Virus record (IMG/VR): IMGVR_UViG_3300017917_002937
Location: 1 to 64,000 of that record
Direction: 5' to 3' (one strand)
From: a virus
DNA length: 64,000 nucleotides
Position 1 is the first letter of the stretch; each line of letters starts with the position of its first letter. Positions 1 through 64,000 of the stretch are shown one piece after another. The notes beneath the pieces were generated by a model. It ran no database searches. It had not been told where the DNA came from and saw only the letters and a list, made by a program, of their open reading frames with translations. A program made the translations under genes and the position numbers.

Positions 1-1956
1 ACCAGTTACATTACCTGTAGCTGTGACAAGTCCTACAGTGGTTAAATTACCACCAGTTACATTACCTGTAGCTGAAACTAATCCAAGTGTAATAATATTT
101 CCACCATCAATATTACCAGTTGCGGTAATTAATCCAGCTGTTCCTATGTTACCAATGTTTGCGTTGCCACTTACTGTTAGTGTTGCACTATTAGCTAGAC
201 CTGCTGTATTTAAGTTACCGGCATTTACATTACCTGTAGCAGTAATTAATCCAGCTGTTCCTATGTTACCAATATTAGCATTACCACTTACTGTAAGTGT
301 TGCACTATTTGCAAGACCTGCTGTATTTAAATTACCACCATCAATATTACCTGTAGCAGTTATAAGACCTGCAGTACCAATATTACCAATATTTGCGTTG
401 CCACTTACTGTAAGTGTTGCACTATTAGCTAGACCTGATGTATTTAAGTTACCAGCATTTACATTACCTGTAGCAGTAATTAATCCAGCTGTACCTATGT
501 TACCAATATTTGCATTACCTGTTGCACTTATTGCGCCACTGGTATTGATATTACCACCATCTATATTACCAGTCGCTGTAATTAATCCAGCTGTGCCAAT
601 GTTACCTATGTTTGCATTACCACTGACACTCAATGTACCAGTAATGTTTGCACCTGTGCCTGTAAATACTGCTATATTTGAATTACCACTTACACTAATA
701 GTAACATCACCATTTGCGGTTGGAATATTTACACTAGTATTTCCATTTGCTATTGATGTACCTGAAGGCAATCCAGTTAATTGACTACCATTACCTAAAA
801 TATAGTTACCTGTTATATTTCCTGTAGCACTAACAATTCCTGCTGTGATTAGGTTGCCACCTTGGATGTTTCCAGTTGCGGTAATTAATCCAGCTGTGCC
901 AATATTACCAATGTTGGCATTACCTGTTGCACTAATTGCGCCACTGGTATTGATATTACCACCATCTATATTACCAGTCGCTGTAATTAATCCAGCTGTG
1001 CCAATGTTACCAATGTTAGCATTACCTGTTGCACTTATCGCACCACTGGTATTGATATTACCACCTTGAATATTACCTGTAGCTGTTATAAGCCCTGCTG
1101 TTCCTATGTTACCAATATTGGCATTACCTGTTGCACTTATTGCGCCACTGGTATTGATATTACCACCATCTATGTTACCTGTAGCTGTTACAAGCCCTGC
1201 TGTTCCTATGTTACCAATATTGGCATTACCACTAACACTTAAAGTTCCACTATTTGCAAGACCTGCTGTATTTAAATTACCTGCATTGACATTGCCTGTA
1301 ACTGTGATTAGTCCAGTTGTGCCGATATTACCTATGTTAGCATTACCTGTTGCACTTATCGCGCCACTGGTATTGATATTACCACCATCTATATTACCAA
1401 TTGCTGTAATTAATCCAGCTGTTCCTATGTTACCAATGTTTGCATTACCTGCTACAGTAATTAATCCACTAATACCAATGTTACCAATGTTAGCATTACC
1501 TGTTACACTAAGTACACCTCCAGTAACAAGATTACCAGCTGTTACGTTTCCAGTTGCAGTAATTAATCCACCAGTACCTAAATTTCCAACGTTTGCATTA
1601 CCACTACTGCTTAAAGTCCCTGATATATCTAAACCTGTACCTGTTATTACAACAACATTACTATTTCCTGCAACACTAAAAGTTATATTACCATTTGCAA
1701 GTACTTGTACATTACTATTACCGTTAGATAAACTTGTTGTACTAACAGTAATAAAACTAAGATTGCCTGAGCCATCTGTAGAAATTACTTGCCCATTAGA
1801 ACCACCTGAAATTTTAACGTTACCAATAGCATTAAGATTAGCAACTCCTGTAGTGGTAAAGTTATTTGTAGTTATATCGCCATTGGCAAGTATAACGTTA
1901 GCGGGTGTTTCACCTACTGAGAAACCTGCCACTGAGTTTAAGGGTTTTAGTGCCAT
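1..1956 (-). CDS. Repeat-rich tail-fibre/virion fibre protein, C-terminus truncated by the window edge
   Basis: Missing from the ORF track because it runs off the edge. ATG at 1956 reads MALKPLNSVAGFSVGETPANVILANGDITTNN; AGGA SD and AATAAATA late-promoter-like box upstream; body made of ~17-aa Gly/Asn/Thr repeats (GNANIGNIGTAGLITAT, GNIDGGNINTSGAISAT). The + strand ORFs here are its antisense shadow. Confidence 0.85.
   Translation of the reverse strand, partial: MALKPLNSVAGFSVGETPANVILANGDITTNNFTTTGVANLNAIGNVKISGGSNGQVISTDGSGNLSFITVSTTSLSNGNSNVQVLANGNITFSVAGNSNVVVITGTGLDISGTLSSSGNANVGNLGTGGLITATGNVTAGNLVTGGVLSVTGNANIGNIGISGLITVAGNANIGNIGTAGLITAIGNIDGGNINTSGAISATGNANIGNIGTTGLITVTGNVNAGNLNTAGLANSGTLSVSGNANIGNIGTAGLVTATGNIDGGNINTSGAISATGNANIGNIGTAGLITATGNIQGGNINTSGAISATGNANIGNIGTAGLITATGNIDGGNINTSGAISATGNANIGNIGTAGLITATGNIQGGNLITAGIVSATGNITGNYILGNGSQLTGLPSGTSIANGNTSVNIPTANGDVTISVSGNSNIAVFTGTGANITGTLSVSGNANIGNIGTAGLITATGNIDGGNINTSGAISATGNANIGNIGTAGLITATGNVNAGNLNTSGLANSATLTVSGNANIGNIGTAGLITATGNIDGGNLNTAGLANSATLTVSGNANIGNIGTAGLITATGNVNAGNLNTAGLANSATLTVSGNANIGNIGTAGLITATGNIDGGNIITLGLVSATGNVTGGNLTTVGLVTATGNVTG
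20..1620. repeat. Coding tandem repeat array (51-nt subunits forming 102- and 120-nt higher-order units)
   Basis: Near-identical blocks, e.g. 899-1000 repeated from 1001 (period 102 nt); the 120-nt variant carries NLNTAGLANSATLTVS. Confidence 0.9.
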
Positions 1957-1989
1957 TTTTTTTATCCTATAAATCTATTTATTGAAATC

Positions 1990-3558
1990 TTATGGGGAAT
2001 ACCTTGATATCAACATCTTGTAAGTTGTAACTGCTGCTGAACTTGGTGTAACTGTTAATTTTAAAAACGGTGGTTCAATAATATTTCCTGCATCATAATC
2101 AACTTCAAAGTTGCCAACACCACCATTTACAAACAAACTAGCATATTCGTTAAAACTAACAGTGCCATTGTAATAAAGCGAACTAATTTTACAAAATTGT
2201 CTTGATGAAATGGTTGGATTAGTAGCGATAATTTCAAATTCGACTCCAGATATTTCACTAACCGGTATTGAATACAATAATTGATTCGCTGCTGCACTTG
2301 CAGTAGTTGCAAAAAATACTTCACTGGTAGACCATTGATATACTCCAGAGCCCATTTGAAAGCTATTTGCAATAAGATTACCAGCTACTTGCAATGTATT
2401 ATTAACATTATTAAATGTTAAATATGAGCTTCCAGCAAAACTTCCATTATTGTTATATTGAATTTGAGAATTACTGCCACCTGGATTACCATTTCCTCCA
2501 CCTCCGCCTGCTGTCCAACTTAAGTTTCCAGTACCATCAGTGGTTAGTACCTGACCGTTAAATCCACCATATATATGTAATTTTTCTATTTCCGTCAATT
2601 CAACACTGTAAGCATTGTAGAAATCAATGTTACCATTGGCTATAAATTTACCAGTATTCATTGACATATTTCCACTAATACTTACATTACTAGTAACAAA
2701 TAAATTACCTATTGTTGCTCTGTTACTTGCATTAACATTGGCACCTAAAATATTCCCTGTTGACGTTAAGGTTGTAAGTGTACCAACGCTTGTAATGTTT
2801 GGTTGACTATTATTTGTTACAGCATTTGCTAATGGAATGCTTCCTACAATATTACCTGCTGGAATATTAGAAAGATTAGCACCACTACCTTGAAATATAT
2901 TTGCATCAACTTGTCCACTTACACCCAATGCAGTAAGTGTGCCTAAACTTGTAATATTTGGTTGAGAATTAGCGGTGACTGTAACTGCAACAGTTGCAGA
3001 ACTTGCAACACCAGTTAAATTACCAGTAAAATTACTAACAACCGTACCAACATTTAATGTGTTAGTGTTTTCATTATACGTAAAACCAGCATCACCATTA
3101 AATGTACCACTGTCGTTATATTGAACTTGTGTGTTTGCACCACCTGGACTACCATTACCGCCACCACCACCTTGTGCTACCCAAGATAATGTACCCATAC
3201 CATCTGTTTGTAGTACATATCCATTAATACCACCTAGTATACTTACTTGTGTAACATCACCTAAATTAGTTGTACCTGGTACTGCTAAATTTGTGACTTC
3301 TAAAAAATTTGTACTACTATTAAATGTAAAGTTTGCACTTGATCCAAATGTATTACTATTATTATAAATTATCTGTGTATTTGATCCAGGTACATATGTT
3401 TGTCCATTAGAATATCTAAGATTATTAGTAAGAATAGTATTTGATAAAATATTATCATTATTAATATTAGCCACAACTACGGCACTAGAATTAATAACTG
3501 GTATGCTTGGAATACCTACACTATAACCAGAGAGTGAATTAAATGGATCAGCCGCCAT
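1990..3558 (-). CDS. Tail-fibre-like virion protein
   Basis: 522 aa; repeated PGG(A/S)N(T/S)Q(V/I)QYN..G.F.G and GG.NG.VL.TDG.G.LSW motifs typical of phage fibres; N-terminus (MAADPFNSLSGYSVG) resembles that of the downstream fibre gene; CATAAATA and AGGA upstream. Confidence 0.75.
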   Translation of the reverse strand: MAADPFNSLSGYSVGIPSIPVINSSAVVVANINNDNILSNTILTNNLRYSNGQTYVPGSNTQIIYNNSNTFGSSANFTFNSSTNFLEVTNLAVPGTTNLGDVTQVSILGGINGYVLQTDGMGTLSWVAQGGGGGNGSPGGANTQVQYNDSGTFNGDAGFTYNENTNTLNVGTVVSNFTGNLTGVASSATVAVTVTANSQPNITSLGTLTALGVSGQVDANIFQGSGANLSNIPAGNIVGSIPLANAVTNNSQPNITSVGTLTTLTSTGNILGANVNASNRATIGNLFVTSNVSISGNMSMNTGKFIANGNIDFYNAYSVELTEIEKLHIYGGFNGQVLTTDGTGNLSWTAGGGGGNGNPGGSNSQIQYNNNGSFAGSSYLTFNNVNNTLQVAGNLIANSFQMGSGVYQWSTSEVFFATTASAAANQLLYSIPVSEISGVEFEIIATNPTISSRQFCKISSLYYNGTVSFNEYASLFVNGGVGNFEVDYDAGNIIEPPFLKLTVTPSSAAVTTYKMLISRYSP

Positions 3559-3644
3559 AATAAAATCCTATTATATAGTATTTATGACTAACCCAAAATA
3601 TAAACCCACTAAAAAAATACTATGGATATCTTTATAAATACATT

Positions 3645-4010
3645 ATGCTTACTCAACAACCCAATAGGCCTTTTTGCAAGGCATGTAATATATCATTAGC
3701 TAAACCAAATGGTATAAGTAAGCATGGATTTAAAAAATGGCACAAATATTGTGCAAGTTGTGCAAAATTAGTATATAATCCAAATTATGGATATTTAATT
3801 AACAAGAAAAATTTTTGCGAGCGTTGCAACTTTATACCAATGGATAAATGCCAACTCGATGTGATATACAAAGATAATAATAAAAAAAATAAAAACAAAA
3901 AAAATTTACAAACTTTGTGTGCTAATTGCAGTAGATTGTATCGTAAAAATCTACGTGATAAACATAAAAGTATATTTGATATAACAATTGATAGTGATGT
4001 ACGTATTTAG
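3645..4010 (+). CDS. Zn-finger protein with degenerate HNH-like C-terminus
   Basis: Four CxxC pairs (CKAC, CASC, CERC, CANC); QLDVIYKDNN...NLQTLCANC follows the HNH pattern but lacks the catalytic His; TATAAATA at 3633-3640. Confidence 0.6.
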   Translation: MLTQQPNRPFCKACNISLAKPNGISKHGFKKWHKYCASCAKLVYNPNYGYLINKKNFCERCNFIPMDKCQLDVIYKDNNKKNKNKKNLQTLCANCSRLYRKNLRDKHKSIFDITIDSDVRI

Positions 4011-4384
4011 GTATGTTGCTTTTCTTCAACAATATAACTATCACTTAATATATTAATAAGTTTTTTAATGTCAGCCCTGTTATCATTTTTAATATAAACA
4101 TTTCTAGCTAGTTGTATAAATTCATCATCAAATTTTTGATACTTTTCACAACGTCTTTTAGCTACTTCAATGTCCCACAATTCATTATTAATATCATAAA
4201 GTTTTGTATATAAATTTAAAACATCATTTGACAATTTTAATTCATCAGAAATAGTTTTAAGTGTAGTGTATTCAATAATAACATTTTTTAGTTTATTAAG
4301 GTCAGTGATTTTTTTAGTTTTAATTTCTAGTATACTTAACTTATCCAATAATTCACCAATACTAACAGGGACATATGTAATCAT
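4007..4384 (-). CDS. Conserved hypothetical protein (DUF6165-like)
   Basis: PVSIGELLDKLSILEIK...LWDIE...FIQLARNVYIKNDNRADIKKLIN pattern recognised from memory of this family. Confidence 0.65.
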   Translation of the reverse strand: MITYVPVSIGELLDKLSILEIKTKKITDLNKLKNVIIEYTTLKTISDELKLSNDVLNLYTKLYDINNELWDIEVAKRRCEKYQKFDDEFIQLARNVYIKNDNRADIKKLINILSDSYIVEEKQHT

Positions 4385-4444
4385 AATATCTATTTAACCA
4401 ATAATAATTGTAAAAAATAATAAATATTATATAGGGAAAAAATT

Positions 4445-5053
4445 ATGAGAATTAATGAAATTGAACAATTAAACGAAGCCCCAATGGGTTTTATGTCAAA
4501 GCTTGGTAGAAAACTACAAAGTTATGTTCCAGGTACTACTGGAGCCACTGGACAAGCACATCTTGATGTTGGAAATAGAGCCAATGAAATTGAAAAATTA
4601 TTACAACCCTATGTTATAAGAATTGGACAAAACTTACAAAATGTTCCTGCTAGTACAATTGATACATTTCTAAAAATACAAAAACTCCCAAGTATACAAC
4701 ATACACAAAAATCTTATAATTTAAACGATAAAAATACTGCAAAAAACTTGTTTTATAATATTGCACAACAAAGTTACAGCCAAGCCGGTATGCAAGGTGC
4801 ACTGCCAATTGGTAGTACATATGGTACAAAAAATACACCCGTAAAACAAAAAGCACAACCTCAAGCAACTCAACAAGCTAGTAATAAAAGAGGCGAACCT
4901 TCACTAAACTTACCAGCACAATCAAAAAACTTAGATTTTCCTACATTATATCAAGAATTAAAAAATAAACCACTAAGCCAACAACAAGTTGCTATACTTA
5001 AAGTTTTAATCGCAAATAAATCATCACAAGCTGGTACAGGTACTAATCCTTAA
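4445..5053 (+). CDS. Hypothetical protein, possible internal head protein
   Basis: 202 aa; N-terminal MRINEIEQLNEA has (I/L)-x-E motifs like gp21 cleavage sites; AATAAATA and AGGGA upstream. Confidence 0.55.
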   Translation: MRINEIEQLNEAPMGFMSKLGRKLQSYVPGTTGATGQAHLDVGNRANEIEKLLQPYVIRIGQNLQNVPASTIDTFLKIQKLPSIQHTQKSYNLNDKNTAKNLFYNIAQQSYSQAGMQGALPIGSTYGTKNTPVKQKAQPQATQQASNKRGEPSLNLPAQSKNLDFPTLYQELKNKPLSQQQVAILKVLIANKSSQAGTGTNP

Positions 5054-7125
5054 AAGGTTGGGAAGGCTGCTGTTGGTGGCGTGAAGTTGGCTGTGTATCG
5101 TGCGTAGCCTTTGGTAATGCGAACGTCTTGCATATACCCGTTAAATACTTTTGGTAAATCCCATCCCTTTGTGCCAACATAACAAAGCGAACTTGTGTTG
5201 TTATCAGTAATCGTAGAACTTCCTACACTTGTACCGTTTTGATACAGAGTTACGGTATTTCCTGACCTGACGCAAGCTATGTGAACCCACTGATTTAGTG
5301 GCAAAAGCGTTGTCGCAGCGAAACCACCCCCATTGTAAATATCAAACCTAAGATAGCCTGTTAAGAAATAAAAACCCAACGAACCTGTTGCTGCGCCGCC
5401 ATTGGTAAAGAAGCCTGCGTCAGAAGGAGTTGCTAAAGCATAAACCCATCCTTCAATAGTAAAAGCCCCTGTACCAAAATTAACTAAATTATTACTAGGC
5501 CCAACTAAATAATCCCCCGTCCCGTCAAACGACATACTACTACCACCCCACTTGCTCTGTGTCGTACTTATCTGAGCATTCCCCACCGTCTCCAAGTCAT
5601 TCTTACTTGTAGCATCGTAGATACCGGCGTTGGTGAAGTTGAGTAATAGGGATGTGTTGGTGATGGCGGTGAGTGGTGCGGTGGGGACTGTTATGGTTGT
5701 TTGTGTTGGATCATAGACCGATGACCCATTGACTGTTCTATATCCTGACATATAGCCAGTAATTTGATGACCCCCATTGCTTGCATCGCCACTGTAAGTG
5801 CCTATAAAAAGAGCGGTAGATGCCGAATTCGCTATTGCAGCAGATCCACTTGCCGTTGTTGCATCCCTGTTTCCATTTACGAAAAGGGAGAAGTTAGCGC
5901 CGCTTCGTACAAGGGCAACGTGGTACCACTGATTAGCAACAATTGTGGTTGTTCCTGTTAAATTTGGGCCTGTCCCATAACACGATAGGATAAAGACGTT
6001 GCTTGTATTGGCTTGAAAATACCATCCATTACCAGAACCGTTACCGGCTGAAGATATTTTCATCCCAAAAGACTTGCTGCTTGGAGCTGCGGTAAAATAA
6101 ACAAACGTCTCAATACAAAAATCACCGCTAAATGCCGTTGTAGATGCGTTATATGCCGCACTTAAATAATCCCCACTACCATCAAAATACCCACTCCCAC
6201 CATAAGTCGCAGCACTCCAGCTTGCAGTGGGGTTGAATGGGGAGAAGGCTTGGACGGATGTTCCTGTGCCTACAGTTGGAACAAAAGCATTCGCTGTGAC
6301 ATCTACAAATCGGTTTGTTTGGCAAGTAAGCAAAGATGTTTGCGTACCTGTAATTGCCGAAATATTTGTTCCCGACGATTGGGTCATCGCTAATGGTGTA
6401 GACGGTACAGTAAAATTGCCTGTGTAAACAGCTACGCCTTTAACAACCCTGACGTTGCTCATGTAAGACAGAACATTGTCAGTGGTAGTCAATCTACCAA
6501 TTCTCAAAGGCTCGGCATCAGCCCCAGTACCAGCCCCGTAAGTTCCAGTCGTTGCGTCCTGCACACCGTTAATGTAAAAGTACAGGGTTGTACCATTCCA
6601 TACAACAGCAACATGATTCCATTGATTGGGTGTTAGCGACGAAGTTGAAGTTACAACTGTCTGTCCTGTTACAAAGAACTTTAAGGTGTTTGCACCTGAG
6701 CCGCAATAGATCTGATAAGAAGAAGTATATGCTCCACTTGCCTGCCTTCTTGTAATCCAAATTCTTTCTCTAGCGGGAGCATTCTCAGTTGGATAAGTCC
6801 AAAACTCAATTGTCAAGCTAACACCGGAAAGATTAAAAGCGGCGTTAGAGGCAAAACTAAGCTCAGAAGTATTGGCCGAAAAATAATTCCCCCACCCAGT
6901 CTGACTGAACGGTGAGAACGTACCCTGTGTTGTGTTGCCGTTGCGGGTGATGGTGAAGTTATTGGTAGAACCGTCTAAGAACGTATTGCTCTGTGCGCCG
7001 TTAGTTCCGTTGCCAGGAAGCAGTAGCGTGGTGTATTCAAAATAATCATCACTTTCCAAACTTGGTAATGTTATACCACTTGTAATTGTTACACCACTTC
7101 CAATTGTCAATCCATAACTTGCCAT
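5050..7125 (-). CDS. Concanavalin A-like/LamG (three domains) virion-decoration or receptor-binding protein
   Basis: Three blocks with FT(I)E.W/F...NQW.H(V/I)A.VR...L(Y/F).NG...IG...GY(M)..VR; markedly higher GC than flanks. Confidence 0.85.
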   Translation of the reverse strand: MASYGLTIGSGVTITSGITLPSLESDDYFEYTTLLLPGNGTNGAQSNTFLDGSTNNFTITRNGNTTQGTFSPFSQTGWGNYFSANTSELSFASNAAFNLSGVSLTIEFWTYPTENAPARERIWITRRQASGAYTSSYQIYCGSGANTLKFFVTGQTVVTSTSSLTPNQWNHVAVVWNGTTLYFYINGVQDATTGTYGAGTGADAEPLRIGRLTTTDNVLSYMSNVRVVKGVAVYTGNFTVPSTPLAMTQSSGTNISAITGTQTSLLTCQTNRFVDVTANAFVPTVGTGTSVQAFSPFNPTASWSAATYGGSGYFDGSGDYLSAAYNASTTAFSGDFCIETFVYFTAAPSSKSFGMKISSAGNGSGNGWYFQANTSNVFILSCYGTGPNLTGTTTIVANQWYHVALVRSGANFSLFVNGNRDATTASGSAAIANSASTALFIGTYSGDASNGGHQITGYMSGYRTVNGSSVYDPTQTTITVPTAPLTAITNTSLLLNFTNAGIYDATSKNDLETVGNAQISTTQSKWGGSSMSFDGTGDYLVGPSNNLVNFGTGAFTIEGWVYALATPSDAGFFTNGGAATGSLGFYFLTGYLRFDIYNGGGFAATTLLPLNQWVHIACVRSGNTVTLYQNGTSVGSSTITDNNTSSLCYVGTKGWDLPKVFNGYMQDVRITKGYARYTANFTPPTAAFPTF

Positions 7126-7171
7126 ATAATATTTCCCATATACATATTATTTAACAAAATATAATTATAAT

Positions 7172-7193
7172 AAAAAAAGGGACTTTCGTCCCT
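7172..7193 (-). terminator. Rho-independent terminator
   Basis: Minus strand AGGGAC-GAAA-GTCCCT followed by a T run, downstream of the homing endonuclease. Confidence 0.85.
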
Positions 7194-7223
7194 AAATCTT
7201 CCCATCCCGAATGAGTTGATAAC

Positions 7224-8018
7224 TTATTTATCTTTACAATTGTCTCCGTGCCACCTTGTATACATACCAACACTTACAGTCTTGGAACAATGTTTACAAG
7301 TTTGTTTTTGTTGACTTGGATGACGACCTTCAGCCAATCGTTTAAGATTTGCTTCGCTTCCTAAAAAGTTATGTGTTCCTTGATCTATTCGTTTTTGATT
7401 TGTTTCAGAACCTAAAAAGTTATGCCTACCTTCTTCTATCAATTTTTTATTAAGTTTACCTTGATAATTTGGTGCTTTACCATTCTGCCAATGATGTGTA
7501 CCATTTAATGCATTGATAGTGCTTGGATTGTTAGTAATACTATTGTGTTTACCGTTCTTCATTGCTATCTTTGCGTTTCTGCCGTCTTTATTAGGATGAT
7601 TTTCTAAAAAATTTTCTTTTGCTTCAGGATCTTTATTCATCCAATGTGCTTCCCCGGCAAATTTTTCTCTATATTTTTCTGGATCAAGATGAGACCAATG
7701 ATTATCTCCGCTGACCTTAGCGGCTATTTTTGGATCCTTCATTGGATTAAATTCACTACTAAACCCAATTGGATCAGCAGTACGATTCATACATTTATCT
7801 TTACCAAAGTTTTCATTTAGATATTTACCTTCTAACACTTTTAATGATATTTCATCGTCAGCATATTCTAGTATCTCTCTAGTTAAAGTGGTCTTATCTT
7901 TAATAGATGACGGCCATAATCCTGAACCTAAATACCCATCTTCAAGGTTAGTAGTACTATGTCTACCTATGTAGTATTTTCCGTTTGTGTGAGTTGTCTT
8001 GTATATAAAATGTTTCAT
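7224..8018 (-). mobile_element. Free-standing GIY-YIG (Seg-like) homing endonuclease gene
   Basis: N-terminal FIYKTT...KYYIGRHST...GYLGSG; C-terminal G(T/R/K)H(N/H/P) repeats and CKHC...RWHGDNC Zn-ribbon; own TATAAATA at 8024-8031; sits directly after gp23. Confidence 0.85.
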
Positions 8019-8075
8019 AGAGTTATTTATAATCGGCTGCGTTTCATTATATACTATTACTTATTAAAGGGCATC

Positions 8076-8100
8076 AAAAAAGGGTACCGAAGTACCCTTT
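8076..8100 (-). terminator. Rho-independent terminator of the head operon
   Basis: Minus strand AAAGGGTAC-TTCG-GTACCCTTTTTT (C-UUCG-G tetraloop) just after the gp23 stop. Confidence 0.9.
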
Positions 8101-8128
8101 GTATTTCATAAAACAAACAATCCAAATT

Positions 8129-9325
8129 TCACTGAAACGTAAGGTTAGAAACTGCTATTTCCCCAACATAATCGGCGGCATTGCCAAACGAACTTGCGGT
8201 GTTAGTAAGCTCGATGTAGCCATACCTGGTCATAAAGCTAACTACTGGTTCGAATGTTGTTGGATCTAGAACAACACCACTGCTCATTAATGGAATATAT
8301 GGGCAATAGAATGCTGCTGCATCTGTTTCACTTGAACCTTTATAACCAACTAATACAGGTTGTGTGTCTGGTGCATAGCTGTTTACAAATACACGCATTG
8401 CGCCATTTAAAGTACCTACAAACTTTGTATTTGTTGGAGCTTCAAATGTACCTTCTGTGGTACGTGCAAATGCACTTGTTGTTGCACTTTGTAGTACAGT
8501 CAAGCTAGCTGGACTTACAACTGCCCAGTTACCAGCACCACGACGAGTACGTTGTGCAATCAAGTTTGCAACACGATTAATAAGAACTGCTAAAGCAGCA
8601 TGTTCGTCACCAACGTATGTAGCTGTACCACTTACTGTTGCTTGGTTGTATGTGAACTCGATTGAAGCTAATGTTGCTAATGATAACAAAATTTCTTGGT
8701 CGATTTCAGCAGTGATTTCTTGTGCAAGTGCTGCCATGATTTCTGCTTCTACATCGATACCATGTTGACTTTGTGCATCTTGTGCTGCTTCAAATGTCCA
8801 ACGTGCTTGTAACTTACGTGATTTAGCTTCAACAGCCTGACGTAAGATTTGCACTGAAATTTGCTTACCACCGTTACCTTCAAGAGCCGCTGTGTCATTA
8901 CCTGTGTAGTAAGCACTTGAGCCTGTAGCCTGTGGTGTGCGTGAGTAAGCCTGAGCAATTTTGAATGGACTCAATGCTTCTTCACCTGCTGTTACACTTG
9001 TTGCTGCTGCTGATGTATCAGTCAATGACTGTGCATAGCGAACACGTAGTGTATGAATTTGACCAACTGGACCAGTCATTGGCTGTACGCCTACCAATTC
9101 GTTAGCAATAACAGTTGGCATTACACGACGGATAACTGGTAGAATCACACGATTTAATGTAGCAATGTTACCAGCTGTTGTTGTACCTGCTGAACTTTCT
9201 GCAAGTAGCTGCTTTTTGGTGTTCTCTAAGAGAACTCCCATAGTGTTACGACGATTACCCTTTAAGCCTTCTAACAGGGCGTCTTTTGTTTCGTCCCAAC
9301 GGCTTTCTAATAGAACTTTTGACAT
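8129..9325 (-). CDS. gp23: Major capsid protein
   Basis: GVQPMTGP.GQI, VEAKSRKLQARWTFEAAQD, EITAEIDQEI, YCPYIPL, FMTRYG motifs of T4-like gp23; AGGAG SD. Confidence 0.97.
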   Translation of the reverse strand: MSKVLLESRWDETKDALLEGLKGNRRNTMGVLLENTKKQLLAESSAGTTTAGNIATLNRVILPVIRRVMPTVIANELVGVQPMTGPVGQIHTLRVRYAQSLTDTSAAATSVTAGEEALSPFKIAQAYSRTPQATGSSAYYTGNDTAALEGNGGKQISVQILRQAVEAKSRKLQARWTFEAAQDAQSQHGIDVEAEIMAALAQEITAEIDQEILLSLATLASIEFTYNQATVSGTATYVGDEHAALAVLINRVANLIAQRTRRGAGNWAVVSPASLTVLQSATTSAFARTTEGTFEAPTNTKFVGTLNGAMRVFVNSYAPDTQPVLVGYKGSSETDAAAFYCPYIPLMSSGVVLDPTTFEPVVSFMTRYGYIELTNTASSFGNAADYVGEIAVSNLTFQ

Positions 9326-9355
9326 GATTAATTTTTCTCCTAATTAATGTCTCAC

Positions 9356-10465
9356 TTATAGCCCCGCCAAACGCTTAAAGTCGATTAAGTTAGCTAATAC
9401 TTCTGGCTCAACTTCTTCTACTTTTTTGGCAGACTTATCACCAGTCATTTCACTTATCATCTTTCTTTCAGTGATATTTTGTTTTGTATGTTGTTTTTCA
9501 ACACCATTATTCAAAACTGCTGGTAAATACTTATCGAAAGCGACTTTCAATTTTGGTGTCTGTACGCTTTCTAATAAAGTTTTCATTACCTGTGCCTTTT
9601 CTTCGTTCAATGTACCTAATAATTCAGTCATTGTTTTTTCACGAATATTTGACTCTTTGATAATTCTAACTTCACGTTCTTTGCTTTCAACTAATTTTTT
9701 AGCTTCACTAATGCTGCGTTGTGATTCAGCAATTAATTCATCTTTTTGTTTTAGTTGTTGTATTAATTTGCGTGTTTCGGCTTTTTCGTTTAAATGAGTT
9801 ACGCTGAACTCGCTTGCAAACGCTTCAAACAATTTACGACCAAAATTGTTTTCTCTTGCAAATTTAATATCTTCTTTGAGTTGACTGATTTCACCCTTCA
9901 ACTGATTAGTAACTGCTTGATTGATTTTGTTTGCACTTTCATTGACAAACTTTTGTTTTAGCAATTGTAACTGTTTGCGACCCTCTGCAACTAATTTAAC
10001 TTTTGCCTCAACAACTGCTTGTTTATCAATTGAAAACTCTTTAATCTCTCTAGCTAAAGCATGTACAACAAAATCTTGAACCTTTTGTTGATTTTCAAAT
10101 TGCACTTTACGGTCAGTACGTAGTTCACGAATTTCTTCTGCTAACTTTGTAACCATAAAATCATTAAAACGTTGTGCGTTTTCTTTTAATTTTAACTGTG
10201 CTTTAACTCTTTCTTCATGCAGTGACTTTCTTTCATTTTGAAATTCTTGAATTTCTTCTGAAAGGTTTTCACTAATCATTTTATCTAGGGCTTCAACCAT
10301 TACACTACGATCATGTTCATAACGTTGTGCGAATTCCTCACGTAATTCAGCACGAACTTGTTCACGGGCTTCATTGAGTTTGCCTTCCCAAGCTTCATTT
10401 AATTCTTGGGCTACATCTTCCTTGATAAGTCCGCTCTCAAGTAGTGGTTTGATAGCATCAAACAT
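9356..10465 (-). CDS. gp22: Prohead core/scaffolding protein
   Basis: Charged coiled-coil protein of 369 aa between gp21 and gp23. Confidence 0.8.
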   Translation of the reverse strand: MFDAIKPLLESGLIKEDVAQELNEAWEGKLNEAREQVRAELREEFAQRYEHDRSVMVEALDKMISENLSEEIQEFQNERKSLHEERVKAQLKLKENAQRFNDFMVTKLAEEIRELRTDRKVQFENQQKVQDFVVHALAREIKEFSIDKQAVVEAKVKLVAEGRKQLQLLKQKFVNESANKINQAVTNQLKGEISQLKEDIKFARENNFGRKLFEAFASEFSVTHLNEKAETRKLIQQLKQKDELIAESQRSISEAKKLVESKEREVRIIKESNIREKTMTELLGTLNEEKAQVMKTLLESVQTPKLKVAFDKYLPAVLNNGVEKQHTKQNITERKMISEMTGDKSAKKVEEVEPEVLANLIDFKRLAGL

Positions 10466-10477
10466 TTGCTTTTCCCC

Positions 10478-11113
10478 TTATTTTATTTTGAGGTCCTTGA
10501 TGAGGCGCAACACTTCCTCTTTCAAGTACTTTTCTACTTTTTTGTTACCCTTAACTTCCTTACCAATTTCTAACATCTTATGACCATACTTCATGTTCAT
10601 AACGCCTTCATAAATTGCTTTTGGATACGCATTTGGTGCGCTTGGTTGGGCAACTACATCAACAGTGACAATTTCAAAATCACTGACTCTACCGTCCAAA
10701 TCATTGACATTACCGCTGCCACGACTTGATACACCTAGCTTAACACCACTCTCTAACATGGTACGTACTAATTGTCCCATAGGAGTTGGTAATATTTTTA
10801 ATTTTCCAAATCCATTAGCTCCGTCCATCCACATATTTGTAATCATATGTGATACACGGTCTAAATTAATCTTTAGATCATCTGGGTGATCTACTTCCCC
10901 TAATACTGAGTAACCTTCTTGTATTTGTTTATTCAATGTGTCTACAGCAGTTTCTATTTCAGATACGGGGTAAACACGCTCATTTGCGTTCTTTACCCCA
11001 CCCTGAATAAAGATACCTTTCATATAAAGGCTCTTTAAACTACCTTCACCTTCACTTTCTACGACCATATTGGCACGGTCGAAAGTTAGGCGCTCCTTGA
11101 GTATCAAAGCCAT
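10478..11113 (-). CDS. gp21: Prohead protease
   Basis: GIFIQG..KNAN.RVYP, GEVDHP, GVSSRGSG, D.VAQPSAPNA motifs. Confidence 0.95.
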   Translation of the reverse strand: MALILKERLTFDRANMVVESEGEGSLKSLYMKGIFIQGGVKNANERVYPVSEIETAVDTLNKQIQEGYSVLGEVDHPDDLKINLDRVSHMITNMWMDGANGFGKLKILPTPMGQLVRTMLESGVKLGVSSRGSGNVNDLDGRVSDFEIVTVDVVAQPSAPNAYPKAIYEGVMNMKYGHKMLEIGKEVKGNKKVEKYLKEEVLRLIKDLKIK

Positions 11114-11128
11114 TGTACTCAGTTATCC

Positions 11129-11974
11129 TTACCTAATAACTTTCTTTACTGATTTTTTAGACTCAGCGACTGGGCTCTTTGTGTTTGAACCATCATCACC
11201 GTGTTTAGCAGCTGGTGCTTTTTCTAAATCAGCGTTGTTTTGTGCTGGAGCATTTTTAAATGAACCTGCACCTTTTACTTGTGTTTCACCTTTGCTGTAT
11301 GCGTTACTTGGGCCTTTAGGACTTGTTGGAACTGCTTCATCATGACCACTAAACTTTACAGGATTAGCACCTGTGCTTACAACTTTTGGTTTTGTTAATG
11401 CAACTGATTTGGTGTTTGCACCATTATCACCGTGTGTTACACTAACTTTTTTTAACTGTATTGCTTCTTCAAGTGATTCAGCCATATCTTCTTCTTCATC
11501 GTCTGCTTCTTCAGACAATTCTTCTTCGCCTTCTTCATCACCCATGCCGTCCATGTCACCCATGCCGTCCATGTCATCCATGCCGTCGTCGCCACCCATG
11601 ATTTGTTCAAATTCTGCCATTAATTCATCAAGTTTATCTTTAATATCTTCAATGTCATCTTTTGTAGCAGGCTCATCGCCATCGCCCATTTCATCACTAT
11701 CTATATCAATGACTTCATCTTCAATGTCGTCCATACCTTCCATATCATCATCTGCTTCTGACATGTCTTCGCCTGATTCTTCTGAACTTATTTCATCCAT
11801 AAGTTGACCAACTTCACCAACCATGCCTTGTTCTTCGTTCATTTCATCATTTAAAATACTTTCATAGATTTCTCTTGATTTTTCTACAACAATTTCATGA
11901 AATAATTCACGTGCCTGTTCTTCATTCTCATTGATAATAAGATCAATAAGCTTTTCAAATTTTTGGTTATCCAT
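11129..11974 (-). CDS. Highly acidic prohead core protein (gp67/gp68-like position)
   Basis: D/E-rich 281 aa between portal and protease, many (L/M/V)-x-E sites; TATAAATA at 12012-12019 and CAGGAG SD. Confidence 0.65.
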   Translation of the reverse strand: MDNQKFEKLIDLIINENEEQARELFHEIVVEKSREIYESILNDEMNEEQGMVGEVGQLMDEISSEESGEDMSEADDDMEGMDDIEDEVIDIDSDEMGDGDEPATKDDIEDIKDKLDELMAEFEQIMGGDDGMDDMDGMGDMDGMGDEEGEEELSEEADDEEEDMAESLEEAIQLKKVSVTHGDNGANTKSVALTKPKVVSTGANPVKFSGHDEAVPTSPKGPSNAYSKGETQVKGAGSFKNAPAQNNADLEKAPAAKHGDDGSNTKSPVAESKKSVKKVIR

Positions 11975-12072
11975 TATAGTTTTCTCCTGAATAAAATGGC
12001 TTTGATAGTTTTATTTATAGTATATGACAAAAAATAGCTCAAAATGTACTATTTTTTTACGTTTTTGAATTT

Positions 12073-12297
12073 TTAGACTGTACTTGCTGCTTCAGCCTTA
12101 GGTCCGTATTGATCGTGGATTTTTTTCAGATTTTCTTTCTTTTCATAGTTTCTAACATCTAACATTTTTCTAAGTTTGCGTATTTGTTTTAAAGTAAGTT
12201 TTGTTTTTCTACTTTGTTTAAATACAGGTTTACTATGATCAGCATTTGCATCCTGATATCCTGGTATAGCCTTTTCAAACATTTCGTATAATTTCAT
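12073..12297 (-). CDS. Small basic head-cluster protein
   Basis: 74 aa, RKTKLTLKQIRKLRKM; CATAAATA 5 nt upstream of the ATG. Confidence 0.7.
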   Translation of the reverse strand: MKLYEMFEKAIPGYQDANADHSKPVFKQSRKTKLTLKQIRKLRKMLDVRNYEKKENLKKIHDQYGPKAEAASTV

Positions 12298-12305
12298 AAT
12301 TATAT

Positions 12306-14081
12306 TTATGCTGTTGGAGCAGCTCCAGTGGGAGTCGGTGCACCAGGTGCACTTGTAACAGGACCTGCGACTTCGGGTTCAGGTAATTCTTCTTCAGGTG
12401 GCGCATTCATTTCTTCAGCAGTACCTATATCAGTTTCAATATCTCCCACACTTATACCTATATTTCTTAAATCACCACCTTCTGGGTCAACATCAATATC
12501 TTTATTGTTTTCTTCACGCCAAAGTTTTTCATTCTTAGAAATTTCTTCTTCTGTTAATCCTAAAAATCTTTCCATAGCAAAACGCTTACTTACATACGGA
12601 AATGCTTCCATTGTTGAAAATGTAGTAACTCTACTTGTATCAAGTTCTGCTTGTCTATATGCAGCAAAATTTTGTGGAGGATTAAAATTTATCGAAAATA
12701 AATTACTATCAATATTAAATCCACGCCAACGTAAAAATAACTTAAATTCTTCATCTAGTTTAAGTGCTAGATAATTTTGAAGTCTTTCACAATATTGGTT
12801 AAAACGAAACTCTTGAATCATTGCAGTACCAACACGTCCATCACTTAGTGGAGTCGTATTATCATCAGGGCCGGTTGGTAAATAACTACTAGGTACACGT
12901 AAACCACGTGCTAGTCTGTTATTAAAATAACGTAAATCATCAATTTCGCCTAAATTTTGACCACCAGGTAATACTTCAACACTACTACCACGTCCATCTG
13001 CTGTAACAGGGAAGAAATAATCTTCATTCATGCTTAATGGATTATATGATGCATCAACGATACTTTGTCCACCATACAAACTAGGTATTCTACGTTGATG
13101 AATTTCATTTTTAATACGCTCAACAAAAGCCATAGCCATATGACTTGGCATATTACCAACATCAATCTTAAACATTCTACGTTCAGGAGCACGTTGTACA
13201 CGATAAATCAATACAGCGTCTTCTAATAATTCTTTTTGTTTATAAACTTTGAAAATGTTTTCTAGTATTGATTGCCCAAAAGGCCAAAATCTATCTAAGC
13301 CCTCAGTTAAACTCAAATGAACGATATGTTTGGCATCTACTGCACTTTCACTTTGTCCCAACGTAAACCTACTACCTGATGTATTATATGGCATAGCAGG
13401 TACTGTATAAGGTGTATTAGTTCCTCCGCCTGTACCACCAAGACCTGTTGCTGGGTTAGCTGCAAAATCTGTATTTGTTTTTTGAGCCACACTAAGATTT
13501 TGTAAGTTAACATTTAAATCTTTTAAAACATATTGTTCTGGCTTTTTCCCTTCACTTTCATTAACAATAACTTTAATAACTTTAACCATATCGACCCAAT
13601 ATAATTTAAAGTTTTCTGGGTCACGAACGAATACTTGATCACCATATTTTACTACATTTCTGAATACCTTAAATATTCTTACATCAAATTCGTTTAATTT
13701 ACACCATTGTTGCAATTGTGTTGTAAGAATGTTAATTTCGTTTGGAGTAGGATCTTGTTTAAAATTAAACATAAAAGGTGTTTTATTATGTTCATTTTTC
13801 ATTGTGCTAAATTCTGAAATAATATCCAAACAAGCATTTATTTCAGCATCAACATCCATCATTTCATATTGATTATAACGCTCAATTCTATTTGGGTGAC
13901 CTGTGTAGACTTCAGGAAGTCTACTCATATAATTTCTATAACCCCAATCTAAATTATTCCATCCGCCTGTACTTGACCCGTTTTGTCCTGGACTTCCATT
14001 CCAAGCATTACTATTACTATTACCACCTGAAATAGGACTAGAAACACCGCTTTTGTTTAAGAATTTTTTTGTGTAAGCCAT
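12306..14081 (-). CDS. gp20: Portal vertex protein
   Basis: LLEDAVLIYRVQRAPERRMFKIDVGNMP, MNEDYFFP, LPGGQNLGEIDD motifs. Confidence 0.96.
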   Translation of the reverse strand: MAYTKKFLNKSGVSSPISGGNSNSNAWNGSPGQNGSSTGGWNNLDWGYRNYMSRLPEVYTGHPNRIERYNQYEMMDVDAEINACLDIISEFSTMKNEHNKTPFMFNFKQDPTPNEINILTTQLQQWCKLNEFDVRIFKVFRNVVKYGDQVFVRDPENFKLYWVDMVKVIKVIVNESEGKKPEQYVLKDLNVNLQNLSVAQKTNTDFAANPATGLGGTGGGTNTPYTVPAMPYNTSGSRFTLGQSESAVDAKHIVHLSLTEGLDRFWPFGQSILENIFKVYKQKELLEDAVLIYRVQRAPERRMFKIDVGNMPSHMAMAFVERIKNEIHQRRIPSLYGGQSIVDASYNPLSMNEDYFFPVTADGRGSSVEVLPGGQNLGEIDDLRYFNNRLARGLRVPSSYLPTGPDDNTTPLSDGRVGTAMIQEFRFNQYCERLQNYLALKLDEEFKLFLRWRGFNIDSNLFSINFNPPQNFAAYRQAELDTSRVTTFSTMEAFPYVSKRFAMERFLGLTEEEISKNEKLWREENNKDIDVDPEGGDLRNIGISVGDIETDIGTAEEMNAPPEEELPEPEVAGPVTSAPGAPTPTGAAPTA

Positions 14082-14100
14082 AATGTATTTAGTTTAAGTA

Positions 14101-17100
14101 TCACATACTATACTTTAGTAATTGATCTTGTGATCTTGCACTGCTTTCAAGCAATTCTACCATAGTATTAAATTTTTCCATTGTTTGCTCTTGTTGTTTT
14201 ATCAATATAGAAATTAAATCTTTTACCGCGGAGTCATTACTTACATTATTAGTAGAAGGTATGCTCTGTTGTGTAACTTGTGTTTTTTCTTTTTCTTGAT
14301 CGACCTGTTTTAATTCAGTGGTTTTTATACCAAATGCCTTAATAATAGGATCAAAAATATTAGGTACCATAGTTTTTTCTATATTTTTAAATAATGGTTC
14401 AATGTCTTTAATGCCTTGTGTAGTGTTTGAATCATAAAATATTGGAATATTTTTAATTGTATTAGTTAATTGTTGAATATTTTTTGATAATGAATCATTT
14501 GTAACAATAGTACTGTCTTTACTTTGATTAAGTTCAGGTATTATTGTTGAAACTGATTGCTTTTGAACTTGATTTAGTTTTTCACGTAATGATTTAACCA
14601 TTTCTGCTGTAAGTACGGTTTCATTAGATTTTAACAATACAGGAAATTCTGAACCAACTGGGCCCTTAAAATGTCCACCATCATGTGCAACTTCAACGTG
14701 TATGTGTCCTCCAGTAGAGTTTTTAGATGGTTTATTATATTCATCAAGAACTTTAATAGCACCCAATTTTTTAATTTTTTCAATTATATTATTACCTTCT
14801 TCGGCAGTAGGTTTAAATCCTAAACTAAAGTCTAAAGCTTTACCTTTTACATGAGCACTATCTGGTGCATTTTTTTGATGATACAAATCATTGAGTGCAG
14901 TGAATGTAGCATTCGGATAGAGTTCCTGAATTTTTTCAGCAAGTTGTAATAATGCAGATGATGATTCTCCACCACTTGTTGCCTCAGAGGATTTTAGTTT
15001 TAATTTTGATAAAATATCTTTGGCAGGAGTAGAGGCCCCTGCGCCAAAGCCGAAAAATGATGTTAAGTTTTGTAAAAAATTAGTTTGTCCTTGACTTGAT
15101 TGTTGTACATCATTCTTTTTATCTGTAAAATCTTTCAATGCTTTTTGAAATTCATTCTTTTTTTCTGTGCTTATTTTTAATGCTTCTTGTTGAACTTCTA
15201 ATTCTTTTTTAGCAATGTCAATACTATCCTTATTGACTTTTAACTGCTCTTGAATTTGTGTTTTAGCTTTTCCTGTTGATTTTTCTAAATCCTTTTCTAA
15301 TTCAACTTTTTTACCAATAAGATCACTTAATTTTTCTGTTTGTAATTTTACTTTTGCTTCTTCTACTAAAACTCCCGCCAGTGCAATATCACGGTCTTGA
15401 TAGAACTTATCTTCTTGCATATTGGCTTTTTGATTTGCTTTTCTTTTTGCATTTTTTCTTTCAAGATCAGCTTGGAAGGCATTTTTTATTTCTGCCATTA
15501 CTTCCATTTCATCTTTTTGACGAATTTCAGTTAACTTGTTTAATTCCGCTTTTTTCTTAGTTGCTTCTTCAACCATTCCTTTTTTAATTAAATCATAATA
15601 ATCTTTTTTGACACGATCTTCTTCTTGACTTGATTTAGTTGTCTTATCTGTTTTTTGTTCAACTGCAAGTTTTTTAATATCTAATTTTTCTTCTGCTACA
15701 AGTTGTTCATGACTTTTAGGTGTATCTTTATTTTTATTAATACCTAAAAAATCATTAACCGCCTTTCCAAATTTCGTAACATCCACTCCAAAAAATTCAC
15801 TAGCCTTTTTAAGTATGTTTGTTGATTCTCCAAACATATTCATGATATTGCCTTGGGCTACAACATTTGATTCTTGTCGTGCAATTGCTTCTAATCTTAA
15901 TTTTCTTTCTAAATCAATTGCTTTTTTAGTTTCTTCATCTTGAGTTTTACGAATTTCAAAAAGTGCTTGATCAAGACTAATTTTTTTCTCAAGTGATAAT
16001 TTTTCAGCAGCAGCATATGAATTGTCTACTTTTATTTTTAAATCAGCAGCATCTTTAAAGCCCATAATTAATATATCTTTTATAGCTTCGTAACTTAATC
16101 TGCCTGTACCTGCGAATTGTTTTTGAAATTCTTGAACTTCTCCTGCGAACCCTTTTAATGCAACTGTAACAGGACCTTTGCCATTAAGAATATCTTCTAC
16201 AAATTTGGGAGCAGCCATTTGCAATCTAGCTGATTCTTGACTTGTAATAGCACCACCTGCTGCTGCCATTTTAGCTATTGCAGCACCTGCATCTTTTGCA
16301 CCAGCTGCAAATAAAGCTTCACTTGCTTGTACTGCCCTTTCTAATTGTTTTTTCTTTTCAATATCTTCTTCAGCAAGCATCGCGGCTCTTAATTCTTCAA
16401 TTGCCATTACTTGATCTCTTGCCTTTTCTTGTTCTTCTCTTGTAGCTCCTGTTAAAACTGCAATTTTTTCTAATTCAACTAAATATTTTCCTGCTGCCAT
16501 ACTTAGTTTTGTGGTATCTTTTTCTTGTGCAAACCCTAATCTTTGTTGTAAGGATAAATATTTTAGTGTATGTTCTGTTTGTTTTTCAACAGTAATACCC
16601 ATATATTCAAACTGTTTTCCTAAATCACTTTCAATAAGTTTACCTGATATCTCAGCTAATTTTCTTCCTCCTTCAGCGGCAGTAGGACCTATAATTGCTA
16701 ATTCACTTACATTGTTTCTTAATATAGTGCTAAATTTAGCTAAATCACTAAACGGTAATGTTAATTTTGCTAAATCCTTTTTAAAACCAGTAATTCCTTC
16801 TATACCTATTACAGAAGCAGCACCTAAGTCATACATTGTAGAAGTTATTCTATCACGTAATTCAGCTTGTGCGGTAGCTAATTCTAAAGCAGCATCCGCA
16901 GCCTTTGCAGCAATTTGTTCATTGTAACCGAACAATGTTGCAACTGCTCCTGCTGCAATACCCAACGCTTTTAATACAGGATTAACCTTGCTTACTATTG
17001 TAAAAAATGTTACAAGTGAACCAACTTGTATGGCAAGTCCACCTAGTTGTCTTTGTAAATCATTTGCTTCTTTACCAACTTGTTCGTTATACCTTGCCTG

Positions 17101-17634
17101 TAATGCAAATCCTCTTTGACCTCCAATTAATGATCTTGTATATGCATTTTGAGCATCTATAGTAGCTTCATATACTTTTCTTAAATTATTGAGATATATT
17201 GACCCAGCTTCCATTGCTGTTGAAAATACTAAACCATTTCCAGCAGCCTTTGACAATGCGGACGAAGTTTGATTTACAAAACCTTCTAAACTTGTAGCAT
17301 ACCCACTTAAACTTTTATAATATGTTAAATTGCGGGTATGTTCAGTTTCTAATTCTTTACTTTGTTTTTTCTTTTTTTCTAAATCTGTCTGTGCAAACTT
17401 ATCAGCTTTTTCTGCATCTTTTGATGACTTATCTAGATTTTTATTAAATTGAGTTAAACTTTTGGCTAAATCACTATTTGTAATACCAATAAGTTTAATA
17501 AATTCAGTGTTTAAACTTCTAGTTGAACTTGTTAAACTATCAAATTCTTTATTTTGATATCCAGTACTAGAGGTTAATAAACTAAAATTTTCATACAGTT
17601 CTCTTAACAAATTGGGATCTAAATTATCAGCCAT
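14101..17634 (-). CDS. Tape-measure-like protein with Zn-peptidase (M15-type) domain
   Basis: 1177 aa, long helical/coiled-coil body with a hydrophobic segment; C-terminal SAHVKGKALD...HIHVE motif; divergent from the gp26-like gene. Confidence 0.7.
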   Translation of the reverse strand: MADNLDPNLLRELYENFSLLTSSTGYQNKEFDSLTSSTRSLNTEFIKLIGITNSDLAKSLTQFNKNLDKSSKDAEKADKFAQTDLEKKKKQSKELETEHTRNLTYYKSLSGYATSLEGFVNQTSSALSKAAGNGLVFSTAMEAGSIYLNNLRKVYEATIDAQNAYTRSLIGGQRGFALQARYNEQVGKEANDLQRQLGGLAIQVGSLVTFFTIVSKVNPVLKALGIAAGAVATLFGYNEQIAAKAADAALELATAQAELRDRITSTMYDLGAASVIGIEGITGFKKDLAKLTLPFSDLAKFSTILRNNVSELAIIGPTAAEGGRKLAEISGKLIESDLGKQFEYMGITVEKQTEHTLKYLSLQQRLGFAQEKDTTKLSMAAGKYLVELEKIAVLTGATREEQEKARDQVMAIEELRAAMLAEEDIEKKKQLERAVQASEALFAAGAKDAGAAIAKMAAAGGAITSQESARLQMAAPKFVEDILNGKGPVTVALKGFAGEVQEFQKQFAGTGRLSYEAIKDILIMGFKDAADLKIKVDNSYAAAEKLSLEKKISLDQALFEIRKTQDEETKKAIDLERKLRLEAIARQESNVVAQGNIMNMFGESTNILKKASEFFGVDVTKFGKAVNDFLGINKNKDTPKSHEQLVAEEKLDIKKLAVEQKTDKTTKSSQEEDRVKKDYYDLIKKGMVEEATKKKAELNKLTEIRQKDEMEVMAEIKNAFQADLERKNAKRKANQKANMQEDKFYQDRDIALAGVLVEEAKVKLQTEKLSDLIGKKVELEKDLEKSTGKAKTQIQEQLKVNKDSIDIAKKELEVQQEALKISTEKKNEFQKALKDFTDKKNDVQQSSQGQTNFLQNLTSFFGFGAGASTPAKDILSKLKLKSSEATSGGESSSALLQLAEKIQELYPNATFTALNDLYHQKNAPDSAHVKGKALDFSLGFKPTAEEGNNIIEKIKKLGAIKVLDEYNKPSKNSTGGHIHVEVAHDGGHFKGPVGSEFPVLLKSNETVLTAEMVKSLREKLNQVQKQSVSTIIPELNQSKDSTIVTNDSLSKNIQQLTNTIKNIPIFYDSNTTQGIKDIEPLFKNIEKTMVPNIFDPIIKAFGIKTTELKQVDQEKEKTQVTQQSIPSTNNVSNDSAVKDLISILIKQQEQTMEKFNTMVELLESSARSQDQLLKYSM

Positions 17635-17645
17635 GGTTTTCCATA

Positions 17646-17668
17646 TATAAATACTACATATATTTATG
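17646..17668. promoter_or_regulatory. Face-to-face late promoter pair
   Basis: TATAAATA on + at 17646-17653 (toward gp26-like) and CATAAATA on - at 17661-17668 (toward tape measure). Confidence 0.65.
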
Positions 17669-17689
17669 TTTTTAAAAACAGGAGAATGA

Positions 17690-18508
17690 ATGAACCCATT
17701 ACGACAATACTTTAGAAGACCTGCATTACATTTAAAATTACCAAGTCAAGGTAAATTTTATCCTCAAAATAGTATTGAAATGCCTGAAAATAGTGAATTA
17801 CCCATATTTCCAATGACAGCGATTGATGAAATAACATCAAAAACTCCTGATGCATTATATAACGGTACTGCTATCGTTGACATTATAAAAAGTTGCGTGC
17901 CTAATATTAAAGACCCATGGAGAATTCCAGCAGTTGATATTGATGCATTATTAATAGGTATTAAGTCAGCAAGCACCGGTAACAATTTAGACATATTAAG
18001 TACATGTACAAATTGCAATAATGAAGAAACATTTGCAATAAACTTATTGATTTTACTTCAAAATATTAAGTTAGGTAATTATCATGAACCATTACAAATT
18101 GGAGATTTAAAAATATTTTTTAAACCATTAGATTATAAAACAGTAAATGAAACAAACCTAATGCAATTTGAAACTCAAGTAGAAATCAACAATTTAGAAA
18201 AAATACAAGATGACAAAGAACGATTAAACAAAACTGGAATTACCATGCGTAAAGTCAATGAAAATCTATTTGCAATTATTGCTAAAGGCATAGATAGAAT
18301 TGAACTACCCAATGAAACAGTAACAGATTATAACTTTATACTTGAATTTATATTGAATACAGATAAAGCAACTTTTGAAGAAATGAGAAATTATGGTGTC
18401 TCATTAAGAGAAACTAGTGAAATAAAACCTGTTAAGTTAAAATGCAATAGTTGTGCAAATGAATATTTACAACGTGTTGCATTAAATGTTACTGATTTTT
18501 TCGAATAA
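17690..18508 (+). CDS. gp26: Baseplate hub/tail assembly protein (gp26-like)
   Basis: LKLPSQGKFY, PMTAIDE, D.DALLIGIK.AS.G, two CxxC pairs, ends DFFE; CAGGAG SD. Confidence 0.75.
   Translation: MNPLRQYFRRPALHLKLPSQGKFYPQNSIEMPENSELPIFPMTAIDEITSKTPDALYNGTAIVDIIKSCVPNIKDPWRIPAVDIDALLIGIKSASTGNNLDILSTCTNCNNEETFAINLLILLQNIKLGNYHEPLQIGDLKIFFKPLDYKTVNETNLMQFETQVEINNLEKIQDDKERLNKTGITMRKVNENLFAIIAKGIDRIELPNETVTDYNFILEFILNTDKATFEEMRNYGVSLRETSEIKPVKLKCNSCANEYLQRVALNVTDFFE
18496..18502 (+). promoter_or_regulatory. Candidate -1 ribosomal frameshift heptamer T-TTT-TTC
   Basis: X-XXY-YYZ in the correct phase near the gp26-like stop; the -1 frame opens exactly here (TGA at 18493-18495) and runs to 18732. 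Confidence 0.6.
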
Positions 18509-18732
18509 GGCTTCTGTACTTACAACCTGAAGAAGTGCAGAAGCTACTTGATAGCCTTGAAAAAGAAGCAAATTCAATAAAAGAAAATGCGTTAAAATTA
18601 AGTTGGTATATGAGAGGTAGTGTTTCATATAATGACGTTTTAAATATGTCAACATTTGAAAGAGATGTTATATCCAATATTGCTAACGAAAATTTAGACA
18701 CAACTAAAAAATCAGGACTACCCTTCTTTTGA
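18496..18732 (+). CDS. gp51-like ORF, probably expressed as a frameshift extension of the gp26-like protein
   Basis: LSWYMRGSVSYNDVLNMSTFERDVI resembles gp51/tail-chaperone C-terminal motifs; the only upstream start is GTG at 18535 with no clear SD. Confidence 0.6.
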   Translation, partial: FFRIRLLYLQPEEVQKLLDSLEKEANSIKENALKLSWYMRGSVSYNDVLNMSTFERDVISNIANENLDTTKKSGLPFF

Positions 18733-19150
18733 AGACGAACCACGTTCGTCTAAGACCTCACTAACGTTCGGTCTTATTTTTTAATTATTGATACTAAAAA
18801 CTAATACTTGCCGCTAGGATCTCCATGGTAGTGCTATTCAGCACTACCAACGGGACTTGCCATGCTTGTCACTCCGTGTTGTCTTTGCCAATACATACAG
18901 CCTTACTGCTTATGTATCCTACCGGTTGCCCTTTAAAGTTTATGGCCTGTAGTGAAGCTTATGTTTGTAAACACATCTTCGGCAACGCACATCCTATAAC
19001 ATCAAGACAAAATAGCTATAGGCTTGTTGAGTGTTCGCTTTGTCGATTGCACTCTCGGTATAATGAGGATAGGTTATCCTCCTACTCCAGATCCGTCGGC
19101 ACAGCACTACCTGTACTTTCTCAAGGAGGGTCTAGGAACCTAGACCAAAC
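18733..19150 (-). ncRNA. Candidate large structured non-coding RNA (or structured origin)
   Basis: GC-richer intergenic block with about ten stems, including long-range ones; G-U pairs favour the minus strand. No family recognised. Confidence 0.55.
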
Positions 19151-19156
19151 AAATTT

Positions 19157-19726
19157 TTATAATAAAGGGTTATGTGAAATTCTAGTAATTTGTATTTGTT
19201 GTTCTGACTTGGTGTCAATTATTTTACTATATTTTTTAATTAGTTCTTTGTTTAATTTCCAAAAATGTTCAAATTCTATTATTAACCAATCATTGTGATT
19301 TTTTGATGTATAATATAAAAATTGGTCTGTTATCCAAGTAAGTTTACTTTGGACACACATAAATTTTCCTTTACGATTAAATTTCATAAAAAGTAAATTT
19401 AAATCTTGAGGTTCACTTACAGACATTAGTTGATCTAGCCACGCATCTAAAACTTTACAGTTTCCAGCTAACACTAGATTAAACGGAAAATCAGCATAAA
19501 ATTTACATTCGATATTCATATTACCAAAACTTTGTCCAGGTACAACATCACCCTTAAAGCTACGAATCTGACCTTCATGTAATACTTCTTTTCTTACTTG
19601 ATTTTTACCACCGACATAAGCACCACTTCCTGGAGCACGTATAAAGCTTTCGTCATAAGTATCTGTTAAGAATTTTGCAACTTCTCTCTCAAATCCTGAA
19701 CCTTTTGCTTTTTGTGGACTAGGCAT
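19157..19726 (-). CDS. Holliday-junction-resolvase-like PD-(D/E)XK nuclease
   Basis: KAKGSGFEREVA, RAPGSGA, GDVV, IECK motifs; adjacent to gp46/47. Confidence 0.75.
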   Translation of the reverse strand: MPSPQKAKGSGFEREVAKFLTDTYDESFIRAPGSGAYVGGKNQVRKEVLHEGQIRSFKGDVVPGQSFGNMNIECKFYADFPFNLVLAGNCKVLDAWLDQLMSVSEPQDLNLLFMKFNRKGKFMCVQSKLTWITDQFLYYTSKNHNDWLIIEFEHFWKLNKELIKKYSKIIDTKSEQQIQITRISHNPLL

Positions 19727-19756
19727 ATTATATTTATTTTAAAAGTATGGTATTAT

Positions 19757-19825
19757 TATAAATATTCATGCTGATGCTCCTTGATAGCTTTAGAGTGAGT
19801 GGGTATTTCCAGTACCGCGACTCAC
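19757..19825 (+). ncRNA. Candidate late-promoter-driven small two-hairpin RNA
   Basis: TATAAATA 19757-19764 with no + strand gene after it; hairpins 19771-19793 and 19795-19825; antisense to an AAGGAG-ATG mini-ORF. Confidence 0.45.
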
Positions 19826-19839
19826 AATAATTTATCAAG

Positions 19840-21816
19840 TTACTCAAGTTCAGTGCTAGTAGCATAAGTTGAAAAGCCATTTTCTTTTATTACTTTTAAA
19901 ACACTATTTACCCTCATAGCTAGTTCGTCTTTATGACTAATTAACCAAATGGACTTTTGTCTACGGCGTGACATATCTTTTAAGATACTTATAGAATTTT
20001 CCATTCCAATAGCATCCGTGCCGTTATCTAGTAACTCGTCAATAAACAATACATTAATTGGACTATATAAATTTTCCCAAACATCACGAAATGCCCAAGA
20101 CAGCGACAAAATTAATCTATTCATTTCTCCCCTTGAAAGATTATAGAAGTCCATTTCACGACCTAGTTCTGTAATTTCTACTTGTAAATCATTTTTAAAT
20201 ACAACCTGATGTGGTAATCCAATCTTATCTAAGTAATGTGTTAATCGTGAATTCAAATAACTTAAATTTTGGTCAATAATTTTCTTACGTACAAAACTAT
20301 CTTTACTTGTTAATAAATCTAATAAGAACTTTTGATGTTCCATTGTTCTAGTGATTTTATTAATCTTATCAAAATTAACTTCCTGTAATGCTTGACTTTC
20401 CATCTCATTGATTTGTTCTTGATATGGATCAGTCTCATTACTTTTATCTTCAATCTGTTTAATAATTGTTTCAATTTGACTGCTATGTTTAATAGCTTCA
20501 GCCTCAGTTTGATAATATGTGACTGGTTTATCAATCACAGTAACTGGAACTTTTATTAATTCGTCTAATTGAAACTTATAATCATCAAGTAAATTTTTAC
20601 TCTCTACCAATGAATTATATTTACTTTCTAGTACACTAGTGTGCTGTTTATCATGCAATTCATGCCCACAAGTATAACATTTGTGATCTTTTAGTGTGTT
20701 AACTTCAGTTTCTAGTTTTTTGTAATCTTTTTCTTCTTTGGCAATATCTTTTTTAAGACTTGCAACCTTACTATCATATGAGATTTTTAACAAAACTTGT
20801 TGATTATATATGGCTAAATCTTTGTGTGCTTGTAATTCTATTTCAATATCTATTTGACTTAATCTAGTATATTGAATAGCTAGATTTTCTAAATCTTCGT
20901 TATGTTTTGTTTTCCAAAGTTTTTGTCTGCGCTTAGTGCTTTCAATTTGTTCTTTAACACGCTTATTTGCTTCTTCTACGGCTTTAACACGAAATTCTTC
21001 TTGTTGGATATCATCTTTGCTCTGACGTATGAGGTCTTTAATAACATCAGCCTTTTCACTTAGTAAGGTGATACCAAGTAATTGTTCAATAATAGCACGT
21101 TGATCGTTTGCTTTAAGTGCTAAGAAGGGTTCGCTGTAAGTATTAAGGGCGACAATATGCCGAAACATATCACTAGACATATTAACAGTGCGTTCAATGA
21201 AACTCTGTGTTTCCTTGTTCTCGCCCTGTGCATCATCCTGCGTTTTCTGTAATTTATTGTCAACATAAAATTTTAGTATGTTAGGTTTACGACCACGTTC
21301 AATCTTATAGTCTGTACCATTTACGTTAAAATCTAATGTAACTAACATACCTTTACTATTGGTACGATTTACAAGATTATCCTTACGTATATTATTTATT
21401 GGTACACCAAATAATGCATAACATAACCCTTGGATTAAGGTTGTGTTATGTGACAGTATTTCGTTAGTGTAATATCTATGGTCAGGTGAATCAACGGTAA
21501 TATCGTACATGTTTTCTTCTCTAGTCGAAGAAGTAATTGTGTGTACCTTTTCAATTCCTGATGAAGTTAATATATGTGATTTATAAGGAATTAAGTTTTT
21601 TACAAATATTTCTGTAGCATTATCAGTGAAAACAATATGATCGTCAGCACATTCTAGCTGTTTTCCTGTTTCTGTTTCTATTGTCCAAACAGTATAAGGT
21701 ATTGTTTTGTGTATTTTGGAAATTGGCTTCCAACCAGTATCAGTTTCTATTTCTAAATTATTTAAATTTAGACTTTCTATGAATTTTCTTTTTACTGATT
21801 CAGAAAGTTTATGCAT
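19840..21816 (-). CDS. gp46: IntC (124 aa) fused to the C-terminal part of the recombination ATPase gp46 (SbcC/Rad50-like)
   Basis: Residues 1-124 carry intein blocks (LECADDH, MYDITV..DHRYYTN, SHN); then TTLIQGLCYALFG, Zn-hook CYTC, signature LSRGE, Walker B VLFIDE, H-loop ISH. AAGGA SD upstream of ATG 21816. Confidence 0.93.
   Translation of the reverse strand: MHKLSESVKRKFIESLNLNNLEIETDTGWKPISKIHKTIPYTVWTIETETGKQLECADDHIVFTDNATEIFVKNLIPYKSHILTSSGIEKVHTITSSTREENMYDITVDSPDHRYYTNEILSHNTTLIQGLCYALFGVPINNIRKDNLVNRTNSKGMLVTLDFNVNGTDYKIERGRKPNILKFYVDNKLQKTQDDAQGENKETQSFIERTVNMSSDMFRHIVALNTYSEPFLALKANDQRAIIEQLLGITLLSEKADVIKDLIRQSKDDIQQEEFRVKAVEEANKRVKEQIESTKRRQKLWKTKHNEDLENLAIQYTRLSQIDIEIELQAHKDLAIYNQQVLLKISYDSKVASLKKDIAKEEKDYKKLETEVNTLKDHKCYTCGHELHDKQHTSVLESKYNSLVESKNLLDDYKFQLDELIKVPVTVIDKPVTYYQTEAEAIKHSSQIETIIKQIEDKSNETDPYQEQINEMESQALQEVNFDKINKITRTMEHQKFLLDLLTSKDSFVRKKIIDQNLSYLNSRLTHYLDKIGLPHQVVFKNDLQVEITELGREMDFYNLSRGEMNRLILSLSWAFRDVWENLYSPINVLFIDELLDNGTDAIGMENSISILKDMSRRRQKSIWLISHKDELAMRVNSVLKVIKENGFSTYATSTELE
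21445..21816 (-). mobile_element. Split intein C-fragment (IntC)
   Basis: Ends His-Asn (Asn codon 21445-21447) followed by Thr+1; contains blocks B, F and G. Confidence 0.9.
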
Positions 21817-22880
21817 TTGTTGATTATTCCTTGTTTGTCTTTTTTGTATTCCGACTCCCAGATTATTAATACAGTGTACCCATCATCATTAAGTAACTTT
21901 ATTTTTTGACGGTCATGATCCCATATTTTTTCTGCGGTTGTTTTTTTTATGACATCTGTGGCTTTAAATTTGTTAGGATTGGCATGCCAATAGTCACCAT
22001 AGAACTCTATAATTTTTTTTTGTAGAACATCAATACAATCTATAGAGTATGACATATTGTTTATTCTTAATACAACCTCATTATAACCAAACTTTATATT
22101 TGGGATATTGCATTTTATGGATTCAAACAACTCAAGTGATATTTTTGAAAATCCACCATGTAATCCCGATTTTTTTAAAGAAGACAGCCATTTAATTTGT
22201 CGTTCGCTCCAAATTTGTAATCCTTTTTCTTCTCCATATTTTTCAACACATTTTTTTTGTGAAAATAAAGTTTGAGCTTCTGTAACTTTGTTTGTTGCTT
22301 CTTCTTTTGAATAGCCTCGTAACATCCAATACTCAATAGTACGATGACTATGTGCTCTTATACGGTTAACATTTCTGTTTTTTGATGCTTTCGCTCCCAT
22401 GCTATTATTAAAGTTTTTTTGATTTTGTGCCAAAAATAAGGCGATTTCATCATCGTACCCTTTATTAATCCAATATTCTTTTCTTATAGGTCTTCTAGAA
22501 TTTCTTTCAAACTCAGCCTCGGCGAATGTATATTTTTTTCCTGTTTTAGGATTAATTCTGTCTGTCCAAAAATTAATAGAGTAAGTGCTTTTTCTTACTG
22601 TTTTACTATTAATGTCCTTCATACACATTTTAGCCTTAATTTCTGCTGACAGTTCGTCCCAACCCCTACTAAGCCAATATTTTTTTCCTCCCTTACCTAC
22701 TCCAGGTAAGGTTAGCATATTTTGTCTTACAATGGCTTCACATTTTTTAACACTAGTTATGTCAACATGACATAACAATTTTTCTCTAATTGATGCCATG
22801 AGGTTAGGTTCTATGTTTTTAATAATTTCTATCAATGTTTTATCTATTATTTGGGTCAGTGTAAATTTTGGCTGCTTCAT
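21792..22880 (-). mobile_element. Free-standing Vsr-like homing endonuclease between the two split-intein halves
   Basis: C-terminal ID...KKIIEFYGDYWHANP...WDHDRQK...GYTVLIIWESEY; N-terminal YWxx(R/K)G(W/Y) repeats; GGGAGA SD; overlaps both gp46 halves in a different frame. Confidence 0.85.
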
Positions 22881-23109
22881 ATAATTCTCCCATAGTTATA
22901 GAGCATATCTCACCTGTGAGAGTGTTTCTTACTCTAACTATAGTATTTATCCCAACGCACTTACCAGTACCATTACGTGCACCGTCACCACCTAAGTCTA
23001 AGTTCTCACCTAATATTAGTGTTAACTCTTTTCTATCAAAGTTTACTGCTTGTGTGACTTGTCCAATAGACAAAAAATTACGCAAGGTTATATTTTTTAG
23101 TGTTATCAT
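22840..23109 (-). CDS. gp46: N-terminal 50 aa of gp46 fused to IntN (39 aa)
   Basis: LKNITLRNFLSIG...LILGEN...NGTGK (Walker A lacking its T/S), then CVGINTIVRVRN...ITMGELYE; ATGA overlap with the gp47 stop. Confidence 0.92.
   Translation of the reverse strand: MITLKNITLRNFLSIGQVTQAVNFDRKELTLILGENLDLGGDGARNGTGKCVGINTIVRVRNTLTGEICSITMGELYEAAKIYTDPNNR
22843..22959 (-). mobile_element. Split intein N-fragment (IntN, 39 aa)
   Basis: Cys1 codon at 22957-22959 directly after GTGK; block A pattern C(V)xxxTxV; no block B. Confidence 0.88.
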
Positions 23110-24119
23110 AGTGTGTTATAGATATCCAATAATAATTTTTTATCAAAACTATTACTTTCAATAGCGTTAATCTGATCTACGATGATTTGGTCAACGCTTT
23201 CAAATTTCAGTCCCTCAAAATTACCTTGGTCAACATTTTCTAATTTCATTGGTATTAATGTCATTTCACGTAGTTTGTATTCGGGAATAAATGTTTCACG
23301 TAGAAAGTTAGCTTCTTCATAACTTATATCAATATCTAGGTGTACCCTAACATGGCTATCAATTAATAGCAAGCCCTGTGGATTATCTAATATATCGCTA
23401 AGTTTATGTACACGGTATACAGGTTGTCTTGGCCAACTATGAAAAACAGGGTCTTTACCCCATTCTAATATCATCATACCACGTGCATCATCACCTGCGT
23501 CAGCATAATTATGCGGGAAAGCGTTACCTATATACCAAATATTTTTACGTGCTTGTCGTTTATGAAAATGTCCACTGAAAGCACTTTCAAAACCAACAAA
23601 ATGTTCTTCATTAATTTCGCCATGATCTGGCATCTCTACCATAGCATTCATATAAAAATGAGGTAATTCTAAATGTCCAAACAAATATTTACCTGACATT
23701 TTTTTGATTTTCTTGTAGTCATCCTGTACTAACCATGGACAAATAACTACATCATCTTGTTTAAAAAAATCATTAACAATGTGTACATTTGGTAAGTGAT
23801 TAGCCCATTCTACACTATGAATGTCACGACGGTCACGATAATATAAGTCATGGTTGCCTGGAATAAAATATACTTGGCTAAAGTTTTGATTTAGTTTTTC
23901 TAATGCTTTTAATCCAAATTGTAATGTTTGGATGTTTATACTAGCACGATGATGATTATAGTCACCTAAAAAGAAACAAGTATCACATTGTTCCTTTTTA
24001 GCTTTATCTATGAACCAATCAACAAAGTTAGCACAATCAATATTGTGCTGTAAACTATTTGACTTTAAACCGAAATGCACGTCGGTAAAAATTGCTGCCT
24101 TTTTAAATAAATTACTCAT
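23106..24119 (-). CDS. gp47: Recombination nuclease subunit (SbcD/Mre11-like)
   Basis: Metallophosphoesterase motifs DVHFG, LGD, GNHD, GHLE, SGHFH. Confidence 0.93.
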   Translation of the reverse strand: MSNLFKKAAIFTDVHFGLKSNSLQHNIDCANFVDWFIDKAKKEQCDTCFFLGDYNHHRASINIQTLQFGLKALEKLNQNFSQVYFIPGNHDLYYRDRRDIHSVEWANHLPNVHIVNDFFKQDDVVICPWLVQDDYKKIKKMSGKYLFGHLELPHFYMNAMVEMPDHGEINEEHFVGFESAFSGHFHKRQARKNIWYIGNAFPHNYADAGDDARGMMILEWGKDPVFHSWPRQPVYRVHKLSDILDNPQGLLLIDSHVRVHLDIDISYEEANFLRETFIPEYKLREMTLIPMKLENVDQGNFEGLKFESVDQIIVDQINAIESNSFDKKLLLDIYNTL

Positions 24120-24125
24120 TTTATA

Positions 24126-24154
24126 AGTATAACTTTAATTTTTACACAATTCAA
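24126..24154 (-). promoter_or_regulatory. Sigma70-type promoter for gp47/gp46
   Basis: Minus strand TTGAAT-17 nt-TATACT, ending 6 nt before the gp47 ATG. Confidence 0.6.
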
Positions 24155-24167
24155 AGTTATTGGTTAA

Positions 24168-25067
24168 TTATTCTTCAAAGACTGGACCTATAGATCCAAC
24201 TCCTTGTCTAGACCAAGAAGGATTTAATCCATTTATTTCTAAAATGTCATCACGTATGTTTTGATTTCGTTTTTCTGTGTTTAATACACGACAGAAACTA
24301 TTTGTTATAGCGGCAGTGTAATAAGCAAATGGGTTAGCTGACTTCGCTTCATTGAATCGTAAACCCACATATGTAAGTTGAAGTATTGCACTATTTTGCA
24401 TTTCATCTCTGTAAGTATACCCACGCCAATTATATTTCATGGCATATTTTTCACACATCATAATATACATTCTAGCCAATTTATCTGTAATTGTACCGTG
24501 TTCCTTGCTAAATTTACCAGTCTTGATACCACCTGTCCAATGACTTTTACCTACACAATAAAAACTATCATTTTCATCAATTTTGTAATGTTGAAAAGGT
24601 GGAAAATTTACTTTAACATGAACCATGTCGTCTACTTCATCTTTAGTAGTTGTATCTTCTAATTCAACAAATATATCATCTTCATCGTCTTCAAATTCAA
24701 AAATATCAATAGCGGTTCTTTTTTTATTAGTTTTCCTAGGTTGTTTAGTAGATATAGGTATATGTTCCCAAGTCATTACCCTAAACACTAAATCTGTAGT
24801 AGGTATTGATTTTGGATCTACAAGGTCTTTAGCTCCTTTTTCTAATGATAATCTTAGTGCTCTATTTTCTTTAGCCTGTTTTATAATATCACGTTTTTTT
24901 GCATATTTAAAACATTCTTCAAGTGAACTTTGCGGCATGTCAATAATTAAATCATACATATGATATTCTTTTTTAGTAAAATAACAATATGATGATTTGC
25001 TTGTGTGTATTTCTTTTAATATGTCTTTATTGTTAAGGTAGTTAACCGGTTTTTTGGAGGTACTCAT
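24168..25067 (-). CDS. gp55: Late-transcription sigma factor
   Basis: YLNNKDILKEI, NWRGYTYRDEM, FNEAKSANPFAYYT motifs; upstream of gp47/46 as in T4-like phages. Confidence 0.88.
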   Translation of the reverse strand: MSTSKKPVNYLNNKDILKEIHTSKSSYCYFTKKEYHMYDLIIDMPQSSLEECFKYAKKRDIIKQAKENRALRLSLEKGAKDLVDPKSIPTTDLVFRVMTWEHIPISTKQPRKTNKKRTAIDIFEFEDDEDDIFVELEDTTTKDEVDDMVHVKVNFPPFQHYKIDENDSFYCVGKSHWTGGIKTGKFSKEHGTITDKLARMYIMMCEKYAMKYNWRGYTYRDEMQNSAILQLTYVGLRFNEAKSANPFAYYTAAITNSFCRVLNTEKRNQNIRDDILEINGLNPSWSRQGVGSIGPVFEE

Positions 25068-25152
25068 AAAATCCTTTATTTTAATAATTATATCATAGAT
25101 GTTGTGGAGGGCACAACAATTTAATTTGTATTTGGTAAAATGATGCTATATT

Positions 25153-25166
25153 TATTTAGCTAAATA
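25153..25166. promoter_or_regulatory. Palindromic back-to-back late promoter boxes
   Basis: Perfect palindrome TATTTAGCTAAATA gives GCTAAATA on both strands between gp55 and the baseplate operon. Confidence 0.55.
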
Positions 25167-25188
25167 TATATAAGGATAATAAGACGAC

Positions 25189-26721
25189 ATGCCACAATAT
25201 ACCAGTACAGTTACTTCATCACTGGGAGTGCTAACAGTAACAACAGTTATAAACACCGAGGCGAACACCCAAACAATAACTGTTACCACTTCAGGGGGTC
25301 AGACGGCAACCGCCACTCAAACTAGTTCATCTAGACCTAATAATTCAACATTAGATAGTCTAGGAACACAATTAAGAGCAGCCGGCGCTAGAGATTTAAA
25401 CACAACAGATTTAGGAGGTGCTGTTAGGTCTAGTTATAACAAGGCAACACAGGAAGCATCAAAAGCCCAAGCCACAGCAACAGCAACTAATACAAGTGTA
25501 CCTGAAAACCCTAGTCCTCCGCCCCCTGTATCACCTCAAACTGATCCAACTGTTCCTGAATCGGTACCACTAACTAATTCACCTTTATCAGAGCCTCCTG
25601 GCGTACCAACAGATGAGTTTACAGGAGTAGAAGAAGTAATTGTAAGTAATGAAAATAGATTACAAGAACCACCGCAGCTTACAGAAGAAGAAGGTGAACA
25701 AGCATTTAGAACTTTCAATGAAGAATTTATAGAAAATGAAGAACCACCTGTAATCGATATAAATGAAGAACCATATCCTGTCGCTGATTTGGGGGAATTA
25801 GGAATTAATACTGATTTACCAACTGAAGCTGATTTAGGAGAATTAGGCATTAATACAGATCCTGCAGCAGGAGGAAGTTCTAGAGGATTAACAGGAGCTC
25901 AAATTAATGCTAGGACTGGAGCAACAGCACAGGATGAAGCTAATTTTAAACAACGTGAAGATTGGAGAGTTCGCTTAAGTTTAGCACCATCAGCAGATTA
26001 TCTTTATAAATCAAAACAGGTACAAGGTATATTACAACCACTAGCAGCAACCGATGGTATTATATTTCCATACACACCATCTATTCAGTTAACTTATGCT
26101 GCAAGTTATACAACTACTGATTTAACGCATAGTAATTATAAAATTTTTCAATACAACTATAGTTCAATTGATAACTTACAGATAACTGGTGATTTTACAG
26201 CACAAGATACATTTGAAGCTGATTATTTATTAGCTGTAATACATTTTTTAAGATCGGTAACCAAAATGTTTTATGGTCAGGATCAAAACCCTAAACCAGG
26301 AACACCTCCACCGTTATGTTATTTAAGTGGATTGGGTGCATTTCAATTTGATGCACATCCTTTAGCAGTAACAAGTTTTACTTATTCTTTACCTAGTGAT
26401 GTTGATTATATAAGAGCAGGTTCTACTACTACTCTAGCTGGGGTTAATAGAAGTTCAGGTAATACACCTATTAATGATAATTCTATTACAAACAATCGAT
26501 TGGTTGGTTTACAAAGTGGTGGACAACCTATAGGTCCACAATATCAAACCACACCAGGTGGTACAGTAGAGCCAACATATGTTCCTACAAAAATTCAAAT
26601 TAGTATAGGTTGTGTACCAATTATAAGTAGAAATGACATAAGTAATCGCTTTAGTTTGAAAGATTATGCTTCAGGAAAATTATTACGTGGATCACAAAAC
26701 AAACAAGCAGGGATATGGTAA
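25189..26721 (+). CDS. Baseplate tail-tube initiator/cap-like protein (gp48/gp54-like) with disordered N-terminal half
   Basis: C-half GIIFPYTP, HSNY, HFLRSVTKMFYG, GTPPP, VDYI; first gene of the baseplate cluster. Confidence 0.65.
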   Translation: MPQYTSTVTSSLGVLTVTTVINTEANTQTITVTTSGGQTATATQTSSSRPNNSTLDSLGTQLRAAGARDLNTTDLGGAVRSSYNKATQEASKAQATATATNTSVPENPSPPPPVSPQTDPTVPESVPLTNSPLSEPPGVPTDEFTGVEEVIVSNENRLQEPPQLTEEEGEQAFRTFNEEFIENEEPPVIDINEEPYPVADLGELGINTDLPTEADLGELGINTDPAAGGSSRGLTGAQINARTGATAQDEANFKQREDWRVRLSLAPSADYLYKSKQVQGILQPLAATDGIIFPYTPSIQLTYAASYTTTDLTHSNYKIFQYNYSSIDNLQITGDFTAQDTFEADYLLAVIHFLRSVTKMFYGQDQNPKPGTPPPLCYLSGLGAFQFDAHPLAVTSFTYSLPSDVDYIRAGSTTTLAGVNRSSGNTPINDNSITNNRLVGLQSGGQPIGPQYQTTPGGTVEPTYVPTKIQISIGCVPIISRNDISNRFSLKDYASGKLLRGSQNKQAGIW

Positions 26722-27032
26722 TGGCAAATAACGATTTATACCCTAGAACAAGTCCTTATTATAATACAGGTATTGAAAATGGTAAATTTTTAGATATAAT
26801 GATTAATAGACCTATACCCATTGTAAGTAGTGATGTATATTGGAATATACAAAGAGTTTATGAATATAGACCTGATTTGTTGGCATATGATTTGTATGCG
26901 GATAGTAGATTATGGTGGGTGTTTGCACAACGTAATCCTAATAGACTTAAAGACCCGTATTTTGATTTTGTAACAGGTTTAGGAATTTATATTCCAAAGT
27001 TAGATACTATTAAACAAGTATTAGGAATATAA
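26721..27032 (+). CDS. gp53: Baseplate wedge protein (gp53-like, LysM-like)
   Basis: YEYRPDLLAYDLYADSRLWWVFAQRN; likely start ATG 26721 coupled to the previous stop (TAATG). Confidence 0.8.
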   Translation: MANNDLYPRTSPYYNTGIENGKFLDIMINRPIPIVSSDVYWNIQRVYEYRPDLLAYDLYADSRLWWVFAQRNPNRLKDPYFDFVTGLGIYIPKLDTIKQVLGI

Positions 27033-27101
27033 TGGCTATCATAAAAGAAAAACAAACTAACGGTATTTCAAATAAGTTATACTTAATAATAGAGTTAATT
27101 A

Positions 27102-29558
27102 ATGAGTAATAATAATAATGTTGATGGTCAAACTTCAGGTGATCAAGACGGACCTGCTGTTGGTGGTCCAGCAAATGAAACTGAAGCACAGAACGAACAG
27201 TATATTAGTCAAGGTGGATCAGATGATGACAACGCAGGAGAAATGGATACTAGTGGTTTAGCACCACAACTTAATGACAACGCAGGAGAAATGGATACTA
27301 GTGGTTTAGCACCACAAATTAATACTACAAGTAAAAAGCAACCAAGTAATCCAAATCAACGAGTAGGAAAACGCAAAGACAATCCATTAAGTAATTTAGC
27401 GAGTTATACCTATCAACTATCGTTATATATGGTTACTCCTGAATCTTATAATTCATTTGTCAACTCAGGCAGAAGAAATATATCTGCTTTAAATACTGCT
27501 TCAAGCACTGGCGGTGCATTTTTAATTGCACAAAGCGGTGGTATAAACAATCAATCAAGTAAAAGAGCTCCTGGGTTTAATTATGATTACTATATAGATA
27601 ACTTAAAAATTAAAACAGCTACAGATAGTTCTGCAACACAAACGGCAAGTAATGTTACTACAATTACATTTACTATTACTGAACCATATGGTTTTAGTTT
27701 TTTAAGTAATCTTAAAAGGGCAAATGAAGCATTGGGTAGAGGAAGTACAACTAAAAATGCAAATCAACAAAAAAATGCTTCTAGACAATTTTTTATTATT
27801 GGTATAAGATTTTTAGGATACGATATTAATGGAAAATTAATTACAGGTAAAGAATCGTTTGTAAGTAATGCCAATGATAATAGTGGAAATAGTGATGGTA
27901 TTTTTGAACGTTATTATGATGTTTTTATAACAAATATAAAATTTAAAATAGATGGTAAAGCTGTTATTTATAATATAGAAGCAAAAACGGCGGCACCAGA
28001 CATTGCATTTGGAAACAAAAAAGGCAGAACTACAAAAGATTTACAAATTACTGCTGCTAATGTATTTGACGCCTTGGTGGGCGATGATGAAGATGGTACA
28101 ATAATCGGCTTATTAACTAGTTTAAATCGTCAACAAAAACTTGAAGTTGCAGATAATGTAAGAGAATTGGCTAACACATATTCTGTTGTATTTAAAGGAC
28201 AAGGAAACGAACTCATTCGTAATGCGTCAATTGCAGATGAAACACAAAAATCACAATGGCCTATGAAGGCTACTAATAAACAAAAAGTAAATCCATATTT
28301 AGAAACCAAAGCAGTACCTAATAGTTTATTAAGGACATTAAAATTTAAAACCGATACAAGTATCATGCAAGCTATTGGTTTAATTATTTTGCAAAGTGAT
28401 TATCTAAAACAAGCATTAACAAAACTTTATGATAGTGACCCAGAAGGTGAGGAAGATGATCCCAATAATCCTAGACCACCTAAAGGAGGAATCACATGGT
28501 ATAACTTAAGTGCAGATGTTAGAGTAAATGGATATGATACAAAAGTAGGAGATTATGCATATGATATAACCTATATTATACAACCTTATCAAGCGCCTAT
28601 TGTTATAAGTCCATATGTAAATGATGAAATTAATTATTATGGACCTGTAAAACGTTATGAATATTGGTATACAGGACAAAATAATGCTATTATTAAGTAT
28701 GAACAGGAACTTAACAATGCTTATTTTAATGTGACTTTAGATACACGTAGTGATGGTAAGGGTAATGATAAAGGAGGTGATGCAAGTATACCGTTAGAAC
28801 CTAATAAAAATCAGCCTCAACCAAGTCAAGGTGATTTAAGTAAAGGATTATTCCCTCAAAATAGTGTGGTAACATCACTTTATGATCCTGGTTCATACGC
28901 CCAAGCAAGAGTAACAATTTTAGGAGATCCTGACTTTTTAGTTATAGATAGTCCAGATACTATCAATAGCGTTTATAATAGATTTTATGGTAGTGATGGT
29001 TTTACTATAAATGCGAATGGTGGTCAAACTTTTATTGAAATAGATTTTAAAGAACCAGTTGACTATCTGAATAGTTCAGGTTTATTAAGTATTAATGAGT
29101 CTATTGAATTTTTTAGATATCCTCCTAAAGTACCTAAAGTTAAAGGTGTTAGTTATAGAGTAGTTTGGGTAACATCAACATTTAATAAGGGAGTTTTTAC
29201 ACAGGAACTTGAATTAAAATTAAACACATTTCCAAATAATAAAAGTAAAGCTGCTAATGACGGTGGTCGTATACCTTCAGGTGAAAATGCAAGAGATGAT
29301 TTATTATTAAGAGGTCAAGGGAATACTGCGAGCGAAAGTGAAAATGTACAACCTAAAGGTTTAAAAGACGATCCTCCTGCACCTAACGCTACTGAATATA
29401 TAGCAGATGATTTTAGAAGCGAAAATCAAGGCGACATAACTTCGCAACAAAATTCATCTCCAACTACAAGAGGTGGTTTTGTTCAGGATGGTGATAATAC
29501 AGCAGATAATATTGTTTACATAGCAGATGATTTTAGATCAGAAGGTAGAGAGGTTTAA
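27102..29558 (+). CDS. Baseplate hub protein (gp27-like)
   Basis: NPLSNLASYTYQLSLY, FTITEPYG, ILGDP, YRV..VTSTF..GVFTQELEL; lies between gp53-like and gp5-like genes. Confidence 0.65.
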   Translation: MSNNNNVDGQTSGDQDGPAVGGPANETEAQNEQYISQGGSDDDNAGEMDTSGLAPQLNDNAGEMDTSGLAPQINTTSKKQPSNPNQRVGKRKDNPLSNLASYTYQLSLYMVTPESYNSFVNSGRRNISALNTASSTGGAFLIAQSGGINNQSSKRAPGFNYDYYIDNLKIKTATDSSATQTASNVTTITFTITEPYGFSFLSNLKRANEALGRGSTTKNANQQKNASRQFFIIGIRFLGYDINGKLITGKESFVSNANDNSGNSDGIFERYYDVFITNIKFKIDGKAVIYNIEAKTAAPDIAFGNKKGRTTKDLQITAANVFDALVGDDEDGTIIGLLTSLNRQQKLEVADNVRELANTYSVVFKGQGNELIRNASIADETQKSQWPMKATNKQKVNPYLETKAVPNSLLRTLKFKTDTSIMQAIGLIILQSDYLKQALTKLYDSDPEGEEDDPNNPRPPKGGITWYNLSADVRVNGYDTKVGDYAYDITYIIQPYQAPIVISPYVNDEINYYGPVKRYEYWYTGQNNAIIKYEQELNNAYFNVTLDTRSDGKGNDKGGDASIPLEPNKNQPQPSQGDLSKGLFPQNSVVTSLYDPGSYAQARVTILGDPDFLVIDSPDTINSVYNRFYGSDGFTINANGGQTFIEIDFKEPVDYLNSSGLLSINESIEFFRYPPKVPKVKGVSYRVVWVTSTFNKGVFTQELELKLNTFPNNKSKAANDGGRIPSGENARDDLLLRGQGNTASESENVQPKGLKDDPPAPNATEYIADDFRSENQGDITSQQNSSPTTRGGFVQDGDNTADNIVYIADDFRSEGREV
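27226..27323 (+). repeat. 48-bp near-perfect in-frame tandem duplication
   Basis: atgacaacgcaggagaaatggatactagtggtttagcaccacaa at 27226 and 27274 (DNAGEMDTSGLAPQ(L/I)N x2). Confidence 0.95.
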
Positions 29559-29560
29559 CA

Positions 29561-32500
29561 ATGCAAGATAATTTTAAACCTTATGGTAGCACCGCTAGCG
29601 GTGAAGTAGGCGCAGGTAAAGGCAATTATAGAACTGTACCAGTAATAGGTGTTGTTAAAGATAATATTGATCCTATAAGGTCGGGCAGATTGCAGGTATT
29701 TGTAGCTGATATAGGTGGCAGTGATCCTGATAATGCTGATAGTTGGATAACAGTAAATTATCTTACTCCGTTTTATGGTTATGTAGAACCAACGTCAAAC
29801 AATACAGGTCCAGGAGATTTTGTAGGTAATCCAGCAAGTTATGGAATGTGGTTTAGTCCACCTGATATTGGTACTGAGGTTCTTTGTGTTTTTGTAAATG
29901 GTGATCCTAATTATGGTTTTTGGGTGGGTTGTATACCTAAGCCAGAAGCATTAAGAATGGTTCCTGCTATTGGAGCTAATTTTCCTAATGAAAATGTTGT
30001 GCCTAATAAAGGTGAAGGAAAATCATTGGGTGGTGCTGAAAGATTGCCTGTTACAAATATGAACACTAATGATGCCAATCAAGAAGATAGTCCATTATTT
30101 TTAACTGCCCCTAAACCTGTACATAGTTATGTTGCATCTATTATGGCACAACAAGGTATAATTCGTGATCCAATAAGGGGTCCAATATCAAGTAGTAGCC
30201 AACGTGAGAGTCCAAGTCGTGTAGGATGGGGTGTAAGTACACCTGGTAGACCTATTTACGAAGGAGGTTATACAGACGATACAATATTAAGTTCACTTGA
30301 AGAATCTAACCAAGAAACCTTAAAGGTAATTAGCCGTAGAGGTGGACATAGTATTGTCATGGATGATGGTGATATAGTTGGACAAGATCAATTAATTAGA
30401 ATTAGAACAGCATTAGGACATCAAATATTATTAAGTGATAGTGGACAAGTCCTTTCTATATTGCATAGTAATGGACAAAGTTATATTGAGTTAGGTAAAG
30501 AGGGTACAATTGATATGTACTCAACTAATTCAGTAAACATTAGAACACAAGGTGATTTAAATTTACATGCAGATAACAATGTTAACATTCATGCTAAAAA
30601 GAAATTACAAATTTTTGCAGAGGAATCAACTGTAAATATTGAAAAAGATTTATCAGTAAAAACAGGTAAAGATTTTCAAGCTTATACAATGGGTAAGTTT
30701 ACTCATTTGGTAGATGGTGCATACAGTATAAAATGCACTGGTGAAGCAAGTCTTAACAGCTCAAGTATTACTTATATAAATGGCAGTAAAGTTAATTTAA
30801 ATACTGGTGAAACAAGTGTAACACCTGAAAAAGTAAAAGATTTACCTATTGTCGCACATAGTGATACACTGTTTGATAGTGAAAAAGGATATGCAGCAGC
30901 TCCAGTTAAATTACAAAGTATTACATCAAGAGCACCTGCACACTATCCATGGTCAAGTGCAAATCAGGGGGTAGCCGTTGAAACATCAACTAATGCTAGT
31001 GAAAATTTACCTGCTAATCCAAGTTCCAGTGCTGATGCTGTAAATAATTTGGCAGATAATGCTGCTAATGAAGCAGAAGTAAGTGCAGCAGGTATAAGCA
31101 CGGTACCACCAGTTGAAGCGGTTAGCCCTTCAATTGATAAAGCTACCACTACAGGACTTGTAAGTGCAGCAGCAACCTCAGCAGCAACAGGACCTTTAAA
31201 GGATGCAGTTGCAAAGGGTGCTGATATAGTAAAAACAGCTACAGGAAATATTGCAGCAGTTGGACCGTTAGCATTAAATCCAAAACAATTAGAAACAGCA
31301 GGATTCATTAAGCCAGGATCTAGTGCGACTGTAAATGCACTAATACAATCAGGTGCTAATATAACACAATCAATGTCTAATGCAATATTCACAGGTAAAG
31401 ATGGTGTAAAATCTGTTGTTGATATGGCAACTAACTTACCAGCACAAGTTGGAGCGGCAGTTAGAAACTTGCAACAGGTACAAAGTGGGCTACAGGCAAC
31501 AGGAATTATGTCAGGTAAAGAAGCTCCAACTGCCGTAGCAGGTATGGTCTTATCAGGTTTTAACAATGGTATAACAAACACTGTAAATACAATAAAGAAT
31601 GTAGCAACTACAGCATTAGGCGGTGTTACAAGTTTAGCTTCAAATACTATAAATTCATTAACTGGTTCAGCAAGTAAAGTTTTAGGTACTATCAACGCAG
31701 GAAACTTTGCAGCAGGCGCTATGAATAATGTAAGTGGAGCATTATCGGCAGTGCAAGGAAGTCTAAGCGCACTACCAAAAATTACAGGTGTGTCAGGATT
31801 AATTGATGCTGCTAAAGGTGTAAGTGCAAGTGCTTTTACAGCAATTACTGATTCATTTAAGCCTTTACAAGCAGGGGTACCTCAAAATTTAATACAAATT
31901 GCAAAGGCTAATGCAGAAAAAATAGCAGCTAATGCAACTAATGAACTTCAAAATGTAGCAGGACAGTTTTCTAATTTAACAGGAGGACTAAGTAGTGCTG
32001 CTGGTTTACCAACTTCATTGGCAACAAATTTATTACCACAAGCTGGACAACTTTTACAAACTGGTTCACGAAGTATACAAAATCTTAACTCACAAATACC
32101 TGATATATTAAAAACAACAGGAATAAATCCAAGTATTCAAGGTCTCAGTCCTGTAAGTAGTATTGCAAGTGGTATAAGTGCATTACCTGGTGGACAGGCT
32201 GTACTTAATAATATAACTAATTTTGCTAATCCCTCAAATTTATCTGTACCCGGTGTAGATATAATTAAAAATGCATCTCAATCTGTTATGACAGCAGCAA
32301 CAAATGGTCTTAGTATACAAGATATTAATAAAAGTTTTGGTACAGTCACAAACTTATTACCACAAACTTCTAAATTATTAGAAGGTCTTGGAACAAATCC
32401 ATTATCAAGTTTAGCAGGATCAGGATTACCTGCAGGTGCAGCAGCGCAATTGAATGCAGCAGTGTCAAGTTTAAGTAGTGGAAGTGAAATTCAAATTAAG

Positions 32501-32842
32501 CTTCCTGAAATAGGTTTAAACACTTTAAATAGAAAAGAAATTACTACTAATGTTCAACGAGTATTAGAAAATCCTAAAATACCTGCCCCAGATTGGTTAA
32601 AAGTACAAAATGTTGAAGCAGATGCAATATTGAAAAATGAGTTTCAAAAACAATTAGAAGAGGATGAAAAACGTAAAGAAAAATCAAAAAATTACGATGA
32701 ACAATTTCTGATTACTAAAAAAGCAAAAGAAGAATTTTCTAATGCTTTAAATATTTTAGATGAGGGAGATTCACAAATTCCTATATTAAAAACAAAGTAT
32801 ATAGAAGAATATAAAAAGTTAATTGAAATAATAAAATCTTGA
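29561..32842 (+). CDS. gp5: Baseplate spike protein (gp5/VgrG-like) with long C-terminal extension
   Basis: OB-fold GVVKDNIDP.RSGRLQV...PPDIGTEVLCVF; GHSIVMDD, GHQILLSD, beta-helix ending INGSKVNLN. Confidence 0.82.
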   Translation: MQDNFKPYGSTASGEVGAGKGNYRTVPVIGVVKDNIDPIRSGRLQVFVADIGGSDPDNADSWITVNYLTPFYGYVEPTSNNTGPGDFVGNPASYGMWFSPPDIGTEVLCVFVNGDPNYGFWVGCIPKPEALRMVPAIGANFPNENVVPNKGEGKSLGGAERLPVTNMNTNDANQEDSPLFLTAPKPVHSYVASIMAQQGIIRDPIRGPISSSSQRESPSRVGWGVSTPGRPIYEGGYTDDTILSSLEESNQETLKVISRRGGHSIVMDDGDIVGQDQLIRIRTALGHQILLSDSGQVLSILHSNGQSYIELGKEGTIDMYSTNSVNIRTQGDLNLHADNNVNIHAKKKLQIFAEESTVNIEKDLSVKTGKDFQAYTMGKFTHLVDGAYSIKCTGEASLNSSSITYINGSKVNLNTGETSVTPEKVKDLPIVAHSDTLFDSEKGYAAAPVKLQSITSRAPAHYPWSSANQGVAVETSTNASENLPANPSSSADAVNNLADNAANEAEVSAAGISTVPPVEAVSPSIDKATTTGLVSAAATSAATGPLKDAVAKGADIVKTATGNIAAVGPLALNPKQLETAGFIKPGSSATVNALIQSGANITQSMSNAIFTGKDGVKSVVDMATNLPAQVGAAVRNLQQVQSGLQATGIMSGKEAPTAVAGMVLSGFNNGITNTVNTIKNVATTALGGVTSLASNTINSLTGSASKVLGTINAGNFAAGAMNNVSGALSAVQGSLSALPKITGVSGLIDAAKGVSASAFTAITDSFKPLQAGVPQNLIQIAKANAEKIAANATNELQNVAGQFSNLTGGLSSAAGLPTSLATNLLPQAGQLLQTGSRSIQNLNSQIPDILKTTGINPSIQGLSPVSSIASGISALPGGQAVLNNITNFANPSNLSVPGVDIIKNASQSVMTAATNGLSIQDINKSFGTVTNLLPQTSKLLEGLGTNPLSSLAGSGLPAGAAAQLNAAVSSLSSGSEIQIKLPEIGLNTLNRKEITTNVQRVLENPKIPAPDWLKVQNVEADAILKNEFQKQLEEDEKRKEKSKNYDEQFLITKKAKEEFSNALNILDEGDSQIPILKTKYIEEYKKLIEIIKS

Positions 32843-32869
32843 TGATAAATATTTTTATAAGGTTTAAAT

Positions 32870-33319
32870 ATGCCATATTATTTGGGTTTTAGTACAATAG
32901 GATCAAACTTGCCAATAACAACAAACGCACCTGGGGGTGTAGATGGTGGGTTTGGTGGTATCATGAAACCAATTAATACTGGAAGAAAATATAAATTAGT
33001 TGATGAAAAACTTGTATTACAGGATTTCATAAATGCACTTAATATAAGACAAGGACAAAAGGTAGGACAACCTGGTTATGGAACCACACTTTGGGATTTT
33101 GTGTTTGAACCAAATAATGCAGACACTCAATTTAAGTTAGAAACAGAAATTAGGCGTATAGGTAATCTTGACCCTAGATTAGAGTTAAATTCTGTAAGAG
33201 CTTTCCCACAAGAACTTGGTATACTAATCGAAGTAGAAATGAGTGTAACACCATTCAATAACGCTAGAATTTTAAGCGTATTCTTTAATAATCAAACAAA
33301 CAAAGCTATTTTACAGTGA
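32870..33319 (+). CDS. gp25: Baseplate wedge subunit
   Basis: LNIRQGQKVGQPGYGTTLWDFVFEP, DPRL; GATAAATA at 32844-32851. Confidence 0.88.
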   Translation: MPYYLGFSTIGSNLPITTNAPGGVDGGFGGIMKPINTGRKYKLVDEKLVLQDFINALNIRQGQKVGQPGYGTTLWDFVFEPNNADTQFKLETEIRRIGNLDPRLELNSVRAFPQELGILIEVEMSVTPFNNARILSVFFNNQTNKAILQ

Positions 33320-33366
33320 TCAAATAGTTGGTTTTTAAGTATGATAAATACTTTAAAGAGATACAT

Positions 33367-36300
33367 ATGGCTATAAGTTCTAGACAATCCGCACTTTTTG
33401 GTATCAATGATTGGAAAGCAATTTATCAAACTTTCCGTGAGGCTGATTTTCGTAGTTATGATTATGAAACCTTAAGAAAAAGTTTTATAGATTATTTAAA
33501 AATCTATTATCCAGAAACGTTTAACGATTATATTGAAAGTAGTGAATTTATTGCATTACTTGATGTAATGGCCTACATGGGTCAAGGTTTAGCATTTAGA
33601 AATGACTTGAATACTAGAGAAAATTTTATTGATACTGCTGAACGCAGAGATAGTGTCATAAAGTTAGCCAATTTAGTAAGTTATACTCCTAAAAGAAATT
33701 TATGTGCTGAAGGGTATTTAAAGATTACAAGTATTCAAACTAGTCAAAACATAAGTGATATTAATGGTACAAATTTAAGTAACATACCTATACTATGGAA
33801 CGACCCAGCCAATCCAAATTGGTTAGAACAATTTAATACGATCCTAAATGCTACATTAATTAGTAATCAAAGAATAGGTAGACCTGGTAATGTTTCTGAT
33901 TTGTTAGGTGTTACAACAAGTGAATATTCTATGCAAATTCCTGTTAACACATTACCTATAGTTCCATTTACAAGCACTGTTGATGGTATCAATATGGATT
34001 TTGAATTAGTAAGTAGCACCAGTTTAGATGCAGATTATATCTACGAATTACCTCCTGCTCCAACAGGCAAGTTTAATTTTTTGTATAGAAATGATAAATT
34101 AGGTTACGGGAGTCCTAATACAGGTTTTTTCTTTTATTTTAAACAAGGCGCACTAACAAACTTTGATTTTAATTTAGAACAACAAATTAGTAACCAAAGC
34201 ATATTGATTGACATTCAAGGTATTAATAATACTGATACTTGGTTATATCAATTAAATGTAAATAACGGTGGAAACGTATTATGGAATAAAGTAGAAAGTG
34301 TATATGCTGATGCATATCTACAGACACAAACAAGTAGTAGAGAAATTTTTAGTGTAACTTCAGGATTTAATGATACTGTATCTTATGTGTTTGGTGATGG
34401 AGTTTTTAGTAAAATTCCAGTTGGATTATTTAGAGCATATGTTAGATCAAGTAATGGTTTAACATATACAATTGATCCAAACGAAATACAAGGTTTAAGT
34501 GTAACATTCTCATATTTAAGTAGAGTAGGTAGATTAGAAACGCTTACTTTAGGTTTAACATTAACGATTCCTGTAAGTAATGCACAAGCAAGAGAAAGTT
34601 TAGCTAGTATTAAACAACGAGCACCTACTAGATACTATACACAAAATCGTATGGTTAACGGAGAAGATTATAGTAATTTTCCATATACACTATACAGTTC
34701 AATAATTAAAAGTAAAGCAATTAATAGAAGTAGCATAGGTGTAAGTAAAAATTTAGACTTACTTGATCCGACAGGAAAATATTCAAGTACCAATAGTTTT
34801 GGAAGTGACGGAGCATTATATCAAAATAGTGATAATGGTGTACTAACACTTACTATAACTAATACAGGGGATATTATTACATTTTTAACTGGAGACCTAG
34901 CAGCAGCACTTGCTGCAAATAGGTCTACACAGTATTACTTGCAAAATTATCCAAGATACAACTTAGATAGTGCATCTGGTGATGGTGTTGTATATTGGAA
35001 TAATTCAACAGTAAATGCTAATTCAGATACAGGTTATTTTTATAATTTAAATGTTACTTCAATCGTACCTATACCCGTTGGTACTTTTTCAAGTTTAAAT
35101 GCAAAATATATTACAAAAGGTGCATTAATCAAGGTTACAGCACCTACTGGATATTATTTTGATGAGAATAATAGATTAATTTCAGGAATACCAACTCCTA
35201 GTAATCCAACTTATTTTTGGACTACAGTTTTAAATGTAGTCGGTGATGGTAATAATAATGGAGAAGGTAATTTTACAAATGGTTTAGGTCCTATTACACT
35301 GAACGGATATGTTCCTTCTGGTGTAATAATTACTACTGTAATACCTAGTTTTGATAATACTTTGTCTAATAATATTATTCAAGAAATAATCACAAAAATG
35401 GAATTAAACCAAAATTTTTCATTATTATTTAATAATTCATTGACAATAGGACAAGATCGGTGGGATATTGATAATTATGATACTTCAGGTTGGTTTGTAA
35501 ATTTTCTTTCAGACGGATCAAATCGTTATACTATTACATATAAATCATTGACTTATTATTTTGGTAGTGTAAGTGACACACGTTTTAGTTTTGATAGAGA
35601 TAAACTTGTATATGATCCTTTTTCAGGAAAAATCTTACAAGATTTCATAAAAGTTTTAATAACAAATACTCAACCAACAAATAGTTATCCATTATCTAAT
35701 CCAATTATTACAAATATAGTTGGACAAACTGTTGCGACAGATGGATACATAAATGATTTTGAAGTTGAAGTTGCAACTACAGATGTAAACAATAGAACAT
35801 TAATTGTTAATCCAGACTTTTTCAACATCATTACAGGGTATACATCAGGTTCAAGTAACATTGGTATCTATGTATTTTTTACATTAGTACAAGATGCAAT
35901 AAATTTATCACGTTATCAACTATTACCCACAACCGATGTAGTTTATATCTACCCTACAAAAACTAGTATTGAAATTATAAAATATGAATATCCATTGGGA
36001 CAGTTGTTTTATGCTTATACTGATAACAAATTTTATGTAACCATTCAAGATCAGACTGTTACAACTCCCTACTATATTGTAACTGAACAACCTGAAGGTC
36101 AATATACTGTTTTACCAGGCAGACAAGGTCTACAATATCAATATAGACATAATAGTAATAATACCACTAGAATTGATCCTGCTACAACAAATATTATTGA
36201 TTTATATGTCGTAACACAAAGTTATTACACGCAATATCAAAATTATATTACAGACAGTACAAATACCATACCCGAACCTGATAGACCCACTATAGCAGAA

Positions 36301-36744
36301 CTATCATCTGAATATGGACTTGTAAATGATTATAAAATGTTAAGTGATAGTTTAGTGCTTAATAGTGTAATTTTCAAACCATTATTTGGTCCTAAAGCTG
36401 CACCCGCTTTGAGAGCAACAATTAAAGTCATTAAATCTAGTTCTACAAATGCAAGTGATAGTGAAATCAGAAGTGCAGTATTAGGTTCAATGAATACTTA
36501 TTTTAATATAAACAATTGGAGTTTTGGAGATACGTTCTATTTCAGTGAATTAGCAGCTTATTTACATAATGAATTGGGGGACTTAATAAGTTCAGCAGTA
36601 TTAGTGCCAAATGATCCAACATTAAAGTTTGGTGATTTATATGAAATAAAATCTGGCCCATATGAAATTTTTGTAAATGGTGCCACTGCAAATGATGTTG
36701 TTATTATTAGTGCCCTTACACCGGCAGAACTACAGATAGGTTAA
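33367..36744 (+). CDS. gp6: Baseplate wedge subunit
   Basis: DYETLRKS, FNDYIESSEFIALLD..AY, ENFIDTAERRDSVIKLA, FGDGVF, ESLASIKQRAP..YTQNRMVNGEDY. Start moved to ATG 33367, downstream of GATAAATA at 33343-33350. Confidence 0.9.
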   Translation: MAISSRQSALFGINDWKAIYQTFREADFRSYDYETLRKSFIDYLKIYYPETFNDYIESSEFIALLDVMAYMGQGLAFRNDLNTRENFIDTAERRDSVIKLANLVSYTPKRNLCAEGYLKITSIQTSQNISDINGTNLSNIPILWNDPANPNWLEQFNTILNATLISNQRIGRPGNVSDLLGVTTSEYSMQIPVNTLPIVPFTSTVDGINMDFELVSSTSLDADYIYELPPAPTGKFNFLYRNDKLGYGSPNTGFFFYFKQGALTNFDFNLEQQISNQSILIDIQGINNTDTWLYQLNVNNGGNVLWNKVESVYADAYLQTQTSSREIFSVTSGFNDTVSYVFGDGVFSKIPVGLFRAYVRSSNGLTYTIDPNEIQGLSVTFSYLSRVGRLETLTLGLTLTIPVSNAQARESLASIKQRAPTRYYTQNRMVNGEDYSNFPYTLYSSIIKSKAINRSSIGVSKNLDLLDPTGKYSSTNSFGSDGALYQNSDNGVLTLTITNTGDIITFLTGDLAAALAANRSTQYYLQNYPRYNLDSASGDGVVYWNNSTVNANSDTGYFYNLNVTSIVPIPVGTFSSLNAKYITKGALIKVTAPTGYYFDENNRLISGIPTPSNPTYFWTTVLNVVGDGNNNGEGNFTNGLGPITLNGYVPSGVIITTVIPSFDNTLSNNIIQEIITKMELNQNFSLLFNNSLTIGQDRWDIDNYDTSGWFVNFLSDGSNRYTITYKSLTYYFGSVSDTRFSFDRDKLVYDPFSGKILQDFIKVLITNTQPTNSYPLSNPIITNIVGQTVATDGYINDFEVEVATTDVNNRTLIVNPDFFNIITGYTSGSSNIGIYVFFTLVQDAINLSRYQLLPTTDVVYIYPTKTSIEIIKYEYPLGQLFYAYTDNKFYVTIQDQTVTTPYYIVTEQPEGQYTVLPGRQGLQYQYRHNSNNTTRIDPATTNIIDLYVVTQSYYTQYQNYITDSTNTIPEPDRPTIAELSSEYGLVNDYKMLSDSLVLNSVIFKPLFGPKAAPALRATIKVIKSSSTNASDSEIRSAVLGSMNTYFNINNWSFGDTFYFSELAAYLHNELGDLISSAVLVPNDPTLKFGDLYEIKSGPYEIFVNGATANDVVIISALTPAELQIG

Positions 36745-36748
36745 TTAA

Positions 36749-39700
36749 ATGGCTACACGTATAAGAACTTTAAATTTTTTACCTGAAATATTTCAAACTC
36801 CTACTAATTCACAATTTTTATCTGCTACTCTAGATCAAATTGTTAATCCACCTAATACTAATCGCATTCAAGGTTATGTTGGTAGTAAGTTTGGTTATGG
36901 TATAAATGCCAAAGACTATTACGTAACAGAACCAAGTAAAGAAAGAGTAGATTACCAATTAGAACCAGGTGTCGTTTTTACAAAAGATAATGAATCTACT
37001 GCATATGATTTTATAAGTTATCCAGGTATTGTGAATGGATTACAAAATCAAGGTGGTATTGTTAATAACAATGATAGATTATTTGAAAGTCAGTTTTATA
37101 GCTGGGATTCATTTTCTAATTTAGATAAACTAATTAACTTTAATTATTATTATTGGTTACCTGAAGGTCCACCAGCCGTAACAGTTAGTACAGAAACAGT
37201 TTTTACTACATTTTCATATGTTGTAGTGGATACGCCTTCTGGGTATTTAATATCTGGTAGTCAACAAGCTACAGGTAGTGTGAATCCAACTATTACATTA
37301 TTACGCGGTGGAACATATACTTTTACAGTCAATCAAGCAACCGATTTTTGGATACAAGGGGAACCAGGAGTTACTGGGTACAGTCCTACACAACCAAATT
37401 TAAATACACGAGAAATATTGGGTGTTACTAATAATGGTATTGATCAAGGTATACTTACCTTTAGTGTACCACTTGCTGATGCACAAAGTAACTTAAATTT
37501 TCCAGGTAATAATTTAGTAGATGTTGTTAGTACAATACCATTTTCTCAATTAAATGGGCAACCTGTTGTTGGATTCGCCGGTGTTGATGGTATAACGTCA
37601 TTAAACGGCTTAACTGTTATGTTTTATAATACAGGTGTTGTTAATGAATTGGGTTATGTTCAACAATTTTTTAACCAAAATAATTATGATGTTAATGGTA
37701 ACCTAATTACACCGCTTACTATAGATATAACAAATACTAATAGTGTTGGGAACGTTATAACATGTAATTCAACTGCTAATCTTACAGTTGGACAAACAAT
37801 AACTTTTACTGGTACTGAATTTGGAAACTTAACATCATACACTGGTTTAACAAGTAGTGCCATATCAGCAGGTAGTTTTAATATAGGTCAAAAATATATA
37901 ATTCAAACTAGTGGTACTACAGATTGGATATCAATCGGGTTAACAGAGACAGCAAATGTAACTGCATCAATTAGTGGTACAGTTCTGACAGTAAGTGCAG
38001 TAAATACAAATCCTTTTAGTATTGGACAAACAATTACAGGTACTGGTGTAGCATCAGGTACGGTTGTAACAGACTACAATGAAATTAATGGTACTTATAC
38101 AGTAAGTATTAGCCAAACTGTAAGTAGCACTACTATACTAGGTTATACAATTTTAGGGGGTTTATTTACTGCAACTGGTATAGGTTCAGGAACAGGAACT
38201 GCTTTACTTTATGATCCTGAAATATTTTATGTTACAAGTATTTTAAATGGTACGACTTTTACTATCGCAGCAGAAGAACCATATATTGACTATGGTGGCA
38301 CATTAGTAATAGGACAAAAATATGTAATAACAAGTTTAGGATCAACTAATTTTATATTGTCTGGTGCTGCATCAAATACAGTAGGTACTGTATTTACAGC
38401 TACAAATGTTGGTTTGGGTACTGGATCTGCAAGACAAGTTATAACAGCGGGAGCGTTTAATCCAGGATCCACCTATACAATTACAAGTATTGGTACCACA
38501 GATTTTACTTTAATAGGGGCAAGCTCTAACACAATTGGATTAAGTTTTACAGCAACTGGAGTTGGTGCAGGTAATGGTACTGCATATTTAGGAAGTAATA
38601 TTACACTTACAACAGCTACAGGGACAATGACAGGATACATTAATCAAGGTTTGTTGGAAGAAGGATATTATACAACTGTTGATGATTTATTTTATACTAT
38701 TACATATATAGGAGATCCTGCAACTCCAACAATAAGTTTAGTACCATATAATTCGATACCAACAAATCAAAAAATTACAGCAAATTTTGGTACAACTTAT
38801 AATGGCAGAAACTTTTATAAGAATACTGCAGGAACAATTATACTAATTCCTTACTTAAGTGCACCATTAACAACATTGTATTATCAAGATGGTACTTTTG
38901 CCAATAAGGTAGGTATCATTAAAATTATTGAAAGCAATACAAGTAATCGTTTAAACATTTTGACTGAAATACTTGGAAAAGACCAATATACAAGTAGTAC
39001 AGGTATAGTTTTTACAAATGGATTAAAAGTAGAATTTCAGGGAGATATTTTTCCTTCAAGTTATTTAGAAGGAAGTTACTATGTTGAAGGTGTTGGAACA
39101 AGCATACAACTTATCAATACGAATGATTTAGTTGTACCTGAAGCGTTTACAGAAAATTTATTGTTGCCATGGGACACAGTGGGTTGGGATTTTGGAAACT
39201 GGGACGGTACATCAAATATACCAATAAAACAAGATTATATAACAATAAGTAGAAATAGTTTAAGTTTAAATCCTTGGTCTAGAAGTAATCGTTGGTTTCA
39301 TATTGACGTTATTAATGCAACAGCAACTTATAATAATAATCCAAACATTGTAACAGAGTATGCTACTGAATCTGCAAAAGCAAAAAGACCTATTATTGAA
39401 TTTTATCCAAATTTAAAACTTTTTGATTTTGGCACTTTTGGTAAAGCACCTGTTGATTTTGTTGATGAAAGAACTACAGATGCTTTCAGTGAAGTAGCTG
39501 GGCAGCAAAATTATTATCCCGATGTTATTGCATATACAGATTATACAGGAAGTATCGCAACAACTAACTATACAGTATCAAGAACTATATCAGCAACAAC
39601 TACCCTGACAAATCATGTAACGGTTAGTAGTACTAATGGCTTTAGAGTTAATGATTTAATTGTTATTACATCATTGTCTACGTTTGGTGGTTTAAGTTAT

Positions 39701-42700
39701 AACACTGATTATTATGTTCAATCAATTGTTAATTCAACAACTTTAAAATTAAGTACAACAGTAAATGGAGATCCAATTAATTTGACTACAGGTTCAGGTA
39801 CAATGAATTTTGATTGGACTCCTAGAAGCACTGAAATTACTATTGCAGCAGATGACGTTACAGGCTTATTAACAGAAGGTAACTATATTACCGACTCTAC
39901 TAATTTATTACCAAATAACTCTTATATTGTAGAAATTACAGGTACTACTACATTTACAATTACAGTAAGTTGGCCAGAAAGTTCTAATCCATTTTTTACA
40001 TCAACGAGTGTAGCATCATTTATTACTACAGATACTACTGTTGATAATTATGCACTGTTTGATGGAGCAAGAATTGTTTTTGCAAATGACACAAACTTAA
40101 ATGTTAGAAATAAAATATACATTTCTAAATTTCAAAGTATTACAGGAACAAGCACACCAGTTATAACATTAATCGAAGCACTAGATGGTACAGTATATGA
40201 AAACGATCAAACTGTAAGTAAGAGGGGTTATAACAACACAGGTATAGATTTTTATTTTGATGGAAATAATTGGATAAAAGGTCAACAAAAAACAGATATA
40301 AATCAAGCTCCATTATTTGATATATTTGATAATAACGGAATAAGTTTTGGAAATAGGGACATATATGTTGGTTCAAATTTTAATGGCTGTAAACTATTCA
40401 GTTATAGTATAGGAAACGGTATCGATGATATAGTATTAGGATTTCCTATAAAGTATAGTAATATTGATAATATCGGTGATATTTCTTTTGATGTGAATTT
40501 AAACAGTGACACATTTGATTATGTTACAGGGTCAACACCTATTAATCAAAATGTAAGTAAAGGTTATGTTTATAATTATTTGACTAGAGAATTATATGAA
40601 AGAATGTTGGGTTGGCAAACAGCAAAATATCCAAGTGTGCAATATCAGCTTTTCCAGTTTAACTACGTATTAGGGGATGATAATTCATTTTTATGTGATG
40701 TGGCTGCTAATATTGTTGATAGTTGGCCTAACATTAGAGTTTTTATTAATAATAATTTAGTAGCAACTGATAACTTTACAACATTAATTGGTAGTAATTC
40801 AACTACTGTTACTATTGATTCTATTTTACTTTTAGAAAATACAGTTATTCAAATTTTAATACTTAGTGATCAAGTTAGTTTAACAGCTTATTATACCACT
40901 CCTATTAACTTAAATAATAATCCGTTTAATGTAAACATAACTTCTGTTAATGTTGGTGAAATAAGAGGGCAATATCAAAGTATATTTTATAATAATACTA
41001 ATTTAACAGGTCAAGTTTTTGGATCAAATAATTTTAGAGACTTGGGTAATTTAGTACCATATGGTGACAGAATAATACAAAATAGTGCCAGTCTTGTATT
41101 ACCTGGAGTCTTTTTAAGAAAACAAGATTGTAATTTGTTTGACGCACTTTTGTTTAATAGTAAACAATATATTTTATATAAAACTTTACTTGTTTATACT
41201 GTTAATAATTCAAATTATGAACAAAGATATAATCCTAGTGAAATTTTAGATGACGCTCTTGATCAAATAAGTGCATCAAAAACTGACAGTATGCCATTCT
41301 TTTGGAGTGATATGCTACCAGGTAAAGCAGCTTATATTATTAACAATTACACCTTTGCTAATAGTTTAAGTGTTTCAGTTTATCCACTGTCTAAGATTTA
41401 TGATTTTACCTCTGCAAATTATAATGGATTGTTGGTATACTTACAAAGAACTGCAAATAACATTGTAAATACGACACAACTTATTATCAATCAAGATTAT
41501 ACAGTAAGTGCTACAGCACCATCACTCACTATCACACTTCAATTACAACCTGGCGATACTATAATTGTAAAAGAATATAATCAAACATATGGAAGTTATG
41601 TACCAAACACTCCAACTAAATTAGGTCTATATCCTTCATTCATTCCTGAAGTTGTACTGGATACAACATATTCTACCCCAACATATTTTATAAAAGGACA
41701 TGATGGTTCATATACTAAATTATATGGCGATTATGATAGTACCAATAATTTACTTATTGATTTTCGTGATCAAGCTTTACTAGAATTTGAACGAAGAATT
41801 TATAATAATTTAAAAATTAATGATATAATACCTATACAATCTTACGAAATAACACCTGGCTTTTTTAGAGATACAGGTTATAGTTATAATGAATGGTTAG
41901 AAATTTATAGTGTAAACTTTTTAAATTGGATAGGTCAAAATCGTTTAGATTATGAATCACAAATTTATAATAAAAATAATCAATTCACATTTAATTATGA
42001 CAATAGCGGAATTAAATTAAACAATAAACCAATTGAACAGGGTTATTGGAGAGGAGTCTATACTTATTTCTATGACACTAGTACTCCTAATCTAACTCCT
42101 TGGGAAATGATTGGGTACAAAAATCAGCCTAATTGGTGGACCGATCGTTATGGTCCTGCACCATACACAAGTAATAATTTAATACTTTGGGAAGATATGG
42201 CTAATGGTATCGATTATAACAATGGTAATCCAATTGTCATAAACGAACTTAAGAGACCTGAGTTATTACAAGTTTTGCCAGTTGATTCTTATGGTAATTT
42301 ATTAAGCCCATTTGATAGTATTGTAGGTAATTTCAACGAAAGACTATTTAAAAATGATTGGAAAGTTGGCGACGACGGTCCTGTTGAATTTAGCTATAGA
42401 AGAAGTAGTACCTATCCATTTGATTTGATGAAAATTTTAGCATTGACTAAACCTGCTAAGTTTTTTAACTTAGGAGTTGATGTTGACAACTATAAGTACA
42501 ACTTAGAATTTAATCAATATTTGGTCAATGATAGAAGTCATTTAATTATATCAGACATTGAAATATATGGAAATGGTACTGCAAAAACAAGTTATATTAA
42601 TTGGATAGTTGATTATCAAAAACAAGTTGGCATTCCAGCAACTACAAATATTACAAACATTCTTAAAAATCTTGATGTTAGACTTATATATAGACTAGCT

Positions 42701-45700
42701 GGTTTTAGTGATAAAACTTTCTTAAAGTTTTTTGTAGAAAAAGGTAGCCCTAATAGTACAAATGCTTCTTTACTAATTCCAGATGAAAGTTACAGCTTAT
42801 TATTATACGATAATGTTCCATTTGACAAAATAATTTATAGTGGTATTATTGTTCAAATAGACCAAAGAGGTTTCACTGTATTTGGTAACTCACAAACACA
42901 AGCTTATTTTAACATTTTAAAACCTAAAAATAATGGAGTCTATGATCAATTAACTGTAGAAGATATTACAGTAAGAGTTCCTAGAAACTTTTTTACAACA
43001 ACTGATATTGTACCTTATGGTCAAACATTTTATAGTATTCAAGAATTGTGTATTTTTATAAAATCATATGGTGCATATTTAGAAAGTAAAGGAATGAAAT
43101 TTGATACAATTGAAAATGGATTAGAAATTAATTGGAATCAAATGATATTAGAATTCTTGTATTTTGTACAGAATGGTTGGGAAGTTGGTACACTCATTAC
43201 TTTAAACCCTGCTGCTGTAAATTTACAAATCAATAGAGAAAATGCTATTGTTCAACCTTTAACTTATTATGAATCTAATTTTGTAGTTAATGAAAATTTA
43301 TACCCTATAGCTTTGAAAGATTTAGCAATAACTAGGGAGGAAACATTTTTTAGTGTTCAAGCGTTAAATCAAGGAGATAGTATTGGTTATGGGCAATTTA
43401 ATTTAAATAGTATTGAACATGGGATTGTGTTTGATAACATAACATTATTTAATGATACAATTTATAATGTACCAACTGGTTTACGTCAGATAAGAATTTT
43501 CTGTAGAGGAACTAAAACAGCAGAATGGAATGGAACATTAACTCCTTCAGGATTTATATTAAATCAAGATAACATACAAGAATGGAATTCAACTGTAACT
43601 TATACCAAAGGACAAATTGTAAAATATAAAACAAAATACTATACAGCTATAAAAATTGTACAACCTAAAATAGTTTTTGACGAAACTGATTGGAAACGTA
43701 CAGATTATGATGAAATTCAAAAAGGTTTGTTACCAAATTCAAGCACAAGAAGTGCAGAAAGTTTATTGTATTATGATATCAACAATGCAAATTTAGAAAA
43801 TGAGGCTGATTTATTAGCATTCTCACTTGTTGGATATAGACCAAGAAATTATCTAGCACTTGCTGACTTAACCGATATAACACAAATTAATGTCTACCTT
43901 AATTTAATTAAAAACAAAGGTACAAGAAATGCTACCTATGCATTTAAAGGAGCAAACTTACCACAAGGTGGAATCGATTATGAAATTTATGAAAATTGGG
44001 CAATTAAATCAGGTGAATATGGTGGTGTTTTAAACAATAACTTTATTCAATTAAGATTACAAGAAAATGATTTAAAGGGTAATCCTAGCACGTTAGGATT
44101 AACAAATGGTAATGTTTTTGATGATGTAGAACAAACAATACCATTAAACAAAATTTATAACTATGCAAGACCTATTACTGATCCAAATATTTTAGCAACT
44201 ATTCCGGTTGATACTCCAAATAAAGTTTTTCCTGACGCAGGATATGTAAATTTTAATGATGTTAAAATGAGTGCATTTTATGCTTCATTATTAAATGGCG
44301 CAGTAGATAAAAATGGATTGGTGGTACCATTATCTAGGGTTTATGTTAATGATTATATATGGTTGGCAAAATATTTAAGTACTTGGCAAGTATATACTCC
44401 AGTAAGTAATGGACGTGTAGTTTTTGCGACAAATAATTTAAACGGGTCAGTAACACTAACTTTTAGTGAACCACATAATTTAAATTTAAATCAACTTATA
44501 GCAATAATAAATTTTGATCCAACTATAAATGGATATTTTATTGTCAAAGCAATTGTAAACATTTATAAAATTATAATTAATTTAACATTATCCCCTCAGA
44601 CTACCACAGTGTCAGGGCAAGGAATTGTATTTAAGTTTCAAACCCAGCGTGTTTCTAAGCCTAGCGACATTAATGATTTGCCTTTGTTAAATTATGAGTT
44701 TGTAAAAAATAGAGTTTGGGTAGATCAAGGATCAAGTGGTAATTGGGAAGTTTACCAAAAGAGTGTTAATTACAGTTTTGATACAGAAATTACTAAAACA
44801 AATACTGATACCTTTGGATCAGCAGTAGCATACACTGACAAATTAGGGTATTTAATAGGAGATCAAGATGCAGGTAAAGTTTATCGTTACACATATAATG
44901 ATTTAACTCAATCATATGATCTAAATCAAACATTGACACAAACTGCAAGTTTTGGTGCAAGTATTTCTTATAGTGATAATATTTTTGTTATAAGTCAACC
45001 GACAGGTACCAGCAGAGTTTATGTTTACGAGTTACCTGATTCTATTTTAACTGATGATTTAACACTTTATCAAACTGCAATTTCAGCATTAGGAGGCTCA
45101 AGTAACTGGGGTAGTTCAACTGCTATATCAGGTGATAAAAATTGGATTTATATAAGTGCAGTTGATTTAGCTAGAGTTTATGTATATAGAAAATCACAAG
45201 TTACTGATGAGTATGAATATATTACATATTTTAATGTAGGGGGTCTTACCTCAAGTGATAATTTTGGATATTCACTTAGTACTGATTATTATGGTGACAC
45301 TGTAATTGTAGGCGCTCCAAATGTAGATTATTCAGGTACTATTACAGATTGGGGCAAAACATATGTATTTACCCGAAGTCTTCAAAACATAGAATCACAA
45401 TTTAATAGTGATTCAAGTATTTCCCAAACACTTCAACTTGCTTGGACACCAACTACAATTACTTCAGCATGTAGTGCAACTGCTGTAACAACAAATCGTA
45501 TAACCTGTACAGATACAACAGGCTTTGTAGTTGATATGCCTGTAATATTTTCAGGAACCATATATTCAGGAAGTGAAATATTACCTAATACAATTTATTA
45601 TATTCATAGTATTGTTTCAGGGACACAGTTTACAATTAAAACAACGAGAGCAGGTATAACTTCTTTTGCATTAGGAACGTCGTCAGGAACAGGAATGACA

Positions 45701-48700
45701 GTAAATGTTCAAAGCGAACCACTTTATGTTAGTGTTAACGGAGAACTTGTTGAAGATTCAACTTATGGTGTAATTGGAAGTACATTAAATTATGTAGGTA
45801 ATTTAACAGCAGGAGATATAATTACTGTAAGTGGTAGTAATTTTACATTAAATCAAACACTGACCTCAACAGACATTGATACAGTAGGAATTAGATTTGG
45901 TAATAGCGTCAGCACAACCACACATGCCACTGAAGTTATTGTTGGAAGTCCATTTATTATTAGTAACAACGTAGAAGGTGCTGTATATCGATTTACTAAT
46001 GCAGGAGGTAGATTTGGAAGTGTAAGTAGCACAACAGAAGTCAATGTAACATCTGTAAGAAAATTATTAATAAATGGTTATCTAGTTTTTATTCCTGTTG
46101 GGCTTGCTGAGGATGCGGCAGATGCAATTAATGCAAGTTTGATTACAAATGTTATTGCAAGTGCAGAAAATAATTATTTGACAATTTCTATTGTTAATAG
46201 TGATCTTACTCAACCAAATGAAAAATTGATTTTAGCCAGTACAGATAGCTCAACATTTACTGAGTTGGGAATAGATATTTATTCATTAACTCAAACTATA
46301 AATTGCCCACACCCACAAGGAAGATCACAGTTTGGCACAACCGTTAAATTTAATGAATTAGGAAGTTTTGTTGCTAGCGCCCCGGTTGGTACAAGATATA
46401 CTTCAACAACTTTTGACTTTTCTGATGATGTTAATTTAGATAACGATACAGTATTTGATAATAATGCTACACAATTTGTTGACAGTTTTCCTAATGCTGG
46501 TGCAGTTTATATGTTTGACTATATTCCAAATTATAATGAAACAATCAACAATGTTGGTCAATTTATTTACGCACAAAGTATAAACGATACAGATTTAACA
46601 TATGGTAGTCAACCATATTATGGTACTGCGTTAGATTTTAATCAAAATCGTGTAATTGTTGGTACTCCTAATTTTGAACCTAATATAACAAATGGAAAGG
46701 TAACAACATTTATTAATCAATTAGGTGTGCAAGATTGGTCAATATTAAGGCAAAGCCCTGCAATTGTTGATATTAATAAAGTTTACAATGTACAAATCTT
46801 CAGCGCACAAACAAATAATACGCTAATTAATTTAGATTATATTGACCCATTACAAGGTAAAATATTAGGGGCAGCAAGACAAAACATTGATGTAATTAGT
46901 AATGTTGATCCTGCCAATTATAATCGTGCAGATCAACAACGAGGTTTATTTTGGGGAAGTGATCATGAAGGTGATATTTGGTTAAACACAAGCAGTATGG
47001 CTTATGTAAATTATCATCAAAACGATGTAGTTTATGATTCAAAATATTGGGGTGAATTATTCCCTGGTAGCTTTGTTGGCGTATATAGTTGGATATCAAG
47101 TAATGTTCCTCCTATAGATTATCAAGGTCCAGGTGTTGTATATGATGTTGAAAAATTTTCAATTCAATATATTTTGAATGCAAATAATCAAATACAGCCT
47201 ATATATTTCTTTTGGGTACAAAACACTAATATTATTTTTTACAAACGTGGCAAAACTCTTGCAGATAGTATTATTGCAAACTATATAAGAAATTCAAAAA
47301 ATTCTGGTATAAGTTATTTTGCACCAATTAAGCAAAATGTTTATGCATTATATAATTCAGGTGAATATATAAATGCAAATGACAGTATTTTAAGTTTTTC
47401 TTATGCAACTGGCAATAATGACGAGGCTATTCATAACCAATATAACTTAATAAGATCAAACTTTGCTGATGATTTTTTACCAGGGGTACCTAAATTTACA
47501 GGTGTTGTAAGCCCGAATCAGCAGGTTAATGGTACACAACTAAATAATAGTCCACAATACTTGTATGACAGATACTTAGATAGTTTTTCAGGTGTTGATG
47601 AGGTAGGTGAAATTGTTCCTAATCCATATTTACCAAAAGCTGTACAGTTTGGAATACTAGCAAGACCTAGACAAAGCTTTTTTATTGACAGATTATTAGC
47701 ACTAAAAAATTATATTACATATGCAAATACAGTAATGTCACAATTTCCTATTGTTGAATTAAGGCCTAATTTAAGCTTTTTGTTCACAGAAGGGGCAATT
47801 AATCCAAGTGATAGTCCTAATTTATTTTTTAATACAACAGATTATTGGCAATACAAGAATTGGTGGGCTGTTGGATATAGTGACAGTACAAGATCAGCAT
47901 TACAGGTACCATTGTTTGCAGACCTTTCCACACTTAATGTTAACGTAGGTACTATTGTTACAGTTAATACAAATAGCGAAGGTAGAAGTGAAACTTATAT
48001 ATTAAGTGATACTTTAATTTGGAACAGAATAGGATTACAAAATGGTACTATTGAAATAAAAGCAGAAATTTATGATTACCAAGATGCAAGATTGGGTTGG
48101 GGAGATAATTTTTGGGACACTACTCCATATGATTATTATCCAAGTGAGGAAACACGTTATATTATAAGAGCACTAAACGAACAAATTTATACAAATGAAT
48201 TTTTAATTTTTAGAAATAAAAGTTTAATTTTAATGTTTGAATATATTCAAAGTGAATCATTAGAAAATCAAAATTATTTACCATGGTTAAATAAAACTTC
48301 ATTAATTGATGTAAGTCATAAAATTAGAGAGTTAAGACCAATTGAAGTTTTTCAAAGTGACAATCAAGAATTTTTATCTGCCTACTTAAATGAAGTAAAA
48401 CCTTATCATGTAGTCATTAAGGACTTTTTATTTACCTATACAGGTAATGAAACATTTGAAGGAGATATTACAGATTTTGATTTACCATCAAAATATAATA
48501 ATACATTCAAACAGTTTATAACACCACAGATAGTATACCAAAGTCCTGATGCTAATAATGAGTATACACCAAATAATTCTATTTGGTTAGATCCAAGTTA
48601 TAATCAATGGTATGAAAATTATGGTCTTTCAATCGTTGGTCAATTAAATTATGAAATTACTACACTACAATCATATATTGGTTTATCAACAACATTTTTT

Positions 48701-51700
48701 GCTGTAGATAATGCATTTGGTTTCCCGATTAATGGATATATAAAAATTGGTAATGAAATTATAGGTTATAGTAATGTAGACAGAAACCTACAAGTCATCA
48801 GTGGTATAACAAGAGGTGTAAATGGTACACCAATTGAAACACATATACCTAATGAACTTATTTTTATTGATTTACCTCCAGTTATAATTTTAAATGGAAG
48901 CAGAGGTTATACTGAACCACCAAAAGTAAGCGTTTACATTGATACAACGATTTATCCTGAGCCAAAAGAGGCTGCTGAATTAGAAGTAGTTATGGCATTA
49001 GATTCTGTAAGTTATATTAATGTAGTAAATCCTGGTATAGGATATGCTGTAACACCTGAAATTATTATCGACCCTGCTATAACAATAACACTTACTGATC
49101 AAGAAGTTAATACAACAAATAATACAATCAGATCATTTAGCTCTTTCTTACAAACAGGGGACGAAATTCAATACAAGGAGGTTGAAGGTAATCCAATACA
49201 AGGACTGCAAAATAACCAATGGTATTATGTTAATATTTTAGAAAATACTCCATTAATAATTTTAGCATTGTATAGCAATTACGGGGATAGCTTAAAAGAT
49301 GAAAATAGAATCAAATTTTATTCAAAAAGCATAGGTACATTCTCACTTAATTTAGGTGCTAAAGCATTTGCTGTTACAATATCAAGTCCAGTAAGAGAAA
49401 ATAACATTACATTAAGATTTGATAGAACAACATATAATTCAGACTTAATAGATTGGAGAGCAGGTCAATACTATGGATCGTATTATGCAGGATCATATAG
49501 TAATAGTGAAAGTGTATCTAGTTCAAGTATACAATTGGCTTCGACTAGCCCGCCTATTGAAAGTATTTTAGCAAGTGCTCAGGGAGTTGCTTTTGAAATT
49601 TTAAATGCAGAAAATATAAGAGTAATTGATTACACATCATTTATTCGTTATGTTTCTCAAACGCTAACGTCTAGTAATATAATTACACTTATTTTACAAG
49701 ATGATGGGTCAGGTAATCCAAATGCATCGGGAGGTACATTAGGATTTTATATAGGAATGCCTATAAAATTTGTAGGAAATACAGGTACATCTAATATAGT
49801 TAATGAAACAACTTATTATATTGCTGAAATAGTTAGCCTAACAGAATTTAAAATAAGTGCTTCAGACTCAGGTTCACCTGTATTGGCTTTAGGAAACTTT
49901 ACAGTTGGTCCAGCTGGTCTAAAATGTTATGTTGGGCAAATTATTGATACTGCAAAATTAACTGTTTATTATCCAGGAATATTAACTGCAACAGCTACCT
50001 CAGAGGGTACAAATAAAATTACTGTCCCACTTAATTTAACAGGAACAGGTGGAACAAATAATTTTTATACAGGTATGACATTGTTTTTTACAGGAACAGT
50101 ATTTGGTAATATTATTGAAAATGAAATTTATTATGTTACGACTGTTTGTGATAATCAAACATTCACAATATCAAAAACAAATGATCCATTAAGATTAGAT
50201 GTTTTAGAGACAATAGCAAGTACAGATTCAATAAGAGTAGATGGTACATACCAAACTTTGGCTGTCAATGATCCTATCATATTTACTGACTTTTTGTTTA
50301 CTGCTGGTGATTTTGTAATTGGACAAGAATATGTTATAGAATTTGTAGGTACAACTGATTTTACATTAATTGGTGCAACCTATAATACAGTTGGAACAAG
50401 ATTTACTGCATCAGGCGTAGGTACAGGTACAGGTACAGCAAGTTCATTAGAGTTTGGTAATTTAGTTGCAGGAGATACTTATTATGTTATAAGTACGATT
50501 GGTAATGATGAATTTGTCGTTGCTACATCACTTAATGGATCAACTTTTACACTTATTGACAGTGTAGGTACAGGATATGTAACAAGTCAAATTAATACAG
50601 TGGATTTAACAACAGATACAGGTTCTATGATTGTAAATGTTAATTTACCAGTAAGTCCAGGACAAGTAAACGGTCAATTATTTACAATGTACCAAACAAG
50701 TGGACAATATACTGGTATTACTGGCTCTGAAACATCACTACTAGAAAGAGTAGTTAAAGCAACACTTGGTAATAGAACAGGTAATCCTGGTGCAGAGGTA
50801 GACAGAGTATTGATAAGTCAAACTGGTGATGGTTTGGAAAACTTCTATATTAATATGCCTGTGCAATTTGAAGCAAGTATAGGTGGTTTGTCTGCAGGTG
50901 CACCGGGTTATTATGTAACAGATTATGGAACAACAAGTGTTACTGTTATAAGCACAAGTGCAAGTATTACAGCAGGAATAGTAACAGGTTCAATATCAAG
51001 CACAGTGCTTACTGTTACAGCAGTGACTTCAGGTGTTGTGGTGCCAGGAGCAATATTAAGTGGTACAGGAATCACCACTGGGACTACTGTATTAGATTAC
51101 ATTGGTGGGTCAGGGGGAGTTGGTACTTATTTAATTACGCCATCACAGGCTGCAGGTAGTACAACTATAAACGTTACTATAAGTGCATTAACATGTCAAA
51201 ATTCTGATGATACGAATAAATTATATGTTGATATGCCAGTCTTATTCTCTGGTCAAAGTCTTGGTGGTATAGAAATAAACTTAGAATATTACGTAAGGTC
51301 AATTATTGACGATGTTAGATTCTCAATTTCTTCAAGTCCAGGAGACACAGCAACAACATTAACTAACGAATCAGGTATAATGGTCGGTACGGGTGATCCA
51401 TGGATACAAGTTAGTACGTCAATTGGTGGAGGTGTGGTTACACTTTCAGATGATACGAATTCGACTAATTTAACACAAACACCAACAAGTACACCTGTAT
51501 TTGATGTAAGTTATATATTGGGTGGATATCGTGTTGTCTTAAATAATGCTGGAACTGGTTACGCAGTAGATAATGTTATCACTATACCAGGTACACAATT
51601 AGGTGGCACAAGCCCAACGAATGATTTAGTGTTAACTGTAAACGCTATTGATGTTATTAGTTATGATCAAATAAATGATATTTTAACAAGTAATGGTGAA

Positions 51701-54700
51701 ATTACAAGTGTAATATGTAATGGTACACCGGTTGGGATAGAACAAAGTTATTATTTAAAAGTTACAGGTGATAATACTTTTGAGGTTTATTCAAATTCAT
51801 TAATGACTGTACCTGTTAGTGGACTAACGTTTCCTTATTCAGGAATTGTAAGTACAAATGTATTAAGCACTACTGCAAGTAATGATATTGAATTGTTGGA
51901 TGTTACTGATTTTAATTTATATGATAGAATAGTGTTTACAGGAGATGTGGTTGGTGGTCTGATAAGAGGAGCTGTATATTACATTTATAGTATTGACAGT
52001 ATTAACAACTTAATTACAATTTCAACAGTACCAAATGATGTTTCAACGTTAGTTACAGTAACTAATACATCTACCGAATTTACAGTAGCAAAAGTTGGTG
52101 ATTTTGCATTACTACCTGAACCATTCATATTTAATCAAAGTATTGTAAAATATAATAACAATGTTTATATTTGTATTATTAGTAACAATGATCCAACATT
52201 TGTTATCGGTAAATGGGAATTACTTACATCAGGTGATCGTAGATTAAATGCATTAGATAGAATAAATGGTTATTATCGTCCAACTGTTAATATGCCAGGA
52301 CTTGATTTAACACAATTGGTTGATGGAATAACATATCCTGGATCAACTTATCAAGGTAACGCATTTGAACCTGATCAACAATTTGCAGTTGACGTAATAA
52401 TCCCTTCACAGCAGTTTTATCCAACAGAAATTACATTAAAAGCAATAGTATTTGGTGAAAATGATTATTATGCACCACTTTATACACCTAACGAATTTGG
52501 ACTTGCAGTTAGCGACGTAGGCAATAGTTGGACTATTGCAAAATTAGCAAATTCAACAATAGAAGCAACAGATATAATTTATGCTAATGGATATTATTTA
52601 ATCACAACAACTAATACTGCTACTCCAATATATAGAAGCAGCAATGGTTCTGTATGGACAACAAATGGGTTCTTTACTCCATATGGTGCTACTCCGTATG
52701 ATCTTGAAAATTATGATATGACTAGTTTATCTATTGCAGCTATTAGATTAAATGGTGCAGCATATGGTTCCAACGTGTTTATAGCCGTAGGAGACAGCAT
52801 TGTTAGAAGTACAGATACATATAGTTGGACTGAAGTTTTCACATTTACAGGAACAGCAGTAAGTCAATTCAATGGTGTAACCTATGTAAATATTCCTAAT
52901 TTTACAGGTTTTATAGCAGTAGGAAAAACACAAACAATAATTTCAAGTAACTATGTTGATATTAATTGTATTGCATATTCTAATCCAAATGGTATATTTT
53001 ATACTCAAACACCTGTAGTTACATATCAAATTTTTAATAGTATTGTAAGTAGTCCAACTGAAATAGTTGTAGTTGGTAATAATGGTTCTATTTATACAAG
53101 TTTAAATGGTATTAATTACACAGGCGTTACAGAAACTCAAGTCTTAAATACCAATGGCGCTACGAATGAAATGGTATTATTAACAACCACGTCATTTACT
53201 GTTGGAGACGAAATACGATTTTTAGGGGAAGGTTTTGGTGGAGTATTGCTTAATACAAGTTATTGGGTCAAAACCATCTCTACCAGTACAAATTCTATTA
53301 CATTAAGTGATGATTCAGGGTTAGTAAGTACCACTACTTTAACTACCGCGAGTCCTAGTAGATTAGTAATAATATACAAATATGGGTTTGAAAATTTAAA
53401 CAAGGTGATTTATGCAAATAGTTTTTATACTGCAATAGGAGATACAGGTACTATACTTACAAGTAATGATGGTTTAACTTGGACAACACAAACATCAGGT
53501 GTTTCTGAAAATCTATATGGTATAACCTATAATTCAACAACTGGTGATTTTATTGCAGTAGGAGATAATAATACAATTATTATTAGTAGTGATAATTGTG
53601 TTACTTGGACAAGTACATCATTATTTGTACAACCTATTTCAACTTATACACTAGATGGTGGTGAGTTCTTGTCTGGTTTTGGCCCAGAAGAATTAGTTCC
53701 TGGTGTAGTAAGTGACAATTTAGCAATGATTGTTACTACACGACCAGGTACAAATTGGCCAGTAACTGAATATGCTCACGTTGGTTATAATGTTGTAAGT
53801 ATTGAAGTAAGTCCAACTACAGGTATTCAAACAACATTTAGTTTTGAATATGTAGTTCAAACTCCTGCACAAATTGCTGTTTACCTAATGGATGCAACAA
53901 ATCAATTATGTACAGCATTATATGAAAGTAATGGGGACTATACGATTGATTGGATAAATCTAACAGTTACAATACCTAGCCCATTAAATCTTAATGAAAA
54001 ATTAAGAATTGACGTATATGAAGTGGGAAATGGAGATCAATTAGTAAAAGCAAATACATTTACCGATCCTATTAGAATTAATACTACAACAGGATTTAAT
54101 GAAATTTTTGTGAATTGTGCCTATTCTGGTACAATATTTAGTGGTGGAGGTATAATACAACAAGGAACCGAACCCAAAACAGTTACAGCATATGAGACAG
54201 ATGATATATCAAATGCTATATTTTGTTTAGATGTAACTGATTTTATTCTAAACGATCCCATTACATTTCAAGGTGCAGTATTTGGTGGTTTAGCTGAAGA
54301 TACTACATATTATGTTAAAACCATAAGTTATGTTTCAAAAACAATTACAGTATCAACAAGTATAACTGGTGGTTTAGCAGGACCTACATTTGATGTTAGT
54401 TCGGCTACAGGTACAATGACTGTTATTATTCAATTAGGTACAGGAGCTGCTTTTTATTCTACACCTATTATATATCATAATGGTAATAAATTACAACATG
54501 GAGTTACTGGTACAGTGACTAGAACCAACGGTGATGATATACTTGCAGCAAACTTAATTGCAGGAAAAGAATATACAATAACCGATATCGGTACAACAGA
54601 TTTTACATTGATAGGCGCAGCGTCAAATACAGTAGGTTTACTATTTACATGTTCTGGTCCAGGAACGGGCACAGGGACTGCTGCAAAATATACAATACAA

Positions 54701-56944
54701 GTTAGCACAACAACTGGTTTAATTGTTAATGATCCTGTTGTTTTTAGTGATACAATGTTTGGACCAAATATTACACCACAAACAGTTTATTATGTAAAAA
54801 ATATTTGGGATATGAATGAATTTACTGTATCAACTACTCCTGGTGGCGCAATATTACCCTTGGATAGTTACACAGGTGGGGCAACTTATATTACAAATGA
54901 TTATACATTTGGTATACAACCAAATGGTGTATCTGCTAAAATTATATTTACATCACAATATGATAATACAATAGACTATATCACATACACATTATTTGGG
55001 CAAACTACTCCTGCACAATATGGTTATACGATACCTGAGACACAATTAATAACAGCAGACGGTACCGTAGGACCATTTACTTTAAATAATTATGTTGGTG
55101 GAGATAATCCAGATAATGCAATCGTTGAAGTAAACGGATTACGTATTACACCCTCAGATTATACAATTAATTTTAGTTTGAATGAAATCACATTTACCAG
55201 TGCACCAACTATAGGTGATAATATTGCTGTTACCAGTTATAATTTAACCGATCGACAATATTTTTATACCATGTCAGGAGTAACTGGTAAAACAGTTTCC
55301 TTGATAGTAAATGTGCAGAATAGTTTAGCACCTTATATTGCAGTAGTACAAACAACTGCAACAACCACAGGTACAAACTACATAACCTGTTCATCAACAA
55401 CAGACTTTGTTGTTGGACAAACTGTACAATACAAAGGTACTGGATTTGGAAACATATTAACAGATGGTACTGTTTATTATATAAGAGCAATTATAAGTCC
55501 AACACAATATACAATTGAAGACGAAAACGGTAATATAATTTCGTTAACCACTGCTACAGGTTTAATGTTGACTTATGTAGGTGGACTTGAAGCTGTAAGA
55601 ATTACAACTGCTCAAGCACATAACTTTGTTACAAATGATTTGGTAAGAATAGATGGAGTAGGAGGATCCACGCAATTAAACGATAATATTTACTATGTTC
55701 ATGTCATTAATAGTGTTCAGTTTGATTTATATGAATTTAATCCTAACAGTCCTAGTACTGATTATGATCCAGCAGCTGGTGCGGTAAATTATCCTATTAC
55801 AACCGTTAGTTCATTTACGTCAGGTGGGTATGCATGGTTAAATCAAACATATATGTTAGATCAGTTTAACCCGACTGCTACAGACAGTACTGACAATAGT
55901 ATAACTATATCATCAACTAGCGACTTAGTTATTAATAATCCTATAGTTTTTATGGAAGTTGGTAGTCAAATAGGTGACACATTAATGGGAGGAATTGTTG
56001 CAGGAACAATATATTACATCAAAGAAGTTTTAAGTGTTACAAAGTTTACAATGAGCGAAGAAAGAGAAGGAACAGAATTTGTATTAACAACTGATACTGG
56101 ATCAATCATTATGAACATGTGGGAACAATTTAATGTTGATAGACTATGGGTAACGGTTGATGGTTATCGTGTTCCAAGTAGTAAATTAAGATTAAATCCA
56201 GGTAATCAAATTAGTATTCTAACCGAGATTACTTCTGCACAAGAAGTAATTATAACATCAATGGTTCCTTCTGCTACACCTAATGAATTAACATACTTAT
56301 TAAAGGTAGATAGTTCAAATCAAGGTGTTGTTTACAGAGATAATACTAATTCTAGAACTTGGTTAACAGAAGATTTATATAATACAAGTGAAACAATAAA
56401 TGTTGATGATGTTACAAAAATAACAGATGTATTAGTACAAAATAGTATTGCTTCTGCTGCTATAAATGGGTATGTTTATGTTGGACTAATAGGAGATAAA
56501 AATTCTATTGTAAATGTCAGTGTTTATAACAATACACAAAATGCTATAATCAATTCTACTAATTATGAAATTGTTATTGAATCATTAGCTCCTAAGTTAA
56601 AAATCACCTCAGGTGCATATATTAATACAGGAGATAGTTTAACAATAACCATTCTTGAGGGCAATTTAATACTTATTAATGGAGAAGAAATTAAATTTAC
56701 TACTGTTGATACTACAAATAATACAATAACTGGAATCAGTAGAGGTGTTAATGGTACTGGAATACAAACACTTATTCCAAAATACTCGGAGGTTTATAGT
56801 GAATTATCTAGAAATGAAATGCCAATAGCAGACTATTCTATTACATGGAATCCTATTCCAGGTAATTTGAATCCAACTTTAGGCGACCCTTTACAACTAG
56901 CCGATACATCATCTGCTATATTCCTTAGAGAGGATCAAACCTGA
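36749..56944 (+). CDS. Giant (6731 aa) virion/baseplate structural protein (gp7-like position)
   Basis: Single 20.2-kb ORF after gp6; LNFLPEIFQT N-terminus, YLNEVKPYHVVI motif, FG-GAP-like propeller repeats, a BNR-like propeller and many ~70-aa beta-sandwich repeats. Confidence 0.8.
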   Translation: MATRIRTLNFLPEIFQTPTNSQFLSATLDQIVNPPNTNRIQGYVGSKFGYGINAKDYYVTEPSKERVDYQLEPGVVFTKDNESTAYDFISYPGIVNGLQNQGGIVNNNDRLFESQFYSWDSFSNLDKLINFNYYYWLPEGPPAVTVSTETVFTTFSYVVVDTPSGYLISGSQQATGSVNPTITLLRGGTYTFTVNQATDFWIQGEPGVTGYSPTQPNLNTREILGVTNNGIDQGILTFSVPLADAQSNLNFPGNNLVDVVSTIPFSQLNGQPVVGFAGVDGITSLNGLTVMFYNTGVVNELGYVQQFFNQNNYDVNGNLITPLTIDITNTNSVGNVITCNSTANLTVGQTITFTGTEFGNLTSYTGLTSSAISAGSFNIGQKYIIQTSGTTDWISIGLTETANVTASISGTVLTVSAVNTNPFSIGQTITGTGVASGTVVTDYNEINGTYTVSISQTVSSTTILGYTILGGLFTATGIGSGTGTALLYDPEIFYVTSILNGTTFTIAAEEPYIDYGGTLVIGQKYVITSLGSTNFILSGAASNTVGTVFTATNVGLGTGSARQVITAGAFNPGSTYTITSIGTTDFTLIGASSNTIGLSFTATGVGAGNGTAYLGSNITLTTATGTMTGYINQGLLEEGYYTTVDDLFYTITYIGDPATPTISLVPYNSIPTNQKITANFGTTYNGRNFYKNTAGTIILIPYLSAPLTTLYYQDGTFANKVGIIKIIESNTSNRLNILTEILGKDQYTSSTGIVFTNGLKVEFQGDIFPSSYLEGSYYVEGVGTSIQLINTNDLVVPEAFTENLLLPWDTVGWDFGNWDGTSNIPIKQDYITISRNSLSLNPWSRSNRWFHIDVINATATYNNNPNIVTEYATESAKAKRPIIEFYPNLKLFDFGTFGKAPVDFVDERTTDAFSEVAGQQNYYPDVIAYTDYTGSIATTNYTVSRTISATTTLTNHVTVSSTNGFRVNDLIVITSLSTFGGLSYNTDYYVQSIVNSTTLKLSTTVNGDPINLTTGSGTMNFDWTPRSTEITIAADDVTGLLTEGNYITDSTNLLPNNSYIVEITGTTTFTITVSWPESSNPFFTSTSVASFITTDTTVDNYALFDGARIVFANDTNLNVRNKIYISKFQSITGTSTPVITLIEALDGTVYENDQTVSKRGYNNTGIDFYFDGNNWIKGQQKTDINQAPLFDIFDNNGISFGNRDIYVGSNFNGCKLFSYSIGNGIDDIVLGFPIKYSNIDNIGDISFDVNLNSDTFDYVTGSTPINQNVSKGYVYNYLTRELYERMLGWQTAKYPSVQYQLFQFNYVLGDDNSFLCDVAANIVDSWPNIRVFINNNLVATDNFTTLIGSNSTTVTIDSILLLENTVIQILILSDQVSLTAYYTTPINLNNNPFNVNITSVNVGEIRGQYQSIFYNNTNLTGQVFGSNNFRDLGNLVPYGDRIIQNSASLVLPGVFLRKQDCNLFDALLFNSKQYILYKTLLVYTVNNSNYEQRYNPSEILDDALDQISASKTDSMPFFWSDMLPGKAAYIINNYTFANSLSVSVYPLSKIYDFTSANYNGLLVYLQRTANNIVNTTQLIINQDYTVSATAPSLTITLQLQPGDTIIVKEYNQTYGSYVPNTPTKLGLYPSFIPEVVLDTTYSTPTYFIKGHDGSYTKLYGDYDSTNNLLIDFRDQALLEFERRIYNNLKINDIIPIQSYEITPGFFRDTGYSYNEWLEIYSVNFLNWIGQNRLDYESQIYNKNNQFTFNYDNSGIKLNNKPIEQGYWRGVYTYFYDTSTPNLTPWEMIGYKNQPNWWTDRYGPAPYTSNNLILWEDMANGIDYNNGNPIVINELKRPELLQVLPVDSYGNLLSPFDSIVGNFNERLFKNDWKVGDDGPVEFSYRRSSTYPFDLMKILALTKPAKFFNLGVDVDNYKYNLEFNQYLVNDRSHLIISDIEIYGNGTAKTSYINWIVDYQKQVGIPATTNITNILKNLDVRLIYRLAGFSDKTFLKFFVEKGSPNSTNASLLIPDESYSLLLYDNVPFDKIIYSGIIVQIDQRGFTVFGNSQTQAYFNILKPKNNGVYDQLTVEDITVRVPRNFFTTTDIVPYGQTFYSIQELCIFIKSYGAYLESKGMKFDTIENGLEINWNQMILEFLYFVQNGWEVGTLITLNPAAVNLQINRENAIVQPLTYYESNFVVNENLYPIALKDLAITREETFFSVQALNQGDSIGYGQFNLNSIEHGIVFDNITLFNDTIYNVPTGLRQIRIFCRGTKTAEWNGTLTPSGFILNQDNIQEWNSTVTYTKGQIVKYKTKYYTAIKIVQPKIVFDETDWKRTDYDEIQKGLLPNSSTRSAESLLYYDINNANLENEADLLAFSLVGYRPRNYLALADLTDITQINVYLNLIKNKGTRNATYAFKGANLPQGGIDYEIYENWAIKSGEYGGVLNNNFIQLRLQENDLKGNPSTLGLTNGNVFDDVEQTIPLNKIYNYARPITDPNILATIPVDTPNKVFPDAGYVNFNDVKMSAFYASLLNGAVDKNGLVVPLSRVYVNDYIWLAKYLSTWQVYTPVSNGRVVFATNNLNGSVTLTFSEPHNLNLNQLIAIINFDPTINGYFIVKAIVNIYKIIINLTLSPQTTTVSGQGIVFKFQTQRVSKPSDINDLPLLNYEFVKNRVWVDQGSSGNWEVYQKSVNYSFDTEITKTNTDTFGSAVAYTDKLGYLIGDQDAGKVYRYTYNDLTQSYDLNQTLTQTASFGASISYSDNIFVISQPTGTSRVYVYELPDSILTDDLTLYQTAISALGGSSNWGSSTAISGDKNWIYISAVDLARVYVYRKSQVTDEYEYITYFNVGGLTSSDNFGYSLSTDYYGDTVIVGAPNVDYSGTITDWGKTYVFTRSLQNIESQFNSDSSISQTLQLAWTPTTITSACSATAVTTNRITCTDTTGFVVDMPVIFSGTIYSGSEILPNTIYYIHSIVSGTQFTIKTTRAGITSFALGTSSGTGMTVNVQSEPLYVSVNGELVEDSTYGVIGSTLNYVGNLTAGDIITVSGSNFTLNQTLTSTDIDTVGIRFGNSVSTTTHATEVIVGSPFIISNNVEGAVYRFTNAGGRFGSVSSTTEVNVTSVRKLLINGYLVFIPVGLAEDAADAINASLITNVIASAENNYLTISIVNSDLTQPNEKLILASTDSSTFTELGIDIYSLTQTINCPHPQGRSQFGTTVKFNELGSFVASAPVGTRYTSTTFDFSDDVNLDNDTVFDNNATQFVDSFPNAGAVYMFDYIPNYNETINNVGQFIYAQSINDTDLTYGSQPYYGTALDFNQNRVIVGTPNFEPNITNGKVTTFINQLGVQDWSILRQSPAIVDINKVYNVQIFSAQTNNTLINLDYIDPLQGKILGAARQNIDVISNVDPANYNRADQQRGLFWGSDHEGDIWLNTSSMAYVNYHQNDVVYDSKYWGELFPGSFVGVYSWISSNVPPIDYQGPGVVYDVEKFSIQYILNANNQIQPIYFFWVQNTNIIFYKRGKTLADSIIANYIRNSKNSGISYFAPIKQNVYALYNSGEYINANDSILSFSYATGNNDEAIHNQYNLIRSNFADDFLPGVPKFTGVVSPNQQVNGTQLNNSPQYLYDRYLDSFSGVDEVGEIVPNPYLPKAVQFGILARPRQSFFIDRLLALKNYITYANTVMSQFPIVELRPNLSFLFTEGAINPSDSPNLFFNTTDYWQYKNWWAVGYSDSTRSALQVPLFADLSTLNVNVGTIVTVNTNSEGRSETYILSDTLIWNRIGLQNGTIEIKAEIYDYQDARLGWGDNFWDTTPYDYYPSEETRYIIRALNEQIYTNEFLIFRNKSLILMFEYIQSESLENQNYLPWLNKTSLIDVSHKIRELRPIEVFQSDNQEFLSAYLNEVKPYHVVIKDFLFTYTGNETFEGDITDFDLPSKYNNTFKQFITPQIVYQSPDANNEYTPNNSIWLDPSYNQWYENYGLSIVGQLNYEITTLQSYIGLSTTFFAVDNAFGFPINGYIKIGNEIIGYSNVDRNLQVISGITRGVNGTPIETHIPNELIFIDLPPVIILNGSRGYTEPPKVSVYIDTTIYPEPKEAAELEVVMALDSVSYINVVNPGIGYAVTPEIIIDPAITITLTDQEVNTTNNTIRSFSSFLQTGDEIQYKEVEGNPIQGLQNNQWYYVNILENTPLIILALYSNYGDSLKDENRIKFYSKSIGTFSLNLGAKAFAVTISSPVRENNITLRFDRTTYNSDLIDWRAGQYYGSYYAGSYSNSESVSSSSIQLASTSPPIESILASAQGVAFEILNAENIRVIDYTSFIRYVSQTLTSSNIITLILQDDGSGNPNASGGTLGFYIGMPIKFVGNTGTSNIVNETTYYIAEIVSLTEFKISASDSGSPVLALGNFTVGPAGLKCYVGQIIDTAKLTVYYPGILTATATSEGTNKITVPLNLTGTGGTNNFYTGMTLFFTGTVFGNIIENEIYYVTTVCDNQTFTISKTNDPLRLDVLETIASTDSIRVDGTYQTLAVNDPIIFTDFLFTAGDFVIGQEYVIEFVGTTDFTLIGATYNTVGTRFTASGVGTGTGTASSLEFGNLVAGDTYYVISTIGNDEFVVATSLNGSTFTLIDSVGTGYVTSQINTVDLTTDTGSMIVNVNLPVSPGQVNGQLFTMYQTSGQYTGITGSETSLLERVVKATLGNRTGNPGAEVDRVLISQTGDGLENFYINMPVQFEASIGGLSAGAPGYYVTDYGTTSVTVISTSASITAGIVTGSISSTVLTVTAVTSGVVVPGAILSGTGITTGTTVLDYIGGSGGVGTYLITPSQAAGSTTINVTISALTCQNSDDTNKLYVDMPVLFSGQSLGGIEINLEYYVRSIIDDVRFSISSSPGDTATTLTNESGIMVGTGDPWIQVSTSIGGGVVTLSDDTNSTNLTQTPTSTPVFDVSYILGGYRVVLNNAGTGYAVDNVITIPGTQLGGTSPTNDLVLTVNAIDVISYDQINDILTSNGEITSVICNGTPVGIEQSYYLKVTGDNTFEVYSNSLMTVPVSGLTFPYSGIVSTNVLSTTASNDIELLDVTDFNLYDRIVFTGDVVGGLIRGAVYYIYSIDSINNLITISTVPNDVSTLVTVTNTSTEFTVAKVGDFALLPEPFIFNQSIVKYNNNVYICIISNNDPTFVIGKWELLTSGDRRLNALDRINGYYRPTVNMPGLDLTQLVDGITYPGSTYQGNAFEPDQQFAVDVIIPSQQFYPTEITLKAIVFGENDYYAPLYTPNEFGLAVSDVGNSWTIAKLANSTIEATDIIYANGYYLITTTNTATPIYRSSNGSVWTTNGFFTPYGATPYDLENYDMTSLSIAAIRLNGAAYGSNVFIAVGDSIVRSTDTYSWTEVFTFTGTAVSQFNGVTYVNIPNFTGFIAVGKTQTIISSNYVDINCIAYSNPNGIFYTQTPVVTYQIFNSIVSSPTEIVVVGNNGSIYTSLNGINYTGVTETQVLNTNGATNEMVLLTTTSFTVGDEIRFLGEGFGGVLLNTSYWVKTISTSTNSITLSDDSGLVSTTTLTTASPSRLVIIYKYGFENLNKVIYANSFYTAIGDTGTILTSNDGLTWTTQTSGVSENLYGITYNSTTGDFIAVGDNNTIIISSDNCVTWTSTSLFVQPISTYTLDGGEFLSGFGPEELVPGVVSDNLAMIVTTRPGTNWPVTEYAHVGYNVVSIEVSPTTGIQTTFSFEYVVQTPAQIAVYLMDATNQLCTALYESNGDYTIDWINLTVTIPSPLNLNEKLRIDVYEVGNGDQLVKANTFTDPIRINTTTGFNEIFVNCAYSGTIFSGGGIIQQGTEPKTVTAYETDDISNAIFCLDVTDFILNDPITFQGAVFGGLAEDTTYYVKTISYVSKTITVSTSITGGLAGPTFDVSSATGTMTVIIQLGTGAAFYSTPIIYHNGNKLQHGVTGTVTRTNGDDILAANLIAGKEYTITDIGTTDFTLIGAASNTVGLLFTCSGPGTGTGTAAKYTIQVSTTTGLIVNDPVVFSDTMFGPNITPQTVYYVKNIWDMNEFTVSTTPGGAILPLDSYTGGATYITNDYTFGIQPNGVSAKIIFTSQYDNTIDYITYTLFGQTTPAQYGYTIPETQLITADGTVGPFTLNNYVGGDNPDNAIVEVNGLRITPSDYTINFSLNEITFTSAPTIGDNIAVTSYNLTDRQYFYTMSGVTGKTVSLIVNVQNSLAPYIAVVQTTATTTGTNYITCSSTTDFVVGQTVQYKGTGFGNILTDGTVYYIRAIISPTQYTIEDENGNIISLTTATGLMLTYVGGLEAVRITTAQAHNFVTNDLVRIDGVGGSTQLNDNIYYVHVINSVQFDLYEFNPNSPSTDYDPAAGAVNYPITTVSSFTSGGYAWLNQTYMLDQFNPTATDSTDNSITISSTSDLVINNPIVFMEVGSQIGDTLMGGIVAGTIYYIKEVLSVTKFTMSEEREGTEFVLTTDTGSIIMNMWEQFNVDRLWVTVDGYRVPSSKLRLNPGNQISILTEITSAQEVIITSMVPSATPNELTYLLKVDSSNQGVVYRDNTNSRTWLTEDLYNTSETINVDDVTKITDVLVQNSIASAAINGYVYVGLIGDKNSIVNVSVYNNTQNAIINSTNYEIVIESLAPKLKITSGAYINTGDSLTITILEGNLILINGEEIKFTTVDTTNNTITGISRGVNGTGIQTLIPKYSEVYSELSRNEMPIADYSITWNPIPGNLNPTLGDPLQLADTSSAIFLREDQT

Positions 56945-56958
56945 AAGATAAATAATAT

Positions 56959-57108
56959 ATGATTAAAAATAATGTAAAAGAAAATACAAATACCAAGCCT
57001 GTTGAAAAAAAACCTAACGAAAAATACGGTTTTTATTTCTCAAGTTCAGTTAAAATTTTTGATCCAATTACTAAAGAAGTGTTTGTTCAAAAAAGAGGCG
57101 ATAATTAA
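56959..57108 (+). CDS. Small 49-aa protein (below the ORF-track cut-off)
   Basis: MIKNNVKENTNTKPVEKKPNEKYGFYFSSSVKIFDPITKEVFVQKRGDN; GATAAATA at 56947-56954; TAATG coupling to the next gene. Confidence 0.7.
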   Translation: MIKNNVKENTNTKPVEKKPNEKYGFYFSSSVKIFDPITKEVFVQKRGDN

Positions 57109-57728
57109 TGTCTGTTATTACTTTATCATATAAAATTGAAGGTTTTCTAAAAATCTTCGACCCTAATAATGGCGCAATATTTGTTGACAAAAAAAATGCT
57201 ATTAACTATGAAAATATGAGTGAAGCAATTGCAGATACTTTAAGTAGTAGAGGTTACGGAGAAATATATCAAATGGCTTTTGGAAACGGTGGAGCTAGTG
57301 TAGATGCTACAGGAGTTATTACATATCTACCACCAAATGTGACAGGACAAAACGCAGCTCTATATAATCAAACTTATGCAAAAATTGTAGATGACACCAG
57401 TGTTTTTAACTTAGATCCTACTAGAAATAAAATGACAGTTCTGCATACTACCGGTAAATTTTATACTGATATATTAGTGCAATGTTTATTAGATTATGGT
57501 GAACCTTCAGGACAGGATGCATTTGATACAAGCACACAAACTGATTCTAGTTATATTTTTGATGAATTGGGTTTATTGGCAAATTATGGAACAGATAATG
57601 ATGGTAATGTTATAACACGTTTACTAACTCATGTAATTTTTCATCCAGTACAAAAAAGCTTAAACAGACAGATTCAAATAGATTACACAGTTAGAATTCA
57701 AAGCCTTACTAACTTAGTAACGATATAA
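57108..57728 (+). CDS. Conserved virion/baseplate protein
   Basis: KKNAINYENM, MAFGNGG, LDYGEP, FDELGL, THVIFHPVQKSLNR; located in the structural operon. Confidence 0.7.
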   Translation: MSVITLSYKIEGFLKIFDPNNGAIFVDKKNAINYENMSEAIADTLSSRGYGEIYQMAFGNGGASVDATGVITYLPPNVTGQNAALYNQTYAKIVDDTSVFNLDPTRNKMTVLHTTGKFYTDILVQCLLDYGEPSGQDAFDTSTQTDSSYIFDELGLLANYGTDNDGNVITRLLTHVIFHPVQKSLNRQIQIDYTVRIQSLTNLVTI

Positions 57729-57760
57729 GATAAATAAAATGATAGCGGAGTAAACTATAT

Positions 57761-58978
57761 ATGGCATATACAATAGTTAAAAGTGATGGGACAGTTTTAA
57801 CGACCATTGCCGATGGGACAATTAATACAACAAGTTCATCACTTGGACTTCCAGGACGAAATTACGCTGGTTACGGACAAACATTAGACACAAATTTTGT
57901 ACATCAATTAGAGAATTTTGCAGATACAGACCCTCCCCCAAATCCTCTTAGAGGTCAACTTTGGTATAATACAAATAACCAAACACTTTATGTGTGCCCA
58001 ACAGATGGAGAAACAAACAGTGCTAACTGGTCAGCATTAACTTCAACAACAAGTGGTGGAACAACAACATTCGGTGCTGTAACTATTACAGGGAATTTAT
58101 TAGCAAATAATGGTACATTTACTAATCAAGTCTCTGCAAATTTAGGAACATTTGCTTATTTGACTGTAACTTCAAATGCAAATATAGCAGATGCAAATAT
58201 AACAACCTCAAACATTGGTAATTTAACAACACAGGTTATAACAACAGGTGCCAATACCACCGCAGGTACAATAACAGGTACATGGACAGCTAACGGAGGC
58301 TTATCAGGAAATACTGTTATATTAACAAATGGCAATTTGTTTATTGGAAATTCAGGAGGTGCTAACCTTTATGGTGTACGCACTGACAAATACATGTATG
58401 CAAATGGAACACCAATTTCATTTGCTGGAACTTATAGTAATAGCAACGTTGCTGGATATTTACCAACTTATAACGGAGTGGTATTAGCAAGTAATGTGAC
58501 TACTCCTATATTAACAACAGGGGCAAACACAACACCAGGAACTGTTACTGGTAACTGGACATTAAGTTCAGGTTCAAGATTTAATGCTACATACGCTGAC
58601 TTGGCTGAAAGATTTGCATCTGATGCAATTTATGATGCAGGCACAGTTGTTGAATTGGGCGGTGACAAAGAAATTACCGCTGTAAAATATGAATTAAGTG
58701 AAGATGTGTTTGGAGTCATATCACATACTGCTGCATATTTGATGAATTCAGGTGCAGGTGATGACGAAACTCATCCTCCTGTGGCAGTTAGCGGTAGAGT
58801 AAAAGTTAAAGTAACAGGAAAAGTATCTAAAGGTCAACGCTTAGTAAGTGCTGGTAATGGCATTGCTAGGGCAGCTAATCCAGGTGAAGCAAATTCATTT
58901 AATACTATAGGTCGTTCTTTAGTAAATAAAACAACTGTTGGTGTTGGCACAGTTGAAGCTATAGTAATTATCAGATAA
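57761..58978 (+). CDS. Fibre-like virion protein with C-terminal intramolecular-chaperone-like domain
   Basis: N-terminal GRNYAGYG...LENFA...P..GQLWY; C-terminal YADLAERF...GTVV...GVIS...YLMN...VAVSGRVKVKV. Confidence 0.7.
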   Translation: MAYTIVKSDGTVLTTIADGTINTTSSSLGLPGRNYAGYGQTLDTNFVHQLENFADTDPPPNPLRGQLWYNTNNQTLYVCPTDGETNSANWSALTSTTSGGTTTFGAVTITGNLLANNGTFTNQVSANLGTFAYLTVTSNANIADANITTSNIGNLTTQVITTGANTTAGTITGTWTANGGLSGNTVILTNGNLFIGNSGGANLYGVRTDKYMYANGTPISFAGTYSNSNVAGYLPTYNGVVLASNVTTPILTTGANTTPGTVTGNWTLSSGSRFNATYADLAERFASDAIYDAGTVVELGGDKEITAVKYELSEDVFGVISHTAAYLMNSGAGDDETHPPVAVSGRVKVKVTGKVSKGQRLVSAGNGIARAANPGEANSFNTIGRSLVNKTTVGVGTVEAIVIIR

Positions 58979-58987
58979 GGATTAACA

Positions 58988-59938
58988 ATGACTTATGCAC
59001 AATTTGGATTAATACAGGCTACAGATTATAATGCGTTAGTAGGTGGTAATCCTACTACCTCAAGCGGTACATTAAATGCAGTATGGGCTACTGGAGGTAC
59101 AACAGCTGGTTATGGACAAACAGCAGAGGCTAATGTTTCAGTTGGAGATACGGTTACTTCTACAAAATGGGCAAATCTTGTCAACTTTACTGCCAATAGT
59201 GCAAGTCATCAGGGAACTTCTATTACGTCGGTTACTGCTCCTAGTTCAGGTGGAACTATAACATATTTAAGTGCTATACCAACAAATTTAACATCAATTT
59301 ATACAAGTCGTTTAAATGCTGCAACACAAGGATCAACCTCATCAAATGCTGTGTCATACGGAAGTACTTGGACAACTGCAATTACATTTACACATACTGT
59401 AACATTTGCTAATGGCGATGCTGCTAGATATTTCTTTAATTCAGGTGGACAACTTAAAATTACAACAAGTCATGCTAACAGTACAGCGGGAATTAATTTA
59501 CTAATGAACAATCTTTGTAGCAATATTGGAACAGTTGTTCTTAGTGCTCCTACTTCTGGTAGTGTAACGATTGCATCAACAAGTTATAATGGTATTACAA
59601 AAGTTGGTGGTGGTGGAAACGCTCCTACAATAAGCACAAATAATGGGTATTTTGCATTAACAACATCAAATGCAAACGTGTTCACTCAAACCGCTAGCAC
59701 TGGGCCTGCAGGATATCTAAGTACTTTTATACGAGTTATTGTAAAATCTAATGGTACTCAAGGTTCGAATGGTGATGCTGGAAGTGTTATCACAATCTAT
59801 ACAGTTTGGGATGAAGTGCCAGATGGTCTAACTGTTGGAACAGGATCAACAACTACTTGTACAATAACACCCCCTGAAAATGTATATTTACCTACAGCAA
59901 GCTGGGGAACACCTACTGTAACAGGTACTGTTGCTTAA
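58988..59938 (+). CDS. Virion structural protein
   Basis: Thr/Ser/Gly-rich; GYGQ and ARYFFNSGG motifs; in the structural operon. Confidence 0.6.
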   Translation: MTYAQFGLIQATDYNALVGGNPTTSSGTLNAVWATGGTTAGYGQTAEANVSVGDTVTSTKWANLVNFTANSASHQGTSITSVTAPSSGGTITYLSAIPTNLTSIYTSRLNAATQGSTSSNAVSYGSTWTTAITFTHTVTFANGDAARYFFNSGGQLKITTSHANSTAGINLLMNNLCSNIGTVVLSAPTSGSVTIASTSYNGITKVGGGGNAPTISTNNGYFALTTSNANVFTQTASTGPAGYLSTFIRVIVKSNGTQGSNGDAGSVITIYTVWDEVPDGLTVGTGSTTTCTITPPENVYLPTASWGTPTVTGTVA

Positions 59939-59986
59939 TTTTTTAAAATCAAAATAATACCATCTAAATACTCTCAGGAGAGTAAG

Positions 59987-60292
59987 ATGGATACAAACGA
60001 ACTTATTAATGATTTAAAAATTAGGTTTAATCATAATTCTGCCAAAGACTATCTTAAAAACAAATATGAATCAAAGTTAATTGTAGCTGACCAAGGGGGA
60101 TTATGGAAAGCTACTATAGAAATTATTAGTTTTTTAAGCACAAACAATCAAGAGCAAATAGTTTTAATGGACAGCTTTAATAATCCTGTTAAAGTTGATA
60201 GGATACTTCTATTAAACAAACTTACAAACATTTATAATCAAGTAACAAATGAATGGTACACAGAATGGTCTGAACTTGAAAGGCAACGATGA
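59987..60292 (+). CDS. Hypothetical protein
   Basis: 101-aa ORF with CAGGAG SD and TCTAAATA at 59963-59970; ATGA-coupled to the next gene. Confidence 0.7.
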   Translation: MDTNELINDLKIRFNHNSAKDYLKNKYESKLIVADQGGLWKATIEIISFLSTNNQEQIVLMDSFNNPVKVDRILLLNKLTNIYNQVTNEWYTEWSELERQR

Positions 60293-61092
60293 GTAAAGGC
60301 GTTTTATTATTTGCTTTTAATTCACCAAAATTTAATTATTTTGACATGGCAGTTCATACTGCTAAAAGAGTAAATTATTTTTTAGATTTACCTGTAACAG
60401 TTGTCACTGATTCACAATCAAAACCAAATAATGTCGAATATAATTTTGATCAAATTATTATAACTGATTCTGACAGTTCAAATAAAAGAGATTGGGGTAT
60501 ATGGTTAAATAAAGGTCGATACAAAGCATTTGAACTATCTCCTTACCATCATACAATTTTACTAGATACTGATTATATGGTAAATTCACAAAAGTTATTA
60601 AAAACTTTTACTTTACCAACCGATTTTTGTTGTCATGACACTACCGAATTTTTAATGAATCCAAATGCAGTACAGGAAGTGTTAAGTGTATATAGTTTTA
60701 AAACATTATGGGCAACGGTAATAACATTTAAAAAATCTAAACGATCCGAACAAATTTTTAATTGTTTAAAAATGGTTCAAAAAAATTTTGAACATTTTGC
60801 ATTAATACATGGTTTTATAGCTAATACATTTAGAAATGATTATGCATTAACAGTTGCTCTTAGAACAGTAAACGGTCAAATGGCATTAAAGAGTGATATA
60901 ATACCATGGAATTTGACACATATTGGTAAAAATACTAGTGTTTATGCTGATGATACAAGTTATAAAAACACAAAGTTTAATGTTGTTTTTGACAGATGGC
61001 AAAGAGGTAAAGTTAAAAAAGAATATATTACTATAAAAGATTTCGACTTCCACGTCATGAACAAAGAAAACTTTTTGGAGCTAATAAAATGA
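60289..61092 (+). CDS. Glycosyltransferase-like protein (GT-A, DxD)
   Basis: KGVLLFA, LSPYHHTILLDTDY, RNDYAL motifs. Confidence 0.6.
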   Translation: MSKGVLLFAFNSPKFNYFDMAVHTAKRVNYFLDLPVTVVTDSQSKPNNVEYNFDQIIITDSDSSNKRDWGIWLNKGRYKAFELSPYHHTILLDTDYMVNSQKLLKTFTLPTDFCCHDTTEFLMNPNAVQEVLSVYSFKTLWATVITFKKSKRSEQIFNCLKMVQKNFEHFALIHGFIANTFRNDYALTVALRTVNGQMALKSDIIPWNLTHIGKNTSVYADDTSYKNTKFNVVFDRWQRGKVKKEYITIKDFDFHVMNKENFLELIK

Positions 61093-61895
61093 ATAAAGGA
61101 TATGTTATATTAGCACAAAACACGAAAGCAGTAAACTATGTAAAATGTGCAGAAGCACTTGCTTTGAGTATACACAACGTCATGCCAAACGCAAAGGTTT
61201 CACTAATTACTAATGAAAACGATGTAAACTTTTCTTTATTTGATAGTGTTATTCCATTGCCATATGGCGATTTAGAACCTAACAGCGATTGGAAGCTAAT
61301 CAATGATTGGCAAATTTATGAAGCAAGTCCATATGAATATACAATTAAATTAGAAGCTGATTTGTATATGACAAAAGATATAAGTTATTGGTTCGATATT
61401 TTAGAACATAGAGATTTAGTAATTTGTACTACCATAAGAAACTTTAAACAAGAAATAAGTAAAGTCAGAGGTTATAGACGTTTTATTGACGATAATTATT
61501 TACCTGATGTTTATAATGCAATAACTTATTTTAAAAAATCAGATTTAGCCAATAAGTTTTTCAGTATTGTTAAAAATATTTTTGAAAATTGGAGTGAATA
61601 TAGAAAACATTACAAATGTAAACCAGATGAACCAGTATCAACTGATTGGGCCTATGCAATTGCAGCATATTTGTTAGGTATCGAGAAAACTACAATGCCA
61701 GTCTTTACTGACATGAGTATGATACATATGAAAGAATTTATCAATGGAAATGCTACCGAAAATTGGACAGATACATTTGTTTATGAAATTTTTAAAAATC
61801 AAATAAAAATACAAACAGTTCCGCAATTATATCCTTTACATTATCAAGTTAAAAGTTTTGCTAATAAATTATTAGAGGTCCATAATGACAGATAA
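61089..61895 (+). CDS. Glycosyltransferase-like protein, paralog of the upstream gene
   Basis: KGYVILA, ASPYEYTIKLEADL, STDWAYA; same length and motif order as the neighbour. Confidence 0.6.
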   Translation: MNKGYVILAQNTKAVNYVKCAEALALSIHNVMPNAKVSLITNENDVNFSLFDSVIPLPYGDLEPNSDWKLINDWQIYEASPYEYTIKLEADLYMTKDISYWFDILEHRDLVICTTIRNFKQEISKVRGYRRFIDDNYLPDVYNAITYFKKSDLANKFFSIVKNIFENWSEYRKHYKCKPDEPVSTDWAYAIAAYLLGIEKTTMPVFTDMSMIHMKEFINGNATENWTDTFVYEIFKNQIKIQTVPQLYPLHYQVKSFANKLLEVHNDR

Positions 61896-62229
61896 TGAAG
61901 ATAGAGTAATTATTTTTGAAGCCCCTAAAATTATTGCACCTGAGTTTCGCTTATATTATAATGATAAGGGAGAAGTTATCTGTTACACCTGTCAAAAACT
62001 AGAAGGTGATAACTTTATAATTATTGATGCACGAACTTATGCTGAAGCAAGACCAGATGTAAAAGTAATTGATGGTAAAATTTCAAGAAAACAAGCAAAT
62101 GCAGTTGTTTATAAATTGATGCCTTCATTAGAAGGTACTTTATGTGCAACTGATGATATTAGTGTAATTGTTGATGATAGATATCAAGGAAACACAACCA
62201 ATTGGAAATTAACTATATATGAGTTATGA
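61885..62229 (+). CDS. Hypothetical protein
   Basis: 114-aa ORF overlapping both neighbours. Confidence 0.65.
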   Translation: MTDNEDRVIIFEAPKIIAPEFRLYYNDKGEVICYTCQKLEGDNFIIIDARTYAEARPDVKVIDGKISRKQANAVVYKLMPSLEGTLCATDDISVIVDDRYQGNTTNWKLTIYEL

Positions 62230-63169
62230 TATTGTTGATGTAGCAGATTTAGATATTATATACTTAAGTTATGACGAGCCACAAAAAGAAGAATTTTGGC
62301 TTAAGATTAAAAACATGGTTCCATGGGCTAAACGTGTAGATGGTGTAAAAGGTAGTGATGCTGCACACAAGGCTGCTGGGTTAGCAAGCGACACAGAAAG
62401 ATTCATACTAATTGATGGTGATAATATGCCTGATGAATCTTTCTTTAATATACAACTAGATTTTACAGACAAAGATCCTAAATATAAATTGGCGCAATTT
62501 AGATGGAAAGCTATCAATTCAATTAATGGGCTTAGATATGGTAACGGTGGAATGAGTTCTTGGACAAAAAGTTACGTTGCTAATATGAAAACCCATGAAG
62601 CACAAACAGAAGGTGATATAACAAGAATAGTAGATTTTTGTTTGGATAGTAATGATAATTTATATTGGGCTATGCATGATTGTTATAGCACAACATATCC
62701 CAATTATACACCTTTTCAAGCTTGGCGAGCTGGTTTTCGTGAAGGTGTAAAAATGTGTTTAAATCGCGGGGCTGTGCCTACTGTTGATGAATTTAAAGAA
62801 ACTGTAGCAGGTCGTAACTTAAATAACTTAACGATTTGGCATAATGTTGGTTTAGATGCAGAAAATGGTATATGGGCTATATATGGTTCTAGATTAGGTA
62901 CCTATCAAACATTGTTAACAGAATGGGATCCAAAACATGTCCAATGGTTTGATAATTATATAGAAACATGGCAACATCATAAAGATTTAGATCCCGAATT
63001 AGAATCAAATAACATTGGATCAATTTTGGCTAGTAAATTAGGATTACCAATTTGTACTTTGAGTGCTGACCAAAGTAAATTTTTTAAAAGGCATTATAAT
63101 GCTGATAAAAGAAACCTAGGTCCCCTTATTACTGAAATGGAAATTATAAGAAGCATAGAAGGTTGGTAA
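62219..63169 (+). CDS. Glycosyltransferase-like protein (GT-A-type)
   Basis: IIYLSYDEP, RVDGVKGSDAAHK, FILIDGDN, YGNGG, AWRAGFREGVKM. Confidence 0.6.
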   Translation: MSYDIVDVADLDIIYLSYDEPQKEEFWLKIKNMVPWAKRVDGVKGSDAAHKAAGLASDTERFILIDGDNMPDESFFNIQLDFTDKDPKYKLAQFRWKAINSINGLRYGNGGMSSWTKSYVANMKTHEAQTEGDITRIVDFCLDSNDNLYWAMHDCYSTTYPNYTPFQAWRAGFREGVKMCLNRGAVPTVDEFKETVAGRNLNNLTIWHNVGLDAENGIWAIYGSRLGTYQTLLTEWDPKHVQWFDNYIETWQHHKDLDPELESNNIGSILASKLGLPICTLSADQSKFFKRHYNADKRNLGPLITEMEIIRSIEGW

Positions 63170-64000
63170 TGAGTGAAAATCACGAACAAAAAAGAATTAA
63201 AGAAATAAAGATTAAAGTTGAAAACGAAGTTGGTCCTACCTTTTGTCTTGCTAAATGGCATCATGTAACCATGTATTTACAAAGTGGAGAAACACATAGT
63301 TGTTATCATCCACAGCCACATAAAATACCCTTACAAGAATTAGAAAATAACCCTTCTGCATTACATAATACACAACATAAAAAAGAAGAACGTAAATTAA
63401 TGTTAGCGGGTGGTAAACCATCAGGATGCCAATACTGCTGGAATATAGAAGCTATGGGTCCTGATTATATCAGTGACAGACATATAAGAAATAGCAGTAT
63501 ATTTACTGAAGAACGTTATCAACAAACAGCTTATGGTCCATGGGATCAAAATATTAATCCTGAATATATTGAAATTAATTTTGGAAATGAATGTAATTTT
63601 AAATGCGGATATTGTCATCCAAAATACAGTACAAGTTTTTACAAAGAAATTGAAAAATTTGGACCAGTTACTGCTGTTAAAAATCATCGTTGTGATATAG
63701 ATTGGATGAAGTTATACCAACGTGAAGATGAAAATCCTTATGTAGATGCATTTTGGAATTGGTGGCCTGACTTACGTAAAACGTTAAATATTATACGTAT
63801 AACAGGAGGAGAACCAACACTACACAGTAGTACTTGGAAATTTTTAGATCAGGTAGATATTGATCCCATGCCATGGCTAGAAGTAAATGTTAATAGTAAT
63901 TTAGGTACTAAAAATATTTTAATAGAACGTTTGGCAAATAAAGTTAAAAAATTAACTGATGAAAATAAAATAAAAAGTTTTAAACTATTTACTAGTATGG
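63169..64000 (+). CDS. Radical SAM protein with N-terminal Twitch/SPASM-like domain, truncated by the window edge
   Basis: Missing from the ORF track. ATG 63169 (TAATG-coupled): FCLAKWHH...HSCYHP...GCQYCW, then CNFKCGYC (CxxxCxxC) and ITGGEP. Confidence 0.88.
   Translation, partial: MSENHEQKRIKEIKIKVENEVGPTFCLAKWHHVTMYLQSGETHSCYHPQPHKIPLQELENNPSALHNTQHKKEERKLMLAGGKPSGCQYCWNIEAMGPDYISDRHIRNSSIFTEERYQQTAYGPWDQNINPEYIEINFGNECNFKCGYCHPKYSTSFYKEIEKFGPVTAVKNHRCDIDWMKLYQREDENPYVDAFWNWWPDLRKTLNIIRITGGEPTLHSSTWKFLDQVDIDPMPWLEVNVNSNLGTKNILIERLANKVKKLTDENKIKSFKLFTSM

What the first reader, a model, noticed from the sequence alone, without database searches (positions are those of the whole stretch)
18733..19150. 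~420-nt densely base-paired non-coding element downstream of the resolvase-like nuclease
Seen (minus strand 5'->3'): GGTCTAGG/CCTAGACC; CTCC/GGAG enclosing GTACAG/CTGTGC; GAGGATA/TATCCTC; GAGTG/CACTC; CCTATAGC/GTTATAGG; GTTGCC/GGCAAC enclosing sub-stems; a long-range helix CCGgTAGGAT (18916-18925) with ATCCTAgCGG (18811-18820) enclosing ATACATA/TATGTAT and a perfect 10-bp TGGTAGTGCT/AGCACTACCA stem; an alternative TTGCCG/CGGCAA pairing. It is the largest non-coding gap in an otherwise packed window and is GC-richer than its flanks. I see no tRNA, tmRNA, RNase P or group I/II intron hallmarks. Inference: an undescribed phage ncRNA co-transcribed with the nuclease, or an RNA-primed replication origin.
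Basis: partly seen in the sequence, partly recalled or inferred. Interest (0 to 1): 0.78.

Follow-up and report, generated by a model that had tools for sequence, protein, structure and literature searches.

The report
New pseudoknotted twin-box jumbo-phage RNA
The gene-free gap behind the resolvase-like nuclease gene of this uncultured giant lake phage is a real gene for an intricately folded RNA of about 350 bases that matches no catalogued RNA family and carries two short boxes that evolution keeps identical; its job is still unknown.

Summary
Window 18733-19156 is the largest ORF-free gap (424 nt; next 163) and has 45% GC against 33% for the window. It folds better than shuffles (z -4.8).

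The element sat in all 200 related IMG/VR loci fetched. On 64 sequences, 86 pairs are 93.2% paired (78.6% shuffled), 55 with changes on both sides. G-U outnumbers A-C 346 to 62, so the RNA is on the minus strand.

I add helix H5, two pseudoknots and hairpin H12.

Rfam, ARAGORN, three cultured jumbo phages and bacterial genomes gave no match.

The 3' domain shows two boxes (GCAUGGCAA, GCGGCAA) around an invariant hairpin. They change together to the same letters (122 of 132 identical at the variable position, 58.9 shuffled). I found no complementary partner.

Best reading: a free-standing folded RNA with a bivalent recognition module; function unproven. An origin, a cis-regulator, a reverse-transcriptase template and a guide for the neighbouring nuclease found no support.

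This scan found the same family at least seven times on other DNA.

The parts
18807..19156 (-). Conserved core of the ncRNA, about 350 nt. Report numbering: pos 1 = window 19159, window coordinate = 19160 - pos.
   Evidence: nhmmer profile hit in 200 of 200 loci. 86 pairs 93.2% paired, 55 with double changes. G-U 346 vs A-C 62.
19129..19146 (-). H1 hairpin (GGUCUAGG/CCUAGACC) right after the nuclease stop codon
   Evidence: 6 of 8 pairs change on both sides. Only 63.5% of cells are paired in alignment A1 because of indels. Compensatory variants are visible.
19085..19128 (-). H2 (CUCC/GGAG) enclosing H3, with an invariant internal loop UUGA / GGAUCU
   Evidence: H2 100% paired, 1 double change. 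H3 has 5 of 8 pairs with double changes. Invariant columns listed.
19065..19081 (-). H4, hairpin of variable length
   Evidence: 6 of 6 pairs change on both sides, 87.9% paired.
19056..19060 (-). H5 5' strand (UACCG); pairs with 18920-18924 and closes a four-way junction holding H6, H7 and H8
   Evidence: 98.1% paired. U100-A240 covaries as U-A, C-G and A-U.
19029..19054 (-). H6 hairpin (GAGUG/CACUC plus UCG/CGA)
   Evidence: 100% paired; 4 of 5 outer pairs change on both sides.
18989..19027 (-). H7 hairpin; its loop (19005-19010) forms pseudoknot PK1
   Evidence: 10 of 11 pairs change on both sides, 99.7% paired.
18879..18884 (-). PK1 3' strand (AGACAA); pairs with the H7 loop UUGUCU at 19005-19010
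   Evidence: Among the top covariation (mutual-information) pairs. 5 of 6 pairs change on both sides, 94.8% paired.
18925..18986 (-). H8 (GUUGCC 18981-18986 with GGCAAC 18925-18930), enclosing the variable hairpin H9 (18955-18979), box CACUAC-1 (18949-18954) and the PK2 5' strand (18944-18946)
   Evidence: H8: 3 of 6 pairs change on both sides, 94.8% paired. H9 carries a roughly 150-nt insert in L164.
18887..18889 (-). PK2 3' strand; pairs with 18944-18946
   Evidence: Pair 214-273 occurs as U-A 81, C-G 17, A-U 12, G-C 11. 95.2% paired.
18890..18918 (-). H10 hairpin (AUACAUA/UAUGUAU plus AGC/GCU)
   Evidence: 10 of 11 pairs change on both sides, 99.0% paired.
18851..18876 (-). H12 hairpin presenting box A (GCAUGGCAA, 18857-18865) at its tip
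   Evidence: Recurs in single-sequence folds of most homologues. Compensatory variants such as UUGAC/GUCAA vs UUGAU/AUCAA and GGU/ACC vs GGG/CCC. The register varies and no formal test was made.
18826..18849 (-). H11, a 10-bp hairpin with eight invariant pairs. Its 5' strand GUAGUG is also complementary to box CACUAC-1.
   Evidence: Columns invariant in 132 sequences. 97.2% paired. Motif positions.
18808..18814 (-). Box B (GCGGCAA) in the 3' tail, twin of box A
   Evidence: Identical to box A at the variable position in 122 of 132 sequences (58.9 shuffled, 0 of 1000). At least 8 shared variants.
18733..18775 (-). Two conserved hairpins, T1 (18752-18775) and T2 (18733-18751), after an AU-rich spacer (18776-18806): a likely bidirectional terminator
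   Evidence: Both stems change compensatorily in relatives. T1 is followed by a U-run on the plus strand. The consensus terminator scan did not call either.
19157..19726 (-). Upstream gene: PD-(D/E)XK nuclease, annotated as 'RusA-like resolvase'
   Evidence: PF24608, E 1.3e-22, profile positions 2-163 of 164. phrog_244. Upstream of the RNA in 175 of 176 testable loci.
17690..18732 (+). Convergent late genes: gp51-like baseplate hub protein (17690-18508) and a small ORF (18535-18732)
   Evidence: PF12322. Convergent gp51 in 175 of 175 testable loci. A small ORF on the gp51 strand was seen in L010 (4069-4245), the one relative where I looked for it; L044 shows no ORF of 50 aa or more there.

Best explanation
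The gap is a single-copy gene for a structured non-coding RNA. The conserved core is about 350 nt, or about 425 nt with the spacer and two terminal hairpins. It is read from the minus strand as the last element of the gp46 / nuclease (recombination) transcription unit.

Shown: the fold. Four 5' hairpins are followed by a four-way junction (H5 closing H6, H7 and H8). Two pseudoknots lock this junction to H10: the H7 loop pairs with 276-281, and 214-216 pair with 271-273. A 3' domain follows, in which hairpin H12 and the 3' tail each display the same short box on either side of an invariant 10-bp hairpin.

Inferred: it works as a free-standing folded RNA, either a ribonucleoprotein or an RNA-only assembly, and not as a cis-regulator or an origin. 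The core is the scaffold. The twin boxes are a bivalent recognition module that binds two copies of one co-evolving partner. That partner is most simply a nucleic acid, because the boxes change freely but always together. The frequent switching of the variable box letter would then set specificity between related phages.

Sub-confidences: real structured RNA gene on this strand, 0.95; acts in trans as a folded RNA, about 0.6; bivalent box module binding one partner twice, about 0.3. The overall figure of 0.45 is for the statement as a whole.
For: Conservation and synteny. The element is in 200 of 200 loci. The nuclease lies upstream in 175 of 176 testable loci and gp51 converges downstream in 175 of 175. 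These loci overlap in contigs; 132 different sequences remain.

Covariation. 86 pairs, 93.2% paired against 78.6% shuffled; covariation score 0.416 against 0.159 (0 of 500 shuffles); slid controls reach at most 0.087.

Strand: G-U 346 against A-C 62.

Not coding.

Not a leader: the core is followed by two hairpins and then convergent genes.

Single copy in two complete genomes.

Many invariant unpaired nucleotides.

Twin boxes. Identical at the variable position in 122 of 132 sequences (58.9 shuffled, 0 of 1000). On a tree of the nuclease gene the two positions change 17 and 17 times, and the joint state 18 times. At least 8 different shared box variants exist, for example GGCAA, GGUAA, GAUAA, GUUGAA and GGCAUG.

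Weak hint of abundance. In two runs labelled RNA-Seq, summed contig depth on the element is 25-305 (X19) and 4-20 (X20), against at most 14 and mostly 0 on the flanks.
Against: No transcript, RNA end or partner has been shown. The two runs with higher depth are flagged as probably DNA. They are contigs, and relatives pile up on conserved sequence.

No sequence complementary to the boxes was found, in any of four places:
- inside the RNA, where the only candidate (the H8 5' strand) does not follow the boxes;
- within 3 kb upstream or 2.4 kb downstream (max mutual information 0.44 and 0.43, against 1.23 for box A with box B);
- at orthologous sites of two complete genomes (of 109 sites, 62 aligned, and only the RNA's own box switched);
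- as an excess in one 259-kb genome.

Recombination between phages could inflate the count of 17 joint changes.

A protein partner or a direct like-with-like contact between the boxes is not excluded.
Confidence: 0.45

Rival explanations
1. A conformational switch. GUAGUG (pos 313-318) can pair either with CACUAC-2, forming hairpin H11, or with CACUAC-1 (pos 206-211). In the same way A240 can pair with U100 or with U223. The RNA would toggle between two folds, during transcription or on binding a ligand, and so expose or hide the 3' tail.
For: Both CACUAC boxes and their shared partner are nearly invariant while other helices vary freely. The only common variant, A315 to G, keeps pairing with both boxes. 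Positions 100 and 223 are both Watson-Crick partners of 240 in three states: U/A/U 84, C/G/C 11, A/U/A 10. The alternative pairs 206-211/313-318, 214-216/271-273 and 222-223/240-241 are nested with one another.
Against: Invariant columns give no covariation for or against. Position 206 is C in only 89 of 132 sequences, so the alternative helix is 5-6 bp against 10 bp for H11. There is no downstream gene on this strand to regulate.
Confidence: 0.12
2. A cis-acting 3' end element of the gp46 / nuclease operon. It would protect the mRNA from 3' exonucleases or help termination before the convergent late genes.
For: It lies at the 3' end of a transcription unit, directly after a stop codon, and is followed by two conserved hairpins. 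No own promoter was found.
Against: A 350-nt core with two pseudoknots, some 80 invariant positions and co-evolving twin boxes is far more than stabilisers or terminators need. In L144 the nuclease gene is absent from the 12-kb locus, yet the RNA is kept.
Confidence: 0.1
3. A ribozyme, self-processing or acting in trans.
For: Its size, double pseudoknot and many invariant unpaired nucleotides resemble those of large ribozymes.
Against: No match to any ribozyme family in Rfam, even at E up to 10. The helix order does not fit group I (P3/P7) or RNase P (P4) pseudoknots; I compared with these architectures from memory. The upstream gene is complete, so no exon is interrupted.
Confidence: 0.08
4. 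An RNA-primed replication origin, or iterons. The transcript would stay on the AT-rich spacer as an R-loop, and the twin boxes would be DNA sites for an initiator.
For: An AT-rich spacer follows the core. Direct repeats that evolve in concert are typical of iterons (recalled). The locus sits beside recombination genes. In genome G004 the skew minimum is 6 kb away.
Against: The constraints are those of RNA: compensatory pairs and G-U over A-C on one strand. There are only two short boxes, which differ by a 1-2 nt insert. In G003 the skew turning point is 30-45 kb away, and skew follows gene direction anyway.
Confidence: 0.06
5. A guide or cofactor RNA of the neighbouring PD-(D/E)XK nuclease.
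For: The RNA lies directly behind the nuclease gene in 175 of 176 testable loci.
Against: No column of the nuclease gene follows the box letter (max mutual information 0.44 against 1.23). L144 keeps the RNA without the nuclease. Cultured jumbo phages have the nuclease but no such RNA. The adjacency may be plain synteny among close relatives.
Confidence: 0.05
6. A template for reverse transcription with template jumping between the two identical boxes, as in DRT2.
For: Two identical short boxes flank a fixed segment.
Against: No RVT_1 match in 5 of 5 related genomes searched, three of them rated 100% complete. The box-to-box distance is not a multiple of 3 (mod 3 = 0 in 25, 1 in 55, 2 in 51 of 131). 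Box A carries 1-2 extra letters.
Confidence: 0.02

Closest known systems
GOLLD (RF01998) and ROOL (RF03087), large ornate RNAs of phages and prophages
   Same: They are large, intricately folded, protein-free-looking RNAs carried by phages, with unknown function. GOLLD was first seen in lake metagenomes. Both form homo-oligomers in which covariation marks contacts between chains (PMC12286853: abstract and passages read).
   Different: No sequence or structure match at E up to 10. This RNA is about 350 nt against about 580-800 nt. No tRNA genes lie nearby. It sits at a fixed place between recombination and baseplate genes. Oligomerisation is untested.
phi29 pRNA (packaging RNA)
   Same: A phage-encoded structured RNA that works in trans as part of a machine. 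Short exposed loops set specificity between related phages (recalled, not read here).
   Different: The two pRNA loops are complementary to each other. Here the two boxes are identical and no complement was found. pRNA is shorter, about 120-174 nt (recalled).
P4 CI RNA and P1/P7 c4 immunity RNAs
   Same: Those systems have two similar direct boxes on one transcript that must both match one short complementary RNA. Their letters set hetero-immunity between related phages (recalled).
   Different: There the complementary element lies on the same transcript. Here none lies within 3 kb upstream or 2.4 kb downstream, or at orthologous sites of two genomes. Those RNAs are small and simple.
Candidate structured RNAs of IMG/VR viruses (Fremin et al. 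2023, PMC10690425)
   Same: The same data source and the same kind of evidence. The paper mentions candidates next to resolvase and RusA genes (passages read).
   Different: The candidates named in the text lie upstream of those genes, whereas this RNA lies downstream. The list itself is in a supplement that I could not open.

Membership tests
Any Rfam 15 family (4227 models) | Score at or above the family's gathering cut-off | tested here: not met
   0 matches in the window at gathering. At E up to 10 only chance snoRNA and lncRNA hits appeared, none with E below 0.1.
GOLLD / ROOL | Match to the covariance model; about 580-800 nt; often next to tRNA genes | tested here: not met
   No model match. 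The core is about 350 nt. ARAGORN finds 0 tRNA genes in 64 kb.
Group I intron | Interrupts a gene; P3-P7 pseudoknot core; match to RF00028 | tested here: not met
   The upstream nuclease matches its profile end to end (positions 2-163 of 164). No RF00028 hit. The helix order H5(H6,H7,H8)-H10 with PK1 and PK2 differs; the comparison with the intron core is from memory.
tRNA / tmRNA / RNase P RNA | Detected by ARAGORN or by the Rfam models | tested here: not met
Riboswitch or other cis-regulatory leader | Lies upstream of the regulated gene on the same strand | tested here: not met
   Downstream on this strand come two hairpins and then convergent genes. The 84-codon minus-strand ORF overlaps a small plus-strand ORF, whose counterpart on the gp51 strand I saw in L010 only.
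Intrinsic terminator | G+C-rich hairpin followed by a U-run | tested here: inconclusive
   The consensus scan calls none. T1 has a U-run on the plus strand, and T2 has a short one on the minus strand. Both stems covary.
Replication origin | GC-skew turning point at the locus; initiator sites | tested here: inconclusive
   The skew minimum is 6 kb away in G004. The local minimum is 30-45 kb away in G003. Skew is confounded by gene direction.
DRT2-like reverse-transcription template | A reverse transcriptase present; repeat unit in frame | tested here: not met
   RVT_1 was found in 0 of 5 genomes. Only 25 of 131 box-to-box distances are multiples of 3.
phi29 pRNA-like ring RNA | Two exposed loops complementary to each other | tested here: not met
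   The boxes are identical, not complementary. No complement in the RNA follows them.
Homo-oligomeric ornate RNA | Forms defined multimers without protein | not testable with these tools
   This needs native gels, mass photometry or cryo-EM. The invariant palindromes CCAUGG (pos 332-337) and GAUC (pos 67-70) are only a hint.

The most novel reading that the evidence does not exclude
The two boxes are a matched pair of specificity letters on an RNA machine part. Two mechanisms are open. Either they touch each other like-with-like (G-G, U-U, C-C), a kind of contact so far known only from the A-A helix of OLE RNA. Or they base-pair with two copies of one short target outside the 5.4 kb searched, in the host or elsewhere in the phage. 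In either case each phage lineage would carry its own code that keeps its RNA from working with a co-infecting relative. That would make this the first bivalent, kin-specific structured RNA of a jumbo phage.
Probability: 0.15. Interest if true: 0.88.

Novelty: new variant of a known kind. Interest (0 to 1): 0.72.

Why it matters
Large, highly structured RNAs without a known job are rare, and several of them (GOLLD, ROOL) turned out to build unexpected RNA-only assemblies. This one is kept as a single copy at one fixed place in a whole lineage of uncultured lake phages of roughly 190-520 kb. It has two pseudoknots and about 80 invariant positions. It also shows an unusual signal: two separated boxes that mutate together to the same letters. 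That signal gives a concrete handle for experiments, namely box swaps and a search for the partner. It may reveal how related giant phages tell self from non-self, or a new RNA part of the recombination or assembly machinery. It also deserves an Rfam entry so that it stops being annotated as empty space.

Tried and rejected
Known families. Rfam at gathering and at E up to 10 gave nothing, and ARAGORN found no tRNA or tmRNA. blastn of the element against 50,697 phage records gave no match.

Cultured relatives of the nuclease. PA5oct, SCTP-2 and Phosso have the nuclease but leave no room for the RNA behind it. Model R1 found nothing significant near the gene or in the three whole genomes; the best E was 0.08.

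Bacterial and archaeal genomes. The hairpin pattern had 0 matches. A second pattern had 29 matches, within chance by my estimate of about 70, and none was confirmed by R1.

Coding. Rejected.

Never-ending ORF or reverse-transcriptase template. Rejected.

Partner of the twin boxes:
- The H8 5' strand is complementary to GGCAA in 70 of 132 sequences but does not follow the box variants.
- TTGCCGC occurs once in the window, and that is the box itself.
- GTAGTG occurs 40 times against 27.8 +/- 5.2 expected, 4 of them inside the element, with no pattern.
- The box of L118 occurs 6 times in its 259-kb genome, all but the RNA's own copy in unrelated contexts.
- Orthologous-site test between G003 and G004: of 109 sites, 62 aligned, and only the RNA's own box switched.
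- Mutual information with every column 3 kb upstream and 2.4 kb downstream was at background.

Pairing of the variable letter with a fixed partner in H12. My regular expression matched 58 of 132 sequences and was ambiguous, so nothing is claimed from it.

A helix H13 (CGG of box B with a downstream CCG). It is seen in many single folds, but a 3-mer match at varying distance was not counted.

tRNA-anticodon reading of the boxes. The boxes read as GGC, GGU, AGC/AGU or GAU followed by A. This is a thought only; one lineage (CGC vs UGC) does not fit, and it was not tested.

Polynucleobacter-1 (RF01718). Two earlier agents named it as closest. There was no match here, and the paper gives only a table row.

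Expression. RNA-labelled runs hold only contigs, two of the four with excess depth are probably DNA, and parts without cover say nothing.

Promoter scan. Three sites against 5.4 expected, none before the RNA.

Literature. Searches found no description. I read passages of PMC10690425, of 10.64898/2026.09.22.753630 and of PMC12286853. Supplements were closed and may list this RNA.
Full report
WHAT IS THERE

On the minus strand a PD-(D/E)XK nuclease gene (19157-19726) ends at 19157. It matches PF24608 at E 1.3e-22 and phrog_244, 'RusA-like resolvase'. The next 424 bases (18733-19156) hold no convincing ORF. Beyond them lie a small plus-strand ORF (18535-18732) and a gp51-like baseplate gene (17690-18508, PF12322), both converging on the gap.

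The gap is the largest in the window (424 nt, next 163 nt). Its core has 45% GC against 32.7% for the window. The minus strand folds at -136.3 kcal/mol against -107.2 +/- 6.1 for shuffles (z -4.8). The plus strand gives z -4.6, so folding energy alone does not name the strand.

RELATIVES

The nuclease protein found 514 relatives in IMG/VR, and the best 80 loci were kept. blastn found the gap sequence at the same place in all 80 of them, at 66-99% identity.

A profile of the core then hit all 200 loci held. One locus (L164) had two hits because of an insert of about 150 nt in a variable hairpin. Where enough flank was present, the nuclease lay upstream in 175 of 176 loci and gp51 converged downstream in 175 of 175. 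The two locus sets overlap in contigs, so these are not 200 independent genomes. There are 132 different full-length sequences including the window, with mean pairwise identity 69%.

The exception, L144, has a radical-SAM gene and a SegE-like homing endonuclease in place of the nuclease, and no nuclease anywhere in its 12 kb. The carriers are uncultured giant phages. The three records searched that are rated 100% complete have 352, 364 and 525 kb. DNA runs that hold the stretch come from pond, lake, freshwater and drinking-water samples of 9 studies. Each of two complete genomes has exactly one copy.

IT IS A STRUCTURED RNA ON THE MINUS STRAND

RNAalifold on 64 sequences predicted 60 pairs, 37 of them with compensatory changes. 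A mutual-information scan with average-product correction on 132 sequences recovered these helices and added long-range ones. For the full structure of 86 pairs in 13 helices, on 64 sequences:
- 93.2% of cells are paired, against 78.6% in shuffles.
- 55 pairs change on both sides, against 43.5.
- The covariation score is 0.416 against 0.159 (0 of 500 shuffles reach it).
- Sliding the partners by 1-3 columns drops pairing to 33-42% and the score to 0.087 or less.

Over 72 pairs and 132 sequences, G-U occurs 346 times and A-C 62 times. This fixes the strand as that of the nuclease gene. The sequence is not coding: there are 6.5-8.5 stops per frame and no length periodicity.

ANATOMY

Positions count from window 19159 downward. 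The elements in order are:
- a conserved leader, then H1 (14-31);
- H2 (32-35/72-75), enclosing H3 and an invariant internal loop UUGA / GGAUCU;
- H4 (79-95), of variable length;
- H5 (100-104/236-240), closing a four-way junction with H6 (106-131), H7 (133-171) and H8 (174-179/230-235);
- inside H8: the variable hairpin H9, the box CACUAC and the stretch AUAAACUUUACAG;
- H10 (242-270);
- PK2 (214-216 with 271-273) and PK1 (H7 loop 150-155 with 276-281);
- H12 (about 284-309);
- the invariant 10-bp H11 (311-334);
- a 3' tail to about 353;
- an AU-rich variable spacer, then two conserved hairpins T1 and T2.

PK1 has 5 of 6 pairs changing on both sides, and PK2 has 2 of 3. H12 recurs in single-sequence folds and shows compensatory variants. 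Its register differs between lineages, and I made no formal count.

The long-range CCGgTAGGAT/ATCCTAgCGG helix exists only in the window's small subclade and clashes with H5, H8 and H10. The TTGCCG/CGGCAA alternative does not follow the changes of H8.

TWIN FEATURES

First, GUAGUG in H11 is complementary both to its hairpin partner and to an upstream CACUAC, and all three are nearly invariant.

Second, positions 100 and 223 are both Watson-Crick partners of 240 in three states.

Third, and most striking, the box at the tip of H12 (window GCAUGGCAA) and the box in the tail (GCGGCAA) are the same word, apart from one or two extra letters in the first. They change together. The variable first letter is G/G in 79 sequences, U/U in 31, C/C in 10 and A/A in 2. 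It is thus identical in 122 of 132, against 58.9 when partners are shuffled (0 of 1000 shuffles). On a tree of the nuclease gene the two positions change 17 and 17 times, and the joint state 18 times. That coupling is as tight as for true base pairs. Recombination could inflate this count, because the boxes lie about 50 nt apart.

Independent of that, at least eight different box words are shared by both sites: GGCAA, GGUAA, GAUAA, AGCAA/AGUAA, GUUGAA, GGCAUG, CAGCAUG and CGCAA/UGCAA.

Ordinary base pairing gives complementary covariation, not identical covariation. The simplest readings are that both boxes meet one common partner, or that they touch like-with-like.

SEARCH FOR THE PARTNER

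All tests were negative:
- Inside the RNA the only complement is the H8 5' strand, which does not follow the boxes.
- No column within 3 kb upstream or 2.4 kb downstream follows the box letter (maximum mutual information 0.44 and 0.43, against 1.23 between the boxes). This covers the nuclease, part of gp46, gp51 and its neighbour.
- Between two complete genomes with different box letters, 62 of 109 candidate sites could be aligned, and only the RNA's own box switched.
- No reverse transcriptase was found in 5 genomes.
- The box-to-box distance is not in frame.

COMPARISON WITH WHAT IS KNOWN

No Rfam family matches, even at E up to 10 on the element alone. The nearest cultured phages by nuclease similarity are SCTP-2, the PA5oct group and Phosso. 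They lack the RNA near the gene and anywhere in their genomes. Two patterns scanned over one genome for each of 185,579 prokaryote species gave no true instance.

Three literature searches found no description. The IMG/VR survey PMC10690425 may list it in a supplement I could not open.

In kind, the closest things are the large ornate phage RNAs GOLLD and ROOL. These form RNA-only cages, and their contacts between chains show up as covariation (PMC12286853). This RNA is not a member of either family.

This same scan reached the same conclusion on at least seven other genomes. Two of those reports also noted repeats kept identical.

HOW IT MOST LIKELY WORKS

Shown: a single-copy, strongly constrained, doubly pseudoknotted RNA fold on the nuclease strand, with two co-evolving identical boxes around an invariant hairpin.

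Inferred:
- It is made as the tail of the recombination-gene transcript, since no promoter-like site precedes it. It ends at T2 or is processed.
- It acts as a folded RNA in trans. Nothing lies downstream to regulate, and the fold is far more elaborate than a terminator or stabiliser needs.
- Its 3' domain binds one partner twice, with the fast-changing box letter giving lineage specificity.

Expression is only hinted at. Two runs labelled RNA-Seq show far higher summed contig depth on the element than on its flanks. They are probably DNA, and conserved sequence attracts relatives.

Rival readings are scored separately in this report: a conformational switch, a 3' end element, a ribozyme, an origin, a nuclease cofactor and a reverse-transcription template.

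VERDICT

The 'undescribed phage ncRNA' reading is supported, and the origin reading is not. It is a new RNA family of the large-ornate-phage-RNA kind with an unusual twin-box signature. Its function is unproven.

Noticed in passing
window 18752-18775 (T1) and homologues in alignment A1, columns 540-575: The first terminal hairpin has a conserved inner design on the minus strand: an outer stem, then tandem G-A / A-G, then a 2-bp stem, then a GAA, GAUA or GUUA loop. The outer and inner stems both change compensatorily. On the plus strand the same hairpin is followed by a U-run, so it looks like a shared bidirectional terminator with extra RNA-level constraint.
   Followed up: partly
window 18489-18743 (minus) versus 18535-18732 (plus): Two overlapping small ORFs lie between gp51 and the RNA. 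L010 has a 58-codon ORF on the gp51 strand at the matching place; L044 shows no ORF of 50 aa or more there. The plus-strand ORF is therefore the likelier gene.
   Followed up: partly
L164 2098-1936; L023 3640-3700; L144 7340-7400: Individual homologues carry large inserts in variable hairpins: about 150 nt in H9 of L164, and about 40-60 nt in H4 of L023 and L144. These tips therefore tolerate expansion.
   Followed up: no
L144 5786-7161: In the one phage without the nuclease, the RNA is preceded by a radical-SAM / SPASM gene pair and a SegE-like GIY-YIG homing endonuclease.
   Followed up: partly
L201 1478-2142 (PA5oct) and L203 1986-3001 (Phosso): Cultured jumbo phages have ORF-poor gaps of about 660 nt and about 1 kb just upstream of their homologous nuclease gene. 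Model R1 finds nothing there. Whether these gaps hold other RNAs was not examined.
   Followed up: no
window pos 112-113 (19047-19048) and pos 205-206 (18954-18955): Neighbouring unpaired nucleotides change together without being complementary: AA or UC at 112-113 (96 vs 31 sequences) and UC or CA at 205-206 (83 vs 36). These are possible tertiary or inter-chain contacts and remain unexplained.
   Followed up: no
window 36749-56944: A single open frame of 6,731 codons lies on the plus strand. It was not examined.
   Followed up: no
G003 (364,247 nt), both ends: IMG/VR classes this record as having direct terminal repeats. My simple check found the first and last 200-5000 nt not identical, so any repeat must be shorter than 200 nt.
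   Followed up: no
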